Source of the DNA: Zygnema circumcarinatum SAG 698-1b
Taxonomy: Eukaryota > Plantae > Zygnematophyceae
Direction: 5' to 3'
Length of the DNA stretch: 64,000 bases
NCBI GenBank assembly: GCA_037447605.1
Contig: CM074809.1
Coordinates: 3,152,689 to 3,216,688 of the forward strand
Below the pieces are notes generated by a model that was not told the DNA's origin, ran no database searches, and worked only from the letters and a program-made list of their open reading frames with translations. This document shows, one piece after another, positions 1 to 64,000 of the stretch (position 1 is its first letter; every line of letters starts with the position of its first letter). Both the position numbers and the translations under genes were made by a program.

Positions 1-659
1 GGAGTTCAATATTTTATGCTTTCGAGCATTATATATATTGAAATGTTAGCATCTGACAAATGTCTCGGTTACGCCTGCCGGCTTTAATGGCTCCAGACTG
101 CTTCATTAGTGCGGCTCTGCATAGACCATTTCCTCCCTTGGTTGGCAATGCAGGACTTGTTTCTGATTGCAAAGTGCTGACCTTTTTCTTCCTTCTGATT
201 ATTGGCTTTCTCAGGATGCAAGACCGCTGGAACCCGAAAATTAAGCAGTCAGGCCAATAAGAAAATGAAGAGCTTGGCTCGTGCAGCTTTTTCAGTAGTG
301 CTCAGAGCTTCTATTCGGTGTCAAGATAGATAGAAAGTGTCTTTTGCCGTGCCATATGCGTGTGCAGTATCCACCATATATGGAATTGTTTAGCTTTTGT
401 TCGCCTGCGTTTTGATGGAAGTTCGGCAGATTGAGGGTCGGAGGGCTTTGATACATAAGAATGTTTGTACTTTACACTATGTACGTTATTCTGTATACTT
501 CTGGCATAAACCATTCCAGCCGTGTTGACGCCAGTCATCATGTTGTAAACATTTTTCAGTTTCGTAAATTGGTAGTGATTTCCCATCATGAAACGCTTAA
601 GTGCATGTTCATGAGATCACCCGCCCTGACATATGGTAATGCAAATCATTTGGGTGTAG

Positions 660-1076
660 GATCTCAGCAAGAGATTTAACTACGGCGTTACTTCAAGCAG
701 CTCCTTTCAAAGAGAGCCAATCACAAAACTTAGCTCTCTGTTTCTGCAATCTTTTGGAAGTGTATCGACGAGTTCGGCCCTTTCCTCAGAAGAGAATTCT
801 GACAGAGAGGTGCTGTATCCCCCGTCAGCAGAGGAGGATATTGGCTTTGTCGATGAGGAGATTTGGTCGGGGGAGCATATCGGATCCGAGGCCAGCGGAA
901 AGGCTAACCCTAACCCTCCTCCCTGTGAAATAAACGTTTCTGAGGAGGGAGATTGGGTGTGGTGGCATCAAAATCGTTGCGGTTTCCCTAACCATTTTGG
1001 CATCTACTCGAAGAAAGGCCTTTTCGGCAGGAAACCAACAACTTGGAGTGAAGCAACAAGAGAAGACTTTCCTTGA
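660..1076 (+). CDS. Possible terminal exon of an unidentified gene starting at or before the window's left part
   Basis: An AG acceptor at about 659 is followed by a 138-codon open frame (DLSKRFNYG...GDWVWWHQNRCGFPNHFGIYSKKGLFGRKPTTWSEATREDFP*). I recognise no family and the upstream exon phase is unresolved. Confidence 0.3.
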   Translation, partial: DLSKRFNYGVTSSSSFQREPITKLSSLFLQSFGSVSTSSALSSEENSDREVLYPPSAEEDIGFVDEEIWSGEHIGSEASGKANPNPPPCEINVSEEGDWVWWHQNRCGFPNHFGIYSKKGLFGRKPTTWSEATREDFP

Positions 1077-2222
1077 GGAAAGCTTCTGCAATTTGTCGCC
1101 AAGCATATTGTCAGACTTGGAACCTGGCTTCGCTAACCATTTGGAAAAGGTATCCTGGTCGAGCTTAAACTTGCTGCTAAAGAAGCATGAGCTGGAATAA
1201 AACATGTTATGTCTCATTTTTAGGGTATTTTGTTGAACAGAGGGCAGGTCTCGGGTACGTTTAGCGTTTCATCATACTTTTACATCAGCAATGCATGATG
1301 TGTGTGAAGCATTTGCTGCAATTCCTGCTTTGCTTTACTTTTGTACTGCTCGTCCCTGAACAGGTTGGGTCCGCGTTGACTCCTCATATCATCGATAGTT
1401 TTCTTTCTTCCAGAAGCTGAAGAGTCAAAACGCTTTGTTAATTTGCACTGCTTGACACAGTAGCTCGTAAGTCAATAAAGGCATCCCTTCTCAACAGAGT
1501 GCTATGGAGAAAACTACAGAACACCATATTCGATTGATGCACTTGATTTTGTTAGTGCGAAATTTATAAACTTCGTTTTCAATTTGAGGGCGCGTTTCAA
1601 TCCTTCACGAGTAATCCAAGCGCTTGTACAAGCTACATATAAGTTACGCTGGGCCTTCAAACGTTTTAGTTGTCTGCCTGATGTTTACTCGGTGAAGGTG
1701 CGTTCCAAGCAGTTAAATAGGAAGAGACATTTTTCCGAGCTTTTGCAGCGCTTGTATAAAGACGGGTAACTCATGGTACCAAGCTGCCATGTTGGACTTG
1801 AGAGTGGAGACGAAAGCTAGGAGCCTTTAATCCGATCGCATTTTCATCTTTGTGTGTGCCCATTCAATTATAACAAAGGTAACACTCAATTCTTGAAAGC
1901 TTAATTAGTACAGAAATCTCATTTGAATTCCTGTGAGTGCATTTTACAGAAAATGCCGCCAACGATTGTTTGTTTTTTTTTACAAACTTGGCATGTCCAC
2001 TTTGTTTCTATCGTACAAATTCGAAAGCTTTGTCAATGGGTTCGGTTCCGCTACAAACACCAGCTCTAACACACCGTTAACGAGAGAGCTCTCATGCAGT
2101 CACTTCCCGTATATGAACACGAATCACACCCATCTCCTGCAACAGTGAGAAATCTCCAAATGTGACCCCAGAGACGCAGCTGCTTTTCAAGTTCCTCACG
2201 CTAAAAGCTCTGTCATGTTGCT

Positions 2223-2988
2223 TCAGGTCGAAACTCCCGACTGGGAGTCCCTATCTCGGGGAGCTTCACCACTGGAAGCAACTCCTGCTTCAGCATGACG
2301 ACCATGCTCCTTCTGCGCCACGGGCTCTCCTTGCTCGCCCCTCTCATAGTCACGAGCACGGGGAAAGTCAGTTGGCTCGTCCACCTTGTGAGCGTCTTCA
2401 GTCCACTCTGGCGGGGCATTTCCTACTCTGAAATTGGACAAGGCAAGGCAGGCGACAGTCAGTGCAAGAATAGAGGCGCAAAAAGCGTGCCTTTAAATCC
2501 ACTGCAGTAAAGCGGTTGTCCTCTACATCAGACCCAGTCTTGCTGATGGTCTACGAACATCTTCACATTGTTCACAACAACATTGGCTTCCCCATTTATC
2601 GCTCGTTCAGTAGGAACGGCGCCACTCCCTGCATAGGAAGCTTTATACTTTTCACTCCCAGGGTAAACGTCAAGCAATCTGTAGGCAGGGCAGGGGCTCA
2701 CCTTCCTATAGCGCCGCCAACAGCTGCTTCACCATAAATCTGTCCAAATCCTTCATCAGTCGAGCGTGTAGCATACGCCTCTCCATATGAATCTGACATG
2801 TCTGTGGTGTATCCTTCTTTGGTTTCGGTAGCAACAGCATTCGAGGGCTGCCTAAGCTGCTGCGTACTATCACCAGATTCAACCGCATCGCCATAACGCT
2901 GGCCCATGCCTTCCTCTGATGACCTTGTTGCGTAATCCGAGCCATACGCTTCATCCATGTCTGGCTTGACACCAGCATTTTCGGCCAT
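2223..2988 (-). CDS. Small hydrophilic (LEA-like / stress-associated) protein with duplicated YGxxYATRSxxEGxGQxYG motif; 2 coding exons (2988-2702, 2427-2223)
   Basis: Exons join in frame across a GT-AG intron (GGA AG|A GTA). The protein is hydrophilic and Gly/Glu/Asp-rich, with internal repeat YGSDYATRSSEEGMGQRYG / YGEAYATRSTDEGFGQIYG and C-terminal DYERGEQGEPVAQKEHGRH. From memory it resembles an uncharacterised small land-plant family. An upstream exon may exist (acceptor near 2998). Confidence 0.7.
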
Positions 2989-3825
2989 ACCTCTCACCTG
3001 CAAAATGCGCAAAAGCCATATTGGACCTGCATTTTGCAGAAGACGCAAGTTCATGTGGACTGATCTTCCAACTTTCACTTTTCACTGCACTTTGCGTCAA
3101 CGCGCCTGTTGCAGTTCTATCTCACTGTGCTACTTCTTAACAAAAGATAACTGAGAGAAGAATTAGCGGTTGGCATCATGGGTTTGCAACACATGTTCAA
3201 GGTTGAAAAAGTAAATATTCACCGTCAGCTTAAAGCTTTGCCGTAACTCTTCAATCGATGCGATTTCTGGACGTTTCCCAAAACCTGCTATCTGTAGTCT
3301 CCTGCAAGAGGGGGAAAATGTGGCAGAGTTCAGCCCACCCCTTCTTTGGCCTTCACAGCAGTTCCTGCGATAAAATTATCACAGCGCAAAATCAATCATG
3401 CCCTAACTACCATAGACCAGAAATTAGGCACATATTAATTAAAAAAAAATACCAAATTTGCAGAACAATAGCAGCACCAGCAGCCAGCTCCAGTACTAGC
3501 GCCCAGGTACGCAGTTACACGGCAAAGACGACCGAAAAGACAGAAGAATCTCTCAAAATCTCGAGCTGTTTTCCAGAATTGCGAGGTTTCACAGCCACTG
3601 CAAGAGCGGCGACAGGACGAAGCTAGCCCCCCCTCTCACCAGAGACAGAAATCCATCCTCACCTCTCAGCAGCCCGCTCCCGCCAGGCGCTCCTGAGCAC
3701 CGCCCTGCCCAGCGCCGCCATGCTCTCCCTCCCTCCAGCTGCAGCCTCTCTCTCTCTCTCTCGCTGCCAGGGCCTGCCAGGCCGCGCGTGCGAGGTTCGA
3801 GCGTGCGAGCCCGCGCCCTCCTCGT

Positions 3826-3970
3826 GCCAAGTGGCGAAGCGCTCGAGTGCCACATGGCACGCCCGTGACGTGGCCCACGGCGCTTGCAGTCGCGTGACAT
3901 GGCACGCGCCCATGCAGAGGAGTGCGCCACGTGGCACGTGTGCATGCAGAACAGGGCGCCACGTGGCACA
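3826..3970. promoter_or_regulatory. Cluster of G-box/ABRE elements in the divergent promoter of the LEA-like gene and the pseudouridine synthase
   Basis: GCCACGTGGC at 3926-3935 and 3958-3967, CACGTG at 3935-3940, TGACGTGGC at 3866-3874, plus near-matches GCCAAGTGGC and GCCACATGGC, all within about 145 bp. Confidence 0.6.
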
Positions 3971-4443
3971 AAAAAACCAGACCAAAATGAGTATCGCGCA
4001 AGTCAGGGGAAAGCGTTGGATCAACCATTGGAAACGCTCGGTACCCGGCCAACGATTGGCAATTGGATTGTTTTGTTGGCAACCATTGGCAATGGTTGCC
4101 AAAGTTCAATGGTTGCTAGCCATTCGATGGATTCGATGGTTGCGAACCATTTCATTCGCGAAGGCCTCGCCATCGTGAGTTCAATGAAATTTTCCCCCCA
4201 TTTCATTCGCGAAGCGTTTTCTGATAGAAAGGTCACGTGTTTGCGAGGCTACAAAGCTTCTAAAAAAGGAAAATTGAAGGGGAAATTTGGGTGCAAGGGT
4301 TGTTGGGAATTTTGTTTTGTGAGTTATGCAAAAACCAATTGGTCGATGGTCCCTTAGGGCGCCCAGGCCTTCGATAAAGTCACAGTAGGTGAAAGCTTGG
4401 CTTTGAAGGTGAGCCGCAAGGACGGAGGAGACAGTGGGAGGTG

Positions 4444-7400
4444 ATGTGCGCTCTTATGGCGGTGAAGGCTGGGCGAGCTTTTGATGTTTTTAGGGCTTGC
4501 AGCGCATACGATCTGAAGAGTATCGCTGTGGTCGGCACTTGGCAAAGGATGCATTTCCATCTCAGAGATAGGGACTTAGCGTTCCTTCAAGCAGGCTGCA
4601 AGCGATCGTCAAACTCTCCTGCTTTCCTTCACGAGAGCGCTTTTATAGGGGATATCTGCGCACCTGCGATAAGGCACACAGCGAAGCGGAAGATACTTGC
4701 TGAATTGTCTCCGAGTAGAAGGTAGTCTTCACGCATGCCCTCTAGTGAAACCATAAAACCACTTGAGGCGAGCAATGTGGAAAGCATCTTCTTGCGTTTG
4801 AGAGGTTCCTTTGAATGGAGTGCAGGGGGACCCTTTCACAAGAGCTGACCTCATTTCAAGTCGTGATTGCATTTCTCTTGTCTTGCAGCTCTTTCAAGTA
4901 TTCAAGGCTTTCTCCAAGTGGCATTGTCCAGCTACCTCCACGCGTCGAGCACTTGATTCTGGATAGGCGGGGGCTGGCAGTTGACGTCCTTTCAACAATG
5001 TTGGATTTGCCAAGCGAGTGTGTATATCCAACCGCATGTGCATTGCTCTATTTACTGATCGTCTTCATGAATGCAAAATATTTGATTTGATTGTTTTTGT
5101 TGTAAATACGTCTTTCTGAGTACTCGCATGCGTTTATTTCCAGGTATGTTGAAGATCTTATTAGGTTCGGCGCAGTTTATTACTCGCCAATCCCTCCGCC
5201 TCCTCCGGCTCATGCTGGAGCTCACATCCATGCTGCCTACAAAGCATTACCAGAATCTCCTCTTCTGGCTGCGGCATTAGCCAGAAAACGGGTCAGGAAA
5301 GGTGATCCTTCGTGATTATTCTCGTTCGTGATTATTTGTTCAAGCAAGTATGTGGAGGAACCGTAGTTAATTTTTTTTTGAACCGACACTATATGTATTG
5401 GAAGTGGTGGTAAGAAACAAGGGAGAACACGGGATAGTAATGACGAATGTTGTTGATGATGTTGTGAATTGCTTGTTTGAGCACGTGGCCACCTTGTTTT
5501 CAGGTTTGGTTCACCATTGAGGAGAGAGCTGACCTAGGGATCTTCTTGCAACACTCAGTCTCACAGAAAGGAGGGCGCATTCCCGTGTCAGTAGACTCCC
5601 TCGGTGAAGGGTTACATCCTATTATGAAGCCAACATTGGGGCAGAAGCCACAAAGGGTGAAATCCCTCGACTTGAAGGTCGAGGCTGGTGGCTATGTCCG
5701 CGTTCATGTGAACCCTAAGCGATTTCCTGGGTATGAGTGAGGTGATCTTATGGCCCTTAGTTTTTCAGAATTTCAATGCCCTTCTGCGTATGCATTCCCA
5801 TCCTGGCTTGTTGAAGTTTTTTCAGTATTCAGCTACTGAAGATGATGTGAACCCAATCATCAATAGTTTGCAGTGATGAGTCTGGTGGTTGTGGGTACGA
5901 TGCAAGAACTTGGATTGGAAGGATGCTTGTGACAAACAGCCCATATCGTTTCGTGCATGCAGGTGCTACAGCGTTGATTGGGCATCCACATTGTTGGTGA
6001 ATACATCAGATTATGTTGTCATTAACAAGCCTGCAGGAATTCCAGTAGGTGATTTTCCCGGATATCCTTCATGTCAACGGAAGGTTAATCATCCACTCAT
6101 TGGATGAAAGTGCATACAACCTATGTCTTGAGATTATTGAAGTATTCATCGAAGGACATTCTTTCCCTTGTTCCTTTCGTTAGCCTGAGGTTGTTTCACT
6201 TTTTCTTGACAGGTAGGGGGAACAGTTGACAATCAGGTGGAGAATTGCATTTCCTTTGCTGCAAGGGCAGTAGGGTTGACGGAGCCCTTATGGCCCACTC
6301 ATCAGCTGGACACATGTACGCAGGGCTGGTAAGAATTGAACGCCCTCGCGCATTTTTTGCCTTTTCTTTGCAACTTTTCTGGAGAAAAACGAAGTGTCAA
6401 AATGTCTTTGTCGGCTGAACCCTATGTCCCGTTTGAACCAACGGTGCAGTATGGTAAACCCTGCAAGTAGAGAAACTAGACCAGAGCCAGACCAGCTAAT
6501 AGAGCTTTGCTGCAATGCAACACAACAGATACCGATAGACACAGTACCAATCCTCTGTCAACTCTGTTTGGTCAGGGCTTGAATTCTTTTTTGTGGCGGT
6601 GCTACTTGGCAGTGTGGTATTGGCCAAAACGAAATCCTTTGCTGGACACTTCAACTCGCTGATGCGAGTGAGTCATTAGCCTCTCAACCCCTCCATTACT
6701 GCTTCCTGACCTTGAAGGCCGGGCGCCTGAGAATGAATTTTGCCCATGTATCTGCTTCGTGCTGCTCTGTCCACTTCAAGTGAAGTATTGGATATGTTGT
6801 CCCCCTTTCTCTCGTCTCTCCAACTTTCATTCTCGTCGCCCCTCATCTGTAATCTCATCTCTGTTATCTCTCATTTGTTGTTGTTTGTACTTTTTCTTCT
6901 CCGCCCCTTGTCCCCTCCCCCTCCCCTCGCCGCCCCCCTCCTTTACGTCAATAGTACCTGACTCTATAAGTAATCCGATAACTGAGAGCAAGTAGCCAAA
7001 TCTAGGATTCAAACATGGCAGAAGATGGTTTCTGACGAGAGAAAGTTGCTCCATTGATGGCAGATTGCCTTATGCTGATCCAGAAAGTATGCAATGCCTG
7101 CCTTCAGGAGCGTAAAGTGAACAAGGCCTACCGTGCTCTGACGACATCACCCATAAATCCGGGGCGTTTAGTGCACTTCATGCGGCCAGGAAACTATGCC
7201 CCAAGAGTTGTCAGACAAGGTATGCTGCTGCTTTTTTGCCCATGTCCTTGGGAACCAATGTTTTGCAGATAATCTTCCGGAGTCTTGAATGGTTATTTAT
7301 TATAGACTACACATGATTTTCGAAATTCATCACCACGTACATTCACTCAGATTTTCGGGCTCTTGTCGGTTCTTTGTCAGTTCTTGGATGATCATTGGAA

Positions 7401-8513
7401 CTAGTTTTGTTTTCCCTTTTCGTCTCCTTCATCTTTCCTTCCGTTTTTGCTCCTTGATTTCTGTCCTTCAGTTGGCGAAGGAGGCACTTCTGGGCTGTAG
7501 TTGGTTCTGTGTCCTTAACAGAAGAGTGCATTGTTGCCAAACATTAGCTTCGATGTTTCAACATTTCGTTCAAAAGGCAGTAATGTAAACTGCAAATGTC
7601 GATGCTCATATTCCGAGCTTTTGTCTTTTTTTTCTTTGGCTCCTTTTCTAGAACTTTTTGTCCTGCAGACGTACAGAATGATTGGCAGCGGTGCGAGCTT
7701 GAGGTATTAGAGTGCTGCCACGTGGCATTACCGTCGGCTGCTGTCTTCAAGGAAGCAGATGTAGCAATGGCATTGTCGCCCCCAAGCCATGAGAGAGCGT
7801 TTGAATGCACTGTCCATCTCATTACAGGACGTACCCATCAGGTGGGTGATTGCAGATTGACTACTGCTCCAATACCGAGAATTGACATGTCGAATGAGCA
7901 ACCAATGCAAAGGTGTCGAGGGAAGATGACTTGTTATGTTAGCTTGTTATGTGGCTGCTGCCTGCGTGCAGCTGTGAAAGACAACTTCCCTTCATTGTAT
8001 TATGACTTTCTATACCGTGCAGTATCCTTCCTTCCGTCCTCCTACTACTATTGCACCTTATGAACTTATTGATTCTGTTGCTTTGTGCAGCTAAGGGCAC
8101 AGTTTGCCGACATTGGAGCACCACTGGTGGGTGATACCATGTATGTGCCTATAGCCATGGCATCCAAGTCATTCTGTGAAAGCCGGGACGGGGACGCACT
8201 GAATTCATCTCATTCCCTTCCACACAGTCAAGAGCAGGATGCTTTAAACGCACCTGATTCATTAAGGCCCGGATGTTTGATGTCACCTGCAAGCCCTGAG
8301 TTCCCATTTACGGAGGAATCCAAGCATGGAACGAGAGATCCGAGCGGTAACTGTGCAGAGCACACCTCTCAGAACGATTCTTTTGGGCAGCCCGCGGTAT
8401 TTGGTGGGCCGGATCCTGAAGGCGCTGTGGGACTGCAGGCATGGAAAATTTCTTGGGAAGGGGGGCCAGGCGTCATTGAGGCACCCGATCCATGGTGGAG
8501 GAATTCTTCCTAG
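4444..8513 (+). CDS. RNA pseudouridine synthase, RluA family, plastid type (similar to plant RNA pseudouridine synthase 6); about 10 exons
   Basis: Spliced exons give PPRVEHL, YVEDLIRFGAVYY, YVRVHVNPKRFP, YVVINKPAGIPVGGTVDN, THQLDTCTQG (catalytic Asp), VHFMRP, LITGRTHQLRAQFA..GAPLVGDTMY, GLQAWKISW and PDPWW. The N-terminus looks like a transit peptide. Start codon is uncertain (4444 or 4457). Confidence 0.9.
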
Positions 8514-9551
8514 TTAGGCTTTGCTTCTTACGGGACTCCATACAGGCTGAGTATTGTAACTACATTCTTCTTCTGCTTAGAAATACCCTTTCCTTGTTCC
8601 AAGGTTGCCTTGCTGATCAGCTGATTGGGCCAATCAGGTGAAAGTACGATGTTGAAAGGAATGTGTCTTGGCTTGGGAAGCGACAGAAGTTGTGAAGGCT
8701 GATTCTAACGTAGTGGATGACATGGTTCTGGAGAAGTCTGTGAGAGGAGTTCTGCTGTCCTCGTTCTTGGTGGCTTCAACGAGTAGAGCTGAGTGCTTGG
8801 GATACGCAGAAACCAAGTCTGTCATATGGCTGCAGCTTAATAGGATGTTAAAATAGTTTTAATACGAGTTCCATGCACTGAACCCTAAAAAAACTTGAAG
8901 ACCTTAACCTTAAGCCTTCACTGTCTTGAACGATGATTTGCAACATTAGCACGCAATGGACATTCCCACAAGTGCAATATGAATGTGAAATTGAATCCAT
9001 CTCATGACAAAAAAAACGTCCAAGTAATTGTAGACGCCCCAATCGAGCACACAACACTGCACGGCCAAGGACAGACCAAAGACCAGATTATGGAAAATAA
9101 TTTTTTTTTGCAACATACAACTTTCGACCAATTTTTCCGTAGCCAGTAAAGCTGCGACTCTATGTACCACACACTGCGAGCTAACGCTCTTCCCAACCGA
9201 AACGATGAGAGGCAAAGCAGCCGCAGTGCCCAACAAGAAGGCCTACAAAACACTTTACTTAAACAGAGATCCTCGTCCTCACGATCTCCCTCTCCCTCTC
9301 TCCCCACCCATAAAAAGGCGTAACGTAATCACATTAGCACTAAAAGCTAGCAGCATCCCCGCCCCCTAAACTCACATTCTTAAGCGCAAAAATGGCCTTC
9401 TCTGGAATCTACCTCTCCCTGTCCCTATCCCTCCCTCTCTCTCCTCCCTCTCACTCTCTGCCTTTTCCCTGCCCTTGAGGATCCTTGTGACCCAAAGCAA
9501 AGAAACATCACGGAAGTGCTCGTTTTATGCGGCATCCTCTGAGAGCTGCTT

Positions 9552-12500
9552 TCAGGCGAGATGCTGCTTCAGCCAGGCGGAGATGGTGAGCCACTGCTCA
9601 AACTCGCTTTGGGGTCTGCATCATAATCACGCAGAGAGGGGAGAGTCCTCCCGAGGGCTTAATTAGGACCCACTCCTTAACCACAACATGATAAATAGAA
9701 CAAGTGAAAATAAACGAAACAAGTCCCGAACGATCAGCGCATCTAAAGGTATTTCTACACCAAGGTGACGACCTACAAACCATACAGAAGCTGCAAAAGA
9801 CCGGAAATCCTAAGAGATGCACTCGGCCTCCCACTGACAACTGGTCATCAAGCCAGGAAACTCACTTGTCAATGGCGTGATTGTCTTCTGGAAAGTAAAA
9901 AACTTTTGATTCCAAGCCTTGAGCTCGCAAAGCGTGGACAAACTGCAGTCCGTTCCCAAACCACCAAAGGATCCGTTTTTTGATCATCACCACTCGCTTT
10001 TGTCATTCACTTCTAAATCTTGATGCAACTGAAGCCACTCTTCTATCAAAAGTAAAAAGAAAAAAAAATCCACTCTTCTATGAAATGTAAAAAGTAAAAA
10101 AACTACCAAGTGCTCGGGTGGATGTATCCAGTGCTTTGACATGGCAACTTACGAAGCACAGTTTCCTTACACACTTATCCTTAACGATTGTGGAAAGCAG
10201 CTTCCATCAAGAGAAAAAACTAACACACGCAGACCATGTCGAACCTAAAACGTAATAACTTTCAAAATGGTCCTCCAACGAATCCATTATCACTAATACT
10301 CGAAAGCAGAGTGAGGGCTCTGTCCTTTGCTACTTTGTTAAGCTGAATTGGTCTATAAAGAGGACCCCGACAAGACCACTGCACAACCGTCATACCTGAA
10401 GGCCATTCGAGACTGGAACTCTGCGATCTGCTCCACCCAAAAGAAACAAAGTAGGAACCTTCACCTGCAGCAAACAATTCACAATTCAATTCAGGAACAT
10501 ACTTTACTACGCAGCTGCACGTGCCACCTCCACAATCCACTTGCTGTAGCCATGATGACCTTGGGATAAATATCCCACTTTCACCAATATTACATCCATA
10601 CTGCAGCACTGTTACTATCTAGGCAATACAGGGACACTACATGTGGATAGGGGCGTAAAAATCTTGAAAGTGGACTTGTCTTTGACAAAAAGGCGAAGCA
10701 CTTCTGTTAGAAGCACTTTTGTTAACGATCTTCACTTGGAGAATACGGGCAGACTGAAACAACATCACATGGATGACGACTTTCAAACCTTCATAGGAAA
10801 GCAAGCGAGCTTGAACGAAATAAATTGTTTGCCATGAAACCCCTTGAAACAGTTGAAACAGAGAGTGACTGTAACCATAGGCTTCAATCTTCCAACCATC
10901 ATACCTTAGAAGCATGGCTTATCGGAGACGCTCTATAGAATGATTGAAGCTCCGACAAACTAGGGTTGTCTGAAAATCCGACCACTCCCTGAGCGCCAAG
11001 TGTCTCGACATATACCCAGTCGGGAATATCGGATGTAGAAACCATACTGACCAAGTTACACACAGGATTCCGAAGCACTGCTGTCCTAAATCTATCAGGA
11101 ACCTGCACATAATCAGAATATATTGGAATTCTTAAATTCACTTTGTCCACAGATTCATTTGGCTGAGTCTTCCAGAACCTGTGTAGGAGAATTAGTGTTT
11201 CTGACTAGGTCTGCTCAGGAAGTTGAACATGGGCCTTTCTAAATTGTATAAAAAAGCTACTTGTTGACTATTCAAAAAACGTTTGAAGGCTGTCAGACAT
11301 TCAGGATTCTGGTTCATTTGTCGACCAACGGGAGCATCTTCAATCAACTTGTGTTGTATCCCTCCTGCATCCACTGGTAGTTTGTGGGTTTTTTTAACTT
11401 GGGAATTTTAAATGACAGAGACATACCTGACCAATTAAATGGGCTGCGATGAATCCTCCATGAGACCCCCCTACAACTGCCACTCTGCTGCCGTCAGCAT
11501 AGCCCAACGAGATCACCTTGTCGAGAGCTGCCAAGACATCTGCTACATCCTGCATCACCGTGACTTGGGATACCTTCAAAATCACATGCACAATTGGAGC
11601 TGCCATACTGCATAGCAAAGAATTTGGTGGATTGAACTCGTCTGCAAGGCAAGATGCAGGTCAGGATGCGGAAAGAGTTCTAAGCCCAAAATGAAAGGTT
11701 TTTATGCCATTTATACTTTGCGGAAAGCAAAAGATTCGATTTCCGTAATGCAGGCTGCTCTACCAACTGATCGATAGACATCTTTGCTCACATTTTTTTT
11801 TTTTGGTGATTTTTTTATCACACCCGTGTACAGACCTATGATTTGGATGTCCAACTTGCTGGGATGCTCCATCTTGCAACACCTAACAGTTATGGGTGAA
11901 CTAAAGATGGTGTGGTTAACCAGACGGCCAACGAAAAGAAGGCAAGAAAAAAAATATTACCTGCCGGCCCACATTTTTGGGCAATGATTGCAGAGCTTCC
12001 TCACCAAAACCTAGAGAGCCCCTGTCCCAACAAAATCATCACAGTAAGTTTGTGTTTCTCTTCCACACACATTCTCTATTTTTACTGATGAATTCTCCTC
12101 GCTGGTTTCACAGAAGGTGGAATAAACTAGGAAATCAGGTAGGAGTTGGCAGGTCCACATAGACTTCAGAAAATTGCTTTCTGAGCTTCTATGCCTTTCG
12201 ACTTTATGACTTTTGCTGCTAGAGTTCTGAACTTGGCAGCCGACGATCACTGGAAAAAGTAATAAGATTGAAACTAATCGCTGCTTTTGGAATTAGTTAA
12301 GCATGCTAGGACTTCAGTTAGCATGTGTACTGTTGAAAAGCATTCACATCCTTAGAATCTCTGCCACTGTTTTCATAACACTTCATGTCGTTGTAAGAAT
12401 CACCTCCGTCGGTATCTTGTCATGCACACTATGACACCTTGCGAAATCCTACAAGCAGTGCAAGTAACGGTCCAAATTCAATTGGGTTTGAGTCTCAAAA

Positions 12501-15500
12501 GTGTGAGGAAACACCTGTAGTTGACATGGAGAACACTGAATCCGAGTCCACACAGGTATGCGTACGGCATCATGAAGCTTGTGGCGGTCACACCATGGGG
12601 TCCCCCATGAGGAACAACAACTAAAGGTTGCAATTCTGACTGTTGATTGTCCGATGAAGGCTGCCGTCTCACAAAAATGGCTTCAAAGGGCTGTTTGGCA
12701 CCTGTTCAGATTCCCATGAGAGCGAAAGGGCTAAAAGAGGTGAGGAGCTGAGAGCTGCTTCGGACATAATAAAGAGTTGCAAGTTTATTGCGTGGAATCT
12801 GAACGATTCGAAATGAAGTGGAGAGCATACCGTCTTGAAGGGGCTGACCTCGCGACACAACAGGAATAGAGACAACTTCAAACTCTGTAGATTTCAGTGC
12901 CATCTCCACCTGCAGGGAAGCAGCCCACTCGATTCCATGTTCAAGTCCTGTGGTTCTTGTATTTGAGACTTATGATTAAAAGAACAAAAGGATACTAACT
13001 ACGTCCTTGGTCTTATCGCCTATTCAATGCGATTTCTCTGCTACAACAAGAATAGATCGCCAGGACTTGCAAGAGTTGACAAGAGTCATCAAGAAACAGC
13101 GAACGAAAACCTGCTGCTTCACTAGAGTAAAAAGCAAACACAAAGATACAGCATTCGTTAGCCCCGAAGCACCCAAATTCCTCCATTTCCTGCTCTTGAC
13201 AATCTTCCAAAACGTGCATCAGACTGTCCCAAGTTGGAAGAAAGCCAAACCTCGTCAGAGTACTCCACATGAGGGGGCGAAATCTCTGACCAGAGCCAAC
13301 CCTCAGCCTTGAGCCATCCTGCGTTGATTCTTCCCAACATCAGCTTGGTCGGACAAGCAGGTGTACTCGCACCTGAAGAGTCACAATACAACCATACAAT
13401 GCTTCACTTCAGACCGACGATAGTCTATCGACTGCAATGCAACTTCTGCATAACAAGGTCGAGAATTCCGAACGAAAGGCATAGCTTATAAACTTAAAAC
13501 AAAACATAAAAAAAAAAAAAAAAAAGAAAAAAAAAAACCCGGTGAGTGAAGTCAAACAGGATGGACAGACAGTCTCCTAGAGACATCTTGATAACAAACG
13601 TTAACTACAGAGGAAGAGGCTCGTTGAGAGAAGTCCTTACCAGCTACCACCACATTGTTCCGAACGTCCAACAAGTTCCATGAAATTGGACCTTCAGGAG
13701 TCAGCCTAGAAACCCTCCCACTGCAATCCCCAACAAAACCCAAATGAGACGTGCCTATTGATGGACCATAGCAACAATAACCTTCCCTTTGTCATCATTC
13801 TAACTGAGTTTGCAAACATGATCCAAAGCATGTGTTGCAGAAGAAGCAAAAAAGTGAATCAGCTGGCAGATGTGATGCCCACCTTTCAACATGAACAGCA
13901 ATGATTGCTTGAGTGCTTCTCCATGACGTTGTCAGCAGCAGAGTCCTGTTATCGGCCAACCAGGGAAAAGCGATCATCGAAGTGCAATACAGTCCTGGAA
14001 ATCCTCCGATTTCTTCAGACCTTGGAACGACGTCAATCTGTAAACAAAGGGCGAGCATCCACCGAAGTCAAAAGTCACAGAGCAAAGATAAATCCAACTG
14101 CATCTCTGAGCTTGAAACTTCAACGTGCAATTACCCCCCTCTTTAACACCAAAGGATTGGTCTTCAACACTCTTTAAGGTAAAGTCAGCCCGATCACCAC
14201 AAAGAATATGAGTCTCAGTACTTGCAGGGTGGTCGAGGTAACTCTCCGTGGACGCTACTTCCCACATACGAGACTTAATCATTAAAATTTTCGTGCAGAA
14301 AGCCACCAAACTGGAGTATTGACCAGCGGATGCAACTCTTCAAAGCACTCAGAAATATGAAAGGAACATCGCAGTTTGTACACGATCAAATTTGTCCACT
14401 TCTAGCATCATAACAGGAGGGGCACCTACGATTGTCTGAATCGGCAGATCAGCCGATGGGGTAGCTGCTATGAGTGGCAGCACCTCCCCGTTGCCGCTCT
14501 CCATGGCCATGGCCGACATCCCTCCCGCGGGAATGACTGCTTCCGGCGGCCATGGCACTGCATGGAGGGAGTTTGTGGCTGCATGGGCTCCACTGTCCAC
14601 TGCTGCATGCGCTGATAGGAACACAAGGAGAGCACCATCCGGACTGCAGAACCCAATTCACAACATAGAACAGGTCAGTATAGAGAAATGTCCTGGCACG
14701 AAAACGATGGGAGAGGACTGGTAATGATTCTAAACTAAGTGGGCTCTTTAGGACTTCCTTGTGGCTTGATCACTTGAACCCTGAGCAGCAATGACCGCTT
14801 GCAGAGAATTTGTACTGTTGAGAGGATTCCACAATGTAGAACAACAACAGGGTCTGTACATTGACCCTTTGAATATGGGAAAGAACAAAGCTTAAAATGT
14901 TTCACGAATATTTGAAGACACCACCCACAAACTGGGGAAAGATCGAGCCCCTTTGGATAGCGAAGCAACATTGCCAAAGTCTGTCTGTTGTGCCATATAA
15001 ACATACTGAAACTGATTTCCTATGAAGGGCACAGAAAACCAAAGGTGAAAATGTGCAAGAAAAAAACCTGAATCGCGGGGCGAATGCACTGCTGATGCCA
15101 TTTGTCAATTTAACAGATTCTGCACCTCGTGAATAGCTGCCACATCCAGAGGCACAGCATGAGTCAATTCATGACCATTGGTATTCACCTATTTCCATAT
15201 GTGCACAACGAGGATAGGAGACTACCTAGTTAACATGCTTCTTACATTGGTTCAATCTTAAACAACCTTTCAGTAACTTTGCTCCATTCTTGAACAACAG
15301 TTTGCAAACGAAAAGACCTACTGTTTCGAGGATTTGAAATTCAAAAGTAGACATCGATTCATGGCCAGCAGCCACTACGTTTCAAAGGCTACATGTACAA
15401 GCTGTGACCCAAATTGATTCAAAAGTAACTGAAAGGAAACACGTATGTACTGTTGCTAACTTACACAGGTGTTGTAGGTGAAGCTCCGGGAACAGAAACC

Positions 15501-18371
15501 GAGTAAAGGGCACAAGGGCGATTGAAACAATAAACCATCCCTAGCCTCTTGTGCGTTCCAAAGTTTGTGGCATATGAAGACCAGCCTACATACACGAGAG
15601 TGTCTTGAAATCCCCCCAAAGGTGGGCCCCACACCACCTGCCCTGCACTGACACCGGCTGGAATACCTTCCACAGATTGAACTGTTCCGCTGGCAACATT
15701 CACAAAGGGAGGGGAAAAACGTCAGCATAAGTCTGAAGGAAACGCTTAGCACTATCCATAGTAAGAAACAAAAATAACAAGCAGGCAATTACGGGGCTTC
15801 CTGCAAACTAGCAGAAAGTAGCATCCTATACACTTAAGGCTGTACAAAGTTACATGAATCCTGTAAGGCGAGCGAAGAACAGAGTTTTGAGCATCGGAAT
15901 ATGAAGGATCAGCCTTGGGCTTTGAAAATTTATGGTAGCTATCTGATTCTACAGTATTGTGGCACCGCTGACAACAAAGGTGAGAAACGTAATTCTTATC
16001 TTTCATCCATTCGGAAAAACAAAAACTATCTCTGTGTGATATATGAGAGGAACAGATCTTTCATCTACATCGCTTTCACTTTCTCGCGAGACATTTGTCT
16101 TTCCCTTATGAGGTTGTGTGATTGATAACCACGTTGCGCAGTTTGCAGTAAAAACTACTACGATAACTGTCCGCTTTCAGGAAGCAATGGGTAATCCTAA
16201 AGATTTCGATCACAATATTGTTTTGGGATAACCATGTCAATTCCTAGTTTCATTCAGCCGCCCAGGTTTCAAGTTTTAAGATGTCAACATTATGTCTGAT
16301 GGTGTGATCTAAAACCAATTGACCCCATCAAGGTGATCGTAACTGCTTGCACATTTCTACTCTCAAAATTTCTAGGTGTCGATCAAGGGCATGATGTCTG
16401 CTCAATCTAGAACAGCTCAAGCGCATGCCGAGCTAGAATCCCACTCAACTACACCAAGTCAACATAGAAACAGACTTCTCTTGTCAGATATTATGTAAAA
16501 AGTAACTGATGTTGTGGTTTGGGTACATACTCCAACGTGTCAAGCAAGTAGAGAAGCGGCCTCCCCTTCCCTGTGTACCGCTCTCCCCAGTCTTCTTGCC
16601 AGGGTCCCCTCCCCTTCCAAGTACCCGCCTCCGAAAGGCTTTCACTAACAACGGGCTTTTCAGATTTCAAACCCTTTACTTTAGTCGTAAACCCAGGAGT
16701 CGACGATAGCGACGTTTTGGATGAGTTTTGTCGGCCAAAAACAGGCCGAGACTTTTGAGGCTCCTCTGCCACATAAGCAACTTTAGTTTCATCCATACTC
16801 CACGAAACGCCCTCAAACCTGCGACAGAACCGGAAGGAATTATTCACTCACTGAATTACTCATTTCTGACCAGCCCCTCATTTCATTCCGCAATGAGTGC
16901 GCATGCAATGCATAGAAACGTCTACTCATGGGGACAAGGATGACAAACGATAAGAAAGGAGCCATGAACTTGCATTGGCTCTTGTGTCCTGGTGAGTTTT
17001 TCACACATTCCAGAATGCATGCCAAGAAGGAAGAAGCTGAAGAAATATGAAAAACACCCATTTTTGTCACCAAACGACAGGTAAGGGAAACAAGTTTGCG
17101 TATCCTCTACTTCAAGCCTTCTTGCAGCATGTGGAGGCGGCAAATGAAAGAAAGGATAACAGCAAGCCTAAGTCCAGACTTAATCATGGAGTTTACTACT
17201 AGAAATAAATGACAAATTTCACGGCCGGGCACGTGGCCCTTTAAACATAGAGACACAATAACTAAACAGAAAAGAAAAACAAAACAAAAAAAAGACCGAG
17301 GAAATCCTACCAGCCATCATTGTACACTGTTCCGTGTAATGCTTGTGGCACAAATACTTCTTTTAGAAGTCGTCCTGAGCCCCAGATCTCGAACTTGACT
17401 GGACCTGGCTCTTTGCCAGGCTCCCCGTTCTTTACCAAAAGCAGACGGTTACCAGAAGGTGAGGGTACTGCAAGCGAAATTCCGGTCAACTCGAGAGGAA
17501 ATGGAGCCCAGTGGAAAAACGACAGATCACCCTGTGGCTCAGGAATGTGTGCACTGGACAGAAACTTCCGAATACTGTTGCTAGGGAGGTTGCGTTGACT
17601 CATCGCCACCACCACATCAAGGCCTCCTTTCCCTGAAGCACAGAAATGTCAGGTAAAATGTCGCGATCTCTGTTAACAAGTCGACTACCCTAATAAGCAC
17701 AAGAAACACACTTCGTCCAAGTTTGAAACAACCACATACACAGAGTGAATGCTTTGATACAGCCAGTTCCTTCATCTTTCAGCCTGACAACAGACAAATA
17801 ACCTGTCAATGAACCTATTCGGGAGAACCCAGTTCGCATGTGTAAAAAGGTCATACGGGTCGCCTATTTAAAACTAGGGTTCCCGAAATATTTGAAAGTT
17901 TCAAGTACGATTTACTCGTGAGTGGAGGATAGGGATATCTGGAATTGAAAAGGAGAATAATGCTGCTGGTCTAGAGTACAAAAAACCCAAGCTTAATGAA
18001 AAACATCATACACTTGAATGGTGGTGAAGCCAACAAACGGTGGGCACCATTGCAGCTTACTCCCTGGAGACCTTGCCTGCACGAACTCCTGCTTTCACTC
18101 ATGCACCATGATGAATACTCATTGCGGATTGACTCGACTATACTCTCATTTTGGGACTTTCTAAAATTCCATATTTTGGCGGGCATACGCGCGAGAGTAC
18201 TATGAAATAAGTACCTTTATAGCCCGTACCATTGGGAGTCATGCGACACCATGCCTTCTCAATATTGGCTATAGCTGAAAAGGCCTCGAGGAGCTGCTCT
18301 TCTTCCCCGAACTGCGGCTCATCATCTATTGGTGACCCGTTTCCCTCCATCTCTCCTTGCTCTACAGGCAT
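9552..18371 (-). CDS. AARE: Acylamino-acid-releasing enzyme (acylpeptide hydrolase, peptidase S9C); many exons
   Basis: Motifs VPSPSG, HGTVYNDGW.FEGVSWS, EDWGE, VVPHGGPH, VNYRGSLGFGEEALQSLP, GGSHGG (catalytic Ser), RNPVCNL, SPISHASKVKVPTLFLLGGADRRVP (Asp), FPEDNHAIDKPQSEFE (His). Stop TGA at 9552-9554; first in-frame ATG at 18371. Confidence 0.95.
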
Positions 18372-20425
18372 GGATCCGCCTTCTCCTTTGACAGAGTTCG
18401 ATAACTGCAATGTGCCTGCCCGTTCTAGGCCAACGCTTTGGCGCCTTTCAAGAGACCAATTGAGAAACCTGCAGACAAGAAGGAAACGACTTCGACGCGT
18501 TAAGAATGAAAGACGAGTTTCGAAGTAATATTACAAGAAGTAACGAACTTCGACAATAAAGACATGGAAGTTCACAAGATTCATGCATTCCAATGCAGCT
18601 CCTTCGTGCAAGAAAAAATGCGGGGGAGTCTTCCCGATCCCTCACAAACAGCTTCAACGCACTCGGAAATGCTGCTGATCTGCGAAAATCTGAGTAAATT
18701 TGGACCTTCAGAAAAGCTAATGCTGTGCACAGAAAGAAAGGCAGGCCCTCAGAAAAGGGAGTTCTGTTCGAGCTGACAAAAAAAAAAAACAAAGACTATC
18801 AGGCACCTTTTGAAAATCAAAAGTATTCAAACTGCAACTTGCCAACTGCTACTGGACTATCAGATCAACCTCTACAAACATCATGAGCACCTGTTCTGCT
18901 TGTTATCTCTCCCACGAGAACAACGGTTCAGCGATCTGTGCTGCACACAGAGACCCTCCCAGCTTCCAGCAACCCAAGCGCCTTGAGAAGATGAGAGAAT
19001 GCGCGGAAAGTAAGGCTGAAAATGAGAAGAATCCCCGAGATCTGCAAAAAAGAGAGGCCCTCTACGACCTCCCTGTGAGAGGAAGCCTCTCAGGCCGAGC
19101 CCTAGCAGCGCCAGTTGGCTTGCCGGAGTGCAGGACAGCCTTTTTCCCTCCCTCTCTACCTCCCTCTCCCTTTCCCTCTCCCTCCCTCTCCCTCTGCCTG
19201 CCTGCAGCGTCGTCCCTCCTCTCTGTACGGTAGCGGCACAGCCACAGCCCAGAGCAGGTCCCAGACCGGCGGGCCTCTTCGTACACAGTACGGCTCTACG
19301 CGCACATACCTGAGGCCGTGCCGTACAATTCTGGTACAACCGTACACTGTACTTTATGTACGAACGGATGAGCAGGGGCCGTGCATTCGGCGCGTTTCTG
19401 GTGGTGAACGACTGGGACGGGGCGGGAGGGGGCTTCCTTTGGGGCCTAAGAAAGGAAATATTTTACTTCGGGGAAGGTTTGGAATGGGTCGGTCATGTGC
19501 AAACTGATTATATAGGACGATCCTTGAAAAAATAAAAAATAAAAGAGATGATTTTGGCATTGATATGATGGCGATGCCATGGAAGGGAAACAACCTTAAA
19601 GCCTCCACTCTTTCCCCGCGCTTTAAGAAAGAGTATGTGGAGGATGACAGGGAGCTCCTAAAGGTAACAATGCTGGCCAATAGCGGGATCGAGAACCACG
19701 AGTGGCCAGAAGGACCCAAAGTGGGGGACGAGGACCTCAGCGCTCACCGACCAACCACCAAACTGCCTTTTGTCGCAGCGGCGAGGCCAGGGTACAGTGG
19801 CAGGGCCGGTACACGTGTTGGATATCGATTGGTGCCACGTGGAACCACAACCGCTTGCTCAATGTGTGGCCGCCACGTGGAAGAAAATCATTACAGTATT
19901 GGTTATTTTTTTATTTTTTCCGACGGCAAGGATTTCCAATTTGAAACCGTGCGTGCCGGTACCGGATGGCGTACGCATGACGTCAGAAAGTTTTTGGGTT
20001 TGCTTACGTGGCAACGGACCCTCGCGTCCTTGACCCAACGGCGGGAAAAAGTCGGAAACCGCAAGTGTGGCCGAAGTTATTGAACATTTGAAATCGACGA
20101 AAAACCTTCAAGTGTCCGACTAGGAAGAATTTCAGTACCAAGAATTTTTTTTTGTTCGAATTATATGGAGTTCACTTCTTACACACCTTTTTGGATAGAT
20201 ACACACATTTAAAAAATCCCGAAACTCTACCCTAAAATAAGATCTTACCGGCGAAAAAAGGTGTGTATTATTAGCCAAAAAGGTGTGTAAATAGACACTT
20301 AGCATTCTATTTGATTGAACAATTTCCAAAATTCAAAAACCTGCTCAAGCCTTGTGCTGGTTCTGTTGCACAAACCAGGTTTGGACCTTACAAACCAGGT
20401 CTGGACCGTACACCCCGTCCTGGTA

Positions 20426-20921
20426 CACGGGGTCCTCGTCATATTTTCCACCTTCAACAGTGCGTCACCAATAAATTCGCACCGATTTTGCCGAAACCAC
20501 CTTTCCGTACGGTAACTTTGTGTTAGCCGTACTATTCGTACTATCCGTACTAGTCGTACTAGCTTTACTAGCCGTTACGGGCTTACGCAAAACTTCACCT
20601 AATCTCCCCGCCCGTGCCGCCGTAAGAGGCGCTCGCTCTTCTCCCCTTCTTCTTGGTTTCGATACGATACGACAAGATACGATACGACCAGATACGGTAA
20701 TAGCCGTACTATCCGTGCTAACCGTACTAACCGTACTAACCAATACGGTACGATGCGGTACGATATCACAACAAACGATACGATGCGATGCGTACGGACA
20801 CACATGAACACTAACATAATTCCGCTCGCCTATTGGTAACACGGACCTTCTATTTGCCAAAAACAATATTTTCGCCCGGTATTTGCCGAAACCAGGTGGA
20901 AAATATGACGAGGACCCCCTG
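20426..20921. mobile_element. MITE / non-autonomous Tc1-mariner-like DNA transposon, 496 bp
   Basis: 28-bp TIRs with 1 mismatch: CACGGGGTCCTCGTCATATTTTCCACCT (20426-20453) and AGGTGGAAAATATGACGAGGACCCCCTG (20894-20921). TA flanks both ends (20424-25, 20922-23). No credible coding capacity; the interior holds CCGTACTA and GATAC microrepeats. Confidence 0.85.
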
Positions 20922-21161
20922 TAGTTTGCTGCTCCTTCTGGGCGCCAATCACAGCTGACTTCAATTTGGAAAGGTGTGTTACATTGCTGCTGTTGCCCTA
21001 ATCGCGCAAAGTCAAAGCCAAAGCTTAACTCGGGGCTAACCCTAACCCTAAACTCTAACCCTAATTCTTATAAGTCTCACAAGTAACAAGCAGCTTCATG
21101 AGTGGTTCTCCTCCTCGCCTGTGAGAATCCTTTCCAGCAGGAAGCCTTCTCAGCAAGCAGG

Positions 21162-22694
21162 ATGCGCACATGCATATGTGGCGGAGATGGGAGGCTCGAG
21201 ACAGTGAGCTTGATAGGCGAGCCGTGGGAGGGCCCGTCTCGGAGGAAGTGGCCAGTGAAGGTGCCCATTAGAAAGCCAGTGAAGATAGAGCAGCCATTCA
21301 TAGCTTGGCCCTGGAGAAAGGTGGAAAAAGGGCAGGTGGTAAGGACGGAGGTGCGATAAGTGCCTCTTCCACGCTGGTGTGCGCTCATGATGCTCATGCT
21401 GTTTGCATTGGGATGGAGGGATATATGTCAATTGCTGTAGTCCTTGCAAGGTGCTTGTTCGGAGAAGTATGCAGCACGTAAAGATCGTCACAGTGCACAT
21501 TTTTTAACTGGACTTAACTGGTGCGGAGAAGAAATTCACGTTTATGTTTGGTGTTTGGCTTTGCTCTGCGGCGGGTCCTTTGGATAAGCGTTGCGATCAC
21601 AATTGAATAGGTTTGGGCGCAAGCCTGAACAATTCGATTTTGATCCTCTTAACTGCCTTAGATTAAGTACATCGACTCTATTGGTCTTAACCACATTACT
21701 GAAAGTGACAGTCCTGAGAGATTATGTCCCGTTGAAAACATGCCGACTTCTACGTCAAGTAGGTGTTGAAGAATGAAGAGTCTCTCCGATGCTGCACAGG
21801 TTTCTTGGGCTCTGGGATGCTTCCTAGACTAGTGTTTGATGACTTATTGGGCTGAAATAAACGAGAAATCGAGTAGTTCTCACCTAAGCCTTTTTTTAGT
21901 CTTTCGAAGGGTTGTCAGCAAGTTTGTACCAGTGTAATGTCTTTGCAAGAATAAAGCACAGCTGGAAGGAGGCATTTTGCATATCATGCGAGCTGGTACT
22001 TCCCTCTTGCCGCTGAATGATGTTCCAGGAGTCTTGATGATTGTTTTGGAATTTTTGAATTCGACATGTTGGCATTGTTACCCATGCCTTACGTCTGTTT
22101 GTGGCAGTCAGAGGTGAAGAAGTATACAAGGCCCATCCCCGATCCACCATGTGTTATCTGTAGAGGACATGGACGCATCAAATGTGAATGCTGCCAGGGC
22201 CGAGGTGAGTGAGAGATCCATACCATCCATGTCTTTTCCTTCTTGGCGGATAAAGTTACCGAATATTTCAGATTCTCACTCCATGTATTGCCACCTTCTA
22301 CTGATGTAACAAAGTCGATATGCGTTGCAGGGAGAACGAATTTCATAGAGTTGGTATTCCTTCCCAAGGGAGTGTGGCCCAAATGGTAAGCTCAACATAA
22401 GGAGGTTTGAGTTGTGGAGACCAATTGATCACTTCTCTTACAAATCGGTGCAGGCATTCGTTACGTTAGACATGCCCTGCTCTGGTACGATTGGGATAGG
22501 CAAAGACTGCGCACTTAAAAGCTCGCGAGTTTCAAGCCGACATGTCTGTGCTCGTCTGTGGCAGGTGCTGGTATTGCAGAGGGAGTGGCTTGAGTTACTG
22601 CTCCCGCTGTATGGGCACAGGGGAGAAGCGCGGCATGATAGGCTTCCACGTGGATGTGCAGGATGTCTCCTCAAAGGCGAAGATGACTTCATAG
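21162..22694 (+). CDS. DnaJ/Hsp40 cysteine-rich zinc-finger domain protein (DnaJ-like, lacking J domain; probably plastid)
   Basis: Spliced: ...PDPPCVICRGHGRIKCECCQGRGRTNFIELVFLPKGVWPKWCWYCRGSGLSYCSRCMGTGEKRGMIGF. This contains four CxxCxGxG repeats. Exons are approximately 21162-21350, 22107-22205, 22331-22385 and 22565-22694; the start is tentative. Confidence 0.85.
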
Positions 22695-23021
22695 CCCTTT
22701 CAATTGTACTAAAAACGTGATTAGCCCGTGAAGGCTAGAGCTTCAATCCAGTAAATAGAAGTCATAAAAAAATAATTCTTAGGAAAATAAGGCAGGGGTA
22801 GGGGTCGGGGGTCGCATGAAGTTCTGGCAATTGCTTCTTTGTCAAGTTCAATGTCAATATAGGGTTTTAAGGACGATCAAGTCCTAAATCTCCTCCAGAA
22901 ATAATCGTAAAAAACCGTATCGCTCAACACTACGTTCCTGAAAACTGTATTTTTTGGGTCACTCTTTCCTTACGGGTCTACGACCCCTTGCAGGATTCAC
23001 TCCGCAGGGCTGATCCCTGCA

Positions 23022-25310
23022 TTAGATGGTTGCGCCCCCATTGAGAAAGGGCAGCAAACTGTCCGTGAGCCAGCAGGGATCAAGCACACCCCTAGGCACT
23101 TTGGAGAGCTGGAACTCCCAAAAGCATTCAGCCCCACCCACGTCGATGGTTTTGACTAGGACAGTCGACCGTGGTATTGAGCTCTGCAACGGGAGTGGCA
23201 GACTTGCATCTGACATCTTGGTTTGGATAATTTCATAGCCTGATAAATCTATCAATGAGGGATACCTGCAAGGATGCACCAAAATCAAAGTCAAGATCAG
23301 AGTAACCCTCCCTACTCCAGCTCCTCAGTTCCTGCAACCGTCTACCAGGCGAGCGTGCAATCATGTTCTGACTCCGGTGTTCGACTGAAGTTAGCTGGTT
23401 GAGGTCGATTCTGACCTTGTTTTGAACTTTAGGGCGAAGTGGCCAAAATGGTATAGGTCAGCTGCAAACCCAAAGTAGCGTGGTAACGAATTGCCCTCAA
23501 AGGTACCGCTTGCATTAGCAAAATAGTAAAGAACCTGAACAAAAGCAGCCGCAAAAATGGAGTGAGAGGGAAGAGAACACCACGCCATGCAATAAGGAAA
23601 GGAGCAACTGTCAAGTAGGAAGCTTACAGAAAACATTCTCTCAGAAATGACGTCAGTGCAAACATTCTTCCAAAAACAGTTTGAAACCACAGACTAAATC
23701 TCCTCTCTCAATCTCTGCCATCAAGCAAATTGTGACCTAACAATTGTGACAACATGCTGTAAATAAATGAGTATCAGACCTCCAATCCATGGTCAGCTCG
23801 CGGTTCATCGTTGGTAGAAAGAGCCTTTAACTGCTCTTCTACTGCCTCCTCTGCAGACAGCTGCTCTTCCCATCATCTCCCAAAAACGGTTTCACATATC
23901 AACATGACATCAATCAATGCCTCATCTGGATAGTACTAAATCTTCTTCTGCATTGAACAACAGAATGATACAAAAAACATGATAAAAAATGGAAGAATAA
24001 GCTTTCCGAGAGGTCGCTTATGGAGGTAATCATGTTTCGCTAGTCAAAGAGCGGACAAATGGTAGCAAGTGGTGAGAGACGAAGGGTGGGGAGACTCATG
24101 CGAGCTGCAGCAGAAAGAGACAGAGCTCAAGCAGATAAAGAGGAAGCCGAGGGAGAGGAGCTTATTGGGTTGCAGCATATCGGAAAATGACTTCTGCCAG
24201 AATAGAAGTTGAAAATGAAAATGAAATGAAACATCAGCCCTGGATATCATATCAAAGTAAAATGCTCAAGGCAGCCAATTTAAGACTGTTTCAGAAGGAC
24301 AGAACGAACCTCAGGTGATGGCTTAATCAGAGGTCCAGAGATTGCAGCATCGTTTCGTTGAACACTGTTCTGTCATTTGAAGATCCAACAGGAGACTGGA
24401 GGTCAACATAAAAGGTCTCTGGGGCGCCTGTGACAGGTGGATGATAAGCCGAAGGTAAACAAACGAAGGAAAACAAATTCCAAATAGCGTTTCCTGAACA
24501 AAGGATAGCGATTCCCTCTCCTTTAACTAAGGTCAAAGAAGACACCACCGAATCTGTCCCTCCTGCGTATGCTTGTTGCACATTCAAAATGGCTGTAACT
24601 GAGAAACCATAAAGCCTACTGCAAACTTCTCTCACGAATGTGACCAGGCTAGACCAGACAAGCATCGCAGCATCGCAGATTAGACATGGCGAACGGAATA
24701 GAAGCTTATAGGTACATATATAGCTTATATAGCTTACAGCTTATAGCTTTTAATACGTCAGCTTAGAGCCTTCGCGTCCGTTGGTGATCTTCCGATGCAG
24801 ATTAGCAAATGGTAGTCATCAACTTCTTTATGATAAAAAAAGGAACGTATCCTTATGTCTGCAATTTTTCCGTGCTGAAGGTCACTGCTAGTCAGAAGTT
24901 CTGCATTCTATCGCTTCAGGAGTCATGTTCCGTGTGCTTTACCTAGCCCCATGGTCATGCACAGCTTGAATTTTCGACAATAACCGTCTATTTCGGAAAT
25001 AGCCGTCTCCACGTTGCGTCCTTTTGCACAAACTCACAGATACAGCTCCTTCACATCTACCGCTTAACATCGATTTAATCAAGCAGCTCTCCATTCCATT
25101 GCAACATTTTAAAGGAACGACAGCGCCTGTAACCAACTTTGCACAGTGTTGCACTTGATAACTGCCTGTAGCATCCCGTGGCTGCAACTGAAAGCTGCTA
25201 AAAAACGAAAACTTCCAGAGGAATGGCTGTCTGGAGGCCACATCGTAGGGAGAGAGCGCGGAAAACAGGCCATGGCTGGGCGAGGGCATCATCACGCTTC
25301 CTGCTGCCAT
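23022..25310 (-). CDS. Uncharacterised protein with transit-peptide-like N-terminus and DUF4864-like domain; 5 exons
   Basis: In-frame splicing gives KPSPELSAEEAVEEQLKALSTNDEPRADHGLEVLYYFA...YFGFAADLYHFGHF...YPSL...FWEFQLSK...CWLTDS. This matches my recollection of the PxPxLSxEExVxxQLxALxxNDxP family. The DUF name is from memory. Confidence 0.7.
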
Positions 25311-26302
25311 AAATTAGGCACGGATGACCTGCAGATTCCCACTTCTTCAAGCTCCTTCCCACCTTGCTCCTCGCCCTCTCCCTCCACCTCTCCCCTCTCC
25401 CTCCCCCTCCCTCCTCTCCCCCTTCTCCCTCTCCCTCTCCCCCTCCCCTTTCTCTCCCCCTCCCTCTCACAGCAGCTGTACCGAGAAATAGATGAAGTGA
25501 GAACGCTGCTTTCTCCAGAGCTTCAGTCCCTACTGTCAAGCAGCTTCCAATGAAATTTCGTCACGTGTACTTTTCGTACACGTGGCGAAATACCATTGGA
25601 AGATGCTCGACTATAAATTCACAATTGCAGAATGCAGGTCCTGCCTTGGCCAGAAGAGCTTCAGAAGAGGGCGAGAGGGACTCGAGCGCAGCAGGCGTCC
25701 CTGTGCTGTTGGCAGCAAGCTTTCATTTTTTTTTTCAGTTGCATAAGTTTAGAAACAGGTGGACATTAAAACAAGTGCCGCGGGCATGTGAGTCTTCTGG
25801 ATTTTAATAATAGCATTTTTAACATTTTACTTTTGTTGAGTCGGGCATGACTGAAAATCAGAAGTGCATTCTCTAACTCGTTTCAGCAATGGCATAGAGT
25901 TTGTCTCGTATAAGCACTAGCTCTTGGAGTAATCCGTGAAAGAAAACGCCATGCCATTGTGGCCTGTAAGTCTTATCTTGTGGAGTTCAGGATCATCTTC
26001 AGTATAGCTAAACAATTCATAAGTTTGGAATCTGCTAAAGGAGGCAGAGTTGATGGCACAAAGTTAGCATTTGCTGCAGCATTTATGCGGATAGCTCAAA
26101 ATAAATTGGCCGAAAGGTCGTGAAGAATTAGTAGACTCAGCTTGTAAACGCATTATCTCCAATTTTTCGCGTCCATTCTAATAATTAAGTCCAATTGTTC
26201 GATTTTTTTGGTTTTGTTTGTTCTTTCTGCGCTCTTTCATTGCTCTGCTTTTGGGTAAAACAGAGCAGCATCATATCATAGCCTGTCTCCATCAAAATTG
26301 CA

Positions 26303-29300
26303 ATGTCCAAGGAGAGAAAGCGAGATCGAGACGCCAATTCTAATCACTCAGTTATTGGAGAACGGCCTTCTATTCAAAGGGCGGATGGAAAGGAATCAAA
26401 GAATGTGTCAAGTGAGGACATTGGATCGGGCAAGACGAGGAACCACAAACGGCAGAAACTGTCAGTAGAGGCCTCAGCCCCTGCCTTAGGTACGTGATCG
26501 CATTCACTCTCCACTTAAGTACACACGATACCTTTTTGACAACGACATAGCTAGAAAATAGGCACGCGTTAAGGTCACGCAGACATTAGATGTTCTCTGT
26601 TCAAGTCCAATGGCAGGATGAAACGTTCAATGAAGAGGATGCAAGGTGTCCTATGTGATGTTGAAAGCATTTAAAACTTCTCTCATTGCTGCAGAAACCC
26701 AACATGATTTTTTGCAGAGATTGCTGTAACTCAGGGAGTAAAGGGACCTACCAATGAATCGAGGAGCAATCAGCGGAATCGAAAGGAACATGAAGGAAAC
26801 AAGCAGTTGATGGAGGGCAAAAGGCGAGAGAAGCTAAAGTCCAGCAGAGTCATTAATGACTATGATTCACGAGGCAAGTAAAAGCTTCATGCTTTCGGTG
26901 ACAGACAACTTGGACAGGGTACTGTCTCCTTCTAGAGAGTTCATGCCACATGTGAATGAACATGTGGCGTGATATTGAGTCATGACCGTCTCGTTTTTTA
27001 TATCTAGAAATTTTAGTGAATTTCTTTACTAGAAAACTCGAGACTACCAACCGTCGGGCCGCTTAACCATGCTCCAAGAGCTTCAGACAATTAGGCTTTG
27101 GTGTCTTTGTATCCTTGACACTTCTCCGGAAGTTCTTGTGAGATTGCTGGCAAGCAGAGCAGACAACCTGACCAGAAAAAAGGAACAAATCACCGTACAT
27201 GCAGAGTTAATTGACAGCGCTTGTAAGTGGACGACCCATTCTAACGTTTCCAGTACTTGTTGCAGACGCCAATAAATCATCAAACGAGGACTTACACACT
27301 GCCGATGTATCAAAGAAGAAGCTTGAACAAGCATCTCTTGAAGTTTCAGAAGTAAAACCTGTCAAGGCGAAACTCGGTGGCACCCAAAGGGGTGTAGTGG
27401 GCTCTAACTGGCAGCGGCTACAACAGGTAATTGTTTCAAACATTTCTTTATTAAGAGTAGGCTCTTCTTTCCACACTGTCAGGATGCAATGAGAGTTTTT
27501 TTTCTTGAGAAGCTTGGTGCCATATTTAGGATGGACGAGGTCGTCCTTGTCACCAATTAGTGATCTTAGAAAGCGCCCTGGCCTGTGAAGGAGCAAACGG
27601 ATTCAAATATTGGAGCAATTCAAATAGATTTTGCTTTTCTCCAGTTCATTGAACTCGTAGCCCTGTTGAAAGGCAATTTGGGAAACGTTTCGGTCTTTCA
27701 CATTCATGGCGCCTATCGAGGCTTGCAGACGTTGAAAGGTTCGACAACCCAGAAATTCAAACGAACTATAGGAAGGGACGAACAGAACCCGCAGCGATTG
27801 ATGGAGGAACAGGAAGTTACTGACATGACAAGAAATGAAACGCCACCTTCCATACAAAAGGTGGTGGCGCCGAAGCCACTGAGTAACGATACTAGGTTTG
27901 TGTTCTTACTGATGATGTGGTCGCTTAGGCGTAGACTCTCGACACGTTTGTATTGAATGGTGAAGAATGTATTGTATTAGTGCGTGCTTGTTAAGCTATC
28001 TCTTATACAAGTATGAAAGACCAGGCTAACTCAGAAAAGACTGGAACATAAATAATGGCTGACCTCATCCCACTTCAATGCCACTGAGTTCGAGGGGGGA
28101 TGTCTTTGGGTTGTCCGACAGTATAACGAAAGTGGTGGCGTTGGATTGTGAGTTTGTGGGAGTCGGCCGCAACAATCGGAGTGTATTGGCACATGTTTGT
28201 CTGGTCAGTCACACTATTCCCGAAATCACTTTACTAAACTAATGCGCAATAATAGTTTTGCACATGATTATCCTGCTGGGGTCCGCTACCATTCTCAAAC
28301 ATCAAGTGGAAGCCTTATGAAAAGGAGCTTATGTTTTTCAGTGTATCCTACTTATTCGACTACTGGAACACTTCATTTGATATCTTTTGGGAGAAACGGA
28401 TAACAGGTGAATGCACACGGAAATGTGATTTATGAGAAGCATGTGCGTTCTCTAGAGAAGGTGACGGATTTCCGCACGCATGTCAGCGGTATCAGGCCAC
28501 GGGACATCCGTGCATCGTCAGGTAGCCTTGCTTAACTGTTAACTGCAGCATGAAATCACGCACATAGGCAGGGAATGTATGGCAGTCAGTACTTTGTGAC
28601 TTAATTAGTCTGGAGTAAACTTGTCTGAATGGTGTGCTCCTTCTGTTCTATTGGACCTGGGATGCGGTTGAATGAAGATTATCGCAGGAATTCTACCGAT
28701 GTAACATTCTTTCTATCTGTTTGCTAGCTTTGAATCTTGGCGGTATGCCAAGGATTTGATATTGCATTGGAGACCGGCATTTTGAAGTTCATGGACGAGT
28801 CAGAAAGTCTTTAATGTAAAAAAGGCTCTCTGTTTGTCTCTGGAGTTTAAATTTTATGATTTACTAGCAAGTTTGCACTCTATCTGTGTCCGCCATTATG
28901 ACTTTTAAAGGTTCAGATGCCTTTATAGGAATTCTCAATGCCAAGTATTTTCTTCTGTAAATCCCTGGAGCTGGCTTTTGCGAAGCAGGCCATCCAAAAG
29001 AAAATGTGACCTTGGCCTTTCACCAATGCAGGCCTTCTTGTAGACGTTAACTGAGGCAGTGGGTGGTGCTGGGTTCCACGAGACTGTGGCAGCGGAGGAT
29101 TTTTGGATCGTGCAGAAGGAGGTAGCAGACATTCTCAAAGGACGGATATTGGTCGGACACGCCTTGAAGAATGACTTAAAGGTGAGAAGGGGCATGGACG
29201 GACAGAACGACGAGGAAGAAATGGAAGGAGGGAAAGTGAATAAGGATAGGAGTTGTGAATTCTAAAAAAAGTATGCAGTTTCATAATGAAGCTGAATGTT

Positions 29301-30648
29301 CTGAAGGAGTTTGGCCTTCCCATCCCTCCGTTTCTTTTCCCTTCCCCCATCCTTGCCCTCCCTCCTACCATCTCTGCTATTCCCGAACTTCCACCCTCTT
29401 TCTCTCCGCCCTTTTCATCGTCGCCCCCTCCGCCCGTCCTTTCCATCTGTTCCGTTTCCTACTTTATTTTCCTCTCTCTCTCCATTCATGCCTTACTCGG
29501 CCATTGGTTCTCTCTCTTGCTTCCATTATAGCCGCCATTTCCGAATTTGGTGAAGCTTAATATTATATCAATGTCAAAAAAAGTGTTCCATGTTATCAGA
29601 ATGTCTAAAACTGTCCGCACACATCGATGCCTCCATAACATGGTGCAGGCCCTGATGTTGAGTCATCCAAGGAGAGACATTCGGGATACGCAAAGATACA
29701 AGCCCATGAAACGGTAACTTCTACTTCTTAAGCTCCCTTTCCCCTCCTCTTCCTTGTTTGTCCCTATTGTCAATGTTTGACCCTAAAAGCTAAAAGTGAT
29801 AGTCTACCACTTGCTCTGGCCTCAAGGATTCCCTTTTTCTTTGTCTTTTCTTTGTGATGTGATGTTGGTGTGTCGGCATGGATTAACTCAATTGATGCAC
29901 ATTAATGAGCCAGTTTGAAGTTTTCCCTAAAACTTGAAAGTTGGGAGAGAGGAGGGGGGGTTGAGTGGGGGGCCCGAGAGAGTGGGAGTGGAGGGGGGGG
30001 AGGTCCGCTCGCCCGCCTGCCCCCCCCTTCCGCCTCCCAAGTGCGGGGGGTGTTCCGTCTACAGCGTTTCCAGATGGAGCGCCCTTCGCACTTGAGAGAC
30101 ATGCGGAAGTGAGAGGGGTAGAGGGAGGGGAGAAGGGGGGGTGGGGGGAGGGGGAAGGGAGGGAGGGAGGGTTGGGAATGAGAGGGGTAAGGATGGGAAG
30201 GGAGGGAGAGGAGGGAGGTAGGGAGAGTGAGTGAGTGAGGAAGAGAGAGGTAGAGGAAGCTAAAGCTACTGGGTGGAATGATGTGGACCCAGGGGTCTTG
30301 GACGAATACCTGCTCTGCGAGTTTTGGCGGATAAGCTCTTGGGACTAACTATTCAACAAGGCCATCACTCCCCTGTAAGGCCGACACAACTCATAACGCC
30401 TTGCTCAGCAATTCAGACCATCCGTCAGAGAATAGGCTGTGCTCTCGATTCAAGCCTTTCGTTTACCTTATTCTTGTCCTGTCTTCTGCCCGATCTTCGT
30501 ATTCTTTGTCGTTGACGCCCACCTAGGGTTTGATACTATGCAGGCAGAGGACGCGAGAGCTTCCTTGTACCTTTACTTGCGCTTTCGAAAGGAGTGGGAA
30601 AGAAGTCTGCTGCCTATGTCATCCCAGGCTGAAGAAGCTGAGGGTTGA
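26303..30648 (+). CDS. REXO4: RNA exonuclease 4 (REX4/REXO4-like DEDDh 3'-5' exonuclease); about 10 exons
   Basis: SNWQRLQ motif, then VALDCEFVGVG, VNAHG, VTDFRTHVSGIRP, ILVGHALKNDLK, HPRRDIRDT, LLGLTIQQGHHSPAEDARA. All DEDDh residues are present, after a long basic low-complexity N-terminus. Confidence 0.92.
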
Positions 30649-31031
30649 GGGTAGTTTCCTATGTGCACGTCTAGGGTAAAGAAGGGGCCTGCTTTTAATA
30701 TATGTCAAAATACAAGATTTTCACCCTTTGTTTGGTCGCCGCGTAGTCTGAAATAAAAGTTCGACACATTCGCAGCTTTTGTGGATGCATCGTGTCTTCT
30801 GTTCTGTCATGTGTTGATGGTCACTCGTGACAACAAACAGTTAATAGTTACAGTTGAAGGTGAGAAAGTGAATGAACGGTTGCATGCGAGAAAAGCGAGT
30901 TTACAAATTGCACAATCGCAATGGAGGCATAGACTGTATCTTGACATCGGAAGATGGAAACTATTCCAACCAGTCACAAAAGACCATCCGACAAGGCTTT
31001 GCAGGATGCTTCAGCCTGCAGCCCTTCAGTG

Positions 31032-33228
31032 TCAGTGCAGAAGTAGGGGCACCCATTCCTTCTCTTCGTCTGTTTCTAGTGGAGTCCAGCCAAGCTCATC
31101 TCGGATGGCTTCTAGCCGACCTCGATTCTTCGGACCTACAAAAGAAGGAACACAACCTGAATAGTAAGTATCCTCAAACATAGTAACGACTAGTGAGCAG
31201 AAATAGACATATACAGACATATATAGTGGGGCGTATTGGGCACTCTGGCTATTTAAAAGTGAACAGATATCAGGCATGAACCTGAGTTACCATTCTTTTA
31301 AAGGCGTGTCAGGAGGCAACTAAGCTCTAACCCCGGCCCATAGGAGCACTCAGCTGTTGCTTTTCACACGTCTAGCCTCTGCTCGAGTGCAAGCAAGGCT
31401 TATTCTTAATTGCATCGCCCTGGACATCAGCACTCACCGTTGATGCAACCTTTCCACCAGCAGAATGGAGGGTCTGGGACTTCTTTACGGGACACCGAGC
31501 GAAAGCAAACTATGCGTCCCCTCTGCAAACCTCCCACGACATTGTCTTGTGAAATTTTGTTCGCTACTCATAAATCACCCGTCCCGCGACCTCACAAGCT
31601 TGGCAGCTTCCATCTGCTGCACTTTGCTATTGAACCTGACCTCCGAGTAAGAACGAGTGACAACACATGATGATCAATATTTGTCAGAAAAGACGCGCCC
31701 TCTCTCGGCCTCTCGCTGGCATCCAAACTGCCCACAGAAAGCTAGTGCAAGAGTGACAGTATGAACCACTCACGCTGAACAGGAATTCCAAATCATCAGT
31801 GTCAGCCGGCCCATTATACTCAAGTGCAGCGTATATATACTTTTCTCCATCTTCTGCAAGGACCTGCCCACCCTGTTTCACCGTTCACCCAAGTCCATAC
31901 CATCAATATCACCATCACGGACCAGTCCTTGGCCCAGCTTGCAATCAATTTGGAGTCTCCAAACACGCACATGAAATGCTGCAACGAGAACACGCCTTAG
32001 TGAACGTTGAACGAGTAAGGAAACGAGTGTGACAAGTGCTTTACGTGCCTTAAGCTAAAATTCAACAATTTTGTAGTTGGCCGTCGCTCAATTTTAACAG
32101 TGAAACATTGGATACTAAGTTCTAAGGAAAAAAAAAAAAAACTTTCAGGCTTACATTCTCAACCGGTTTGACTTCCTTTGTGGCAAGCCTTATCACAATA
32201 TCTTAGACGTTGTACAGGAAAATCACCATGCGGATGAGAGTGGTGCGGAGACTCGTATATGCGACCTTCTGATCTCCAAAATACTGCAAAACCTCGTTCC
32301 CTTATGATTTGATTAGACCTCCCAAACTGTGAACATGTTTAGTGAGCAATGCATGCCGGTGCGGCTGCAGCCCATCACCTAGATAGTCACGACAAACTGA
32401 GCGCGAAACTGCCTGCAATCGCAATGCATCACCCTTTGGCGCTTGATTCTGCTGCAGTGAACATGGGCAGGAAGTACATTAAAAAAAAACCGCTACTTGA
32501 TTCTGCTGCAGTGAACATGGGCAGGAAGTACATTAAAAAAAAAACCGCTTCTGTACGTGTTTTTCTGGTGCATTTTGGTGGTTACATCATGAGTTCAGTT
32601 CAACATCATCAGTTCTGGCACCAAAAAAAGCCACTTATTGACGAACTCGTACCGTCCAGGGTGCCATGAAACGGCTTGGGCTCTGAAATGCAGAGGTTGA
32701 CACGCATGGGCTACTTCCAGAGCAGCCACGAAGCTTTCCCTTCACAAGGCCAGTGGTACCTTCTGCAGAAAAATTGCCCTTAGAGTTGTCTGCGATTAGA
32801 AATAATTCGTCCGTAGAGTTGCTTGATCGTCGACCAGATAAATCATTACCTCTACCAGATAATAGCGATTCATCCGAAGTTGCATGATATACTTGAGTTT
32901 CCTCAACTGCATGCGCGTGATGAACATCTAGCGGTGCTACAAAGAGCAACAGTCCGAGAATGGGCGAAACACAACGAGCGTGCGATGCGATATCTTCTTC
33001 AACTCGAGTATCTTCTTTGTTACAAGCCTTTATGTGAGTTTGTACGACAGACTGCCGCCTTATGCTCCATGCGATTGAGGAGCTTAAAGTGGAATGAACT
33101 GGCAGCGCCAAGCACGGAGAGAGAGGACCCTTTCCTCCCGCAAGATGAGAAAGCCATGGCGGAAAGGCTGACTGCAACAGCCCCGCATTGGGGCTCAGCC
33201 AAGCGAGGCAGCAGGCGGCAGCAGGCAT
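31032..33228 (-). CDS. DUF1499 family protein, probably plastid/thylakoid-targeted; 5 exons
   Basis: Bipartite-like N-terminus (transit region, then hydrophobic LGLLLFVAP..AHA). This is followed by LRGCSGSSPCVSTSAF..PW, KYIYA, TDDLEFLF, IVCFRSVSR, PPFC..GCINGPKNRGRLEAIRDELGW, as expected for DUF1499. Confidence 0.8.
32442..32549. repeat. Near-perfect tandem duplication (~54 bp x2) in an intron
   Basis: CTTGATTCTGCTGCAGTGAACATGGGCAGGAAGTACATT(A)9-10CCGCT occurs twice in tandem. Confidence 0.9.
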
Positions 33229-34226
33229 AGCGCTGAAACCCTCTCTAAGGAGGAGAGCCCGTCGTCTTCAATGGTCGGGCATCCCCCAATGGCGGTCCGC
33301 CACGTTTGCAAATTCGATGAGGTGGCGCGTCGCCATTGGACGACGCCCACCGTCAAAATTTGCAATGGAGAAGGGTCCGCCCAGGTGCCTTTTAGAAAGG
33401 TCATATTTATGGCTCCTCTCTCTGTACTCTCTCATCATAAGAAGGGCTCTTCTTCGCTTCTTGTAGCTCTTGCAGTCTCCGCCATCATCCAAGTCTTCAA
33501 TGAATGCTGTTTCTGCCGAGCGGCAGACTGTCCAAGAGTAATGTTTCTTGACAGTATTCGATCGGCCGGCCAGTCAATATTGGTGGATGACTGAGCACAA
33601 CTGAAGAAAAGTTGAGCCTCAAGGGGCCACAGGACCCATCCATAGGCACATGCGCATGATACGGTAATCCAGCAGTGCTTAACAGAGGTTGGTTTTTCTC
33701 GTTCAAACCATACGCAAGATGCATAACGAGCACATCTCAGTGCAGTCGCCTTCCATTCGTTCTAAATGTGCGCAGTTTTCACTTTCGAACAAGTGAGCAA
33801 TTGCGCCATGTGCTTTGCTCACTCTGGTCCTATGTTGATATTGGATGTCTGGAGAAAGGTAGTAAAGAAGAAGGGGGGCCTTGGAGAGGCATGGCACTTG
33901 TAATTTGTAAGCGATGTCCAAAGCTTCCGTGACCAACCATTGTTGTTGCAATGAAACAATTTTTCAATTCTGCGGTGGATTCAGGTAGCAAAGAGCGAAG
34001 GAGCAAGGAGCAAGAAAGCTAGGGGAATTGCACCACCCGTTTGCATGTAAAGGGAATAACCTGTTTCAAATTGAAGTCGATGGACACCATTTCTATTATG
34101 TCTCAAATCCTTGTTCAATATGTCCAGATATGCAGTGTCTGTCAGAGAATGTGGTCACACTGAAGCAGCACTGGCCGATCATCTCAGATCAATGTAAGCT
34201 GAAGGAAACACCCTCGCACATTTAAG

Positions 34227-34274
34227 CGTAATGAAAAACGATTCTTGTGTTCGTAATGAAAAACGATTCTTGTG
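34227..34274. repeat. 25-bp tandem duplication
   Basis: CGTAATGAAAAACGATTCTTGTG(TT) occurs twice in tandem. Confidence 0.85.
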
Positions 34275-34780
34275 CATCAAACACAAGAACAAATGTGCCA
34301 ATTACATCAGAAGTCTTGGAATAGACTGCAAAACCTTGAAATTCATCGACTGCTCGAAATAAAAAACTCATGTCAAGCACCTCTCAAGGCTCTTGTTGCC
34401 AAAGGCAAAGGAGGAAACATTGAATCCAAAAAATGATTTCAGCAATGAAACGGATGAGCAGCAGACTAAGGAGGCTTTTATTTGAAAGAAGTACAAAAAC
34501 TATTTGAACGTACAAAATGTCTGCAGTATGTGAGCCGAATGACCTCCAAACATCGAATTATCAAAAAAGGTTCCAAAAAACTATACAAAAAAAAAAAAAT
34601 TGCGAGGAAAAACACTACGAAAACTCTATGTAGGACACAGTCCAATAGCAGCCCTGCAAGAAGTCATAGTCTCCAGTGTCCGTACTGGAATCTACCTACT
34701 GCTGCGCATCTTACTGGTCCTTTTTCCGATTTCCTTTATCTTGCCTCGTCCAACCGGGGATTCAAATGTTTCAAGACCCC

Positions 34781-35866
34781 TCACTGTCCTCTCTCCGTGC
34801 TATCCTCAACATTTGCATCATAGCCGGGGTACTTCTTCCACTTCTTGTGCTTCTTCCACCCATAGCCATCATCCCGCTCCTGACTCTCATCTGCCATTCC
34901 CTCACTGTCCACTCCCTCCGTGCTATCCTCAACATTTGCATCATAGCCGGGGTACTTCTTCCACTTCTTGTGCTTCTTGTGCTTCTTCCACCCATAGCCA
35001 TCATCCAGCTCCTGACTGCCATCTACCAACCCCTCACTGTCCTCTCTCTCCGTGCTATCCTCAACATTTGCATCATAGCCGGGGTACTTCTTCCACTTCT
35101 TGTGCTTCTTGTGCTTCTTCCACCCATAGCCATCATCCAGCTCCTGACTCCCATCTGCCAGCCCCTCACTGTCCTCTCTCTCCGTGCTATCCTCAACATT
35201 TGCATCATAGCCGGGGTACTTCTTCCACTTCTTGTGCTTCCTGTGCTTCTTCCACCCATAGCCATCCTCCAGCTCCTGACTCCCATCTGCCAGCCCCTCA
35301 CTGTCCTCTCTCTCCGTGCTATCCTCAACATTTGCATCATAGCCGGGGTACTTCTTCCACTTCTTGTACTTCTTGTGCTTCTTCCACCCATAGCCATCAT
35401 CCAGCTCCTGACTGCCATCTACCAACCCCTCACTGTCCTCTCTCTCCGTGCTATCCTCAACATTTGCATCATAGCCGGGGTACTTCTTCCACTTCTTGTG
35501 CTTCTTGTGCTTCTTCCACCCATAGCCATCCTCCAGCTCCTGACTCCCATCTGCCAGCCCCTCACTGTCCTCTCTCTCCGTGCTATCCTCAACATTTGCA
35601 TCATAGCCGGGGTACTTCTTCCACTTCTTGTGTTTCTTCCACCCATAGCCATCGCTCCAAAAGCTGTCCTGGTTACCGCCTCCTCCATCTTCTCTGGCAA
35701 AACCGGTTGCAACATCGCGTCCACTTGTTCCATCCAGGACAGCCGCATGACCGCTGCCATCATCCGCGGGAGCCATGCGTGCGGAAGCCAGCCATGTTCC
35801 CCACACTAGCGCAAACCCTAACACTGCAAGCGCTCGCAGAGCCGAGAGGCCATTGAACTTTCCCAT
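34781..35866 (-). CDS. Secreted tandem-repeat protein / putative multi-copy cationic peptide precursor (361 aa, intronless)
   Basis: ATG start and a signal peptide (LRALAVLGFALVWGTWLASA|R), then an acidic/Gly pro-region and 7 cores GYGWKK(HKK)1-2WKKYPGY separated by DANVEDSTEREDSEGLxDGSQELxD. The repeat unit is 132 bp, and TATAAAT lies about 85 bp upstream. Confidence 0.85.
   Translation of the reverse strand: MGKFNGLSALRALAVLGFALVWGTWLASARMAPADDGSGHAAVLDGTSGRDVATGFAREDGGGGNQDSFWSDGYGWKKHKKWKKYPGYDANVEDSTEREDSEGLADGSQELEDGYGWKKHKKHKKWKKYPGYDANVEDSTEREDSEGLVDGSQELDDGYGWKKHKKYKKWKKYPGYDANVEDSTEREDSEGLADGSQELEDGYGWKKHRKHKKWKKYPGYDANVEDSTEREDSEGLADGSQELDDGYGWKKHKKHKKWKKYPGYDANVEDSTEREDSEGLVDGSQELDDGYGWKKHKKHKKWKKYPGYDANVEDSTEGVDSEGMADESQERDDGYGWKKHKKWKKYPGYDANVEDSTERGQ
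34785..35652. repeat. Coding tandem repeat, 132-bp unit, about 6.6 copies
   Basis: Near-identical units; the first and last cores lack one 9-bp HKK triplet. Confidence 0.95.
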
Positions 35867-35948
35867 TAATCCGAATCCCCTCCCTTTGCAGCCAGACCTC
35901 TTCCAAGCTCACCAGCTAAATCCTGCTTTAGGCTCTTCGGCCCATGAA

Positions 35949-35955
35949 ATTTATA
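35949..35955 (-). promoter_or_regulatory. TATA box of the repeat-precursor gene
   Basis: TATAAAT on the minus strand, about 85 bp upstream of the ATG at 35866. Confidence 0.55.
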
Positions 35956-37699
35956 GCTTGCCTACCAGCTCTTCTAACACTTGGTCAAAGTTTGACCGCC
36001 ATGCAAGACACCGCCTCCGTAGCTTTCGTGTCCCCCGAACTCTGACATGCAGCCCCTTGCTTTAACCGCGTTTTCCAATGCAATCTATGGCTTGCCTCGC
36101 TCACCGTCAACACACGGTCAAAGTTGGACACCATCCACCAGACTGCCTTCGCTGCTTTCGTGTCTACGTTGACCCGCTGCATGGCTTTGCATGGCTGCGT
36201 CCCGGTCGAGTCGACCCTCACCAACGATGCCATTGACAGTCTCCTGCAATCCATGGCTGCTATGCAGCAATGCTCCGGGGACAAGCCCAGTGTTGGATAA
36301 ATGGTCAAAGTCAGACCGCAGCTTTCTTCAGTAACCGCATGGCTTCGCACTGGTCCAACCTCGGTAACTCCTTTGCAGCAATGGCGGCGACAGCCTCCCT
36401 GTCTTCCCAGCCCATCCAATCCCAGCCCATGCAACACCTTCACCTGGGCCTCTCCGTCACTCTGAGAGCAGAGGGCCTCCGTGGTCAAAGCCTCCTCCAG
36501 ACGACATCGCCGTCCTTGAAAGCTCAGCAAGCTTTGAAGAGTACTACAAAGCTTGAGCTCTTTCGCTTCCATGACTCCATCTCCCTCACAGAATGAGGTA
36601 TGAAATTTTGACGGTTTAAGTTGGGCCAGACGAGGCAGCAGACGCGCTGCCAATCTGAACCTCGCCAGATCTTCCCTTCACGCTGCTGTTGATGGGTGTC
36701 TTGAATCGATATCGTCAAACGGTATCCAAAAGCGCCCCCAATTATCGTGTAGGATAGCACAATGTGAAGGCTCCTGGTGAAAAAACGCCAATGGTCATGA
36801 ATGTATAATGTGTTATAGAATTTAATGTTCTCATGCCAATGTTCAACAAGGTGTAGATTATCGTACAGGGAAGATGTGGCATTGATCTCACGATGGCGAT
36901 GATGCCATCAGATGCACATGGACAAAATCATCAGCATGGGGAACCACGACAAACTAACTGGTTGCAAAGGACATAAGCACAAAAGAAAAATGATAGGAGC
37001 GACGATCTACGCCTACGCGCAACAACGCAGCATAGTACACAATTTCATGTTCACTCCATGTGTTGCACAAATTTACGACAAGTACCATAAAACGGCGACA
37101 ACAAACCGTTTCCACGGAGCTTGGAACGGAACTGGAAGAGTTTCTGCACAGCACGCAGCGTGTTCCACGCGTGCGATGTCGATTGGCGCACAAGATACGC
37201 AGTCAACGTGATTCCCACGAATCCCGCGATCTCCAGCAATTCACATGCCAGTCAACGGAGGCACTCCGCCAATCGGTTGCTGCCACGTGCCCTAATTTGG
37301 CGACTTTCGTCGCTTCGTTTGTCGGCTACTGTTTATCGTAACATCGTCGACATATCGGATACGACCGGCGAAATCTGCCGCCACCGGCCGTCAAAAACCT
37401 TAGCGCTTAACCAACGCGTTTGCCGGCCGGCGGCAAACTTCTCGCGGGCGCCTGCCGATACGCCGGTGATGCGGCGGGAAACAGTAGCGCCCCCAAACGA
37501 CAAATTCCCCGCCCGGCCTTTCGTTTCCGTCCTGATTAACTGTCCAGCTGTATTACGAAATGGCGACTCCTGACTGGCCAAAAGGTACACGTTTGTCGGG
37601 CAGGGAAAGAGGTGCTTTCTGGGCGGTGTTACCTGTCACTATCTCCCCGAAATCCACACCCTCAGTTTGAACCTCGTGGCGAATCCATTTTGGCAGATT

Positions 37700-37955
37700 G
37701 AATAAACGGACGGCTGCGATGGCGATCCGGAGTCGCCCAATCGCCTCCTGTGATTGGCCGTTATGAAATGCATGTGAACAGAAAAGGAAGCTCAGCTACT
37801 CCACGGCTGCGATCGATTAAATCGGACGGTTATCGTTTCGATCCGAAGGTCCTCCTTGACGTCTCGGGATTGGCTCTTGGTTCGTAGTTTATATTTTTAT
37901 TTTTGCTTGCGAAAACTCTTCCTGCTTCTCTTAAGGATATAAGCGTGAGATTGGT
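37700..37955 (+). promoter_or_regulatory. H2A promoter with repeated ACGGCTGCGAT / GGACGG motifs and CCAAT boxes
   Basis: ACGGCTGCGAT occurs twice (about 37710 and 37803), ATCGGACGGT at about 37821, several CCAAT/ATTGG, and a TATAA at about 37938. Confidence 0.45.
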
Positions 37956-38114
37956 TGCCAAGGCTTCTTGTCTCCCAGCGCTCGCAATTTCAGTCGAAGG
38001 AATTAGGTCATACTACTGACTGCTCTTGAAGCTTGCGTGATATACTGAGCAGCTCGAAGCTCTCAGAGCATTTGTTTTGCTTTTAAGGGCCAACGACTTC
38101 CATTCTTCGGAGCC

Positions 38115-38673
38115 ATGTCGGGCCGTGGAAAGAGCTCTGGCAAGAAGGCAGTTTCGCGCTCAGCAAAGGCGGGACTGCAGTTCCCTGTTGGTCGTATAGC
38201 GCGGTTCTTAAAGGCTGGCAAGTACGCGACGCGTGTTGGAGCGGGGGCGCCTGTGTATCTTGCTGCTGTTCTAGAGTACCTTGCCGCGGAGGTATTCGCT
38301 TTTATTAACCCTTTTCGAGTTATAATCATATGAATAGATCTGTTGAACTTTTGCATTATCAAATTGAAGTTTCCTTTCTCCCTGGAAACACTTGGAGGAT
38401 GGTGTGTCTATATTGTTCTTACTAAGTTGTGAGCGTTTGCTGTGTTTTTGCTGTCAGGTTCTTGAGCTCGCCGGTAACGCTGCCCGTGACAATAAGAAGA
38501 CCAGGATAGTCCCTCGGCATGTCCAACTTGCTGTCCGAAATGACGAGGAGCTCAGTAAGCTGTTGGGACAAGTAACAATTGCTTCTGGTGGTGTTCTGCC
38601 AAACATTCACTCCATTCTCTTGCCCAAAAAGTCAGGCGGCTCCGGTGCAGCTGCATCAGCAGCAGCGGAGTAG
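38115..38673 (+). CDS. H2A: Histone H2A (canonical-type); exons 38115-38291 and 38458-38673
   Basis: [52 protein letters not shown]|[52 protein letters not shown]. There is no SQEF (H2A.X) or KSPKK (H2A.W) tail. Confidence 0.98.
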
Positions 38674-39461
38674 GGCTAGTGGTTAGTTCCTCTAGCAGCT
38701 TGACTGCAAATGTCTGACAGTTTTGAACCGACAAGAGTTTTAGAGATGAAAAAGTTCAAAAGTTCAGTTTTTTGATGCTGGCCATGAATGGCAGGTTCTA
38801 ATCCTTCAGAGATTAGATAGAGTGCTTCGAATTCTTTCTGTTTTTTTGCAATGCGTCCGGAAAGGCTCTAGGACTTGCTAGGCTTGAGGCTACTTAGAAT
38901 GGCTTTAGGTATTTGTCCGTTTGTACAGTTCCGTTACTTTGTAACTAGAGATTAAGTAGACAATAAAGTGGCCAAACTCTGTTGATGTTTCACCTGAAAT
39001 AATACCTGATCGCATGCACTGCGTCGTTGATTGCTGTAAGTCGACATGCATATATTCCTTTTCTTGTCATTAAACTGGGAGTCGTTCTGTGTTCCTTCGA
39101 GCAATATATTGCTCCTAGATTAAACTGTCGTTTTCTTCGCTACAATTCAAGAGACACCCTACAAACATAAGCATTGGCCCAAATTCCCTCGACTGCCATG
39201 CCCAGCTGCAAACCACTATTGTGTTCCCCAGGGCATTTAGTTAGACATTCAAAATGAGAACCAATTGCTGTGTTCACGATGTCTGAAAATTCATACAAAC
39301 GGTCGTCTGAAGAAATTAAAGATCGTGTATCTCCCAACAACCGATCACTTTCCACACATCTAACACATGAGGGCGCTACAGCCTGCAAACCCAAAAACAA
39401 ATTACATGACGCACTAAACTATACAATACGTGGACATTGCCATTATTCAATCACTTACAGT

Positions 39462-40424
39462 TAATCTACAGAAGTGGCGTTGCCATGCATGTGACTAGAA
39501 AGGGGGCTGCTAAGATCCAGACTGACAGTCCCACCGTCCTCCAGCACCTGTGAACTGGTGGTTTCAGTTTTACATCATTAGCTCGGAGGCCCCCGAAAGC
39601 CTGCACAGACGGTTGGCGATGTAAAACGGAAAGGTAAAATACATCACTTACAATACATAAACTCCTCAACCTGTACACCTACAAAAACTTCCTCATATTC
39701 AACTCTCATTCTTGTCTCCAGAAAAAAATTGACGTAGTTAAAATTGTTACAACCAAAAGGCCCGCTAGTTGCCCGTTTGTCATGGCCGACTTCCATGAGT
39801 AGACTAAAATATGGCGGGCCAGCACTATCCCATCTTCGACCACAGAGCGATGAGGAAGCTCCTGCTTTCCAGAAAAAGAACGGAGCCAAATGTCTGCAGG
39901 AAAAATACGCAAGGAGCGTCCTGAAACGTTTTTCACAAACTGTTTTAAGATATCAACGCTTTTGGACTCGGAACTGCAGCGAGCCAAATGAAAGCAAAAC
40001 AGATGCAGCAGATGTGCTGAACTTTTCTCGTACCGCGCAGGTTGTGAAAGATTCTCTTTCAGAAACAGCCCTTCCTCCTTCCTTCCGCCAGTCTTTCATC
40101 CTTTCCCTCTACAAGAAATGGCTTCATACCAAAAGCAAAGGCCGTGTACTTACTGGGAATGGAAAGTATGATAAGTGTAGTCCACGTCATGATCATCGCC
40201 GGGAGCAGCGTGAGGACAGAAGCAACGATAGCCACAGCTGCCACCTGACTCCCTAAAAATAGAGTTTTTCCAGCTTCCATCCATGGAGTCACACTCTCAT
40301 TATACATGCGAGGATGCCGTAGCGTTGCGAGATAGGCGACAGATGAAATTGTCCACAAACAGCATACAGCCAGAGAAAGGCCCACAGATAAAGCCAAAAA
40401 TTTGCAAGAAACCTCAATCCACAT
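39462..40424 (-). CDS. Small uncharacterised membrane protein
   Basis: Hydrophobic exon (LALSVGLSLAVCCLWTISSVAYLA...VAAVAIVASVLTLLPAMIMTWTTLIILSIP) splices to IWLRSFSGKQELPHRSVVEDG..GQLAGLL. From memory it resembles a plant family with a VTWITVLVLLAFAGKPRR motif. The last exon and the start are uncertain. Confidence 0.5.
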
Positions 40425-41363
40425 GACAACTGGAAATGAATCAACAGATGAGCTTCTCTGGCGCTACCTCTATCCAATAAAGTAGCAAAAATGCCACGTC
40501 GTCTAATGGCATAAAGAAGCGAAGCCCGAAAAAATACACACATATGGAATTCACATAAAATAAATATGGAGGGCTGAGGAGCGGAAATAAGAGAGTGCGC
40601 GCGGTGAGACCCCCGTGCTTGAGCAGGCAGTCCGAGCAGCCATGGCCGACGCCGTGGAGCTGCCGAAGCAGCAGAAGACGGGAACAAGCCGCGGAGCAAA
40701 TATCGTATCGAGATAGATCGGTGTCATCCCGATATAAGGGCCGACCCTTATGGCCCTGTACGGCCGTCCGTACTCAAACCCGTACGACACCAGGACTCGC
40801 AGTTCAGTGAGTCCACTTCAATCGAGCTGGAATCGCAGTACTGTACTGTACAGTACTGTACTGTACTGTACAGTAGATCCCGAGACCGACGTTGCCCAGC
40901 GAACGTAGATTTTCGGGTCCACCATGGATCCGCCGGAATTTCGGAGTCTACACTTCGCGCTTCAATCGGCGTCGATTGTTGCCCGTTGCGTGTTCTATGC
41001 GCCCAGTTTCACAAATCCAGTTACATTCCCCGTAGAACGGTCGTTTTGTGTCACAGGGAAAGGCCAGCTCCCGTCCCCAGTTCCACGTTTCTCGGTCTTC
41101 CTCCTTATGGCACTTTGTCAAATGAGAAGTCGCCACGTGTATAAAAGTATACCCGTGGCAGATTCCTATTGGCAAATGGCCGACTCCCGAGTCCATTCAG
41201 GAGGAAGGCCTTAAAGGAGCCCATGGGAGTCCACTTTTCGTCTTTTTTTTTTTTTGGCCAAGTGAAGAATCACTGTACTCGCCATCCATCTTTCTCCTCC
41301 TGAGCGTTTTCTTGATAGTTATGTGATAGAGGCAGACATCATTCTGCGTCCTCCTCGTTCTTT

Positions 41364-44300
41364 ATGTCCATGGCCACTTGCTGCCTTTCGTCGGTGCTCG
41401 CAGTTCGCTTTCCTGATAAGGCGCAGGGACCGGCCAGCTGTGTCAAAAGGTCGTCTGAACACGAAGGCGGATGTTCCAAGTCGCCTCAAACGCAAAGAAA
41501 AGGGGCAGGATATGAAGTGATAAGCCGTATTAAGGCGTCGGAAAGGCGGAGAAGGGTACTTTTGCATATCTCATGCCGTCTGTGATCCAAATTCTTCTTC
41601 ATTCGTTGTGTTTTGGAATAGCTGACCCCTCAATGACGCTTGTGCGAGGCTCGAAGTGAAGAAATGCTCGATTGCTTGATAGATCGTAACATGAATCCTA
41701 GGTGATGTCAATTTCTTCGAGGTTGCCTCTCAGTTTTCAATTATTGTTGGACAAAAACTGCGCAAACCGAAAGGGAATGACATATTGAGTAGGATTCGAT
41801 CCCTCGTCTGTAGTTTAAGTCCTTATCATCCGTCTGTCGAAAGATGTGGCTAAGCTGAATTAGTACGTCAAGCAAATTCCGCCGGTCCAGAACCGAAGAA
41901 CCGGAGTGATTTGCATTCACCACTTTACTAATTTTAGCTGTCAATTGAAGTGAGGAAATGAGCAACGAGCAAGGATTCTCGCTTAAATTCTTAGAAAGTT
42001 CTTGCAACTCCTGTAGGTGCAGAACATTTATTGTCAATTTTTTAGGGCAAAGCTTACTAGATCACCCACACTGCTGGATGTACAAGTCAATGAAAGCAGT
42101 CCGGGTATCTTTAAACTGCGAATGTGAGCCTCGTCTGCTGTCCAGGAAGCCTGTATGTCAGTGTTCTGGAAATCTTCCTGGTGGGAACATAGGCTTGATG
42201 CTCTTCAATGTCAAGTCCATTGTAGATACGTTGGAGTAGTTACTTGAGTTGCTGCAATGTAAACATTTCAGGCGTCATGGAAATGTTGTCTGTTTGTGGC
42301 ATAGCATAGGCATTGACAGATAATCCGACTTTTGACATTTTTTTCCATGTCAACCGACGTGTACAAGGTTCTTGACACTTTCCAACAACGAGAAGCGCAC
42401 TTGAACGTCTACCTCCAAAATTGAGAGCATTTGATTGGAAGGAACCTTGCACATGTCTTAACTTGTCTTCAGAAGGATTTTTTCAACACGCTCTGTGACA
42501 CAGTCCGTGACTACGCAGTTGCAGAAGGTCCTTTTTAGTCTTTTGATGTCAGACCTCATTCTTCCCGCTTGTTGGGCAGCTGACTTCTTAAGAAATGAAA
42601 TTGGCGGCTGAAGTGTTGACATCCTTTTTTTTATCCCTGCTGTCGTTGTGCTTGGCAGGCTGAAAGATTTCATAAAGAGGCATTGGCAAGCAATTATTCA
42701 CCTCGATGGGTCCCCAAAGACTTTCGCAAAAAAAGAATTTTGCAGCAGATTGTCTGTCAACTACCAAGTGGACGTTTTTTTGAAGAAGAGGTGACTACTT
42801 CTCTGGAAACTCGTGTGAAGCAGAGAATATAGTTCCACGTTCATTTCCTTATTCTGCTTCAATTCAGGGATGGTTTGCAAACCTTTTGAATGTGACCAGC
42901 TATGTTCGACAATGATGCTAATGAATTATTACTTGGTTCAACTTGTTATTCAAGTGCTACTTTTTGCTTTTCTCCATTTGCTCATGAATGGGCATTCTTC
43001 AAAGCTGTTACACTCACATATACGAACGGATCAGCGATGATTGTAGAGGGTCATCGGATTGCGGCTGATGTACTGTTCTTGTTTGTCTTTGAGATAGTCA
43101 GAGTTCAGTTTAGTCTTTGCTCTCCCCGTCTGTGCAGGTTGTGTCACATGTGAAGTTGTCAAGGGGGGTCTGCGTGAGGTGATGCTGGGAGAAGAGGCCT
43201 GTCGTGATTCGGGTTCAGGGCCGACGCAGGCCATTGGAGCAGAGCATGGAGAGGGCTTCGCTACTTTTCGCCCTAGGGGACCCCTGCATGTGGATGTGGT
43301 GAGTTGCCTTTGCTATTTTAACTTCAGCCACGAGAAAAACTGGAACTTGATATATGCAAACGAGGCTTGTAGTTTTTTGACTGAAACCATGAGCTGCAAA
43401 TGGAGGATCCCATGGTTTGCATTATGCGCCTCGGCTTGTTGAGCAGAAGGGTTTGATAGAAATTACAGACTGTGAGTACTGTTGTTGTTGATTACGAAGT
43501 CAAGCATTAGTTCGGGAAAATTATACCGTTGTAGTAGGGGATAACGCAGATAAGGTACCATTGGTATATGCGTGCCAAAGTATCCTTGTACGGACGGCCG
43601 TAAAGTATATGGATGTTTTATGTACATGCTCTGGGTACATTGAGCAGCAGCTCAGCAGCTCCGCATATAGCAGACCAGTTCAATGGTTGGACATGCGGCC
43701 GTTGATATGAACTGTGAACCTCTTTAGCTCTTCTTTTCTTCTGTAGTGTTGCGCCCATGTCTTGCTCGGAAGGCCGAAATAAACTTTCCGGACATGTGTG
43801 TTTTCTTTGGGACTGGGCGGGTAGGATTTTTTGAACGACAGAATGAAAGAGAGGGGTCTGCAGAGAATTCGATTTTCCATGCGACCAGACGAGGCGTTTG
43901 GGCTTATTTACTCTATTGATAATGTCTTGGTACAAACCTCGTCCTTATTTCAGCTTCTCAAGGTGTTTTCATGGTATTCTGAACAGAAATAGTTTTCCTT
44001 TGAACTTATCCTTATTGTGGTGTTCAAGTATCCTATCATGTGTGCATTCATTTCGTCTGCACTGGATCAATGTCTGACAGCTTCTATTGCTGGTAGTGAC
44101 AGGCAGATACTCGGCCATTAAGAATAGAGGCGTGGAGACGTCTTGCTCTAGAAGATGGTATGCCGATTCTGACTTAAAAAATGAGTGTTTTTGACATTGC
44201 ATTAAGATTGTTGAGCAGGACTAGGGAGGTTATGCATGTAACCGAGGAGGTTTTGTTCAAACGATAAACGTTTTTTTGTGCTTTCGGTTGCTGATTCGGT

Positions 44301-46546
44301 GTGGCTATTGCTTCAGGTCGGGATCCGCATGTTGTGGAAGAATCTCAAAAACAAATTCTGGGAGTGGGAGTTGAGAGGGCTATCCGTCAGGTGTGTTTTT
44401 TTATACTGCACAACTACATTTTTTTGCGAATGAAGTCTTTGTCATAATTATGTAGGAAGTGCAATGGAAACATAGGTGGACACTAAGTGGATGAAAGGGG
44501 CTCTGCTGTGAAGGAAAAGAACGAGAATTGAGGCTTGTGTGCTTTGCCTAGCATAGAGAGATTACTGAGGTATATGCTTACATTCTATGCTTTAGCATAA
44601 ACCGGATCTTTATGTCACTCTGCTTTTGTCTTGTGATATGCTTTACCCTCAATAATTCTGGGGAAGTAAATTAGGGAGCACGTTCAGCATCACGAGATGT
44701 TATTTATGCTATGTATTCATCTTTGAGTTCCTACTTTTGCCAATGCTGGCACTATGTTCTATTCTATCATCATGCCAAAACCTGCATTGAATTGACATTG
44801 CAGGTTTTGGCGTGGACCCAATCTGACAGCGACGTTCTACAATTATCGAACCGGCTCTCTGAAATCTACTGCCAGCTATTTAGTCAGGTTGGATGATGTG
44901 ATACTATCTGCCCTTAATCTGCATCTTTGGAGCCTTTTCAAATGTTGAAGATTATGCTGGAGGATTACGTACTGTATGCTTATGGTGTCATGTGGGTGAA
45001 TTTGCAGGTTCAGACCCCGATGGATGGTGTCACAGAATGGCTGAAAGCTATGGATAGGGCAAGGGTCCCTTGTGCTGTTACATCCTCAATGGATAGAATA
45101 ACTCTGCTTGCGGCTCTGGATCGTATGGGCATCAACAGATACTTCTGCGTAAGGCCTCTTAAGTTCATGCCGATATCAATGTTGCATCTAAGATGCAACT
45201 ATGCACATTCTAACATTAACTCTACTGAAGGGGTTGTTAGGTCGATTAAAGGGGTCCAAATTGTAAATCAATAGGTTGAAGTATATGGCTTCCTCTTCTT
45301 GATTCAGGGGTGTCCAAACATGTACTGTTTGCCAGTTAAGTTTACTGTTTGGAAGCAGCCACTGACCATGATTGGTTAAAACTACCTACTTCACTCTTTT
45401 TGCGTTTACGTGAAACATTTTACGATATCCTTGATCATTGCACTTTGCCCTTAACACGTATTGCACAGCAGAGCTGCATTGTTTGTCACTCTGATCGCTT
45501 TTGAGGTGACCTCGACATGGTTCAGTAGCAGTTCATTCTTAACTCTACGCAGATCTTATCTCAGCATTTCCGTTTGACCTTATCCCACCTTCATACTCGA
45601 AATGGTTTGTTTTCCCCCTGGCAGTCACGAAGTGGATCTGATTGGTTACATGAGGATGTCCCGCAGACATTTGTCACACAGGAGGATGGCATGGAGTCGA
45701 TTGCCCATCGTTTTCTCTCTGCTGCAGTGAAGGTTGGTCATTGATACCCTGCCTAATGTCGACTTTATATTAACCAATTGTGGATGCATAACTTGTTTGA
45801 AGATGGTTGAGTTTAACCGAAGAACAGAGCAAATACAGAACAAAGTATCTATTGGGTCGCGAGCAAGAGAACTATTGAAATGGAAATGACGAACCCGAGC
45901 TTGTCTGATTTATCCCATTGCCTGTAAGTTCTGAGGCAGATAGGGAGTCTTAAAGATAGTTTGACCGTATTGTAGGACATACCGAGCATGCACAAACGGG
46001 TATTTCGCATGTGCTGAGATGTACAATATGGTGGGTCGGGGACAGCTGGACAGGCCGCCTAAGAAGTGTGTGGTGTTTGAAGACAATCCTCGTGGAATTG
46101 CTGCTGCTCACAACTGCTCTATGAAGGCAATCGCCCTAATCGGTACACATCCTGCGTAAGTTCACTCGCCTCCTCCTTTATGGTCGAGCATGCATGCATG
46201 CATCCTCACGCTGCAGCATGCACTCAGGCATCCCCAAGATGCGGCAAGCGATACCCCAGAAGCTTGTTGGCTTTAGCGGCAGGAGGTTGAGGGGAAAGGA
46301 AGCCAACAGTTGAGGGATTTGAGTCTGCTGTTCTCCATCATCAAACCCTCCCCCTTTTAATTGTATGCGCGGGACAGGTATGAGCTCAAGCAGGCTGACT
46401 TAGCAATTAGCAACTTCAATGAGTTGTCAGTCATCAATCTCCGGCGCTTATTTGCTGCTCGAGGCCACGAGTTCATGGATCTGCAAAAGCAGGTAGAAGA
46501 TAAGAAGCCGCCCAAGAGAAAGCTGCGGAACGATACTCTTTTCTGA
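41364..46546 (+). CDS. HAD-like hydrolase, plastid type (At3g10970-like, related to the riboflavin-pathway pyrimidine phosphatase PyrP2)
   Basis: AIGAEHGEGFATFRPRGPLHVDV|DFLNDRM..IRFSMRPDEAFGLIYSIDNVL|ADT, VPCAVTSSMDR, EDGMESIAHRFLSAAVKLDRPPKKCVVFEDNPRGIAAAHNCSMK, YELKQADLA..FNELSVINLRRLFA. First-exon assignment is tentative. Confidence 0.9.
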
Positions 46547-47380
46547 GGGAGTACTTTTCAGGAGCCCTGTTTAGGTGGGAGGGAGTGACCAGCATGGTGT
46601 TTCAGCAGTCCTCTGTGTGAAATAGAATAAAGGGAGGCCAGACTGTGCTGGGTGGGAGTAGGAGGTTGGGAGTTGAAACAACTAGGTGAAATGGGAATAG
46701 TTAGGTCGACATCTCTTTCTGTGATTGGGTTGCATTCGCCATGCAATAAAAAAATTGCAGTTTTCTGCATTCAGAAACTGGAACTGGAAACCTGATTTTA
46801 GGTTTTGATTATTGTTGCTTTCGGGTTTGCACTGAAAGATGGGTTTGGTGTAATGGCTTTGACTTTTAACTGTAAAAGTAAAAAACATGGACCAAATATG
46901 AGTGCGCAGATTGAGGTCTACGCACCCTATAAACGTGAATAACCAGGAAGCCCTAAAATACCAAAAACTGCTACAAAACCGTTTTTAAAATTATGCTCTG
47001 AATTCTGAAAGCGCACCAAAAAACTCTAACATCCTCAGAGATCACATATAAAAAAAAACGGGCAGCACCCACGGTGAAGCTCATGCATTAATTTGAAACC
47101 ATTGCATTTAAAAAAACAGTATATTATAATTATCTTGCTTTAAGAAAAAAGTAAAATATGTAATCTTTTTCCGATACACCAAAAACATTTTTACAGTACT
47201 TCTTGACAGAAATCAGATCTCTGCATCAAGTCCCTATGGTCCATCAAAACGGAAAGATTGTACGCTGCCAAATTAGTTCGCCACGGAAAATTTGGCGCCA
47301 GAGTAGTCAATTTTTATTTATAAGCAAATTTGAAAACAGCACATGCCAAAAAAATACAAAGCTCCTTCCTTCTTGGTAAA

Positions 47381-47586
47381 GTCAAGGGCCAATCTCTTCG
47401 GATTTTGGTGAGGTCCCGGGACCAATCTCTTGCCATTTTGGCAGACTCATGGGCCCAACCTCGTGCGATTTTGGGGTCAAGGGTCAAACTCTTACGAGCT
47501 TGGTAAAGACAGGGGCCAATCTTTAAGTCGAGGGCCAGGGTCTGTTGCAGTATTGGTAGAGTCAAGGGCCAACCGCTTGCGATTTC
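47381..47586. repeat. Degenerate ~32-bp minisatellite (consensus about GTCAAGGGCCAATCTCTTGCGATTTTGGTAGA), about 6-7 units
   Basis: GTCAAGGGCCAA-like cores recur at about 47381, 47413, 47445, 47476, 47508, 47527 and 47561. Confidence 0.65.
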
Positions 47587-47622
47587 GCCCTTCCTTCCTT
47601 CAAAAAATTTAAGGCATCAACT

Positions 47623-49936
47623 TCACCACCTCCTCCCAAGAATCCGTTTCCCTCTCACGTTGGCTGCCACCTGCCGCTTGTTCAGCTCCTTGGCATCCTC
47701 CGTGATCTCGTCAATCACCTTCTCTTGCCTGTTTTGGGCACACCAACAGCCAATAGTCCCACAACCCTAATCAGTCAAATGTGCACGAAGCAAGCAGGGG
47801 CAGGATCCGAACCTGAAGAACACTGCCAGCCACTCTGTGTGTGTGAGAGTGAGAGAGAGAGAGAGAGGAAGAAAGAGAGCGAGCGAGAGAGAGAGAGAGA
47901 TTCGCACAGTAACGAAACCACACACAAAAGAAAGTTAAGAGATGAAAGGTGAAGGACTCACTTCTCCATCTCCCGTCCCATGTCGAGCGCCATCTTTTTC
48001 AAGTCCGTCAGGTTGGCGCTGACTGCATCCAAAATGTCATCCTGCTCGTCCTGTTCTGCCTGTCACATACAAAGACACACAAAAGAAAACGGAGAATAAT
48101 CCATCAGTTGCTTCTTTCCTCTGTTTCTTCCTTAGTCCCTCGGGGGGCTCCCCACTCTCGACCTCCAAAACTTTCAAGCTGCATGCACAAACAACTAGCA
48201 AAAGAACTGAAGAAGTGGTTACGTTCGATATGAACAGAGTGCAGAAATTTGAATGCGAGATGCTGCAATGTGAGCTTGCATGTTATGCATTTGCTCAGAC
48301 TTACTGAAAGTCGTTAGGTTGTCGATCAATGAGTAGAGATTATGCCATACAAAACACTCGATTCACGCGCCTCACGAATCCAGGAACTATCTACTCCAAT
48401 AATGATTCGCTTAACGTTCAAATTAGGAGATAGTGTAAGTCAAATACCGTTGCTGCCCTCCTTAATTTATTTCTTCACTAGCTGAGTATAGATGACCCAA
48501 CTTTACTAACCAATCTCCATCCTTTTTCTCCTCCTCACTTACGATGCTCATGTATCTCATTGCTCCAACTCCGATCTATCTTCTCTAGAACTAAACCAAA
48601 GATAAAAGAGGTAAAAATACACCATTTTTTTCATTGCTTATCCAAAGTGAGGTCTAACTTGCAACAAGCAATTTACAAGCTCTCACCTCCACTTGGTCCT
48701 GCCAGCCGTCAGCATCACCAGCTGTTCGTTGAGCCCTCTCCCCCTTCAAACCGAGCTCACCGCGGGAAGAAGGGTCTCCCGAGTAGGAAGATGGGTCATC
48801 TGCACACGCTCTAAGAACAAAAAAAAATATTCAATAAAACAGTCCGCAGCATTGCTTGAAGCTATACAATCCAAATACGGGGTGTGGGGGGGGGGGGGGG
48901 GGNNNNNNNNNNGGGGGGGGGGGGGGGGGGGGGGGGGGGGAAGGAAGGGGGAGAGAGAGGGAGAGAGAAAGCAAGCGAAAGGGAGACGGGTGCACGAGAT
49001 AGACATGGAGAAGCAAAGGAGTATCGTACCACCAGGACGATAATCCGACCCTGTGATTTTCTTTCCCTTCTTCGGCTTCCATCCAAATGAGAACATAGGC
49101 CCTAATCTTCCCAACAACTTCTCTCCCTGCAGAACGAGGGCAAGATACACAACCACTGAACCAATTCAATTCAAGCCACCATATCTCCATGATCCAAATT
49201 CAAACGAGAATGCTTGTCCCTTACCAATACATTTCACTCACAGTCTTGGAATGCGAAGCGGGCCGATTGAGCATGTTCACATAATGTACGAACCCAAAAA
49301 AAACGTATACAATTCACGCATATCGCGGTCCCAGCGAAGCAGGCAAGGGAAAAAAAGAAGGGGGAACCGTTCTCCTGCTCCGCTTCAGAACTTGAGAAAA
49401 AGGTGCTTTCCAACAAATACCCATTACCGAAATCGCATCAAAAGATGTGCTCGTTGTACCTTGGCCAGCTCCTGGTCGACCTGCACAACCTTCTCGTGCG
49501 TCCTCGAGAGCTGCTCCCCCTGCTCGTGCAGAGTCACTAAAGTCTGAGCCCCAATTTTTTTCGTATCCTCCGAAATCTTCAAAGCGTGCCTCAAATCGCT
49601 CGTCACTTCCTTCGACTTCTTCACCGCCAGCTGCTCCAACTCCCTCTGCTCCGCCCGCATCAGCGGATTATCTGACCTTGAATCGTACTCATAGGCCTCC
49701 GCAGTAACCCTAGAACGGCTGTATTGGTCCAAGGGATCGTACCCATTGTTCGGCTTTTCGGCTTCCACAGCGGCTTGCGCGGCTGCATGGCGGGCCTTGG
49801 CTTTGGGGACTCGCGGCTGTCCCCCGGTGACTCCCAGAAGCTCCGCGCGGGACCTCTCCTCCCTCTTCTCAGGGACGCGGTAGCGGCTCGTCAGCGCGCC
49901 GTCGTCGCCGTCCATCACCACCGGCAGGCGGCTCAT
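47623..49936 (-). CDS. SNAP25-homologous Qbc-SNARE (SNAP33/SNAP29-like); 5 exons
   Basis: Qb motif ELEQLAVKKSKEVTSDLRHALKISEDTKKIGAQTLVTLHEQGEQLSRTHEKVVQVDQELAKGEKLLGRLG, then WKPKK, and Qc motif QDDILDAVSANLTDLKKMALDMGREME.QEKVIDEI..AANVRGKRIL. No transmembrane anchor. Confidence 0.92.
48903..48912. other. Assembly gap (10 N) inside an intronic poly-G tract
   Basis: Run of N flanked by G homopolymers in a SNARE intron. Confidence 0.95.
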
Positions 49937-51601
49937 GCTGGGGCGAGGTTAGGGTTAGGGTGATGAAGAGAGGGGGGTGAGAGAGAGGGGGAGGGAGAGA
50001 GAGGGGGGAAGGGGGAGAGATTGAGAGAGAGAGGGAGTGAGGCAGAGAAGGGGGGAGGGAGGGAGGGAGGGAGGGACTGGGTCGAGAAAAGGAAGGACGG
50101 CGGGAGGGAAGATGCAAGGTGGAGAAAAAGAGCAGTCAGTATTCTCGCTGTTTCTGTTTGTCTTCACGTTTGTGTGGACATTTATGCTTCTGTTTATGCG
50201 GAGACGAGGGAGGGAGGGAGGACGGTGAGGGACGAAAGAGGCAGACGAGGCGCGCGCGAGGAAGCTGCGGACGGAGGGTGATGTCAACATACGTCCTCGG
50301 TCAACGTTGCCGTATTGTACATATTCGTACATTAATACATATTCGTACGTTCGAAAATTCGTACATTCGTACAACATCAAGCAAATGTTAGTCCAGACTA
50401 ACGGCACAGCGGAGTTCCCGAAGGCATCCACTTACGTCTCGTCAGCTGGATATGATGACGTCATAAATCACTTAACGCACTACCCATGTAGCGCGGCAAC
50501 TGCACGTTTTGGTGTCAATACAAAACTCCGCTAATACGACAAATAGTAGCGCTCGCTATGGACGGTTTTGTACGCTTGGAATGACGTCAGGTTGGCCAGA
50601 TGGCAGCACGGCATGGCGGGCTGTAGATTTGAAAAATCAATATGAATTTTGACCCTTCAGTGTGCCATTAGCGTCGCCCAAAAATTTCGGTGGTTGTACA
50701 GACGTACGAAAATCGTACGACGTTGTACGAAATGAACGTTGATGGGATGGCCAGGAGAAAAAGACAGATGCATCCGTACAACAACGGACGGGTTGACTTC
50801 AGGACAGCCGTGGTGCGTTGAATGAGTTGACGTTGACTCGTATTTTGTCGGTTTCCTCAATGGGCGCGGCAGCGATCTTCTGACCTCACGAAAGCAACGC
50901 GTTCGTGAAAGCAATGCGGTTTGAGACCGCAGTTTTTTGGAAAAATTTGAGCACGGAGCAAAGAACAAGGAAACAAGAAGAAGAAGAAAAAGAAGAAGAA
51001 GAAGCCCCTCCTCTTGTGTCCATGGAAGGACCCTCCAAAAGGTCGGAGGACCGCAGTATGAGAGCGTCGTGACCTACACTGCCTGGCAATTGAACCAGGT
51101 TCCATGCTCTTCCAAATCTGTTCACAAGATTGGTTGGTGTAGCTAACCACCGCAACTGCACAAAGAGAGCATGTACAAGGAAAGCATGCTCTTGTTTACA
51201 TCCCCTTGAATTGGGTCCAACCTTTCTGTACATAATTATGCTCGCAGGTACATGCAGTATGAATGGGAATGGCCCCACAGACCTCTCCTAAACTAAACTT
51301 TCACCTCAATCTCTGTAGTGCAGCCTTACATACTCCTAAAGATGGGCACCATACATAGCCCCGTGAACTCATCTAAAGTGACAATAACTATCACATTATC
51401 TGCAGAATGGTTTATGACAACACCTACAGGGTAATGCGTGCCTGCAAGCAGTACAAACCTGCCGAAACCGTTGCCTTTGAACGGCACATCCCTTCCTTCA
51501 GAGCTTCACTTCCAAATCTGGCCCGATTTCTTGGCCTCCCCACCAAAGCGTGAACGTTCTCGTAAACCCCCAAGAGCGATGCAGACATTGGCCGGAAAAG
51601 A

Positions 51602-54600
51602 TCAAGAATACTCCGGGTCGTATCTTTGAGTCAAGATGATCGAAGAATAACCCAGAACCGGGTACGCATTTGCACACAAAAGACCTGCGAATTGCGCTTC
51701 TGCTGTCGCTCTGTCGGGAATGTCGTCTGCCAAAAAGTCATACGGGGCCGGCTTTGATGTGTCCACAAGAGGCATCCACCTGCAGCCCCGGCGCTCAGGG
51801 AGGATCGCCACAACAGGGAGGTGGCTTGCATTGAAGGCAACATAGAGTTCCCCCCTCGCGGCATCTTTCTGCACCCGACAAACCCATTGCTTAAAGGAAG
51901 TGAACCACAACCGTCTCAAGCCATCAAAACGGATGTCTACTATGAACCATATTGGAAAAGGTGAAGTCTTATGGCAAACTTGGTTTATTTCCTCAGAGCT
52001 GTTCGCCAAGAACCTGCAGCCCTAGACTGGAAACCCTCTTCCACGTGCGGTAAAAAAGGTCTGCCAGCAATTCAAAGCCTTTAGAAAAGGTTTAACTGTC
52101 ACGAGGAGTTGCCTCCGTTGTCATCTATCAGATGTACTCAGAAACCAGCCATTGAGCCCTTGAAACGTACGATTGTGAAGGCGATAAAGCGGCTTGTCTC
52201 CGACCAATCAGGTGTGTTGGGGGTGAGGCCATGCCACTGTAGCCGGTCTGCAGTCGGGAAGTCAGCAAGGCCCAAGCACTCCGTTTCCCTGCATTCGAAA
52301 AAAACTCTCTGATACTTGTCAGGAGATACTTCTAGTGCTGCCACCTCAACACACTCCGCATGTTCCTTGCTCAATTCACACCTCTCTTGTTACTAATGGT
52401 CTCCTAACTGAAACATGTGACAGGTTTGGCAACGTTTCTCTCTGTGTAATTCCTTGGGAGCTCGAAAAATCCGTTATGGCTATGTCACTAAATCGCTTTG
52501 GGGACTGGAGAACGGAGGCACTAAGTTCGGGGAGGCTCGATAATAGTCGTCATGAGTGCATTTAGGACGCTGCAAGAGACTCACCTCCTGAAGTGGATGA
52601 GTAGGCGATAAAAGCGGTTGAAGCCATGCGGATCACTTTCCAGCTTGTCCCAGCGGAGATAGTTGACCTGTATCCAGGGCAGCCTCATGCACGTTCTCCA
52701 TCAACAGCAAGGTGCAAAACTAAGAAATTAAAGGGTATCATTGGCCAGAAGCCCAAAAGCGGAGGTAGGGCACGACGATGAAGTTATCCCCCAGCCACAC
52801 AAAGTGCAGAGATTGCAACATCGCAAGAGAAATGACACTAACGGTGCCGAGCGCTGACTTCAATAGACCAACAATGCCATGACAACGGACGCTTATCCTT
52901 GTGACTCTGCTGAGATCGCAGTGTTCTTCAGAACATCAACTTAGATTGGGCATGGCAGATTGTCCTGAATTGAGACCTGGAAATCCACTAGTTACATCCA
53001 TGGGATGACTAGCAGTGAGCATCAGTCTGTGAGGGAGAGGAATGAAGACGAGGCAATGGAGAAGAAGTGGACCTCCATATCATGGCAGTAGGTGTTATTG
53101 TTGCCTCCCTTGGTGTGCCCGTATTCATCTCCCATACACACCATTGGTACACCCTGCGCCACGCATAAGCAAGAGCCCATCAGCGCGAGTAGCTGCATAG
53201 TGGAACACAAAAAGCAAACGTCGAGAAACACAAGTTCTTGTTCTAGTCTATGGAATGCTTGCTTCTGAGGCCAATGAAATAGTCACAGCTTAGAGCGTAA
53301 AGCACTCCATAATTAGACTGAATAAATGTACAAGTGTGGAGGACTCAGTCTGTGGCTGGCCACTGTTTGATCCGTAGCCTTTGAAGAAGGCAACTCACCT
53401 GAGAGACGAGGAGAGCAAGCATCAAGTTTCGCATTTGACGCTGCCGCAGCCTTTGCACTCCCCGACCAACAAGCTCCCCCTCCTGTAGAACAACACATGG
53501 TGGCAACACACCCATCTTAGCTAAAAAGGGGGTCCTTTTCTTTATCCACTCTGCAATTCATGAAATAAAAGGCTTTGCTAGTGTCACCTACAACTGTATC
53601 CATTGAAGAATAGTTTCGCAGTCAGAACTGACATAGTGATCCTTCTCTAACAACAGACTGTTTGGGAAGTCCTTGATCCGTCTGAACAATTGATCCTAGA
53701 TATGGAGAATCACTGATGAAACTGAGTGCGACATAAGCAAGATGTCTTACGCCTATTTGACGACGACAGGCCTTCCATGAATGGGCGGTCTTTACTGACG
53801 TCAGGCTCATAGAACCACCCTTATCCCCTTGAAGTATAATGAAGACAGCTTCCAATGCTGGACGATGCAGCAGGTCAGCAGACTTACTTCACCACAATTC
53901 CAACTGTTATTGTGATTCTCTCCGTCATTATTGTCCTCCCCGTTCGCCACATTATGCTTTTCATTGTATGACACAACATCCGCCAGGCTGAACCCATCAT
54001 GTGCTGTCACGAAATTGACGCTATGCCAAGGTTTGCGGCCCCCCTCCTGATATAGCTCCATCACAGTTCAAGACAAATCGTGTTCAGCGCCCCCCTGCTG
54101 GAGCCTTTTTTTTTTTTATCCACTGTGCAATTCATGAAATAATAAGCTTTGCTAGTATCACCTACAACTGTATCCATTGAAGAATAGTTTCCCTGTCAGA
54201 ACTGGCATAGTGATCCTTCTCTAACAACAGACTGGCTGGGAAGTCCTTGATCCCTCTGAACAATTGATCCTATGTATGGAGAATCACTGACGAAAACAGG
54301 CTCCTTCATTTTCAAGGCAACCCAAAAAGCTTAGGTACGGGCCAATATTCCTCACAAGCTATTCCTCAGCAAACACACCCTCTGCAAACTGACAAAATGC
54401 AAGTTGCACCTGGTATATGTGGGGCGAGCCGCACAACATATTTGCAAAAGCTCCAACCATGTTGTCTGTGCCTTTAATGAACTGCCTCACAGTGTCGCGG
54501 AACTGTGCCCCCAACATAACCAGTAAAGTGAGGTCAGCTAGCCATGCGAGAGCTCGCTCATGTCCTGGTCAGATTACTTTCGTTCGACCAAAGTTGAAGA

Positions 54601-57600
54601 ATTTGTTTTTACCACTGACAGTGAGTGGAGCATTTTCCTCATCAGTCTTGTCCCATACATTTCCGGATCTTTATCCAGAGTCTGACAAACTTTCCAAGAG
54701 TTTACTCTAACCTCATTCTCCAGCCAATGAAGAAACAGCAGCTTTTGGACTCAAGCAACAGGAAGTGTCAGTAGGATTGACCAATCGAACCGATGAAAGG
54801 TAAATGAATAGACACTGCTGAACGTTTATGGTCATTTATGGTTTGCTCGACAACACTATTTTGACCGTCTTGACTTGTTGCAGACAGATAGCTAGTGCGA
54901 GATACCTGGCCGTTCCACTCGGACCAAATTCCCCAATGAGGAAATGTACCCACTTGGTACAGACCTCCCGCATCCCATGCCTCAGCAATGAGCTGCTTCC
55001 ACCATGGGCAACAGTAAACATGGCAATGTATTCAATCAATGTATTGACAACAGGACATGCCTCCGTCTGACCTACATCCGTTCATCGACATTTGAATCAC
55101 AAGCTAAGCAGGCTTTCATTTTCCTCCATATTGAGATTCAATAGTGGCCAATGCTAAGACGTGCCAGGTCCATCCAAGACTTACCAAGTCCTTAACTGCA
55201 GCAACACAAAAATAGTCATTAATACTCAAACCCTGCCTGCTACCATAATCTCAATTTGTGAGTATGATGAGGCACTTTAGTTCGAATAATAGTTGCTTGA
55301 TTGTTTACCAGACAGGCTATCGCAAAGGCGTAGACTACCTTCTATCGACATGCACAAAGATTAGAACCAATAAAGTGCATAGCCTTCAGAGACATTCAAA
55401 TCAAGTTGTACCTTCACGTCACGTAAGACAGGGTCGTTGCTAATCATGTCCACCAATGGGGGCTCAGTCAAGGGAGTTCCAGTAGTAACCGTGTCTCCCT
55501 CAAGAACATCTCCGCTCCCAAATACGAGACTCTTCTCCCACAGGCTGCAACGCCACAATCATCCTCACCGTGAGAACTTGAGAAGATCAAACACTATGCA
55601 CACAAGTCCTTTTGCAAGCGGGACTTAAAAATAATGATAAGTTTTTCACAGCATATTGAATGTTTTGTTCTTAATGCAAGATCTGTATGGGAAGACTGGT
55701 CGTGTCAGCCTGGGAGCTTGCATGCAATGCATGAACTTGAGACATTTGCTCAACGAGAGCAATCTTTAAATCAAAACAGCTCCTATAATTCGCTACCTTG
55801 CAGGTGGGCATTAGGTGAATGACATACCTGCTGGCTCTCGTGAGAATGGCAGCAAGGTCAAAACGAAAGCCATCCACATGCATTTCTATCACCCAATATC
55901 TGCAACCATTCAAAAATCAAAATGGAAAAAAAGTTCAAAAGAAACTAATCCTGTGCAACTGAAAAGGTAACGTGGACAAAGATTCTCAGCAGAGAATGAA
56001 GTGTGAGCTATTCAAATCCACTGCTCAGAAGGGCAGATTTTGGGATGAAGGTCCAGCAATAAATAACTCACCGCAAGCAGTCGACGATAAATCGACGTAT
56101 TATCGGATGATTGCAGTTGAGGGTATTGCCACACCCGGAGTAGTTGTAGAACTCCCCCTGCATTCCATCCCGCTTCATTCAAGTTTCTGGTTCACAACAA
56201 CCTAATCATAGCTTTGTTCTCTCCCTTTTCTGAAACATGTCTTGAGACACATCCTTTTCTCCACTATTTCATCATTAACAGGGTCGATGAGACTATAACT
56301 AACACTGCCATATTTGAAGTGTGCCACTAATTCCTAACCTAGTGAGTCTCAATACAGTAGGTTCGATCAATCTTTGAGAAATAGCTGTTAAATCATAGAT
56401 TGCCAACATCAGTATCCATGGCTTGCCACAACTTCCGCATGCTATTGTCAACGCAGAAGCACCAGGGTTATGCAACGACCATAGACAACTGTTTTTTCTT
56501 CGCTTTGTAATTACTGGTCCATGCAACATCGGAGTGAATGAGCGAGTTAAAGCATCCACTGACCTTAGGTGCGACCATATAGAAGACATGGTTGTCCAGA
56601 CCTCGAAAGGAAAGTGTCGGTCCCATCTCGTTGCCTTCTGCTGTGTGGTTGAACACCACATCCATGATGACCTGGCCAAGAAAAAAAACGAGCACATTCG
56701 CGTTGGGAGCAACAAATCCAGACCTTCCTTCACCGTTACGACCTTCAAAGGCGTGTAAAAATGGCCCAAGCGGCTACACGTTTCTTTTATTCGTTCGACT
56801 GCACTCAGTACGCAGTGCATAGTCACAAACGCGTCTTGGCAACTCAAGGAGTTGGCAAGGTTGTCATACTTTGTCCTCAGGCTCACTGCTTAGTTCAACT
56901 GCATTCCTCTAGCCTCCTCTAGCATTTTGCCAACCTCAGCAACTTGTTTTTTAAATTAGCACGCTTAATGCTCCAGCTGATTCGAGGTGTCAAGCTAGAG
57001 TGAGGGACAGAAATGAGAAAATTCGAGCGAGGGGTCCTTTCTATTGGCCTTTCTTTCTTTCTTTGCTTGCAGAGCTGTTTAAAATACTATATCAACGAGA
57101 TGTATAAACAGTTTGAACATTCATCACCATAGGAACAACTAGGGAAAGGAGGAATCACCTCAATGCCTAGCTTGTGCGCTTCTTTAACAAGAGTCTTGAA
57201 TTCCCTTATGGCACCCCTTCCGCAATCAGAGACGCCCGCAGCAGCGTAACGGGACATGGGTGAGAAGAAATTGATTGTGGAGTAACCCCAGAAGTTAACC
57301 CTGCGCATGCCGAACAGCAGCTCACCTATCACAGACGATGTGATTTCAGGACAACCAAATCATAAATTTTCCACTTGGGCCCTTTACTGTGAGAATGTAG
57401 TTTCAAGGTCAAGTAGTTCTACCATTAGATGAGGTTAGGCCTTAACGTGTGAACTTGACGTACAATTAGTTAAAAACTGAAAGGAAATGATATCCATACT
57501 GAGTATTTTTTTGTAGAATCTGCAGAAACCCAAACTGCATTCAGAAGTGCGTTCTTCCAGTAAATGGTAAACTCAACCAGCCACTTACTTGTATCCACCA

Positions 57601-60600
57601 GTTGCCGGATTGTAAGCATAGTATTCCAGCTCGTTGAACTCATGTACGGGCATCAACTCAATAGCATTTATACCAAGCGCCTGTAGTTGAACAGCACGAC
57701 AGATATGAGAAAGCACGACACAACAAACGAACAGGCGTCACTTCTATGGAAGCAGAATGCGCTACACGTATGATATATTCGAGTCTTGGTTCAAGTAGCA
57801 TCGTCAAAATCGGTCTGCCATATCACATGCTGATGTGCCATGGAGATTTTCAGGAGATTCCCTTGAGGTAATGACACATGAGTCCAATTCCACTGCACAT
57901 TACCACAAACATGTTCTATACGTCTTTTCGGTCCTATCTGAAAAGCATTCAATCCACCTCGCTAGTGTGCTTGGTTACTAGTGTTGGCAGCAGCACGTTT
58001 CCTCTCCATATGTTCACTAAATGACCGGGAGACGATCTCACCTTCAAGTGTGAAAGTTTCTCGACGAGACCAAGGTAAGTGCCTGGATATTGCACGCTAC
58101 TGGATGGGTGGCGACTGTATCCTCGTACATGCATTTCATATATGACAAGGTCTTGCTGCTTAATATTTGGTGGAGCATCTCCTTCCCAATCAAACTGCAT
58201 GCGCCCATGCATTAACTCGCTGACAAATGGGCTCCTGAGCTACCACGCATTATTTCAGTTGCGCAAAAGCGGCTCAGGTGAGCTCCATGACTCTCCAAAG
58301 AAAACTTGACTTGAACTTTGAAGTCTGGAGAACACCTCTCCAAGATGTGCATGCCCTCGAGCGAATAATGCATATTGAATCTAAGTGGGTTCAAACATAC
58401 TCAAGCTACCTATTTCCAAGTTGTGGAATAATAGGGGTTGCAAATGTATCTCACATAAGAAGTTCGTAACAATTGACATGACGATGCCTTCCAGCCTAAT
58501 TAGTCCCAAAGAATGCCACTTTACGATGGAAGGGTAGCAGGTTCTTTTAGACAATCATGAGTTCTGTTAGGATTCCAGTGTTTCCCTGCGAAGAAGCCTT
58601 TGATCCCTTCCCAAGCTATTTCACGACGCTATGATGTACCGTCTGAGAAAGCATTCTTGTGAGTTGCTAATCGACAATCTGAAGCTGCATTCTCAAATGC
58701 ATCCGGTGCAAAAGGCCTTACATTGTCATCGTCCTCGGTCGGCACCATGCCTGCCATCTGCGGCCAGCAGTCTCCATTGAAGCCTGGAACTCCATAAGTC
58801 GGCCTTCCAACCACAGCCTGCCCATGAATAGGGCCTAAAATGAATGAGAGGAAAACAAGCAGCGACTTGGACTCTATTTGCAGCGAATCAAAACCTAATC
58901 AAACTGGTATTCAAGTTCTCGACTATCACACCTGCTTTACTGCTATGCATGCCTGATCAAAGCGATCTTTCCGTCTCAGTCCATAACTTGACCTTCAAAA
59001 CTCCTGAACTTCATTCACCACACAACCCTCTGCATACTACTTGGCGATGTAATATAGTCGAAGACCATAATAAAAGAATCAGGAAGATAACGATCCTTCG
59101 CCTTGAACAGGCCAAGGAAGCATGATCACAAAAGGAGAAGAGAATCCACGTGTGTGGAGCACTACCTTGGCATAAGGGTCAACAAGAATCTTTGTGGAGT
59201 CAAACCTCAGGCCCTCTTCTGGTGCAAATTTGCCTCCAACTCGGTAACCGTACAGAAGGTTAGGTGAAAGGGATGGGAGAAAGATATGCCATACGTTGCC
59301 AGTCCGATTGAGGATTGGATGCAGTGGAATTTCAGTGGTGATTTTACCCTGCATCAGGTTTTGGCAGCTATGTTATTGTATAGAAAGAAGATTGCCTCAG
59401 CTAAAAGTTAACATGCCGCAGGGTTTACTATAAGTGTTATATTGATTGCAGTATAAGTAAATTGCAGTACTAGTTACCCCGGCTTGGCAGGGTAACTGCA
59501 ATTTTTTGACGGCGCATTTGAGCCTCCAGCTCATCAAGCCTACAGAGCCTGTAAAGACTTGCTTTTTATTAAGTCACTAAGATTGCATGCTAACTCTCAG
59601 GTCAATCAACAAGCCATCTAGCTGCGCGTTTCAACAGCAGCTGAAAAAATCAACCCCCCTTACGGAATTAAGAACTGAGGTAATAAAGTTCAAATTTCAC
59701 TTATTCCAAGCAGCCTGATCCGATACTCACAAGCTGCTGAGATGTTTAAGTCGTAAACTATATACAGAAGGAGCTCAGTGAAAAGTAGTGCTTTATCGAC
59801 TCGTATGCTTCCTTATCTGCATATAGCAAGTTGAAGCTTCGACTATGCGCTTATTTTCTTTGATTAACGTGAAAATACAAAATTGCGGTTTGGAAATAAA
59901 GGCTTCAAATTTTGCAAGAGTGTTTGCGTCGCAAATCCGAGATAGCCCTACACTTGCACTTCGTGCAGCTTACAGGCCTCAATGCACCTCATACTGTTAC
60001 ATGTATATTCGTATTCGTACAGATTACTCGACCTCAGGACATTGTAAGAAATTGATGTTCGGTGGTTTCATAACTTTAACTATTAGCACTGTTCTTTCAG
60101 AAATTTCAGAAAATGTGATTGGCATTGCTTTAACAAGTGTACGGGGCAACGCAAAAGGCACTTGTATCCTTTTGATGCTTACATTCTGAATGTCTTCTTC
60201 AGTGAATAGACAAAGGCTGACAGATGTGGCTCCCGATGAATGAATTGCAAAATTTATACCGCCTTCAAGGGCTGCTGCTCCAAAAGGAGTTGGAAGGCCC
60301 CTCTGAGGGGTGCCATACATAGTGCCATGGCCTGAACCAAAATCTCTCTCTACTATGCGCTTAGATGTCCTGTAGTCACGAAGATAGTCGGGAGGATCAG
60401 AGAGAACCGCCTTTATCTGGAGGCAAGAAGCATTCCTAGGGGCAGCCTCTCTGTTCCAAGCTCTTAAATCTAAGAGCGCTCTATTCTGGCCACAGAGAAA
60501 AAACCTCCTTGAGCTTCTTCCAAAACATGGTAGTCCAGGCTCCGAGCAAATAGAGCTCCTAGTAACCGCTGGTCCATTGGTTAACGGAAAAACGACAAGA

Positions 60601-60644
60601 TTATTACAGCTAACAAGCGGTTGACTAGCACTTAAAAAAGTCAT
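51602..60644 (-). CDS. ISA1: Isoamylase 1, chloroplastic (starch-debranching enzyme, GH13_11 with CBM48); many exons
   Basis: [84 protein letters not shown] (nucleophile), [14 protein letters not shown] (acid/base), [37 protein letters not shown]. Transit peptide starts at ATG 60644. Confidence 0.96.
53541..54295. repeat. 181-bp direct repeat in two adjacent ISA1 introns (53541-53721 and 54115-54295)
   Basis: Manual alignment gives about 13 substitutions and no indels (about 93% identity). Confidence 0.9.
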
Positions 60645-62814
60645 CGTGAAGTGAGAGTGCTGGCAGCTCAGAGAGGTACGAGCTCTCAACTCTGAGAAGC
60701 AAGAAAATCCGTCTCAATGCGTGCCAATGCCTGTATTGCCCAAAGCGATCAGATCCTGAACAGATTCGAGGGGCACAAAACCCAGACACCACCTGGTATC
60801 AAATTTGAAAGACAGCAACCCTAACCCTAAAAAGACAGCCCTAACACCTTTCCTTTCCACTCCAAGAAATGCTCCAAATCATTCAAGAAGCAAGCAACAT
60901 TTTTTTCCTTTTTATACAACAGCAAGCGCTCCACGAGCTTCATCTGCCTCCTGTTCAGCTGCAGCAGTGGTCTCCAACCTGCTAAAGTGCAAGCCAATCA
61001 AGGACTGTCACGTGTATAAATTGTGACGTGGCGGACTGTGATTGGAACAGAACAGGGACGCTCATGGAGCCTCGCCCTGGTTGTCCTTTAAGGTACAAAA
61101 CCGCCAAGCATGAACCAATCAGAACGTGTCACGTTGGACATTATGTACATATGGCAACCTGGGGTTGGCCATGTCTAGTAGGGAAGCCCACCTGTGCCTG
61201 TGGTTCCCGTTCGTCCAAAACCTAGCTCCGGGCAGTGGAGGAGCTCCGGAATCCTCCCAAGGCCGTCCGATTAGAGCTATTCGCACCTACAATCGACGGA
61301 GGAGAGAAGCCCCAAAGGAGAGCCACAACTCCCAAGGCAATCTTCGGCGTGACGAGTCGTTTCCATGTTTATAAATTCAGGAAGTTGCTGTAGAACCATA
61401 AATCTTTTTCACGTTCGTTGGACAGGAAACGCAGTTCCAGTATCAGTTTTACATCAATTTGTTCTCCTTTACGGTACGGTGCCCCTTTCTGATTCCGGCC
61501 TGCGATTTGACACGGGCTCGGTCAACGGTCGAATTTTGACCGAAATTCCGCCTCCGTACAGCCTCCGCCGAACAGGTCGCTCCAGTTCGGATTTGGAGGA
61601 ACGTTCCTCGAAGCCTTCTCGATTGTTACAGCTGCTAGCTTCTCTGCCACGCACGGCTGGCCTAACCTAGGATCTGAAAGATTCATCCCTTGGGCTACTT
61701 GATCTTCCGCCGGCTCCACCTGTTGCATGCACCAACTAACATGCAAGATTTGATTGTGGCTTCAAACTTATTTGATTTACCATCCCATCTGTAATTTGAA
61801 TTGACTCTTTTTAAATCTAAGGATTTCCATGTTCTTGCTTTTTACTATATGACCAAGTTTTGCCTTAGCCCAAGAAGAACATTAGTTCGTGAAGGGCACT
61901 GACACGCACGTAGACGCCGATTTTCTTGTTCTTGCAATTTTGTCACAGGTGGCCTCACGCAACTAAAGCCATACGTGGATAAAAAAACACTGATTCATTT
62001 CAATGGAAAAATGCCCTTTGTACTTCATCTTATCCAGCTCATAAGACATAGACAATGTAATTCCTAACATCCAACTTTTAAGAGTTGGGCTCTCCCTAGC
62101 CATACTTTTTTGTCTTTTTTTGTAAAAGGGACGGAATGAAGGAATCATCTGCTACGCTGGAACCTCAATGCGCGCCTTTCCCTTCAGGTTGTTAACTTCC
62201 CTGTTTGACTTCGGTTGGTTGACTGACTCGTTGACCGTCACGAACTAATGAATTTGGGCAGGCTGACCAATGGCCCGCAACCCATTGGAATGGTTGGCAA
62301 CCAATCTTTGTAACCGTGGGCAATGATTGGTGTGGGTTCGACGCCAATGTTGGAATCATTGCAAGCGTTGGTAACCACTGAATACAATGTTGAGCCCGAG
62401 ACCAATTGTCGCAATCATTGATTTCAATAGTTGGCAACCATTGGCAATGATTGACGGGTCCGCCGATCAATGGTTACCAACCAGGATGCGTCCTATGGCT
62501 GCCAACCATTGGCAATGGTTGGAAACAATAGCGAAATTGGGCAAATATGCGAAAGCAACAATTGCCGACAGAGAGGCTTGAACCAAACACGACCATTCAA
62601 CATGAAGGTCGTACCTAGCCATAGCACCGCCAATACTCCCTCTAGTTCAAGCTGACCAAATATCAACCAATGGCTGAACCATTTCAATGGTTGTCAGCTC
62701 CATGAGCCAGTGTTGCCAAGTAAATCCAATGGTCAACCATTCCAAAAAGTTGACCGAATGGTTTCACCTGTGCCGTGTCAGTACTACTGAACTGAGCCGC
62801 GATCGAACGCAGTG

Positions 62815-62880
62815 CATCATGATCATCATCGTCGTCATCATCATCATCATTAGCGTCATCATCATCATCATCATCACCAT
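62815..62880. repeat. Imperfect (CAT/CGT)n microsatellite
   Basis: CATCATGATCATCATCGTCGTCATCATCATCATCATTAGCGTCATCATC... Confidence 0.9.
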
Positions 62881-64000
62881 GTGCATGCACTCCGTGTTGT
62901 TCATGTGCATGCGCGTGCTGCCGCCAGTCGGGCAGCAAGCGCATGCACATCTCTTTCAAGCTTCCCCGCGCCCGTAGACGCGGCGCCCGGAAAAACGGTA
63001 ACAGATCGGGCCAATCCCGCGCCGCCTCCCTCCCTCCCCCCCTCCCTCCCGCGAGTCCGGCGCCGCGTCCCGTCCGAGGGCGGTACGCGCCAGCCGGCAC
63101 CGCCCGCGCCAAAAGGCCGCCGGCGTCATCTCGTACGGCTTCGCCACGTGGCACATTCGGTGCACAGTCCTCCTGAGCGCCTAATTATTGAGGTTGTCGG
63201 CGGGCGTTACTGCCCCGGCCCAGCTGGGCACGTGGCCGTCCTTAAATTTGCCCGCCGGATTCGCCCGCCCGCCAGCCGCACAAGATTATGGCGTCCGGTT
63301 GACTTCCGCGCGTGAAACGCGGAGCTCACATCGCCAGATTGGGCGGGCCATCGCAGCCGTCGATTCTTGCCACGCTGGAGGCCTGCGTGGTGACGGCATG
63401 TCGGTGAACCAATCAGCGCTCGAAGCTAGGAACGGCCTTGTACGGATCTGAGGGCCTAGGACAAATTGTTGTTTGTCGGGGCCTGTTCTGTCGGGGCCCT
63501 CGCTGATGAGTGCGATTGGTTGTACGGTTCGTACAACTTAGCGAGACAATATTGGCTGCTTTCTGGCGATATTTGTCGCTTTTGGTTCCGGACGTTGTAC
63601 GAAAGGGCGCTGGCATGCCACGCGGCAGATTTTGACGCGCCGTCTCGCGCCACCTTGTACGGTCTGGTCTTGCAGAAATTACACCGACAAAAATGGCCCC
63701 GGGCGTGCGCTCAACAGTCCAACAAAGCCGGGAGGGCCGGAAAGATCCCTGCCAAAGGGGAGCCCTCGGGCAGTAACAAAACGTTTTCTTCAATACGTAT
63801 TACTCGGGCAAGGTTGTTAGTTACTGTACTGCTCTACAACATTCGCCCAAAAAGCACTTTTTTAGTCCTGCCCAACGTTTTGACGTAGGCGTCAGCCCCT
63901 TTTTTCTGCCCGCCGGGTCTCCAGAAAAAACGTTTCTTGTCCCGCCCAATTCAGGCGCCGCCAGCGCACGCCCGCCTGTCCTGCCGTCTCCGTACAGAGG

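Follow-up and report, generated by a model that had tools for sequence, protein, structure and literature searches.

What does Zygnema, a green alga of fresh water and a near relative of land plants, make from a gene that alternates strongly basic and strongly acidic segments? We focused on a single-exon open reading frame (positions 34781–35866, minus strand) in a 64,000-nucleotide stretch of Z. circumcarinatum SAG 698-1b DNA, hereafter the window. The window contains introns and plant-type genes, including those for an acylamino-acid-releasing enzyme, isoamylase, a SNARE and histone H2A. The frame is intron-less, free of stops and encodes 361 amino acids. A sequence-only reading had proposed that its product is cut into several cationic peptides.

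Briefly, the protein consists of an N-terminal signal, a leader, seven basic cores and the acidic spacers between them, all encoded on the minus strand. The predicted signal peptide (aa 1–29; 35780–35866) is hydrophobic at about aa 9–24, where hydropathy reaches 2.2, and carries an A-x-A motif at aa 27–29 ahead of the cut. In a single-sequence AlphaFold2 model of the full protein (pLDDT 47), the sole confident helix was this signal, at aa 7–29, and the remainder was disordered. Hydropathy and predicted helix therefore support the signal peptide of the sequence-only reading. The hydrophobic N-terminus is predicted to act as an export signal, and the protein would enter the secretory pathway. 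After the A-x-A site comes a 43-aa Gly/acidic leader (35651–35779), the first half of which is apparently common to a paralogue. Core 1 has 16 residues (35603–35650, aa 73–88). Cores 2 to 6 have 19 residues each and lie at 35471–35527 (aa 114–132), 35339–35395 (aa 158–176, a His to Tyr variant), 35207–35263 (aa 202–220, a Lys to Arg variant), 35075–35131 (aa 246–264) and 34943–34999 (aa 290–308). Core 7 again has 16 residues (34820–34867, aa 334–349). Six inter-core spacers fall within 34868–35602, each with 25 residues, 11 Asp or Glu and one Arg. A 12-aa follower, which is a truncated spacer, then leads to the stop (34781–34819). The translation thus holds the five 19-mers, two 16-mers, both variants, pro-segment and spacers as previously listed. 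The 19-mer contains 8 Lys, 3 Gly and 2 His. The cores lack Asp, Glu, Asn and Cys, and the mature chain is free of Cys. Beyond the coding region, a putative TATA-like box (35950–35955) lies about 85 nt above the ATG. A T-rich 3' untranslated region, defined by contigs and with no open reading frame above 80 aa, spans 34155–34780 and possibly continues to about 33385.

The coding DNA repeats a 132-nt unit in tandem, with 6.0 copies and 96% matches. The 16-mer cores are 19-mers minus one 9-nt triplet, and the loss of 2 nt from a GA run in the last spacer ends the frame. The seven copies derive from one recent unit. Hence, seven matches count as about one observation. Variants among the copies have a synonymous to non-synonymous ratio of 4:9 (p 0.16–0.42 versus neutrality), and purifying selection among the copies was not detected from them. 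Both changes in the cores (His to Tyr and Lys to Arg) are conservative, while the spacers have seven amino-acid changes, some of them non-conservative. This difference is suggestive only.

Transcription was assessed using sequencing runs. Six runs from three studies contained 64–77% of the region's sampled words. We aligned contigs of three RNA-type runs, from three studies, to the window; contigs tell neither strand nor level. In all three runs, contigs of the neighbouring gene end at 32653, exactly before a GT donor, and then continue elsewhere. Intergenic stretches, for example 37062–37643, have no contigs. Hence, the runs behave as RNA. The neighbour is itself a transcribed, spliced gene on the minus strand; its first exon (32653–33233, donor GT at 32652) encodes a transit-peptide-like N-terminus with no Pfam match, and the neighbour starts about 150 nt beyond the furthest reach of the repeat gene's long 3' region. 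For the repeat gene, contigs with at most one difference covered the 3' flank across the stop, parts of the repeats, the leader and the 5' flank. On the 3' side they ran from 34155, 34315 or 34414 to 34818, with further pieces at 33385–34169. Contigs in the repeats were collapsed and had higher depth. In the follower region, contigs from three studies matched with no gap at the site of the 2-nt loss. We conclude that the locus is transcribed and that the terminal frameshift is genuine rather than an artefact of assembly. Expression, which the sequence-only reading had left to be confirmed, is thus borne out over gene and flanks in three studies, by strand-blind contigs. These runs are of laboratory type, with no known microbial challenge. 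One further run gave no contigs anywhere, the neighbouring gene included, and this blank has no meaning for expression.

Two plus-strand frames across the repeat locus are also open. The minus strand is favoured because the ATG, signal peptide, TATA-like box and T-rich downstream region all align there. The start site is not fixed, since lower-depth RNA contigs cross the region upstream of the TATA-like box that carries the W-boxes described below. Further upstream, an element of about 65 nt (36868–36933) lies under dozens of unrelated contigs, whose summed depth is very high in each of the three runs. It is a dispersed repeat that many transcripts contain.

Next, relatives were sought. Neither word-indexed searches with the full protein or aa 1–176, nor exact look-up, returned any. 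Pfam gave only noise below the cut-off, PDB sequences gave no match, and the gene had no match in DNA collections of metagenomes, prokaryote genomes and viruses. Short core words had no match in a literature search or in the parts of Zygnema proteomics supplements that were covered. The core sequence, unrecognised at the outset, hence remains without known relatives in these protein, Pfam, DNA and literature searches. In the ESM Atlas nothing was found at 0.9, and matches below 0.9 are leads only. The best look-alikes, all weak, came from streptophytes and were repeat proteins of the wall type: early nodulin-75 (0.78) and a gp1-like protein (0.77). A full HMMER scan of 1.84 billion representatives gave a single match, Euglena gracilis EP00667_P000538 (E 3.6e-08, 29% identity), which scored only 29 bits in BLASTP. 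We rejected this protein as a homologue. It is 1389 aa long, has no N-terminal signal and no Trp/Tyr triplets, and indicates compositional convergence. Its roughly ten alternating poly-Glu and basic repeats have a period similar to that of the algal protein. As a control, a neighbouring open reading frame (40062–40424, minus strand; 121 aa with two hydrophobic stretches) was searched, and it too had no homologue in the protein collection. Hence, the databases probably hold no close kin, and the orphan status of the repeat gene is provisional. The control frame may itself not be a gene.

The contigs also gave a hint of a paralogue. Contigs of each of the three RNA-type runs are interrupted at one and the same 30-mer, within the signal peptide (35791–35820). 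One run has a contig that matches 35709–35820 with 7 differences in 112 nt (94%) and then diverges for 53 nt. One listed difference, at 35747, is synonymous. The simplest reading is a paralogue that shares signal and leader, since contigs on either side in that run agree exactly with the window. From these contigs, a leader-sharing paralogue apparently exists; there is no second copy inside the 64-kb window. A conserved leader with a variable core is the pattern of peptide precursor families.

Upstream of the gene, a motif count with shuffles identified six TTGACC sites, the W-box consensus, at 35983–36490 (minus strand). Four of the six read CTTTGACC in gene orientation and are 133–187 nt apart. 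The nearest upstream W-box makes an inverted pair around 35990. The six sites occupy 506 nt above the TATA-like box, compared with 0.27 expected in 600 nt from the rest of the window, where the best cluster has three. None of 5000 dinucleotide shuffles of the upstream segment attained six, and the motif is the top over-represented hexamer, heptamer and octamer of that segment. With 33 sites placed at random, six fell within 510 nt in 2 of 10,000 trials. The sites are not all independent. A degenerate 92-nt direct duplicate (35941–36164; 73%) carries one W-box per copy, and at least two copies arose by local duplication. Counted as three or four independent sites, the cluster has p 0.002 or 0.0001, respectively. 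Flanks are mostly 20–40% alike, but three copies agree at 60–70% over the ten bases upstream.

The TTGAC core is WRKY-specific and conserved to Marchantia (PMC12142463). Like WRKY-regulated genes, this one has TTGAC(C/T) sites clustered in its proximal promoter. The cluster therefore suggests control of a stress or defence type, putatively by WRKY factors. W-boxes also serve abiotic stress and development. This, and the origin of at least two copies by local duplication, weakens the interpretation. Other motifs were noted in the window. The same upstream 600 nt contain five RY-like CATGCA/TGCATG sites, a number that 1.3% of windows reach. A second cluster, with every site on the minus strand, lies at 47305–47778 and comprises six TTGAC(C/T) sites, of which four read TTGACT. 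Dense ACGTG/CACGTG (ABRE/G-box-like) sites occur at 3651–4500, with up to nine in 600 nt. About 2.2 kb upstream of the repeat-gene ATG lies a two-exon histone H2A gene (38117–38673, plus strand) with a Gly/Ala/Ser-rich tail.

The charges of core and spacer are closely matched. A 19-mer core carries +8 at pH 7, from Lys, +9.5 at pH 5.5 and +10 with His protonated. The spacer carries −10. Hence, one core plus one spacer sums to −0.1 at pH 5.5 and −1.8 at pH 7, in agreement with the earlier proposal that the spacer can neutralise the core. The net charge of the mature chain is −15 at pH 7. Charge segregation within one unit is high (kappa 0.38) and was attained by 3 of 5000 shuffles of that unit. 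The hydrophobic moment of the core has its maximum at 120 degrees, with 0.40 for the core and 0.61 for the triplet run, as a result of the triplet pattern. At 100 degrees it is 0.11, which does not suit an amphipathic α-helix. Such a core suits a polyproline-II chain, which would have three residues per turn and Trp, His and Tyr on one face. With a mean hydrophobicity of −0.47, the core is very hydrophilic and hence poor for membrane insertion.

How might the cores be released? In silico, cutting after every Asp gives intact cores plus one Asp as the sole long products. This outcome follows from the block design. Asp does stand directly before and after all seven cores, as the sequence-only reading emphasised, but as an argument for cleavage it is weak. 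A maximal acid-free run is necessarily bounded by Asp or Glu, and the chance of Asp rather than Glu on both sides is about 0.27. A motif scan of the protein found no dibasic KR/RR, RXL, RRxL or Asp-Tyr. No protease or tailoring enzyme was seen among the long open reading frames of the window.

We compared the protein with known systems. The Ib-AMP precursor has a signal, six basic domains of 20 aa and acidic propeptides of 16–35 aa (PMC10136942). Like it, the algal protein has a signal peptide and several basic cores of about 20 aa, containing Trp, Tyr, Gly and Pro, with acidic propeptides between them. The layout likened earlier to that of Impatiens balsamina Ib-AMP thus holds, but the CCx8Cx3C pattern is absent. 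Ib-AMPs have four Cys and use Arg, whereas the algal cores are Cys-free, rely on Lys and His, show triplet periodicity and have no sequence homology to them. Shepherins of Capsella bursa-pastoris are Cys-free, His/Gly-containing peptides from one secreted precursor (PMC4695807). However, they are rich in Gly and His, and a dipeptide linker joins their two cores, while the algal protein has seven Lys-dominated cores and long acidic spacers. Sorghum Siliplant1 and diatom silaffins are likewise secreted and disordered, with seven Lys-rich repeats and acidic parts. Of the silaffin-like layout suggested previously, the Lys-rich repeats, signal and acidic parts stand. The RXL site of silaffins is absent. 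The algal basic block is also not Pro- or Ser-rich, and the protein is net acidic rather than basic, with no homology. With RALF22 and extensin-type pectin binders it shares a secreted cationic segment that could in principle neutralise homogalacturonan. Unlike them, it has no Cys, RRxL or Ser-Pro repeats, and it has a multi-core layout. The Gly start and Asn/Asp end of AEP-cyclised plant RiPPs (cyclotides, PawS) are found in the algal core when it is cut in silico after Asp, in part as expected by chance, but the follower is Ala-Asn and lacks the ligase-type bulky hydrophobic P2' residue. No BURP domain, as in moroidin-type burpitides, occurs in the protein or in 52 long open reading frames of the window. 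The Ser-Pro runs, Pro-rich repeats and Tyr-x-Tyr of extensins, proline-rich wall proteins and ENOD2 are missing, with no Pfam match above the cut-off. So is the Asp-Tyr dipeptide of Tyr-sulfated hormones (PSK, PSY, RGF). Because defining features are missing, we rejected membership in the Ib-AMP, shepherin, silaffin/Slp1, extensin, RALF, sulfated-peptide and AEP-cyclised families. The multi-core architecture is already known. The core, charge match, W-box cluster and algal setting appear undescribed.

Our best reading, a tentative one made by analogy, is a stress-induced, secreted, Ib-AMP-like multi-core precursor of Cys-free defence polycations. The gene, its transcription, the layout, the charge balance and the motif cluster stand as observations, whereas secretion, WRKY control, cleavage and activity are parts of the model. 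The main rival, nearly as likely, is that the protein serves, whole or trimmed, as a polyelectrolyte of wall or mucilage. Such a block polyampholyte might condense in acidic secretory vesicles. After release, by analogy, the basic blocks might leave the spacer and bind de-esterified homogalacturonan or mucilage instead, which they would compact or glue. Peroxidase crosslinks through Tyr, Trp and Lys could possibly fix the protein during stress. Charge blockiness, neutrality near pH 5–5.5 and disorder all agree with this, as do a triplet periodicity like that of polyproline-II wall proteins and the weak Atlas look-alikes. Consistent with charge-driven assembly, cationic RALF22 binds and compacts homogalacturonan (10.1101/2023.08.23.554416). 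Against it, neither Ser-Pro or Tyr-x-Tyr nor any glycosylation motif occurs in the protein, Pro accounts for only 8 of 332 aa, and the uncut mature chain, at −15, would be a poor pectin binder. It is improbable that the frame is a young, repeat-expanded, transcribed one lacking a selected peptide function, or that the true product is a hydrophobic plus-strand frame (34676–35809). The absence of homologues, copies 96% alike with neutral-looking substitutions, open plus-strand frames and strand-blind contigs would allow this. However, the W-boxes join the other gene-like features aligned on the minus strand, charge blockiness is strong, a paralogue is apparent, and orphan status means little when the control frame is also blank.

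Binding of metal or mineral is quite improbable. In this reading, the His/Lys cores and Asp/Glu/Ser spacers would act at the cell surface, either as chelators of Cu, Zn or Fe or as nucleators of silica, phosphate or carbonate. His at i and i+3 and 13 S-x-E sites, candidates for phosphorylation, point this way, as do Lys-rich repeats in a secreted disordered protein, of which Slp1 has seven (10.1101/518332). Conversely, RXL is missing, the core is neither Pro- nor Ser-rich, and each core has one or two His, one of which is replaced by Tyr in one copy. Zygnema is also not known to silicify. Very improbable is a precursor of modified peptides, made by head-to-tail AEP cyclisation of the Gly to Asp core or by Trp-His/Tyr crosslinks at i, i+3. 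Cut after Asp, the core would run from Gly to Asp, like those of cyclotides, and its W-x-x-H equals the Trp5-His8 spacing of moroidin (PMC11253845); the Ala-Asn follower, however, does not offer the bulky P2' residue that AEP ligases prefer.

Several observations support the multi-core defence precursor. The layout, with seven cores of 16–19 aa and 25-aa spacers, resembles that of Ib-AMP. The unit is close to neutral at pH 5.5, and the after-Asp digest yields whole cores. Substitutions in the cores retain the aromatic/basic pattern, and the moment peaks at 120 degrees. The W-box cluster fits defence, and the 94%-identical contig fits a conserved leader with a variable core. Conversely, the limited weight of the Asp flanks, the neutral-looking 4:9 variants and the hydrophilic core weaken this reading, and transcription in laboratory-type runs with no known microbial challenge weakens its defence aspect.

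If the precursor reading is correct, WRKY factors would induce the gene via the upstream W-boxes upon stress or contact with microbes. The signal peptide would direct the precursor to the secretory pathway, where the spacer would mask the core, so that the unit would have no net charge near pH 5.5 and do no harm on its way. An Asp-directed protease, perhaps a phytaspase-type subtilase or AEP/legumain, would then cut within the spacers. The freed 17–20-mers would be extended, polyproline-II-like polycations with Trp, His and Tyr on one face. These may bind anionic microbial surfaces or intracellular polyanions, in the manner of histatins or shepherins rather than of pore-forming helices. In fresh water, which is low in salt, electrostatic binding of this kind would be favoured. 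It is more doubtful that Asp-directed proteases release Cys-free polyproline-II polycations for inducible defence or wall sealing in a system that predates the antimicrobial peptides of land plants or arose in parallel with them.

Our limited literature search turned up no account of multi-copy defence peptides released by processing in streptophyte algae. Being short and free of Cys, the core is easily synthesised, and existing Z. circumcarinatum proteomics (PXD060327) could reveal junction peptides. The self-neutralising design of core and spacer, with a pH switch near 5.5, is relevant to coacervate and adhesive chemistry. If a W-box-driven precursor is indeed encoded, the gene would provide a test of whether WRKY-to-peptide immunity, or peptide–pectin wall assembly, predates land plants.
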